Notes under the pieces: model-generated | Databases searched by the model: none | What the model was told of the DNA's origin: nothing | What the model saw: only the letters and a program-made list of their open reading frames with translations | Source of the DNA: Planctomycetaceae bacterium | GTDB lineage: Bacteria; Planctomycetota; Planctomycetia; Planctomycetales; Planctomycetaceae | Assembly: GCA_020426125.1 (NCBI GenBank) | Contig: JAGQQQ010000074.1 | Location: 1-16,251, forward strand | Direction: 5' to 3' | DNA length: 16,251 nucleotides | Position numbers and translations under genes: made by a program | Part shown: in pieces, positions 1 through 16,251 of the stretch | Position numbering within the stretch: the first letter of the stretch is position 1 | Layout of the letters: each line of letters starts with the position of its first letter

Positions 1-449
1 ACAGAGTTGTGGGTAACTCACAGGCTGAACTCAATCAGCCTTCCCTACCCCTATCTCGACTGGTGCCACGAAGACAGAGGGCCCCAAGTTGACCGTTTTG
101 GCTCCGATGGGCGGTGTCGACTTGGTCTGACCCCAGTCTCATGCGGATCTGAGTCTTGACTAGACCGGGGGGAGCGAGCGGTTCTCTTGACAAACCCCCG
201 TTGCGAAGAATTCGAGAGGCAACGGACGGGATCACCATCGGGATGACCGACGAATTCGGGTCTCGTTTTACGACGAGTGGGTGGTGGGTAGCCAATCGTG
301 GGTAGGAAAAACAGATATGAGCAAACATTTGCCAAAAAAACGCAGTTTGAATTCCCTATCAACTGCCCACTTTAGGCTTTGTAGACGACGATCCTGTGCC
401 AGGAAGTGTGGCCCTTCTGAGAATGCGATGATGATTTCAAGGTCACTCC

Positions 450-1685
450 TTACTCTCGAATTTTCACGCAGACCATCTCCGCATTGTCTCGCACGTACAA
501 GAGCCCATTTGCGAGAGACGGGGCTTGCCTAGTTTCCCCAAAAAGGGGAGCCCGGCTCAATTCGACAAACTTGTTTGGTGTCGCTTGGACGATTACCAGT
601 TCCCCGTCCATGGTGGTGCACCAGAGTTTGCCATCGGCGGCGATGGCGTTACCTTTCCCGAAGCGTCGTTGCCGCCAACGAAGTTCTCCCGTCTTTGCAT
701 TCACACAATTCAGATTTGTCACGGGTCCCGCGCTGCCGACATTGTCAAAGCCGTAGAGGTTTCCGTCGATCAAAAGAGCGGTCTGCCATTCGTTGCGAAA
801 CACGCTCTGCGGTCCGAACGATGTCCAGGTTTCGGTGACGTCGCCCGTCGAAGTTTCGGGGACACTGAGCAACGCGGACCCGTGATTCTCGCCCGACGAA
901 ATGAAGACCTCGTTCTCCACGGCAATTGGTGTCGCGATGTTGCAGTTGTAGTCGGTTGGGTATTCATAGTTCCAGAGTGGGGTTCCGGTCTCTGGTGTCA
1001 AGCTCAGGACGCCGGCGCCATGAAAGACCACCAGTTGATTTTTGCCATTGAGCGTTAGTAAGGCGGGTGACGAATAACCGGCTGGAGAGCCTTTTCCCGA
1101 CGTCCAGGCGACTTTTCCCGATTTGCGTTCAAAGGCCGCGACGGTGGCATCCGGCATCCCGACCGTGACTACGACGAATTCTCCCGAGATCAATGGAGAA
1201 CAGGCCATGCCGTACTCGGCGTCGCGGCCTCCCCATTCTTTTCTTGTATCGACAGACCAGATTTGTCGACCCGTCTGGCGATTCAGACACACGAGGATTC
1301 CTTCTCCAGTGAAAGCGAACACTTGGTCGTCCCCTACCGTTGGAGTCGCACGGGGACCATTTCCCATCGAATTCTTGTAAGTCGGAGCGACGGCGGTCTT
1401 CCATCGTTCTTCTCCGGACTTGGCGTTCAGAGCGACGACATACTGTGTCGTATCATCCTGAAAGAGAGTCCAGGCCGTTCCTCCGACCACGGCAATCCCC
1501 GACATTCCCACACCGAGTGGTCGCCGCCAGACAATCTCCGGACCGGACTCCGGCCAGACATTGATGAGTCCGGTCTCCGTCGAGACTCCGTTTCGATCTG
1601 GACCAAGAAACTGTGGCCAATCGCCCGCGAAAGCAGAAGTGCCCGCCGCGAGAAGGATGAGAATGGCAGAAACGATCCGTGTCAT
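450..1685 (-). CDS. Secreted PQQ-like beta-propeller repeat protein (BamB/PQQ enzyme repeat family)
   Basis: 411-aa ORF. N-terminal signal peptide MTRIVSAILILLAAGTSAFAGDWPQF. Repeated W/G-rich blade-like segments typical of PQQ beta-propellers. GC3-rich codons on the minus strand. Confidence 0.75.
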   Translation of the reverse strand: MTRIVSAILILLAAGTSAFAGDWPQFLGPDRNGVSTETGLINVWPESGPEIVWRRPLGVGMSGIAVVGGTAWTLFQDDTTQYVVALNAKSGEERWKTAVAPTYKNSMGNGPRATPTVGDDQVFAFTGEGILVCLNRQTGRQIWSVDTRKEWGGRDAEYGMACSPLISGEFVVVTVGMPDATVAAFERKSGKVAWTSGKGSPAGYSSPALLTLNGKNQLVVFHGAGVLSLTPETGTPLWNYEYPTDYNCNIATPIAVENEVFISSGENHGSALLSVPETSTGDVTETWTSFGPQSVFRNEWQTALLIDGNLYGFDNVGSAGPVTNLNCVNAKTGELRWRQRRFGKGNAIAADGKLWCTTMDGELVIVQATPNKFVELSRAPLFGETRQAPSLANGLLYVRDNAEMVCVKIRE

Positions 1686-1874
1686 GTCAACTCCATCGAA
1701 AAAATCTCAATCTGAACTCTTCGCTGGAGGATACCGGATTCACGTCACCAAGCCGAACCTGGGCGACGAAGTTTTCGAGTTGAAGCTCGGGGAAGCGTCG
1801 ATGTGGCGACTGAAGGCATGCCGCGTCTGGACGCGAATGCCTGAGAACCCCTTCGAGATCCTTCTCGTTCCAAG

Positions 1875-2630
1875 TCAGACCGTTTTGGCTTCCGCAAGAA
1901 ACTCGCGTGTTACCTCAAGCTGGGGGGCCTCGAAGATCTGTTCCGGGGGGCCGGATTCGGCGATGCGGCCGGCGTGGAGGATGTGTACCCGGTGGGCGAC
2001 CATGCGGGCAAAGCCCATCGCGTGGGTGACGACAATCATTGTCTGGCCAGCCTGGGCGAGGTCGCTCATCACACTGATCACTTCGCCGGTCATTCGGGGA
2101 TCGAGTGCACTGGTCGGTTCGTCAAAGAGAATCGCTTCTGGGTTCATCGCGAGGGCTCGCGCGATGGCCACCCGTTGCTGTTGTCCTCCCGAGAGGGACG
2201 TCGGACGGGCATCCTCTTTGTCCCGCAGTCCAACTCGGTCCAGCAGTCGTCGGGCATTCGAGATCGCCTCGTTGCGATTCTTCCCCAAGACGTGGATGGG
2301 GGCCTCCGTGATGTTCTCCAACACGGACCGATGGGGAAACAGATTGAACTGCTGAAAGACCATTCCCACTCGGCGGCGAATTGCGGCGAGGGCCAGTTCC
2401 CGTTGCGGTCCTTCTCGGGAATCGAGCGTCGTGTCTCCGACTCGAATTGATCCCTCGTCGAATGTTTCCAGCCCGTTGATGGTTCTCAGCAGTGTACTCT
2501 TCCCTCCGCCGGATGGTCCGAGCAGGACGCACACTTCCCCGGAGGCAACCTGCAAGGAGACCCCTTTCAGGACTTCCGACTGGCCGAATCGTTTGGTGAT
2601 CTTGTCCAAAATGATCATGGGAACATCCAA
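1875..2630 (-). CDS. ABC transporter ATP-binding protein (polar amino acid uptake type, GlnQ/HisP-like)
   Basis: Walker A GPSGGGKST, ABC signature LSGGQQQRVAIARAL, Walker B ILFDEPTSALD, and an H-loop (VVTHAM). Length 251 aa. An alternative start lies 4 codons in (MIILDK). Confidence 0.85.
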   Translation of the reverse strand: MDVPMIILDKITKRFGQSEVLKGVSLQVASGEVCVLLGPSGGGKSTLLRTINGLETFDEGSIRVGDTTLDSREGPQRELALAAIRRRVGMVFQQFNLFPHRSVLENITEAPIHVLGKNRNEAISNARRLLDRVGLRDKEDARPTSLSGGQQQRVAIARALAMNPEAILFDEPTSALDPRMTGEVISVMSDLAQAGQTMIVVTHAMGFARMVAHRVHILHAGRIAESGPPEQIFEAPQLEVTREFLAEAKTV

Positions 2631-2920
2631 GGGGCCAAGTTGATATCGGGCGATCCGGTCTCAATGGAGTTGGTCGCTCAGGCGAAGCCTGGAGATTACC
2701 ATACGATGGATGATTTCCACCAATCGAACTGTCTGCCATTCCGTTCGCTGTCTCGCTCCTTGGGAGTCCTGATACGTTTGCGATCAGGATTCGGCGTTCG
2801 GGGACATGCCCGCTGTCTGGATTCGCGGCTGATTTGGGCCCTTGGAGTTGCCCCATCGGTGACGTAACCGATTCTCAGCTTCGTGTTTCCTGACTTGGCC
2901 CACATCATTAGAATTGCCGA

Positions 2921-3481
2921 ATGAGTCAGATGGACGAAACCTCGAACGAACTTCCATTCATTCAGCGGGCCGAACGCTGGCTGGCGGAGTTGTCCGTTCG
3001 CAACAATTTCTGGCATCGCGTTTTTGCCTTCTTCTTTCTTCCGTCCGCCTGGAGAAGCGGGATCGCCATGCGATGGACGGAGGGGCAGCTCACGCCACGA
3101 ATGCCGTTCCGCAGGGCCAACCGAAACTGGTATGGCGCGATGTCCGGCGCCGCATTGTCAGGAAACGCGGAGATCGCCGGCGGATTGATCCTGAATCGGA
3201 GAGTGGGCCGGGACTACACCTGTGTCTGCAAGAGTCTCAATTATCGGTTTTTGAGACCCTGCCTGGGACCAGCAGAATATCACCTCGAATCTCTCGAAGG
3301 TCTGGAAGACGGAATGGCCTCCGAACGGGAATTTAACGTCGACCTGAAACTTCGCGTTTTCCAGGTGGAAAAGGATGCGAACCGCATCGTCGGGAAAGCC
3401 GAGATTACCTACCATCTTGCCCCGAAAAGCCTCGTGAAGAGCAGTATTTTCCATCCCTCGGGAAAACGGCGACGCAAATGA
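2921..3481 (+). CDS. Hypothetical protein, tentatively a DUF4442/YiiD_C-like hotdog-fold (thioesterase-like) protein
   Basis: 186-aa ORF with good GC3 bias. From memory only, the pattern of conserved residues (R-W...NW/YxGxxxGxxLxxxAE, then DYxxxxK..Y/RxxxP) recalls DUF4442 hotdog proteins. I could not verify this without a search. Confidence 0.5.
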   Translation: MSQMDETSNELPFIQRAERWLAELSVRNNFWHRVFAFFFLPSAWRSGIAMRWTEGQLTPRMPFRRANRNWYGAMSGAALSGNAEIAGGLILNRRVGRDYTCVCKSLNYRFLRPCLGPAEYHLESLEGLEDGMASEREFNVDLKLRVFQVEKDANRIVGKAEITYHLAPKSLVKSSIFHPSGKRRRK

Positions 3482-3502
3482 CATCCCAGACCGGCGGACA
3501 CC

Positions 3503-4609
3503 ATGCGTGACACAATCCTCGCAGGTCTTGCGCTCGCCAGCAGTTGGACTTGGGTCATTGGCATGTACCTCCCCCGAATCCTGCTGGAGCGATTTGGATG
3601 GGCTGGGTTCTTCGTCTTCGCCGTCTCCAATGTTCTGGGATGCGCTGCGTTCGGGCGAGTTGTCCACGACGAGGGAGAGATCAATGAGCGGATCAGCAAC
3701 TCCGCGAGTTGGTTTTCCTCCGCGACGATTGCCTTTCACTTGTTCTTTAGCGTCTTCCTTACAAAGACTCTCTGGCCCGAGGATTATGGCGTTCTCCCTG
3801 ATTCTTACGTCTTTCTGAGCCCATTGCTCCTTCTTGGAGCCGCCTATCCGTTGTCTCTGCTGAATCTCCGACGGCTCATCCTGGTCGGAGCCCTCATTTG
3901 GTGCTTCTCACTATCCTGCCTTTTCTGTTTGTGGGGGAATTCCGTTGATGTGAGACCGGCGAGTCCTTCGGTGGAATCGTTCTACTTGCTTCCGCTGATG
4001 GCGGGGGGATTCCTCATTTGTCCCTATCTCGATCTGACCTTTTACGAGGTCCGGAAAGCGTACTCCCAGCGCGCCTTCGATGTTTTTGGCATTGCGTTCT
4101 CGGCCATGTTGGCACTCACCGTCCTGATCTGGATGACGCCCCCGCCCCATCTGTGGTGGCTGCCGCTTCTTCACCTCGGTTTGCAGTCCGTGTTCACGAT
4201 CGCGTTTCACATTGGCGCGCTGCGAAGAGAGCGGCAGCGGAGAAACGATTCGAACCTGTTCCCCGCGCAAGCCGTATTCCTGCCCTGTCTCGTTTCCCTC
4301 CTCGCCTGGTACGGGCTCACAGGGGGACGATCGTCCGATGAACTCTGGTACCTCCGATTCCTGTTCCTGTATGGAGTGGCCTTTCCCTCGATCTTTCTCG
4401 TCAGCAGAAAGTTCCAGGGAGGTCCGCTCATTCTCTCGGTTGTTCTCATCATGGCTGCGACGGCCTATCCCGCCGAACTCTGCTTTGCACGCAACGAGCC
4501 GGCTTGGGCACTCATGCCAGGCGGCGCGGTGCTCCTCCTTTTTGCATTTTTCAGGGATCGTCCAGAAAACATTGGCCGGGACCCCGAGCGCCAAGGCGCC
4601 CATCGCTGA
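3503..4609 (+). CDS. Polytopic integral membrane protein of unknown function
   Basis: 368 aa with roughly 9-10 hydrophobic segments, aromatic-rich, strong GC3 bias. It starts 21 nt after the stop of the preceding gene, so co-transcription is likely. The overlapping antisense ORF 3911..4642 was rejected. Confidence 0.6.
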   Translation: MRDTILAGLALASSWTWVIGMYLPRILLERFGWAGFFVFAVSNVLGCAAFGRVVHDEGEINERISNSASWFSSATIAFHLFFSVFLTKTLWPEDYGVLPDSYVFLSPLLLLGAAYPLSLLNLRRLILVGALIWCFSLSCLFCLWGNSVDVRPASPSVESFYLLPLMAGGFLICPYLDLTFYEVRKAYSQRAFDVFGIAFSAMLALTVLIWMTPPPHLWWLPLLHLGLQSVFTIAFHIGALRRERQRRNDSNLFPAQAVFLPCLVSLLAWYGLTGGRSSDELWYLRFLFLYGVAFPSIFLVSRKFQGGPLILSVVLIMAATAYPAELCFARNEPAWALMPGGAVLLLFAFFRDRPENIGRDPERQGAHR

Positions 4610-4912
4610 GTGATCGTCGAAGGAGGAATGCTCTCCACTCAACGGAACTCGACGATCAGAGGCATCGTGGCCCGGTACAGCGGGTGCGGTGGGAGAGTCA
4701 ACCCCGTCCCGCGAGTTAGGTCACATCCTGACCGAAGCGGAGGTCGAGGATGTCAATGAAGGGATTCTCCTGGCGCCTCCACTCGTTGAGACAAACACGT
4801 GGCATTCGTTGAACGACCTGGACGGTGGGACGGTGAGGACTCGTCTTGACCGGTTTTCGAAATTGGCCGACGATTCTCCAAGGAAGCCAAAGGGAACCAG
4901 GGAACGGAATCC

Positions 4913-5515
4913 ATGCCGCAGAAATTCGCAAAGGAATTGTCCAATTCCCGCATCTCTTGGAGGAAGCTTGCTGGATTGCTCAAGAAGCAAGATTGGAAGA
5001 AGTTGGCTATCTGGGCAATCGTTTCCGTGTTGACGACCGGGGTTCCAGCTTCGCTTGAAGCAGCGGCGCGGAAGCTCGCCAGTGATTCGCTTTCTCTTGG
5101 GTTTGATGACCTCTATGCCCAAACAGCCCCACTCATTTGGGCCGTGACGATGGTCGCGTTTGCGGGGCATCGAGGTTGGCTATCCAACGGAGGGTTGCTT
5201 CCCGCATGTGGACTGCTCCTCTTGGGAGGATGGCTGGGCCATTTGCTTCAACACCCCGGAGCGGTCCAACCGGCTTCCGCCCTTTCCTCGGAAGGTCAGG
5301 GATTGTCCATTCTTCTCGTCTTTTCCGCCATCAATCTCGGACTCGCCTGGCTCGCCGCCTACGGCTGGGGCGCCTTTCTCTCCTCGATCGTCGTCGGCAC
5401 CGTTTTAGGAATCGGTTGGAGTAAAGGGCTTGAAAGCCTCTATCGCAGGGTCACGGCTGATCCGTCGCGTTCCCCGCGCACTCAGGAAAACCGCGAGTCA
5501 CGGCGCGCGGCTTGA
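4913..5515 (+). CDS. Small membrane protein of unknown function (about 4 TM segments)
   Basis: 200-aa ORF with several hydrophobic stretches (AIWAIVSVLTTGV, LIWAVTMVAFAG, LLPACGLLLLGGWLG, ILLVFSAINLGLAWLAAYGWGAFLSSIVVGTVLGIG). The codon bias fits the host. Confidence 0.5.
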   Translation: MPQKFAKELSNSRISWRKLAGLLKKQDWKKLAIWAIVSVLTTGVPASLEAAARKLASDSLSLGFDDLYAQTAPLIWAVTMVAFAGHRGWLSNGGLLPACGLLLLGGWLGHLLQHPGAVQPASALSSEGQGLSILLVFSAINLGLAWLAAYGWGAFLSSIVVGTVLGIGWSKGLESLYRRVTADPSRSPRTQENRESRRAA

Positions 5516-5548
5516 CTCGGATACGTTGGTGATCGTCGCAGTCGAGGG

Positions 5549-5566
5549 GGCAACAGAACTGTTGCC
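5549..5566. terminator. GC-rich inverted repeat GGCAACAG-AA-CTGTTGCC between convergent genes (possible U-less bidirectional terminator or protein-binding palindrome)
   Basis: Perfect 8-bp arms read directly from the sequence. There is no T-tract on either side. It sits in the 190-bp gap between the 3' ends of 4913..5515 (+) and 5708..6661 (-). Confidence 0.3.
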
Positions 5567-5707
5567 GCTGGACTTCCAAGAGTACGGGATGCCGTGCCTC
5601 GTTGAAGTCGAATCGATAGCAATTCGCGAGGGGCACTTTTCCGGGAGAGTTTGTGAGAAAAAACGTCCTCATCTCAGCTATTCGATGAGTTGAGGGACAA
5701 ATCGGGG

Positions 5708-6661
5708 CTATCCGAGCTGGCGCGTTTCCACGAGTTGGGCCAACTGAAGCACTTCCTGGTCATTGCTCAGTAACCGGTTGTCAATGGGCCGCGAGCATTT
5801 GAGTCCGGCAGCGGCGATCGCGAATCGTAGCGTCTGCTCTGGCAACCATCCGTTCCAGGTCGCGTGAATCAGGGCAGCGGAGAAGATGTCTCCGGCCCCG
5901 TTGGTATCGATGATCTTTTCGAGGGGGAGGGATTTTCCCGTCCAGGTTTGGCCGTTGGCATGCAGGACGACGTCGCGTGGGCCGTCAGTAGCCGTGACCA
6001 ACCGGGGGCCAAATTCGGCGATCCGTCGTGTCGCGGAGATAAGATCCGAGCTTCCGAAAAACTGTTCACAAAAGACACGAGGACAATTCACGACATCGGC
6101 GAAACACAGGAGCTGATCAATACCGGGCTTGGGAGATCCTGTGTCGATGCAAACCAGTTTGTCTTGAGCCTTCATCGCTCTCGCAGCGCGAGCCGCTGCC
6201 TCATAGGCCCAACCGTCGAGATGAAGAGCATCAACTTCGTTAATGACGGACGGGGTGACAAGTGACTCCAGGTCGGTCGGTTGAGGTCGGACTGTGGCGC
6301 TCGTGCGGAGGCCCGTTGACTCTTCGACCCAGACATGACTGAGCCCGGTGGTCTCGCCATGCCGACAGCCATTTGGGAAGCGGATGCCGTCGGCGGCGAG
6401 CCACTGTTCGACGAGATGACCAAATGGGTCTTCTCCCCATCGGCTGATTAGTTGAGGCTGCCATCCCAATCGGTTCAGTTGGGCGAGAGCGACGGGAACC
6501 GGACCGCCCCCGTGAAGGTGGCTGCCATTGGCTTCGTTCTTTGTGTCGACCTCGGGATGCCGGGGGAAGGTGAGCACATGGTCGATGACGACGACGCCAA
6601 TCCCGAGAATACGGGGGGATGTTTTCTGACAGGCTTGGGGTCTCGTTGAACGTGTCGACAT
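5708..6661 (-). CDS. PfkB-family carbohydrate/ribokinase-like sugar kinase
   Basis: N-terminal ILGIGVVVIDHV motif and C-terminal DTNGAGDIFSAALI anion-hole motif, both characteristic of the ribokinase/PfkB superfamily. 317 aa. Confidence 0.8.
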   Translation of the reverse strand: MSTRSTRPQACQKTSPRILGIGVVVIDHVLTFPRHPEVDTKNEANGSHLHGGGPVPVALAQLNRLGWQPQLISRWGEDPFGHLVEQWLAADGIRFPNGCRHGETTGLSHVWVEESTGLRTSATVRPQPTDLESLVTPSVINEVDALHLDGWAYEAAARAARAMKAQDKLVCIDTGSPKPGIDQLLCFADVVNCPRVFCEQFFGSSDLISATRRIAEFGPRLVTATDGPRDVVLHANGQTWTGKSLPLEKIIDTNGAGDIFSAALIHATWNGWLPEQTLRFAIAAAGLKCSRPIDNRLLSNDQEVLQLAQLVETRQLG

Positions 6662-6778
6662 TCCGGAATGAGGGACCTCTGAGTTTCGGTGAGGTGTGGT
6701 TCAAGCGAAGTGGTCAGGCAGAAAGAACGCGGAATCTCGCAGGCACAGTGAGGAGACACCCCCAACTCTCCCTGCCGA

Positions 6779-8380
6779 TTAACCGATGCCGAGTTGGCCT
6801 TCGTCCTTGAAGAGCTTGTATTCGACGGCATCGACTAACGCGAGCCAGCTGGCTTCGATGACGTTTTCGCTGACTCCGATGGTGCTCCAGACGTCCTTTT
6901 CGTCAGCACTCTCAATGACCACGCGGACGCTCGCGGCAGTCCCCTCGGCAGAGTTGATGACGCGAACTTTGTAGTCGACGAGGTGCATATTCTGAAGCAT
7001 GGGATACGTGTCAATGAGTGCCTTGCGAAGGGCGGTGTCGAGGGCATTCACCGGACCATCACCTTCGGCGACTTCGTGGCGGACCGGTCCATCGCCATTG
7101 ATCTTGAGTTTCACCGTCGCCTCGGTGAGCGGCTCGGTTTGCCCGGCCGTCTCGACGTTGACACGATAGTGGATCCGTTGAAACTTCGGTTCGTAGGTTC
7201 CGGCTTCCTTCTTCACGAGCAAATCAAACGAAGCTTCGGCAGCTTCAAATTGATAGCCGACATTTTCGAGTTCCTGGACCCGTTGCAGGATTTTGGTCAT
7301 CAGTTCCTGGTCATGGTCCAGTTTGTACTTTGTCGTCTTTGCAACGATGTTCGACCTTCCGGACAACTCGCTGACAAGGACTCTGCGTTGGTTGCCGACG
7401 ATGTCGGGATTGATGTGTTCGTAGCTATGGGCGATGCGATTGACGGCGTGGACGTGCATCCCTCCCTTATGAGCGAACGCACTCCGACCAACGTAAGCCT
7501 GGTTGCTTCGAAAGTTCATGTTGGCGAGTTCGTAAACGTATCGAGAAACCTCCGTGAGATGGGAGACGCCAGTTCCGTTTTGCATCAGGTGATAGCCGTC
7601 CTTCTTCAGGGCCAGATTCGCCGCGACGGAGATCAGGTCGGCATTTCCGCAGCGTTCGCCGATGCCGTTGATCGTTCCCTGCACTTGGACCGCACCCGCA
7701 TCGACAGCGGCCAGGCTATTGGCGACTGCGACGTCGCAGTCATTGTGGCAATGGATTCCGACTGGAATCTTGAGTTCTTTCTGAACCGTGTTGAGCGTGT
7801 TGACGATCCGCTCGGGGAGGCTCCCGCCGTTGGTATCGCAACAGACGATGATTTCCGCGCCGGCGTCTTGCGCCGCGAGTACCGTTTGCAGGGCATATTC
7901 CGAGTTGGCCGCGAAGCCGTCAAAAAAGTGTTCGGCGTCGTAGAAAACGCGGCGACCCTCGGCAACGAGAAACGCGATTGAGTCGCGAATCATCGCAAGG
8001 TTCTCCTCAAGATCGACGCGGAGAACTTCCGTGACATGGAGATCCCAGGTCTTGCCGACGATCGTGCACACAGGAGCGAGCGAATCGCGGAGTGCCTGCA
8101 TGCCGATATCGTCCTCGGCCAAAACGCCGCGCCGACGTGTCATCCCGAACGCGCAAACCTTCGCGTGTTTGAGCCCCAGATCTCGGACCTGCTGGAAGTA
8201 TTCGGTATCCTTTTCATTCGAGAGCGGATATCCCCCCTCGATGAAGTCAATCCCCAGTTCATCGAGCTTTCGGCTGATCATCAACTTGTCCTGCAGGGAA
8301 AAGTTGACTCCTTCGCCCTGGCTTCCGTCGCGAAGGGTGGTGTCATAGAGGTCGATGGTTCGACGCGAAGTGGAGGACAT
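6779..8380 (-). CDS. cimA: Citramalate synthase, alternate LeuA-related type (first step of threonine-independent isoleucine biosynthesis)
   Basis: 533 aa. N-terminus [23 protein letters not shown]...[12 protein letters not shown] matches the DRE-TIM metallolyase core of the CimA/LeuA_rel clade (DGSQ rather than the DGEQ of LeuA). The HxH metal site is present (GIHCHNDCD), and there is a long C-terminal regulatory domain. Confidence 0.75.
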
Positions 8381-8480
8381 GGCTGTCTGTTCCGATTCGA
8401 GAATTCAGGATCAAATTGTGAGGGGAACCTGTGATTGCGACTGGTTGGAAGTTCTTTGCCAGGAGGAAGGAACCACTGGT

Positions 8481-8523
8481 CCAAAAGAAAAACCCTCTCA
8501 AGCCAGGAGGACCTGAGAGGGTT
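8481..8523 (-). terminator. Intrinsic terminator/attenuator hairpin in the cimA leader
   Basis: Minus-strand RNA reads AACCCUCUCA-(13-nt loop)-UGAGAGGGUU followed by UUUCUUUUGG. That is a 10-bp stem plus a U-rich tract. It lies about 100 nt upstream of the cimA start and about 20 nt downstream of an Ile-rich mini-ORF. Confidence 0.5.
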
Positions 8524-8542
8524 GAGATTGAATCGACCGCTT

Positions 8543-8626
8543 TCAGATCTGCCTGAATATACCAATCATGATGCCGCGAATGATCGCGGAGATATCATCA
8601 AGGAGGGAACGGGAGAAGCCGATCAT
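8543..8626 (-). CDS. Putative isoleucine-rich leader peptide (27 aa: MIGFSRSLLDDISAIIRGIMIGIFRQI) for cimA attenuation
   Basis: ATG at 8626, stop TGA at 8545-8543. 8 of 27 codons are Ile (ATC/ATT/ATA) in a genome of about 62 percent GC. An AGGAAA purine tract sits 13-16 nt upstream of the ATG. The longer 90-aa version of this ORF (from 8815) has a nonsensical Arg/His/Cys-rich N-terminus, and it includes the predicted promoter. Confidence 0.45.
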   Translation of the reverse strand: MIGFSRSLLDDISAIIRGIMIGIFRQI

Positions 8627-8656
8627 GCGGACAGTTTTCCTGCGTAAGGGAACTGT

Positions 8657-8685
8657 ACAATAAGGTGGGCGTTCAGCAGCGTCAA
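8657..8685 (-). promoter_or_regulatory. Candidate sigma70-type promoter for the cimA leader transcript
   Basis: On the minus strand: TTGACG (-35, + coords 8680-8685), a 17-nt spacer, then TATTGT (-10, + coords 8657-8662). The predicted TSS is near 8650, about 25 nt before the leader ATG. Confidence 0.3.
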
Positions 8686-8848
8686 CAGGGAACCTTTCAA
8701 GCGTGGAAAAAAGCGGGCAAAACCGGCAGATTGCGTCGTCTGGATGTCTGTGTCTGGAATGTGATGTGTTCGTCACTTGTTGGGACATCGATCTGTTTTT
8801 CACCCGCGTCAACAAACAGGAAGCCGACGCTCTTCACTCGCCAGGCGG

Positions 8849-10051
8849 TCACTTGGCAAGTTTGATGCGGACGGTTTTGGATCCCTGATTGTCAGTGAGC
8901 TTTCCCCAGTCGTCTTGGCAGCGGAGATAAAGTTGTCCATCTGAGGGGGCGGTGAATGGTTCCCCGTCCGGGATAGGGAACGGTTCCCCCAGGACGTAGT
9001 CCTGAAAGATTATGCCAACCAGCTGTCCGTTTCCCTCCGAGGAATCCGGGCCAGTGGACCACTCTCCCGTTGCTGAGACGACATATTGCTCGCCTGCGAC
9101 GCACTTCGCACGGGAGGCCTGCCATCCTCGCTGAGCATCGACTTTGCAGGCGAGTTGGGCGGCGCCGACAAGCGGCCGGAATCGGGTCTTCCAGTCCCAA
9201 CCGCACAGGTCGGCGCGATAACCCGGTTCGAGATCTTGAAGAAAGAGCTGGTATTCAAATTCGATCTCTCGGAATTGGGTGCCGTAGGCATTGTTGAAGC
9301 CGGTGTTGTTGCCGGCCATCATTGCGAGTCCGAGCGGTTTGAACCGTTGGGAGTAATTCTCGTTGTAACCGAGCAGATGGCACAATACCCACCTCCAGGC
9401 ATAGTTTTGCCAGGAGTCCCCGGTCCGTTCCAACGGGTTATTCACAATGTCATCAAGCGGTTTCGGCTCTTCCGACTTGAGATATTCAATGACGTAAGGT
9501 GGAGCGTTGACTCCCTTTTCTCCGGCTTGAAAGTATTTTCCGACTTCGGCCATTCCCTCGGAATACCAAACCGGCCCAGTGGACCCGAAAGTCAGGCCGC
9601 AGTACGCGTGGATGGCTTCATGCATCGGTGTCTGGTGTTTGGACACCGCGAAGACGACGGCGTCCGCGTCGATTTTCGGTCCCCCCACATATTGCTGCAC
9701 ACGAGTGACGGTCAGACCTGCGCCACCTTGAATGGACGTGAGCCCCTCCGGCAGCATCTTCCCGCGTTCCTCGGGGGACCACCGGGAGAGATCCTCGACG
9801 ACGAACATCTGGATCCGCTTGCGGCAGGGATGGCCAAAATACTTGGAAACCAGTTCAATCATGGTTTCCAGATCCTTCAGAAGTTCGCGCGCGTCAACTT
9901 CCGAGAGATCGGTGTAAATCTGAAACGTCCGCGATTCATAGAGACGTGGGCCGCCTCCAGCGGAACCGGTACGCTGAGCCCAGACCGAATTCCCTGCCAT
10001 CAGGAAGACCGTGAGCAACGCGATACGGAACAGTGTTTTGGTTTCCCACAT
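8849..10051 (-). CDS. Secreted DUF1570-like protein with an HExxH motif (putative zinc-metallopeptidase-like, Planctomycetes-type)
   Basis: The ORF extends to 10129. The ATG at 10051 is directly followed by a signal peptide (MWETKTLFRIALLTVFLMAGNSVWAQ). An HEAIH motif lies in the central domain. My memory links this to the DUF1570 family, which is abundant in Planctomycetes. The antisense ORF 9086..10465 was rejected. Confidence 0.65.
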   Translation of the reverse strand: MWETKTLFRIALLTVFLMAGNSVWAQRTGSAGGGPRLYESRTFQIYTDLSEVDARELLKDLETMIELVSKYFGHPCRKRIQMFVVEDLSRWSPEERGKMLPEGLTSIQGGAGLTVTRVQQYVGGPKIDADAVVFAVSKHQTPMHEAIHAYCGLTFGSTGPVWYSEGMAEVGKYFQAGEKGVNAPPYVIEYLKSEEPKPLDDIVNNPLERTGDSWQNYAWRWVLCHLLGYNENYSQRFKPLGLAMMAGNNTGFNNAYGTQFREIEFEYQLFLQDLEPGYRADLCGWDWKTRFRPLVGAAQLACKVDAQRGWQASRAKCVAGEQYVVSATGEWSTGPDSSEGNGQLVGIIFQDYVLGEPFPIPDGEPFTAPSDGQLYLRCQDDWGKLTDNQGSKTVRIKLAK

Positions 10052-10512
10052 TCGTCGGACATCCTGGTGATGGGCCGCAGAAAACGATCTTGGGATTCTA
10101 CTCTTCCCCTTTGGGTGAGAACACCACACATCGGATCGGAAGATTCCCTTTCTTCCCTTTCCCTTAACCTGAATAGCGGCATCAACCTCATCGATTCAAC
10201 AGTGTCGATGGGGTGCGATGATTCAATTGTCTTGAACTGTGAGTCTTCTTTGCCGATCAGGAACCTCAGGTGTGATGCCCCATCAAGAAGATGGGGAACT
10301 CGCGACTGCCCGAGAGGTCCCGGAGAGACAAGCGGGCCAAAACGCGCAATCCGTAACGATGTGAGAATTGGAACAGAACGGTTCTTACTCGTGAACGGGA
10401 AAGGACGAGCCTCCGGTAGAGCACTCCTTTTCCAAAAACTCAACGAAGTGGTTCGTTTTTTTTGATCCGAACGGACCGGACTCCGTTTTCCCTACGTTGC
10501 CTCGACTTCGCG

Positions 10513-10530
10513 TGTTGCATAATGGCAACA
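10513..10530 (+). promoter_or_regulatory. Perfect palindrome TGTTGC-ATAATG-GCAACA overlapping a -10-like CATAAT; candidate operator/promoter of the NfeD-flotillin operon
   Basis: 6-bp inverted arms with a 6-nt spacer containing CATAAT (10518-10523). A TTGCCT -35-like hexamer sits at 10497-10502, leaving a short 15-nt spacer. The site is 80 nt upstream of the ATG at 10610. Confidence 0.3.
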
Positions 10531-10609
10531 CCCCCGCATGGTTGGAAGAGTGGGCAATCCCGGAGAAGTTGACCGGTTGTCGCCCATTTCATTCCCGGGA
10601 CGAGTTTCC

Positions 10610-11236
10610 ATGGATACCGAATTCCTGACGCAGTGCCTGTCCTGGCCGGCCTTTCCCTTCACCTTTCTACTCGGACTGGTGATGGTGTACTGGCTGATGG
10701 TCATCTTCGGAGGCGGGATCGACATGATCGATCTCGACTTGGATATGGATGTCGACATGGACGCCGACGTCAGTGGATCACTTGCCGACTGGGGGATGAT
10801 GGGGGTCAAATGGTTCAATCTCGGTGATGTGCCACTCATGTTGTGGATGTCGATCCTCGCACTGACCTCCTGGTTGGTGACGATGACCTTCGACAAGGAC
10901 ATGGCCGCGGCGAGCAACTGGCAAATCGTGGGCGTCATCCTTCGCAATCTCGGAATTGGGTTATTCGCAGCGAAAGTTGTGACGCAGCCCCTCAAGGGAA
11001 AACTGAAACACAAAGAACCGCATCCGCCCAAGGAAATGTTGGGAATGCGCTGCACGGTCAAGACCGGGGAACTCACTCCGGAATTCGGGCAGATCGAATG
11101 CCCCATTGAAGACGGAGCCCCGTTGTATTTGAACGCGAGAACCGCCGAGGGAACGATCCCCCGCGGAGCGGTTGTCGAGATTATCGAATATCACCCCGAC
11201 TCCCGGCTGTATTACGTCCGGGGCGTTGACGCGTGA
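10610..11236 (+). CDS. NfeD/YqiJ-like membrane protein (OB-fold, SPFH-partner family)
   Basis: N-terminal hydrophobic segments, an acidic D/M repeat (DMIDLDLDMDVDMDADV), a second TM region, and a C-terminal beta-rich OB-like domain. Sits immediately upstream of a flotillin gene, which is the conserved NfeD-SPFH gene pairing. The ORF could also start at 10538, 24 codons earlier. Confidence 0.65.
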   Translation: MDTEFLTQCLSWPAFPFTFLLGLVMVYWLMVIFGGGIDMIDLDLDMDVDMDADVSGSLADWGMMGVKWFNLGDVPLMLWMSILALTSWLVTMTFDKDMAAASNWQIVGVILRNLGIGLFAAKVVTQPLKGKLKHKEPHPPKEMLGMRCTVKTGELTPEFGQIECPIEDGAPLYLNARTAEGTIPRGAVVEIIEYHPDSRLYYVRGVDA

Positions 11237-11380
11237 TCGCAATCGCTGTTTAGCCGGTCTCCTCCGGAAGCCGCTTGTTGAATTTGAATTCCTGGTTCGC
11301 GAAGTCGTTCTGAATTCGCGGACTTTTCGCACGCCATCATCAACTCACGTCACGCAACGCAACTTGCGAAAGGCTGACTC

Positions 11381-13489
11381 ATGCCACCGACCGAAGTTCT
11401 TTTCGCTCTCCTCGTCCTTGTGGGGATCCTGGTAGGAACCCTGATCATCATTTCCCGGTTCTATCGAAAAGTTGGACCGGATGAAGCCATCGTCCGAACC
11501 GGGATCGGGGGAATGCAGGTCACCTCCGGCGGCGGCATTATCGTTATTCCGATCATGCACCGCGCAGAGCAGATGGACCTTTCCGTCAAACGGCTGGAAA
11601 TCGCGCGTCGCGGAGTCTCGGGATTGATCTGTAAAGACAATGTCCGAGCCGACATCGAAGTGGCGTTCTTTGTCCGAGTCAACAACACCAAAGAAGACAT
11701 TATCCAAGTCGCCCAGGCTTTGGGATGTCGCCGCGCTTCTGAGAAAGCCGCACTCGTGGAGTTGTTTGACGCCAAGTTTTCGGAAGCTCTCAAAACGGTC
11801 GGAAAGCATTTCGAATTCATTGATCTCTACACCGAACGCGAGCAGTTCAAAGACGAGATCCTCAAGCACATCGGCCGCGATCTGAACGGCTACATCCTCG
11901 ATGACTGTGCGATCGACTTTCTGGAGCAGACGCCCATCGAGATGCTCAATGAGATGAACATTCTCGATGCGGAGGGGATCAAGAAGATTACGGATCTCAC
12001 TGCAAGGGAGCACATCCGTTCCAACGAGATTAAGCGTGAAAAAGAGAAAGTCATCAAGAAGCAGGATGTGGAAGCTCAGGAAGCGATCCTCGTTCTCGAA
12101 AAGCAACGGATCGAAGCGACCGAAAAACAAAAACGCGAAGTCGCAGAGATCGCCGCTCGCGAACATGCCGAAGCCGCTAAGGTCCAGGAAGAACAACGGC
12201 TCCGCTCCGAACAAGCCCGGATCATTACCGAGGAAGAGATCGCCGTCGCCGAACAGAACAAAGAACGGCAGGTCATCGTCGCCCAACGAAACAAAGAACG
12301 GACCGATGCGGTCGAGCGTGAACGTGTCGAGAAAGACCGGATGCTTGAAGTCACCGAACGGGAACGGATCGTCGGCCTGGCTTCGATCGAAAAAGAAAAG
12401 GCGATCGAAGTCGAGAAGCGAAACATCCAGGACGTGATCCGCGAACGTGTCGCCGTCGAACGCTCCGTTGTCGAAGAACAACAACGGATCAAAGACACCG
12501 AAGAATTCGCCACCGCCGACCGGGCGAAACGCGTGGCCATTACTCAAGCGGAGAAAGACGCTGAGGAAGCCTTGGTCAAACAGATCAAAGCCGCCGAAGC
12601 GGCCAAGCAAGCCGCGAGTTTCTCGGCCGAACAGGTGGTGATCGAAGCGGAAGCCCAACGCTCCGCCGCCGAGAAAGAGACCGCTGCCAAAAAGATGCTG
12701 GCCGAAGCCCGTCAGGCCGAGGTCGCCGCCGAGGGGTTGGCCGAAGCCCAGGTCATGTCCGTTCGCGCCGAAGCGGTCGAGAAGGAAGGGACCGCCGAAG
12801 CCAACGTCGTCCAGAAGAAACTCGTCGCCGAAGCGGAAGGCCAGAAAGCCAAAGCCGCCGCCATCGAGAAAGAAGGCATGGCCGAGAACACCGTGCTGGA
12901 GAACAAGTTCTACGCCGAAGCGCGTGGCATCGAGCAGAAGGCCGAAGCCATGAAACTGTTCGACGGCGTCGGACGCGAACACGAAGAGTTCAAACTCCGC
13001 CTCAACAAAGAAAAGGACATCGAGATTGCGGCCATCAACGCTCAGGTCGGCATCGCCCGCGAGCAATCCGAGATCGTCGCGAAGGCCCTCGAGTCGGCAC
13101 GCATCGACATTGTCGGCGGCGAGACACAGTTCTTTGACCGAATCATTGATTCCGTCAAAGCCGGCAAGAGCGTCGACCGGTTCGTGCAGAACTCGAGCGT
13201 CATCACCGACGTCAAAAACACCTTCTTCGAAGGCGAGTCGAACGGCGACTTCAAAGCGAACCTCGTCCGCTTCACCGAGAAGTTCAATCTGAGCTTCGAG
13301 GATGTGAAGGACCTGTCCGTCGCCGCGTTGTTGACGAAACTTCTCTTCGAAGCGGACGATGAGAGCGAAACAACCGCCCTGAAGCGGCTGCAACGGACCC
13401 TCAAATCGGCCGGCCTGCTCGACAAGAAAGTCTCCACCCTCGGCCTCGCCACCCTCGCCGGCGGGAAAGAAACGGAGTCGAACGCGTAG
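11381..13489 (+). CDS. Flotillin-like SPFH/band-7 protein (YqiK/FloA-like), extended 702-aa form
   Basis: N-terminal TM helix (LFALLVLVGILVGTLIIISRF). SPFH core (KVGPDEAIVRTGIGG...ADIEVAFFVRV). A very long E/A/K/R-rich coiled-coil flotillin repeat region. A flotillin-type C-terminal tail. Confidence 0.9.
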   Translation: MPPTEVLFALLVLVGILVGTLIIISRFYRKVGPDEAIVRTGIGGMQVTSGGGIIVIPIMHRAEQMDLSVKRLEIARRGVSGLICKDNVRADIEVAFFVRVNNTKEDIIQVAQALGCRRASEKAALVELFDAKFSEALKTVGKHFEFIDLYTEREQFKDEILKHIGRDLNGYILDDCAIDFLEQTPIEMLNEMNILDAEGIKKITDLTAREHIRSNEIKREKEKVIKKQDVEAQEAILVLEKQRIEATEKQKREVAEIAAREHAEAAKVQEEQRLRSEQARIITEEEIAVAEQNKERQVIVAQRNKERTDAVERERVEKDRMLEVTERERIVGLASIEKEKAIEVEKRNIQDVIRERVAVERSVVEEQQRIKDTEEFATADRAKRVAITQAEKDAEEALVKQIKAAEAAKQAASFSAEQVVIEAEAQRSAAEKETAAKKMLAEARQAEVAAEGLAEAQVMSVRAEAVEKEGTAEANVVQKKLVAEAEGQKAKAAAIEKEGMAENTVLENKFYAEARGIEQKAEAMKLFDGVGREHEEFKLRLNKEKDIEIAAINAQVGIAREQSEIVAKALESARIDIVGGETQFFDRIIDSVKAGKSVDRFVQNSSVITDVKNTFFEGESNGDFKANLVRFTEKFNLSFEDVKDLSVAALLTKLLFEADDESETTALKRLQRTLKSAGLLDKKVSTLGLATLAGGKETESNA
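12040..13000 (+). repeat. Degenerate in-frame tandem repeats (GCCGAAGC-type, EA-rich heptads) encoding the flotillin coiled coil
   Basis: Recurrent gccgaagcg / gaaaaagaaggc / cgcgaac units. This produces a fully open antisense frame (752-aa artefact ORF). Confidence 0.4.
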
Positions 13490-13506
13490 AATGGAACCCG
13501 GTGAGC

Positions 13507-13541
13507 GGACCAGGACGGGTGACAATCGTCCGTCCTGGTCC
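13507..13541 (+). terminator. Strong GC hairpin (12-bp perfect stem GGACCAGGACGG / CCGTCCTGGTCC, 11-nt loop) 18 nt after the flotillin stop; probable U-less intrinsic terminator
   Basis: Read directly from the sequence. No T-tract follows. The next gene starts 40 nt downstream. Confidence 0.45.
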
Positions 13542-13580
13542 TGCCTGGCTATTCCACGTCGATCAGAGTAGGAGTCGACA

Positions 13581-14186
13581 ATGATTCGCGTACCCCTTCG
13601 CAATCAACTCAAGAGTGTCTGGTCCGGTCGTGTTCGCCACGACTACGGGAAACACCGGATCAACTCCGAAAGGAGCCTCCAAGCTTCGCTCTGGGCGGGG
13701 CTGTGGCAGGAGTTCGAAAACGCGGGCTGGGAAAAGCAGCGCCGCATCCTGGTTGAACCGATCATGTTCCTTGGCGAGGAAAAGTCTGAGCGGCGGTTCC
13801 GCCCGGATCTCGTCATCTGCAATCGAAGGAGCATAATCGCAGTGATCGAAGTGAAGTATCGCCCTCATCGCTTACCACATCCCGAACATCCTTTCGCAAA
13901 AGATTTCGAATGCCTCAGCACGATGAGCACTGCTCAAGGGACAGAGAACATCCACTTCCTGGATTTTCGATATCGTGGGGCCTTAAGAAGAAAGAAAAGA
14001 TTCCATTTGAACAAAGAGACCCTCTTTGTCTGGTGTGGCTTCTACAGAATGGAGGGGGACGGAACGGAGCCATTTGACATCGCGTCTGTCACGAGTCGCC
14101 ATGCAAAGTTGAAAGGAAAGATACTGACCCTCCATGCGGTGACGCACGACGGTGCCCCTCCTTCATATGTGTCACAAGACAACTAA
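13581..14186 (+). CDS. Hypothetical protein with a PD-(D/E)xK nuclease-like core motif
   Basis: 201 aa. RFRPDLVICNRRSIIAVIEVKY carries a PD...(E)xK signature (PDLVI ... IEVK) after an upstream acidic residue. The 3' half lies in a markedly AT-richer stretch. Confidence 0.5.
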   Translation: MIRVPLRNQLKSVWSGRVRHDYGKHRINSERSLQASLWAGLWQEFENAGWEKQRRILVEPIMFLGEEKSERRFRPDLVICNRRSIIAVIEVKYRPHRLPHPEHPFAKDFECLSTMSTAQGTENIHFLDFRYRGALRRKKRFHLNKETLFVWCGFYRMEGDGTEPFDIASVTSRHAKLKGKILTLHAVTHDGAPPSYVSQDN

Positions 14187-14207
14187 TCTGAGACAGAAAA
14201 TGTCATA

Positions 14208-14507
14208 ATGGCTACGCGAAAGCCATTTATTGTGATAATCGGCGGACCCAACGGGAGCGGAAAGTCAACCTCTGCCCCGCCGCTTGTCAAGAAACAATTG
14301 AAAATCAACCAGCGAGAAAACCACGACCCCGTTAAGCAATTTGCAGACATTAAAGCAACGGAACGAGAAGTTGAAGTTGCCGTCGCGGAAGCGATCAGAC
14401 AACACCTTCGCGCCGGGCGGCAAATTCCCGTCTGGCAGAATGGCCAAGTCGTTTGGGTCACACCGGAGATCGAAGACACACCGACGGAGGAAATAGAACG
14501 CGGATGA
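14208..14507 (+). CDS. Truncated P-loop NTPase (zeta-toxin/AAA_33 kinase-like N-terminus fused to an unrelated short tail); possible gene remnant
   Basis: Walker A IVIIGGPNGSGKST at residues 8-21. It is only 99 aa, whereas this kinase family is usually about 180-200 aa. The codon usage is A-ending and atypical for the host. Its stop TGA overlaps a downstream ATG (ATGA at 14504-14507). Confidence 0.45.
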   Translation: MATRKPFIVIIGGPNGSGKSTSAPPLVKKQLKINQRENHDPVKQFADIKATEREVEVAVAEAIRQHLRAGRQIPVWQNGQVVWVTPEIEDTPTEEIERG

Positions 14508-14581
14508 CGCGGATCTGGCGGATTGTCTCGGATGACAAGTCGGGATTGGATGTCCTTATCGATGAAGAAGAGGCTGAAGAG

Positions 14582-15010
14582 ATGGACAACCGAGAGAGTG
14601 AGCCGTTGCTGCACCGTGAGACCACGGAAATCATCTTGCGTGCCTTTTATGATGTCTACAACGGTTTGGGATATGGCTTTCTGGAGAAAGTGTATGAAAA
14701 CTCGCTTGCGTTGAAGCTTCGACATACGGGGCTCAAAGTGATGACGCAGTGTCCGATTCGTGTCTACTTTGAGGGAAGCCTCGTCGGAGAGTATTTCGCA
14801 GATCTGATCATCAACGAGACCGTCCTCATCGAGATCAAGGCGGCGGAGTCCCTTCGTCGCGAACATGAAGCTCAACTGACGAACTATTTGAAGGCGACCC
14901 CGATTGAAGTTGGACTCCTCCTCAACTTCGGACCGCGTCCTGAGTTCTCTCGTAAAGTGTTTATGAATCGCCGGAAACCGCACCTCACACACAAGTCCAA
15001 TCCGTCCTGA
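14582..15010 (+). CDS. GxxExxY protein (PDDEXK_3 / PD-(D/E)xK-fold family of unknown function)
   Basis: GLGYGFLEKVYENSLALKL ... GEYFADLIINETVLIEIKAAESL ... LLLNFG matches the GxxExxY family signature along its full length. An alternative upstream start at 14504 overlaps the previous ORF's stop. Confidence 0.8.
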   Translation: MDNRESEPLLHRETTEIILRAFYDVYNGLGYGFLEKVYENSLALKLRHTGLKVMTQCPIRVYFEGSLVGEYFADLIINETVLIEIKAAESLRREHEAQLTNYLKATPIEVGLLLNFGPRPEFSRKVFMNRRKPHLTHKSNPS

Positions 15011-15033
15011 TCCGCCAAATCCGCGTCATCCGC

Positions 15034-15057
15034 GTTCCATTCCCCTACCAATGGAAC
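15034..15057 (+). other. Intergenic hairpin GTTCCATT-(8 nt)-AATGGAAC between the GxxExxY gene and the downstream large ORF
   Basis: 8-bp perfect inverted repeat with no U-tract. It is preceded by a small direct repeat, ATCCGCG x2. Confidence 0.25.
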
Positions 15058-15073
15058 CGAGAGCATTGCCACC

Positions 15074-16251
15074 ATGTCTGACCAACCGAAAGCGCCGGCT
15101 CAATTGGAGTCGGGGACTTATGAGATTCTTCGCAACCGTCTCCGCGGGCATGGGGACGATTTGCGTTCTCGCTTGAACCAGCTGAACTCCAGTCGGAAGG
15201 AGGTCTTCGGGTCGATCGACCTGAAGCTGCTCAACACCGAGCGGGTGACCACCGAGCACAACTGCGTCCCTCGCGATATGGTCGCCTTCGGCAACAAGTT
15301 CCTCTTTGGCTACAACGTCTACTTCGGCCTCAAGACCGAGCGCAATATCAGCGACGTCTTCGCGATCTACACCTTCGACGAAGAATCACACACCTTTCAG
15401 GAAGGTTCCCTCGCGACGCTCCAGGATGCCCGGTTCCAGAAGGACTTCCAGGACGTCTACCGATACTACAAAGACGCAACATTTGCGAAGTTCTTTGTGA
15501 ACGGCCCGCACCTGTACTTTGTCTTTCAGGTGGGCAAGAACGCCAATGACTTTAAGGCGTTCAAATGGCTCATTCGCGGCGACGAACTTCAATACCTCGA
15601 CAATCGTAGCGACCACGAGGTGAAGAACCCGCCGCAACATGAGTTTGAATGGAAGCGGACCACCCGTGATTCCCAGCGACACGGAGCCCACCCGCACGTC
15701 TCCATTGAGGACCGGCTCTTCGTCGAGACGGTCGGCGGCGACCTCACCATCAAGATTGAAAACAATACCAACAGCGGCGAAGGGATCTACGCCGAGCCGG
15801 TCGATGATCCCGATCAAACGCTTGACGACGCGGAGATCTACTATGCGATCGTTGGCAGCCTCATTCTTTTGAAGATCCGCCCCTACCAGGAAAGCAAGTG
15901 GCGGTACATCCTGTACAACGAAAAGCTCGAAAAGGCCCAACGACTCGACGCCATTCAAGATGCGTGTGTATTGCTCCCGGATGACCATGGCCTCATCTTC
16001 GCGAACGGCTACTATCTCCAGACCGGCGAACAGAAGGTCTTTGACACATCCATTCAGGGACTGAATTTCGAGCGACGGATCATCTCCCCCAATGGCGAAG
16101 ACACGCTGTTCGTCTTCTATCAGCCCGAACAGGGAGCCTACGTGCTGCTGGGCTATAACGTGATTTCCCAGTCGGTCGAGACGCCGATCATCTGCCATGG
16201 ATTTACGATGTTCCATGGCGGGCAGATGACGCTGTTCAAGGCCCATCACGA
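15074..16251 (+). CDS. Large conserved-looking hypothetical protein, N-terminal 392 aa only (continues past the window end)
   Basis: ATG at 15074. The frame stays open to the last base with strong GC3 bias and a globular, aromatic-rich composition (YNVYFGLKTERNISDVFAIYTFDEE...). The antisense 287-aa ORF 15386..16249 was rejected as an artefact. Confidence 0.65.
   Translation, partial: MSDQPKAPAQLESGTYEILRNRLRGHGDDLRSRLNQLNSSRKEVFGSIDLKLLNTERVTTEHNCVPRDMVAFGNKFLFGYNVYFGLKTERNISDVFAIYTFDEESHTFQEGSLATLQDARFQKDFQDVYRYYKDATFAKFFVNGPHLYFVFQVGKNANDFKAFKWLIRGDELQYLDNRSDHEVKNPPQHEFEWKRTTRDSQRHGAHPHVSIEDRLFVETVGGDLTIKIENNTNSGEGIYAEPVDDPDQTLDDAEIYYAIVGSLILLKIRPYQESKWRYILYNEKLEKAQRLDAIQDACVLLPDDHGLIFANGYYLQTGEQKVFDTSIQGLNFERRIISPNGEDTLFVFYQPEQGAYVLLGYNVISQSVETPIICHGFTMFHGGQMTLFKAHH

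What the first reader, a model, noticed from the sequence alone, without database searches (positions are those of the whole stretch)
8481..8690. Candidate isoleucine-specific transcription attenuator in front of citramalate synthase
On the minus strand, the 470-bp region upstream of cimA contains four elements in the canonical order.

- A sigma70-like promoter (TTGACG, 17 nt, TATTGT).
- A 27-codon ORF, MIGFSRSLLDDISAIIRGIMIGIFRQI, with 8 Ile codons (30 percent, including II and IMIGI runs) and no Val or Leu enrichment.
- About 19 nt after its stop, a 10-bp GC-rich hairpin followed by UUUCUUUU.
- About 100 nt later, the cimA start.

CimA catalyses the committed step of the citramalate route to isoleucine. 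An Ile-codon leader therefore gives exactly the amino-acid specificity expected for this gene. A leuA attenuator would be Leu-rich, and an ilv attenuator would be Ile/Val/Leu-rich.

I could not find an antiterminator pairing by eye. The structure could instead be only the terminator of the upstream DUF1570 gene, which would put it 326 nt past that gene's stop, an unusually long distance.
Basis: partly seen in the sequence, partly recalled or inferred. Interest (0 to 1): 0.8.

Follow-up and report, generated by a model that had tools for sequence, protein, structure and literature searches.

The report
Isoleucine-sensing leader-peptide attenuator before cimA
In front of the citramalate synthase gene (first step of one route to isoleucine) sits a short isoleucine-codon-rich reading frame whose stop codon is part of an RNA switch over a transcription terminator. 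This classical amino-acid-sensing attenuator is conserved across the phylum Planctomycetota and I found no earlier description of it.

Summary

**What is in the window (minus strand)**
- A TTGACG-17-TATTGT promoter.
- A 27-codon uORF with 8 Ile codons (8626-8543).
- The strongest intrinsic terminator in the window (8523-8491, followed by a U-tract).
- cimA (8380-6779), which matches TIGR00977 above its cut-off.

**The missing antiterminator exists**
- It is an 18-bp hairpin, 8555-8503, at -20.3 kcal/mol.
- It pairs the last uORF codons and the UGA stop with the 5' arm of the terminator.
- It is the nascent-RNA MFE fold when a ribosome is modelled stalled at Ile codons 15-21.
- It cannot form when the ribosome is modelled at codons 23, 27 or the stop.

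**Comparative evidence**
- 51 of 79 cimA loci from different Planctomycetota species show the same architecture.
- A TTGAC-type promoter precedes the uORF in 54 of 56 loci.
- Codon content in the uORF frame is 18.8% Ile.
- The terminator arm pairs at the uORF stop codon in 40 of 44 loci, against 14.6 expected.
- The antiterminator strand covaries with the terminator arm (0 of 20,000 permutations).
- Neighbouring genes are not conserved.
- An RNA-only pattern scan of metagenomes found Ile-rich uORFs almost only in front of cimA.

No Rfam family matches, and no paper describing it was found. The mechanism is classical ribosome-mediated attenuation, so this is a new member of a known kind. All evidence is computational.

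The parts
8680..8685 (-). -35 hexamer TTGACG of the leader promoter
   Evidence: Consensus scan. A TTGAC -35 with a 16-18 nt spacer and a TAnnnT -10 lies upstream of the uORF in 54 of 56 orthologous loci.
8657..8662 (-). -10 hexamer TATTGT. The inferred transcription start is near 8650, giving a 5' UTR of about 23 nt with no clear Shine-Dalgarno sequence.
   Evidence: The transcription start is inferred, not mapped.
8615..8636 (-). Possible region 1. It includes the uORF AUG and can pair with region 2 when the leader is not translated.
   Evidence: RNAduplex gives -14.4 kcal/mol between 8636-8615 and 8557-8535. The same pairing appears in the ribosome-free MFE fold. This is an inference; its conservation was not tested.
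8543..8626 (-). Leader peptide uORF of 27 codons plus UGA: MIGFSRSLLDDISAIIRGIMIGIFRQI. Ile codons are at positions 2, 12, 15, 16, 19, 21, 23 and 27.
   Evidence: Ile-rich uORFs occur at the same place in orthologous loci.
8558..8593 (-). Regulatory Ile codon cluster (codons 12-23). Modelled stalls at codons 15-21 leave the antiterminator strand free.
   Evidence: Ribosome-mask folding. In 50 orthologous loci Ile peaks 4-12 codons before the stop and is rare at positions -1 to -3.
8569..8600 (-). Hairpin inside the uORF, with core CCGCGAUCAUUCGCGG at 8589-8574 and Ile codons 15-16 in its loop. It may be a pause or 1:2-type structure.
   Evidence: It appears in the MFE and centroid folds. Its role is inferred only.
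8503..8555 (-). Antiterminator hairpin. The 5' strand (8555-8533) comprises the last three uORF codons, the UGA stop and 10 further nt. The 3' strand (8525-8504) is the 5' arm and loop of the terminator.
   Evidence: 18 bp and -20.3 kcal/mol; 0 of 500 shuffles fold as well. It is the MFE of the nascent RNA with a ribosome at Ile codons 15-21 and is absent with a ribosome at codons 23, 27 or the stop. An equivalent pairing lies at the stop codon in 40 of 44 loci and covaries with the arm.
8491..8523 (-). Intrinsic terminator hairpin (regions 3:4)
   Evidence: 14 pairs and -22.4 kcal/mol. In the alignment of 40 loci, 9 of 9 consensus stem pairs show compensatory changes.
8481..8490 (-). U-tract (UUUCUUUUGG) following the terminator stem
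   Evidence: A T-run is nearly invariant in the alignment of 40 loci.
6779..8380 (-). cimA, the regulated gene: citramalate synthase, 533 aa
   Evidence: TIGR00977 equivalog at 676.7 bits against a cut-off of 450. All LeuA models score below their cut-offs. Pfam domains are HMGL-like and LeuA_dimer.

Best explanation
This is a classical ribosome-mediated (leader-peptide) transcription attenuator that couples cimA transcription to the supply of charged tRNA-Ile.

**Proposed sequence of events**
1. Transcription starts at the TTGACG/TATTGT promoter, near 8650.
2. A ribosome translates the 27-codon leader.
3. When Ile-tRNA is plentiful, the ribosome runs to the UGA stop. There it covers the segment 8555-8533, which is the 5' strand of the antiterminator.
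4. The terminator hairpin (8523-8491, plus U-tract) then forms, and RNA polymerase stops 110 nt before cimA.
5. When Ile-tRNA is scarce, the ribosome stalls at the Ile codons in positions 12-21.
6. The stop-codon segment stays free and pairs with the terminator's 5' arm as soon as that arm is transcribed (-20.3 kcal/mol).
7. The terminator cannot form, and polymerase reads into cimA.
8. Without any translation, the start of the leader (8636-8615) can sequester the stop-codon segment, which again favours termination.

**Shown computationally**
- All sequence elements are present.
- The two folds are mutually exclusive.
- Which fold forms depends on the modelled ribosome position.
- The elements are conserved and covary across Planctomycetota.
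- The association with cimA is exclusive.

**Inferred**
- The transcription start site.
- Translation of the uORF.
- The actual response to Ile.
- The role of region 1 and of the in-ORF hairpin.
For: **Window**
- The promoter, uORF, terminator and cimA lie in the canonical order.
- The antiterminator at 8555-8503 folds at -20.3 kcal/mol, and 0 of 500 shuffles do as well.
- It is the nascent-RNA MFE with the ribosome A site at Ile codons 15, 16, 19 or 21. It is abolished with the A site at codons 23, 27 or the stop.
- The uORF is the most Ile-rich of 175 small ORFs in the window.

**Comparative: 80 loci with CimA at 60-82% identity, one genome per species**
- Ile is the top-enriched residue in sense-strand mini-ORFs in 35 of 79 loci, and Val in 10 more. 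The antisense strand gives 6 of 79 and shuffles give 36 of 790.
- The full architecture is present in 51 of 79 loci.
- In-frame content over the last 24 codons is 18.8% Ile and 13.3% Val, against less than 3% Ile in the other frames.
- Ile peaks 4-12 codons before the stop and falls to 4-6% in the last 3 codons.
- Leaders prefer ATT (62%), whereas the cimA genes use ATC (75%).
- The best partner of the terminator's 5' arm lies at the stop codon in 40 of 44 loci. Random placement predicts 14.6, and 0 of 200,000 simulations reached 40.
- Cognate stop-region/arm duplexes average -14.8 kcal/mol against -11.2 for non-cognate pairs; 0 of 20,000 permutations reached this.
- All 9 consensus terminator pairs show compensatory changes.
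- A promoter precedes the uORF in 54 of 56 loci.
- The flanking genes show no synteny.

**Independent metagenome scan with an RNA-only pattern**
- 84 loci were found. cimA lies immediately downstream in 59 of them, and 57 of those have an Ile-rich uORF.
- The 15 hits that have enough downstream sequence, no cimA and no Ile-rich uORF look like plain terminators or chance matches. One further non-cimA hit (L130) has a weak 3-Ile ORF.
Against: - There are no experimental data: no mapped transcription start, no evidence that the uORF is translated, and no Ile-dependent read-through measurement.
- The uORF has no obvious Shine-Dalgarno sequence.
- Ile codons 23 and 27 lie so close to the stop that a stall there should favour termination rather than read-through.
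- The ribosome footprint used (-15 to +14 nt around the A site) is an assumed, generic bacterial value, not one measured in Planctomycetota.
- The terminator (-22.4) is slightly more stable than the antiterminator (-20.3), so the switch must be kinetic.
- 20 of 79 cimA loci lack the element. One of them is a close relative, L023 (82% identity).
- My pipelines selected uORFs partly by Ile content. This bias is addressed only through the antisense, shuffle and frame controls and the gene-blind pattern scan.
Confidence: 0.87

Rival explanations
1. The hairpin is simply the intrinsic terminator of the upstream gene (8849-10129). The Ile-rich ORF is a chance reading frame in a long 3' UTR.
For: The hairpin is on the same strand as the upstream ORF and 326 nt past its stop. 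In L011 and L013 a similar hairpin directly follows an upstream gene with no uORF.
Against: - The upstream gene has no homologue near cimA in any of 80 loci, yet the hairpin and uORF are conserved.
- A promoter lies between the upstream gene and the uORF in 54 of 56 loci.
- Ile enrichment is specific to strand and frame.
- The arm-to-stop-codon pairing is conserved and covaries.
Confidence: 0.02
2. The uORF encodes a functional small hydrophobic peptide, and its Ile/Val richness reflects that peptide's properties. The terminator is regulated by something else or not at all.
For: Peptides are similar within genera, for example the Gimesia MSVSNTVC(I/V)SSIIIICEITDSQ and the L022/L024 pair. Functional attenuator leader peptides are known (peTrpL, PMC7298713).
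Against: - Between genera only the Ile/Val content and the nucleotides around the stop are kept; length and sequence vary freely.
- The depletion of Ile in the last 3 codons and its peak at -4 to -12 fit ribosome-footprint geometry rather than a peptide motif.
- The leaders use ATT, the minor Ile codon in the cimA genes of the same loci.
- The uORF is found essentially only in front of cimA.
Confidence: 0.03
3. The conserved CCUCAGG...CCUGAGG hairpin and its competitor form a switch read by a trans-acting factor: a protein, uncharged tRNA or a small molecule. Translation of the uORF is incidental or only auxiliary.
For: The terminator sequence is unusually conserved within clades for a plain hairpin. 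In Geobacter, another member of this enzyme family (leuA) is controlled by a T-box (PMC2700814).
Against: - No Rfam family, T-box included, matches the window at E<=10 or 19 orthologous loci at gathering thresholds.
- The sequence conservation is explained by the need to pair with a stop-codon-containing strand (UGAGG, UAAGGG).
- There is no additional conserved structured domain between the uORF and the terminator; the spacers vary between 12 and 48 nt and do not align.
- This rival does not explain the Ile codon enrichment.
Confidence: 0.05
4. Leader translation controls cimA after transcription, for example through Rho-dependent polarity, mRNA stability or translation initiation, rather than through the intrinsic terminator.
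For: The uORF-to-cimA distance is short in some loci (7-30 nt from terminator to cimA). Reinitiation effects of leader genes, including in Planctomycetes, have been proposed (PMC4833913).
Against: - A strong hairpin plus U-tract is conserved with compensatory changes.
- The terminator-to-cimA distance ranges from 7 to about 250 nt, and is 110 nt in the window. That does not fit coupling or reinitiation.
Confidence: 0.03

Closest known systems
Enterobacterial ilvGMEDA (ilvL) and ilvBN (ivbL) leader-peptide attenuators
   Same: - A short promoter-proximal ORF rich in branched-chain amino-acid codons.
- A stop codon positioned so that a terminating ribosome blocks the antiterminator.
- An intrinsic terminator in front of branched-chain amino-acid biosynthesis genes.

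This description of the enterobacterial systems is established knowledge.
   Different: - The regulated gene is cimA (citramalate route), not ilv genes.
- In the window's clade the leader is Ile-only: 8 Ile, 0 Val and 2 Leu in the window, and a mean of 5.6 Ile against 1.4 Val in the clade. It is not multivalent Ile/Val/Leu.
- There is no sequence or covariance-model similarity to any Rfam leader family.
- The host phylum is Planctomycetota.
leu operon leader (Rfam Leu_leader RF00512) in front of leuA, the paralogue of cimA
   Same: A leader-peptide attenuator controlling the committed condensation enzyme of the LeuA/CimA family.
   Different: - The regulatory codons are Ile, not Leu.
- There is no Rfam match.
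- The gene is TIGR00977 citramalate synthase and scores below the cut-off of every LeuA model.
T-box riboswitch upstream of leuA in Geobacter (PMC2700814)
   Same: It senses tRNA charging and controls a terminator in front of a LeuA/CimA-family synthase.
   Different: - In a T-box, sensing is by direct tRNA-RNA contact.
- Here there is no T-box match.
- A translated Ile-codon-rich uORF is the sensor instead.
Leaderless short-ORF attenuators of mycobacteria (Cys-responsive). This comparison rests on my own recollection of the literature and was not checked here.
   Same: In several orthologues (L019, L021, L022, L024, L031, L042, L049) the uORF ATG lies 6-7 nt after the -10 hexamer. This implies a leaderless leader ORF.
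   Different: - The window's own uORF has a 5' UTR of about 23 nt.
- The amino acid sensed and the phylum both differ.

Membership tests
Classical ribosome-mediated (leader-peptide) transcription attenuator | A short ORF near the promoter with clustered codons for the amino acid made by the downstream pathway | tested here: met
   8 of 27 codons are Ile. Ile is the top-enriched residue in 35 of 79 orthologous leaders against 6 of 79 on the antisense strand. In-frame Ile is 18.8%.
Classical ribosome-mediated (leader-peptide) transcription attenuator | An intrinsic terminator (GC-rich hairpin plus U-tract) between the leader ORF and the structural gene | tested here: met
   The hairpin at 8523-8491 folds at -22.4 kcal/mol and is followed by UUUCUUUU. 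It is conserved, with compensatory changes at 9 of 9 pairs.
Classical ribosome-mediated (leader-peptide) transcription attenuator | An antiterminator mutually exclusive with the terminator. Its upstream strand is covered by a ribosome at the stop codon and left free by a ribosome stalled at the regulatory codons. | tested here: met
   The hairpin at 8555-8503 folds at -20.3 kcal/mol. Ribosome-mask folding gives the expected dependence on ribosome position. The pairing lies at the stop codon in 40 of 44 loci and covaries with the arm. The test is computational only.
Classical ribosome-mediated (leader-peptide) transcription attenuator | The regulated gene belongs to the biosynthesis of the sensed amino acid | tested here: met
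   CimA matches the TIGR00977 equivalog at 676.7 bits against a cut-off of 450. That citramalate synthase starts the pyruvate route to Ile is established knowledge.
Classical ribosome-mediated (leader-peptide) transcription attenuator | Amino-acid-dependent read-through in vivo or in a coupled in vitro system | not testable with these tools
   It needs term-seq or reporter assays under Ile limitation.
Rfam amino-acid leader families (Leu, His, Thr, Trp leaders and others) | A covariance-model match at or above the gathering score | tested here: not met
   There were 0 gathering-level hits in the window. Only chance-level hits appeared in 8300-8900 at E<=10. No leader hit was found in 19 orthologous loci.
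T-box riboswitch | A match to the T-box covariance model (specifier loop and T-box sequence) | tested here: not met
   There was no T-box hit at E<=10 in 8300-8900, nor in the orthologous loci.
Plain 3'-end terminator of the upstream gene | The hairpin is linked to the upstream gene, with no promoter or conserved coding signal in between | tested here: not met
   The upstream gene is absent from all 80 loci. A promoter intervenes in 54 of 56 loci. The Ile uORF is conserved.

The most novel reading that the evidence does not exclude
This would be the first described family of ribosome-mediated attenuators in Planctomycetota. It is a phylum-wide cimA leader absent from Rfam, and four features stand out.

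- The antiterminator is built on the leader's stop codon: UGAGG or UAAGGG pairing with CCUCA or CCCUGA.
- The codon content shifts from Ile-only (Planctomycetaceae-like) to Ile plus Val (Pirellulales-like and Gemmataceae-like).
- Some members appear to be leaderless.
- The regulatory codons provide independent, sequence-only evidence that TIGR00977 enzymes in this phylum serve Ile synthesis rather than Leu synthesis.
Probability: 0.6. Interest if true: 0.55.

Novelty: new member of a known kind. Interest (0 to 1): 0.5.

Why it matters
- **Testable regulation in a poorly studied phylum.** It provides a concrete cis-regulatory mechanism in Planctomycetota, where gene regulation is little studied and amino-acid attenuation was not described in anything I could find.
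- **Functional annotation.** The Ile-specific leader is regulatory evidence that these LeuA-like enzymes are citramalate synthases feeding Ile synthesis. This helps separate CimA from LeuA in annotation and in metabolic models.
- **Evolution of specificity.** The clade-level shift from Ile-only to Ile plus Val codons offers a natural series for studying how attenuator specificity evolves.
- **Conservation explained by mechanism.** The stop-codon-embedded antiterminator explains why a terminator sequence can be conserved across families.
- **Practical use.** The element would make a new Rfam-type family, and could serve as an Ile-responsive expression part for planctomycete genetics.

The mechanism itself is textbook, so the surprise for a specialist is moderate.

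Tried and rejected
- **Rfam scans** of the whole window (gathering), of 8300-8900 (E<=10) and of 19 orthologous loci found nothing relevant.
- **Whole-leader MFE folding** shows only the terminator, with a weak z-score of -2.0. The antiterminator appears only when ribosome occupancy and nascent-transcript length are modelled.
- **Exact look-up of the window's CimA** in the contig index found no record.
- **Upstream-gene orientation** judged by the longest ORF was unreliable in these GC-rich loci; it even picked the antisense shadow ORF in the window. I replaced it with homology tests and promoter detection.
- **Column-wise covariation counts for the antiterminator** were abandoned. MAFFT places the stop-region strand in different registers in different clades. 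I used cognate versus non-cognate duplex permutation instead.
- **The DUF1570 annotation** of the upstream gene is not supported by Pfam even at E<=10.
- **Literature searches** for a cimA or Planctomycetes leader-peptide attenuator found no description (papers read). The library omits most subscription-journal papers, so prior description cannot be excluded.
Full report
**1. The observation**

- The -35 TTGACG (8685-8680) and -10 TATTGT (8662-8657) are separated by 17 nt.
- A 27-codon ORF runs from 8626 to 8543 and encodes MIGFSRSLLDDISAIIRGIMIGIFRQI. It has 8 Ile, 0 Val and 2 Leu.
- A hairpin starts 19 nt after the stop: AACCCTCTCAGGTCCTCCTGGCTTGAGAGGGTT at 8523-8491, -22.4 kcal/mol, followed by TTTCTTTT. 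It is by far the strongest terminator-like site of the 19 in the window.
- The ATG of a 533-aa gene lies 110 nt further on.
- That gene matches the citramalate synthase equivalog TIGR00977 at 676.7 bits against a cut-off of 450. Every isopropylmalate synthase model falls below its cut-off.

The Ile content is not a chance feature.
- Among 175 ATG-to-stop stretches of 15-60 codons in the window, this one ranks first at 30% Ile. The next has 16%.
- With the 3.9% Ile frequency of the window's long genes, P(at least 8 of 27) is 6e-6.

Two details need correcting.
- The upstream gene (8849-10129) has no Pfam match even at E<=10, so 'DUF1570' is unconfirmed.
- The uORF frame is open upstream to TTG 8815. 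That extension overlaps the promoter and has only one Ile.

**2. The missing antiterminator**

Folding the whole leader shows only the terminator. I then modelled a ribosome as an unpaired block from -15 to +14 nt around the A site. I folded the nascent RNA up to the terminator loop, that is, before the 3' arm has been made.
- With the A site at Ile codons 15, 16, 19 or 21, the minimum-energy fold is a hairpin between 8555-8533 and 8525-8504.
- This hairpin has 18 pairs and -20.3 kcal/mol, and 0 of 500 shuffles fold as well.
- Its 5' strand is the last three codons, the UGA stop and 10 further nt. The stop codon UGA (8545-8543) pairs with UCA (8514-8516) inside the terminator's 5' arm.
- With the A site at codons 23, 27 or the stop, this strand is covered, the 5' arm stays free and the terminator forms.
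- Without any ribosome, the start of the leader (8636-8615, including the AUG) can pair with the same strand at -14.4 kcal/mol. This is the analogue of a 1:2 structure.

The four-region logic of a classical attenuator is therefore complete.

**3. Comparative evidence**

A scan of one genome per species returned 80 loci encoding CimA at 60-82% identity. All come from Planctomycetota-type genomes. The closest named relative is Thalassoglobus neptunius (Planctomycetaceae).

*Ile-rich uORF*
- In the 350 nt upstream of cimA, Ile is the most enriched residue of any sense-strand mini-ORF in 35 of 79 loci, and Val in 10 more.
- The antisense strand gives 6 of 79 for Ile, and shuffled sequence gives 36 of 790.
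- The peptides differ widely between genera. Examples are MKNLSQIIACPKIASICDSLIISPVTRI, MSVSNTVCISSIIIICEITDSQ, MNLSINDIQIILIGGIIPARPPLHA and ...VIGVVVVITTG.

*Terminator*
- A hairpin plus T-run follows the uORF stop by roughly 12-48 nt.
- Its core differs by clade: CCUCAGG(U)...CCUGAGG, GCCCUGAGGCC... or ACCCCGGAGC...GCUUCGGGGU.
- All 9 consensus stem pairs show compensatory double changes.

*Antiterminator at the stop codon*
- I searched the whole segment from uORF to terminator for the best partner of the terminator's 5' arm.
- The partner lies at the stop codon (overlapping -3 to +14) in 40 of 44 loci, and covers the stop codon itself in 32.
- Random placement predicts 14.6, and none of 200,000 simulations exceeded 29.
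- The partner covaries with the arm: (G)CCUGAGG with CCUCAGG, GGCCUUAAGGGC with GCCCUGAGGCC, and CUUCGGGGU with ACCCCGGAG.
- Cognate duplexes average -14.8 kcal/mol and non-cognate ones -11.2, with 0 of 20,000 permutations reaching this.
- The window's own stop region pairs poorly with other loci's arms (-5 to -8 kcal/mol) but well with its own (-14.2). This is lineage-specific co-evolution.

*Codon position and codon choice*
- In 50 loci the 24 codons before the stop are 18.8% Ile and 13.3% Val in frame, against less than 3% Ile in the other two frames.
- Ile peaks 4-12 codons before the stop (44% at -10) and falls to 4-6% in the last three codons. This is expected if a stalled ribosome must not cover the stop-codon strand.
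- Leaders use ATT for 62% of Ile codons, whereas the cimA genes of the same loci use ATC for 75%.

*Promoter*
- A TTGAC-N16-18-TAnnnT promoter lies upstream of the uORF in 54 of 56 loci.
- In seven loci the ATG follows the -10 hexamer by 6-7 nt, which implies leaderless leader ORFs.

*Overall count*
- The complete architecture was scored in 51 of 79 assessable loci, a partial one in 8, and none in 20.
- The loci without it are mostly the most distant CimA sequences, but they include the close relative L023.

**4. Is it tied to cimA or to the neighbouring gene?**

- The window's upstream gene, the gene upstream of that one (10492-11106) and the downstream PfkB-family kinase have no homologues within 3 kb of cimA in any of the 80 loci. 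The element therefore travels with cimA.
- As an independent test I scanned metagenome contigs with a pattern containing only the RNA module: TGAGG, a gap, CCTCAGGT, a gap, then CCTGAGGNNNTTT. The pattern holds no coding information.
- Of the 84 loci found, 59 have cimA immediately downstream, and 57 of those have an Ile-rich uORF ending at the pattern.
- Eight more have the Ile-rich uORF, but the contig ends before the gene.
- Sixteen hits have enough downstream sequence and no cimA. Fifteen of them have no Ile-rich uORF, and one (L130) has a weak 3-Ile ORF.
- One further hit has no Ile-rich uORF and ends before any gene could be checked.

The Ile uORF is thus essentially exclusive to cimA.

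**5. Mechanism**

The best explanation is classical ribosome-mediated attenuation responding to charged tRNA-Ile.
- With Ile plentiful, the ribosome reaches the stop, masks 8555-8533, the terminator forms, and there is no cimA mRNA.
- With Ile scarce, the ribosome stalls at codons 12-21, the stop-codon strand captures the terminator's 5' arm, and polymerase reads through.

What is shown, computationally:
- The elements are present.
- The two folds are mutually exclusive and depend on the modelled ribosome position.
- The elements are conserved, covary, and associate with cimA.

What is inferred:
- The transcription start, and translation of a uORF that lacks a clear Shine-Dalgarno sequence.
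- The roles of the in-ORF hairpin (8600-8569) and of region 1.
- The response to Ile itself.

Remaining weaknesses:
- Codons 23 and 27 are too close to the stop to promote read-through. Codon 27 (AUC) is part of the conserved GAUCUGA pairing strand that the window shares with its closest named relative L001, so it is probably structural.
- The terminator is marginally more stable than the antiterminator, so the switch must be kinetic, as in the classical systems.

**6. Specificity**

- Pirellulales-like leaders average 3.2 Ile and 4.4 Val, and Gemmataceae-like leaders 4.0 Ile and 5.5 Val. This suggests combined Ile and Val sensing in those clades.

**7. Comparison with known systems**

- In function this is the same kind of device as the enterobacterial ilv, leu, thr, his and trp leaders. 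It meets every defining feature that can be tested by computation.
- It is not a member of any curated RNA family. There were no Rfam hits in the window or in 19 orthologous loci, and no T-box match.
- In Geobacter the paralogous leuA is controlled by a T-box (PMC2700814). Here the sensor is a translated uORF.
- Full-text searches found no description of a cimA leader peptide or of amino-acid attenuation in Planctomycetes.
- The one paper that mentions leader genes in Planctomycetes concerns reinitiation distances, not this element (PMC4833913).
- The library lacks many subscription-journal papers, so earlier description cannot be ruled out.

**8. Verdict**

- It is a new member of a well-known mechanistic class, with a new gene target, in a new phylum, and not in Rfam.
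- It is not a new mechanism, so interest is moderate at 0.5.
- Confidence in the attenuator explanation is 0.87.

Noticed in passing
window 8543-8815 (-): The leader-peptide frame stays open upstream to TTG 8815 and ATG 8788, giving 90-aa and 81-aa ORFs. A gene caller could annotate this as a hypothetical protein spanning the promoter. Only 1 Ile lies in the 63-codon extension, against 8 in the last 27 codons.
   Followed up: partly
It also has no homologue near cimA in 80 related loci.
   Followed up: partly
L019, L021, L022, L024, L031, L042, L049 (uORF starts): The leader-ORF ATG lies only 6-7 nt after the -10 hexamer, so these leader peptides are probably translated from leaderless mRNAs. 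The window's own uORF has a 5' UTR of about 23 nt.
   Followed up: no
L011 and L013, last 50 nt before cimA: These cimA loci have no Ile uORF, yet a similar hairpin (GCCTCAGGC...GCCTGAGGC followed by TTTTTT) sits about 20 nt before cimA, directly after the end of a conserved upstream gene. Here the hairpin may act as a plain terminator, or it may be a remnant of the attenuator.
   Followed up: no
L023 (CimA 82% identical), 450 nt upstream of cimA: One of the two closest relatives of the window's CimA has no uORF, no terminator and no recognisable leader. The element has apparently been lost or replaced in that lineage.
   Followed up: partly
L029 4602-4647 (-): There is an Rfam match above the gathering score to Acido-Lenti-1 RNA (RF01687; 55.2 bits, E=2e-9) just downstream of cimA in a Pirellulales MAG. 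It is unrelated to the leader.
   Followed up: no
Gemmataceae-like loci (L037, L041, L042, L043, L053, L058, L061): The leader peptides share an 'AAQGVR' stretch. At the RNA level it is a small hairpin, GCGCAGGGAGUGCGC, inside the uORF. It may be a conserved pause or 1:2-type structure in that clade.
   Followed up: no
L029, L059 and L008, between the terminator and cimA: Short tandem or inverted simple repeats lie in the spacer after the terminator: CCCCATT repeats in L029, GGTATGG repeats with an inverted copy in L059, and GATTTTG-like repeats in L008.
   Followed up: no
50 orthologous leaders compared with their cimA genes: Ile codon choice is inverted. Leaders use ATT for 62% of Ile codons, whereas the cimA coding regions use ATC for 75%. 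This may reflect selection for a more slowly decoded codon, or it may reflect nucleotide constraints of the leader RNA.
   Followed up: partly

Follow-up and report, generated by a model that had tools for sequence, protein, structure and literature searches.

The window analysed here, a stretch of 16,251 nt from a Planctomycetaceae bacterium, carries consecutive genes for a YqiJ-like, a flotillin-like and a DUF3686 protein (the last described in Pfam as 'ATPase involved in DNA repair'). The spacer between the latter two, bordered by the flotillin stop codon upstream and the DUF3686 start downstream, holds three further ORFs together with an empty palindromic element and a pair of inverted-repeat arms (Table 1). 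All three spacer genes, p201, p99 and the GxxExxY gene, are encoded on the + strand in the direction of the operon. Their tandem arrangement agreed with an earlier note on this DNA, including the ATGA overlap or 74-nt gap in front of the third gene, except that p201 and p99 are separated by 21 nt and not by 22 nt. The third ORF spans 14453-15010 with candidate starts at ATG 14504 (ATGA overlap) and ATG 14582 (74-nt gap), the latter being the likely start because of the comparison with relatives. A minus-strand ORF of 269 aa (14183-14992), which lacks a family match and overlaps two supported genes, was treated as spurious.

Table 1. Features of the operon and of the spacer between its flotillin and DUF3686 genes (window coordinates).
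Feature	Coordinates	Strand	Remarks
YqiJ/NfeD-like membrane protein	10538..11236	+	operon gene 1; weak YqiJ_N match, E = 0.0019
Flotillin-like protein (SPFH plus coiled-coil), 702 aa	11381..13489	+	NCBIfam FloT partial match, 3.3e-07
Empty palindromic element	13488..13555		directly 3' of flotillin stop
p201, apparently intact orphan PD-(D/E)xK (restriction-endonuclease-fold) protein	13581..14186	+	
p99, apparent in-frame deletion chimera	14208..14507	+	kinase stub + partner protein
Left inverted-repeat arm of GxxExxY unit	14489..14523		35 nt
GxxExxY / PDDEXK_3 nuclease-fold protein, 142 aa, apparently intact	14582..15010	+	PF13366 1.7e-37, TIGR04256 2.3e-35
Right inverted-repeat arm of GxxExxY unit	15010..15044		
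DUF3686 protein, N-terminal 392 aa, leaves contig end	15074..16251	+	PF12458 at 1e-167

The YqiJ–flotillin–DUF3686 operon is conserved across three phyla. Flotillin homologues of 41-77% identity adjoin DUF3686 genes of Planctomycetota, Bacteroidota and Gammaproteobacteria, about 20 related loci have a YqiJ-like homologue directly 5' of the flotillin gene, and the three genes are consecutive in the majority of 28 related loci. The gap between flotillin and DUF3686 genes measures about 130-700 nt in most of these 28 loci versus 1585 nt in the window. The suggestion that the array is an insertion was borne out, as the three genes are extra to the conserved operon and the content of the spacer differs among relatives of 73-77% identity. 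Only an unrelated hairpin was found in the spacer of locus L006, and that of L005 contains another ORF, with inverted repeats on either side. A repeat-flanked GxxExxY gene occupies the spacer in L004 and L029 without p201 or p99, while L007 carries an intact kinase plus partner there without p201 or GxxExxY, its GxxExxY unit lying in the preceding spacer, which separates the YqiJ-like from the flotillin gene. Neither L005 and L006 nor any of the more distant relatives has any of the three ORFs in the spacer. Contigs L001-L003, which encode an identical p201, represent the same locus and give no new contexts. The flotillin–DUF3686 spacer is a variable site within a conserved operon.

The reported low-GC patch was recovered as the lowest-GC stretch of the contig, against a background of 0.56 and not of about 0.62. 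Mean GC was 0.5605 for the window, 0.522 for 13581-15010, 0.507 for 13850-14510 and 0.564 for the rest of the window. At all scales tried the lowest-GC window fell in the patch, roughly 2.5 to 3 SD under the mean, with minima of 0.467 (mean 0.560 ± 0.033) for 300-nt, 0.490 (0.561 ± 0.025) for 600-nt, 0.502 (0.561 ± 0.020) for 1000-nt and 0.519 (0.562 ± 0.017) for 1430-nt windows. Other dips in 300-nt windows reached 0.483-0.497 at 301, 11761 and 8401. The GC dip is real but small (0.52 vs 0.56), and the codon signal of the block is weak. GC3 was 0.62 for p201, 0.54 for p99 and 0.63 for GxxExxY, compared with 0.71 for the flanking flotillin gene and 0.75 for DUF3686, and two further genes of the window also have a GC3 of 0.62. 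The A-ending codons claimed for the patch are in excess in p99 (A3 = 0.32) and not in p201 or GxxExxY.

The GxxExxY/PDDEXK_3 assignment proposed for the third ORF was confirmed by matches to PF13366 (128.8 bits vs a cut-off of 22) and TIGR04256 (121.4 bits vs 35). The motifs GFLEKVY, FADLI and IEIK are all present in the translation, by which the gene appears intact with all catalytic residues kept. The two arms that bracket it are 91% complementary. Three GCGGAT units start at 14500, 14509 and 14518 in the left arm, at a spacing of exactly 9 nt, and ATCCGC units start at 15010, 15019 and 15028 in the right arm; beyond it, and shortly before the DUF3686 start, comes a short hairpin (15034-15058). 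The 16-mer core of the arms occurs twice in the window, where 0.01 occurrences are expected. The empty element behind the flotillin gene has a perfect 12-bp stem (13507-18 / 13530-41) with a predicted fold of -45.5 kcal/mol, and its flanks are degenerate copies of the GxxExxY arms (alignment score 27 against the reverse complement of the right arm vs a shuffle maximum of 23; p = 0.004 against the inner end of the right arm). The surroundings of the unit showed no target-site duplication, and a PDB sequence search with the GxxExxY protein yielded no meaningful match. Literature searches on GxxExxY or PDDEXK_3 turned up incidental mentions only, and Steczkiewicz et al. give the function of the family as "Unknown".

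Orthologous repeat-flanked GxxExxY copies of 60-67% identity are present in L004, L029 and L007, and arms with the common core were found at all four GxxExxY genes of planctomycete loci (4/4). A repeat survey covered 120 metagenome loci picked by the core motif in addition to the earlier loci and the window. It returned 38 convergent repeat pairs 3-135 nt apart and eight pairs 419-549 nt apart, seven of which have a GxxExxY ORF between them, oriented either way (31-67% identity); picking metagenome loci by the repeat motif biases this repeat–gene association, only about 10 examples having been picked without the motif. GxxExxY genes from the latter group were co-directional in operon spacers, e.g. 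fabD-GxxExxY-fabG and radA-GxxExxY. Those of Bacteroides and Bernardetia have inverted repeats, 28-30 nt long, built from similar repeated units, the Sphingomonas gene has a unit array on one side only, and no inverted repeat was found at the Gemmatirosa and Fusobacteria plasmid genes, which were likewise picked without the motif. These observations indicate that the GxxExxY gene and its two 35-nt arms form a single self-contained member of a dispersed family of palindromic repeats, most copies of which are empty hairpins, while some carry a GxxExxY gene in the loop. By analogy with RAYT genes and the REPs around them, the GxxExxY nuclease may be the cognate enzyme of these repeats, and the hairpin-forming arms may let the unit occupy operon spacers with little polar damage.

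A different function for the arms is conceivable, namely that of an RNA stem, comparable to that of an rRNA intervening sequence, cut by RNase III to free the GxxExxY mRNA from the transcript of the operon, or of host REP-like terminators or insulators beside which GxxExxY genes merely survive by chance, in which case they would not be transposon-like ends. The long predicted stems, the constant transcribed orientation of the unit within operon spacers and the fact that empty hairpins far outnumber gene-bearing ones would all be in keeping with such a role. On the other hand, the five mismatches between arms counted across the window, L007 and L029 include no G·U in the sense transcript (0/5, a small sample), being of the types A·C, C·A, C·C and A·A, and an Rfam search of 13300-15300 gave no match. 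Moreover, the common core follows GxxExxY proteins down to 31% identity, which a cognate protein–DNA relation fits better than coincidence does. We therefore regard the RNA-level reading as rather unlikely and retain that of a repeat-bounded nuclease gene.

The earlier assignment of p201 to the PD-(D/E)xK enzymes also held. Its predicted restriction-endonuclease fold has the alpha/beta core of this superfamily with the conserved acidic residues and Lys on the second/third strands, and E/D/ExK is invariant across its family. Judged by these residues p201 appears intact, all catalytic positions being kept, and it probably cuts DNA. At position 155 p201 has Tyr in place of a His that is near-invariant in the family, so that it may be drifting. 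The family is unnamed, about 185 aa in length and counts at least 110 members; p201 matched no model of Pfam, NCBIfam, PADLOC or PHROGs, and a PDB sequence search with its profile gave no meaningful match. The closest homologue is only 42% identical, and homologues occur in other phyla and contexts. Five homologue neighbourhoods were mutually unrelated and contained the homologues as solo genes, with no kinase, p99-like or partner ORF (0/5) or GxxExxY gene as neighbour. One homologue, P0034, belongs to a series of small genes in a common orientation that resembles an integron cassette array and adjoins a tyrosine-recombinase gene, and the recurring ...GCGTTA boundary repeats of this array include one directly upstream of the p201 homologue. 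Inverted repeats around p201 and four homologues were not above shuffles, which argues against p201 being a repeat-bounded unit. The gene probably represents a free-standing Mg-dependent endonuclease-fold gene from a family that travels singly, and an unnamed family of solo restriction-endonuclease-fold proteins is a lead in its own right.

For p99, the earlier reading of a protein with only the Walker A end of a zeta-toxin-type kinase was supported by a match to Zeta_toxin (PF06414) restricted to residues 4-31 (15.5 bits vs a cut-off of 22.3). The match falls short of the whole domain, and the alignment shows the kinase core to be deleted. By blastp, residues 1-44 are 41% identical to the L007 kinase and residues 29-90 are 38% identical to the 64-aa ORF behind it, giving a layout in which residues 1 to about 28 form a kinase Walker A stub and residues about 29 to 90 a complete partner, while the final 6 codons fall within the left repeat arm. 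In the AF2 model of p99 the stub is unstructured and a C-terminal helix plus beta-hairpin reaches a pLDDT of 90-97. For the partner domain, searches brought neither a Pfam family nor a structural neighbour. The L007 kinase, which is preceded by about 200 nt of non-coding DNA and whose stop overlaps the partner start as ATGA, scored 47.1 bits against Zeta_toxin, above the Pfam threshold, and full-length relatives scored 29-47 bits. Word-indexed searches with p99 and the small L007 ORF returned only the queries themselves and were insufficient, so that homologues had to be found by an exhaustive HMMER search. This search retrieved stand-alone partners of about 60-70 aa, kinase–partner fusions of 210-277 aa and, in metagenomes, at least 7 stub-plus-partner proteins of 81-119 aa with junctions at differing positions.

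From these alignments p99 appears to be the remnant of a zeta-like kinase joined in frame to a complete partner. The ancestral unit would have been a zeta-toxin-like kinase in translational coupling with a small partner encoded behind it; an in-frame deletion within this unit would have taken the entire core of the kinase, with its FVNAD and ETTLASR motifs, and joined kinase codon ~28 to the start of the partner ORF, producing a kinase-dead protein with a well-folded partner domain. The toxin would thereby have been disarmed and the neutraliser kept. The roles of the kinase as toxin and of the partner as its neutraliser are putative, and what bears on them is architecture, namely the ATGA coupling, the natural fusions and the repeated loss of the core; a kinase core lost time and again while the partner persists would be a genetic argument for a partner that neutralises the toxin. 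If true, this would be a zeta-like kinase family with a C-terminal or downstream neutralising domain in which in-frame deletions have repeatedly removed the core and spared the neutraliser. The lead that p99 provides is the pairing or fusion of zeta-like kinases with a new partner domain of about 45 aa.

Both p201 and p99 lie on one strand across their short gap, p99 retains the full partner domain with a confidently predicted fold, and the finding of stub-plus-partner proteins in other metagenomes too suggests a tolerated or selected form. It is thus imaginable that in this genome p201 and p99 constitute a working two-gene unit in which the partner domain has been co-opted as regulator or inhibitor of p201 and p99 is no relic. 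We consider this improbable, since a partner-like ORF is missing from all five neighbourhoods of p201 homologues, the partner family is otherwise bound to zeta-like kinases by fusion or ATGA coupling, and junctions at differing positions speak for deletions that happened independently more than once and against a single conserved architecture.

The earlier note had interpreted the whole block as a single nuclease/toxin module of the toxin-antitoxin, abortive-infection or defence type that was acquired horizontally as a whole and partly decayed. The genes are indeed co-directional and closely spaced, they coincide with the lowest-GC stretch of the contig, they are additional to the operon, and one component is truly decayed, p99 being by its alignments a kinase remnant. 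The idea of partial decay did not extend to p201 and GxxExxY, which appear intact, nor to a common module. Neither among the contexts of the p201 homologues nor in the related loci were the components ever found together; the GxxExxY unit is delimited by boundaries of its own and occurs in the spacer of L004 and L029 in the absence of the other two genes, as the L007 kinase pair does without either nuclease gene. The proposed defence island found no support in PADLOC-DB, where p201 and GxxExxY matched nothing meaningful and p99 gave P-loop noise (best E = 5e-4 over Walker A), or in PHROGs, where nothing beyond P-loop noise was obtained. The integrase and att-like repeats, for which a check just beyond the window had been suggested, did not appear within it either: family searches of the window ORFs returned no integrase, the ORFs with a family match being housekeeping genes, a tRNA scan of the window found none, and no att site was seen. 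Promoter and terminator scans stayed at background level. The only flanking repeats around the block were short copies related to the GxxExxY arms, and a 9-bp direct repeat (AATGGAACC, at 13490 and 15050) was rejected as target-site duplication of the whole insert because both copies belong to arm-like sequence. The window therefore shows none of the integrase or recombinase genes, tRNA/att sites or flanking direct repeats that define genomic islands and prophages, and a single module has little to recommend it. Ordinary vertical inheritance of the three ORFs as accessory members of the flotillin operon, to which their common strand and orientation and the GxxExxY genes in the L004 and L029 spacers might point, is scarcely credible given their absence from L005, L006 and all more distant relatives, a GC and GC3 below those of the flanking operon genes and a closest p201 homologue of merely 42% identity in other phyla and contexts.

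The spacer has thus probably gathered three independent small accessory or selfish genes and does not hold one decayed defence module. Independence is supported by the p201 homologues, which in the five contexts never have a kinase or p99-like neighbour, from the L007 pair, which lacks p201, and from the self-contained nature of the GxxExxY unit. This interpretation draws on the anatomy of the locus, its synteny, the family relationships and the observed repeat–gene association; the enzymatic activities of all three products, and any mechanism of mobility, are what we infer beyond it. For annotation, it means that a low-GC cluster of nuclease- or toxin-like ORFs may consist of unrelated selfish genes in a permissive operon spacer instead of a defence island.

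More tentatively, GxxExxY genes with arms of 9-nt units could constitute a widespread, undescribed REPtron-like selfish class, alongside a family of zeta-like kinases that loses its toxic core; we hold this combined proposal possible but somewhat doubtful. A PD-(D/E)xK nuclease would then replace the HUH transposase as cognate enzyme of repeats with units such as GCGGAT, CACAGAG, CGCGGAG and the like, and gene-bearing copies would enter the spacers of housekeeping operons co-directionally, as between flotillin and DUF3686, between fabD and fabG and downstream of radA. If the nuclease acts on the arms, PF13366 would gain a role as the dedicated enzyme of one class of palindromic repeats.

Relative to type II endonucleases of the BamHI/BglII/BstYI group and to NucC, p201 showed 6-11% identity and Foldseek TM-scores <=0.39, and it is shorter than NucC. 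No DNA methyltransferase, as expected of type II restriction-modification, and no CD-NTase/cyclic-oligonucleotide synthase or CRISPR neighbour, as expected of NucC-type effectors of CBASS or type III CRISPR systems, adjoins p201 in the window or its homologues in the five contexts. The P0034 homologue resembles integron cassettes in its cassette-like array near a tyrosine-recombinase gene, whereas p201 of the window has neither an attC-like site at its 3' end nor a nearby integrase and is only 21 nt away from p99. Intervening sequences of 23S rRNA may bear an ORF between complementary ends. Those that do are similar to the GxxExxY unit in that a small ORF lies between complementary ends in a transcribed, essential unit, and differ in that the latter is located between protein-coding genes and has a nuclease-fold protein as cargo.

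Full-length relatives of the p99 stub exceed the Zeta_toxin threshold like the toxins of epsilon/zeta, PezAT and EzeT, the last being a single-polypeptide zeta toxin-antitoxin (PMC5923241, PMC10532202, PMC4826407), and in many of them a putative neutralising domain is fused in one polypeptide as in EzeT. In contrast to epsilon and PezA, which are encoded upstream, the partner is downstream or C-terminal here, the gene 5' of p99 being p201, and in contrast to EzeT the putative neutralising domain is C-terminal or downstream and not N-terminal. A further difference is that the kinase core is deleted in the window.

The closest layout is that of REPtrons (Di Nocera et al. 2013, PMC3733652), in which a single enzyme gene, there for a RAYT transposase with REP/REPIN palindromes, is likewise bracketed by inverted short palindromic repeats that are dispersed and, in the same genomes, far commoner as empty intergenic hairpins or doublets. 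Unlike in REPtrons, the enclosed gene encodes a PF13366 PD-(D/E)xK fold and not an HUH/tyrosine IS200/IS605-like transposase, and the arms are arrays of 9-nt units and not a GTAG-tagged stem-loop. REPs of the CGTC type occur without a dedicated transposase (PMC3733652), and the core of the arms described here, ATCCGCGTCATCCGCG, includes CGTC.

The three ORFs between the flotillin-like and DUF3686 genes are not one decayed, horizontally acquired nuclease/toxin module, as the earlier note had proposed, but three separate entities in a permissive operon spacer: an intact orphan endonuclease-fold gene (p201, locus tag KDA80_02255), a zeta-like kinase, disarmed and joined to the partner it has retained (p99), and an intact GxxExxY unit. 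The palindrome of this last unit is also present as an empty copy next to the three genes. The identities proposed for the three proteins from the sequence alone were borne out by HMM searches and conservation, and the ORFs and their spacing stood as first given except for the first gap, which measures 21 nt and not 22.

Coordinates of the features in the window, spacer content in relatives and gene order around GxxExxY genes of other phyla
Feature	Coordinates	Description
YqiJ/NfeD-like gene	10538-11236	right-hand third of window
Flotillin-like gene	11381-13489	702 aa; right-hand third of window
Empty hairpin	13488-13555	directly after flotillin stop; flanks are degenerate copies of the GxxExxY arms
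p201	13581-14186 (+)	201 aa
p99	14208-14507 (+)	99 aa
Left arm	14489-14523	35 nt, three GCGGAT units exactly 9 nt apart
GxxExxY gene	14582-15010 (+)	142 aa; start (ATG 14582) set by comparison with relatives
Right arm	15010-15044	35 nt, three units exactly 9 nt apart
DUF3686 gene, N-terminus	15074 to contig end	PF12458, E = 1e-167
L006 spacer	1840-1990	unrelated hairpin only, stem about 30 nt, no cargo
L005 spacer	7388-7976	different ORF, 164-189 aa, weak DUF2730 match, between 46-nt inverted repeats of CGCGGAG units
L004 and L029 spacers		GxxExxY gene between inverted repeats
L007 spacer		intact zeta-like kinase and small ORF
Sphingomonas		fabD-GxxExxY-fabG-acpP-fabF
Bacteroides		radA-GxxExxY
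Bernardetia		ade-GxxExxY-manC

The window spans the entire contig (16,251 bp) of this metagenome-assembled "Planctomycetaceae bacterium". Those of its ORFs that matched a family encode housekeeping functions (BamB-like propeller, ABC ATPase, PfkB kinase and LeuA-like synthase), while several further ORFs had no family match. At 8849-10465 two long ORFs on opposite strands overlap (426 aa, minus; 459 aa, plus), neither with a Pfam or NCBIfam match, and a 752-aa minus-strand ORF (11345-13603) antisense to the flotillin gene is most likely spurious. The AT skew of 0.4-0.5 at 12000-13000 corresponds to the Glu/Lys/Ala-rich coiled-coil part of flotillin.

Scanning species-representative genomes with the DUF3686 fragment yielded 28 loci, and in about 20 of these the YqiJ-like, flotillin-like and DUF3686 genes were consecutive, in Planctomycetota, Bacteroidota and Gammaproteobacteria. 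The gap between the flotillin and DUF3686 genes ranged from about 130 to 700 nt in these triad loci compared to 1585 nt in the window; the three-gene block is an insertion relative to the conserved operon. Spacer content varied among relatives with 73-77% protein identity. No tRNA was found in the window, no integrase among its ORFs in family searches, no Rfam element at the locus and no identifiable defence system in the PADLOC check. The conservation of the triad across three phyla suggests that the DUF3686 protein (an "ATPase involved in DNA repair") is functionally linked to a flotillin scaffold. Three other Planctomycetaceae loci (L008, L009 and L010) carry a DUF3686 homologue of 68-72% identity. 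Neither a flotillin nor a YqiJ-like gene was detected in their fetched upstream sequence (about 4.4 kb for L008, 8 kb for L009 and L010); the homologue may be a paralogue or belong to a rearranged operon.

The insert is also deviant in base composition, albeit slightly. Sliding-window analysis placed the lowest-GC window in the patch at 300, 600, 1000 and 1430 nt, about 2.5-3 SD under the mean, with a GC content of 0.522 for 13581-15010 and 0.564 for the remainder. The dip noticed earlier is real but had been overstated, as the window mean is 0.5605 and not 0.62. Codon-level deviation was weak: GC3 was 0.62 for p201, 0.54 for p99 and 0.63 for the GxxExxY gene, compared to 0.71 and 0.75 in the two operon genes on either side, and two other window genes also exhibited a GC3 of 0.62. 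The excess of A-ending codons reported for the patch was confined to p99 (A3 = 0.32).

p201 had no match in Pfam, NCBIfam, PADLOC or PHROGs. Its 110 homologues of about 185 aa share invariant E30, E59, D76, E90 and K92; every catalytic residue is present in the window protein, which has Tyr at position 155 where His is near-invariant in the homologues. Five homologue neighbourhoods had no neighbour in common with each other or with the window and contained no kinase, partner or GxxExxY gene; p201 travels alone. No inverted repeats above shuffle level flanked p201 or its homologues. One homologue, P0034, is part of an integron-like array (L036:299-9800) in which numerous small co-directional genes, rich in toxin-antitoxin pairs and including HigB, YoeB/Phd, HicB and PIN/VapB, follow a tyrosine-recombinase gene encoded on the other strand. 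Gene boundaries in this array are marked by recurring ...GCGTTA(T/G) repeats, one of them (4962-4990) immediately upstream of P0034.

The relative L007 encodes a kinase scoring over the Pfam Zeta_toxin threshold (47.1 bits), whose stop codon and the start codon of a 64-aa ORF overlap within the sequence ATGA. Residues 1-44 of p99 resemble the N-terminus of this kinase (41% identity) and residues 29-90 the small ORF from its residue 2 (38% identity). As the earlier note had recognized, p99 retains only the Walker-A end, P-loop models matching residues 4-31 alone and all below threshold; the core of the kinase is missing, together with its FVNAD and ETTLASR motifs, and the partner is complete. 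The 104 proteins retrieved by an exhaustive HMMER search with p99 fall into three classes: partners that stand alone (about 57-90 aa) and carry the motif A[VI]R.A…H.R.G..I.VWRDG.VVWI.PEEI, zeta-like kinases fused to the partner domain (210-277 aa), and seven or more proteins (81-119 aa) in which a Walker A stub is joined straight to the partner domain as in p99, each with a different junction. By these alignments, p99 is a deletion chimera. In its structure model the stub is unstructured and the partner domain forms a helix and beta-hairpin (pLDDT 90-97), for which the structure search found no neighbour. The ancestral kinase would have been a toxin and the partner its neutraliser, and the repeated in-frame loss of the core may reflect selection against the toxin.

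The third ORF is unambiguously a GxxExxY/PDDEXK_3 protein (Pfam, NCBIfam); its gene and the inverted repeats on either side form one unit. The two arms are 91% complementary. Such arms may act either as DNA ends or as an RNA stem; none of the five arm mismatches in the window, L007 and L029, a small sample, would be G·U in the sense transcript. The 16-mer arm core occurs at two sites in the window, one in each arm, compared to 0.01 expected, and the left arm contributes the last six codons and stop of p99. This core recurs in the arms (32-43 nt, 87-97% complementary) of each of the four GxxExxY genes in the planctomycete loci; in L007 the unit is located elsewhere in the operon, in the spacer separating the YqiJ-like gene from the flotillin gene.

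Scanning metagenomes for the arm core motif gave at least 120 loci, and motif pairs were tallied across this set together with the window and the previously fetched loci. Among the matches listed, at least 38 convergent pairs were 3-135 nt apart (empty hairpins), at least five 176-274 nt apart and at least eight 419-549 nt apart, seven of the eight enclosing a GxxExxY ORF; the enclosed ORFs among these matches were in either orientation and 31-67% identical to the window protein. One long-loop pair of GCGGAT-type arms (L121:5285-5804) lacks a GxxExxY ORF; the region is spanned by another open frame, of about 190 aa. GCGGAT-type repeats can reach very high densities in particular genomes, with at least five hairpins per few kb on some soil metagenome contigs (L064:800-5000 and L118:3400-13750).

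GxxExxY genes sampled on plasmids and secondary replicons without use of the motif were also found in short operon spacers, there co-directional with their neighbours, including spacers of housekeeping operons in other phyla (L163:1380-1900, L164:1420-1895 and L162:1484-1934). The flanking arrays of the Sphingomonas, Bacteroides and Bernardetia copies are built from CACAGAG, CGCAGAG or CGCGAAG units. The Bacteroides and Bernardetia copies have 28-30-nt inverted repeats of CACAGAG/CGCAGAG/CACGGAG units, with none of 300 shuffles as high, while the Sphingomonas gene has an array on one side only; around two further motif-independent genes no inverted repeat was found. One of these two GxxExxY genes, on a Fusobacteria plasmid (L159:1190-1940), lies between direct, not inverted, repeats of about 45 nt (…ATCAGTGAAAAYCAGAG…TAATCCGTGYACCTA).

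The locus overall is ordinary, and its interest stems from the repeat-GxxExxY association and from a kinase core that has been lost repeatedly. We infer the activities of p201, the kinase and partner and the GxxExxY protein, as well as any mobility; the function of PDDEXK_3 was given as unknown by Steczkiewicz et al. (PMC3424549). The nearest precedent for the kinase-partner fusion is EzeT, a covalently linked zeta toxin-antitoxin (PMC4826407), in which the antitoxin part is N-terminal, unlike in the fusions described here. The closest described analogue of the GxxExxY gene with its arms is the REPtron, in which REPs flank a RAYT transposase gene (PMC3733652), with the difference that the enzyme of the GxxExxY unit has a PD-(D/E)xK fold rather than being a RAYT transposase.
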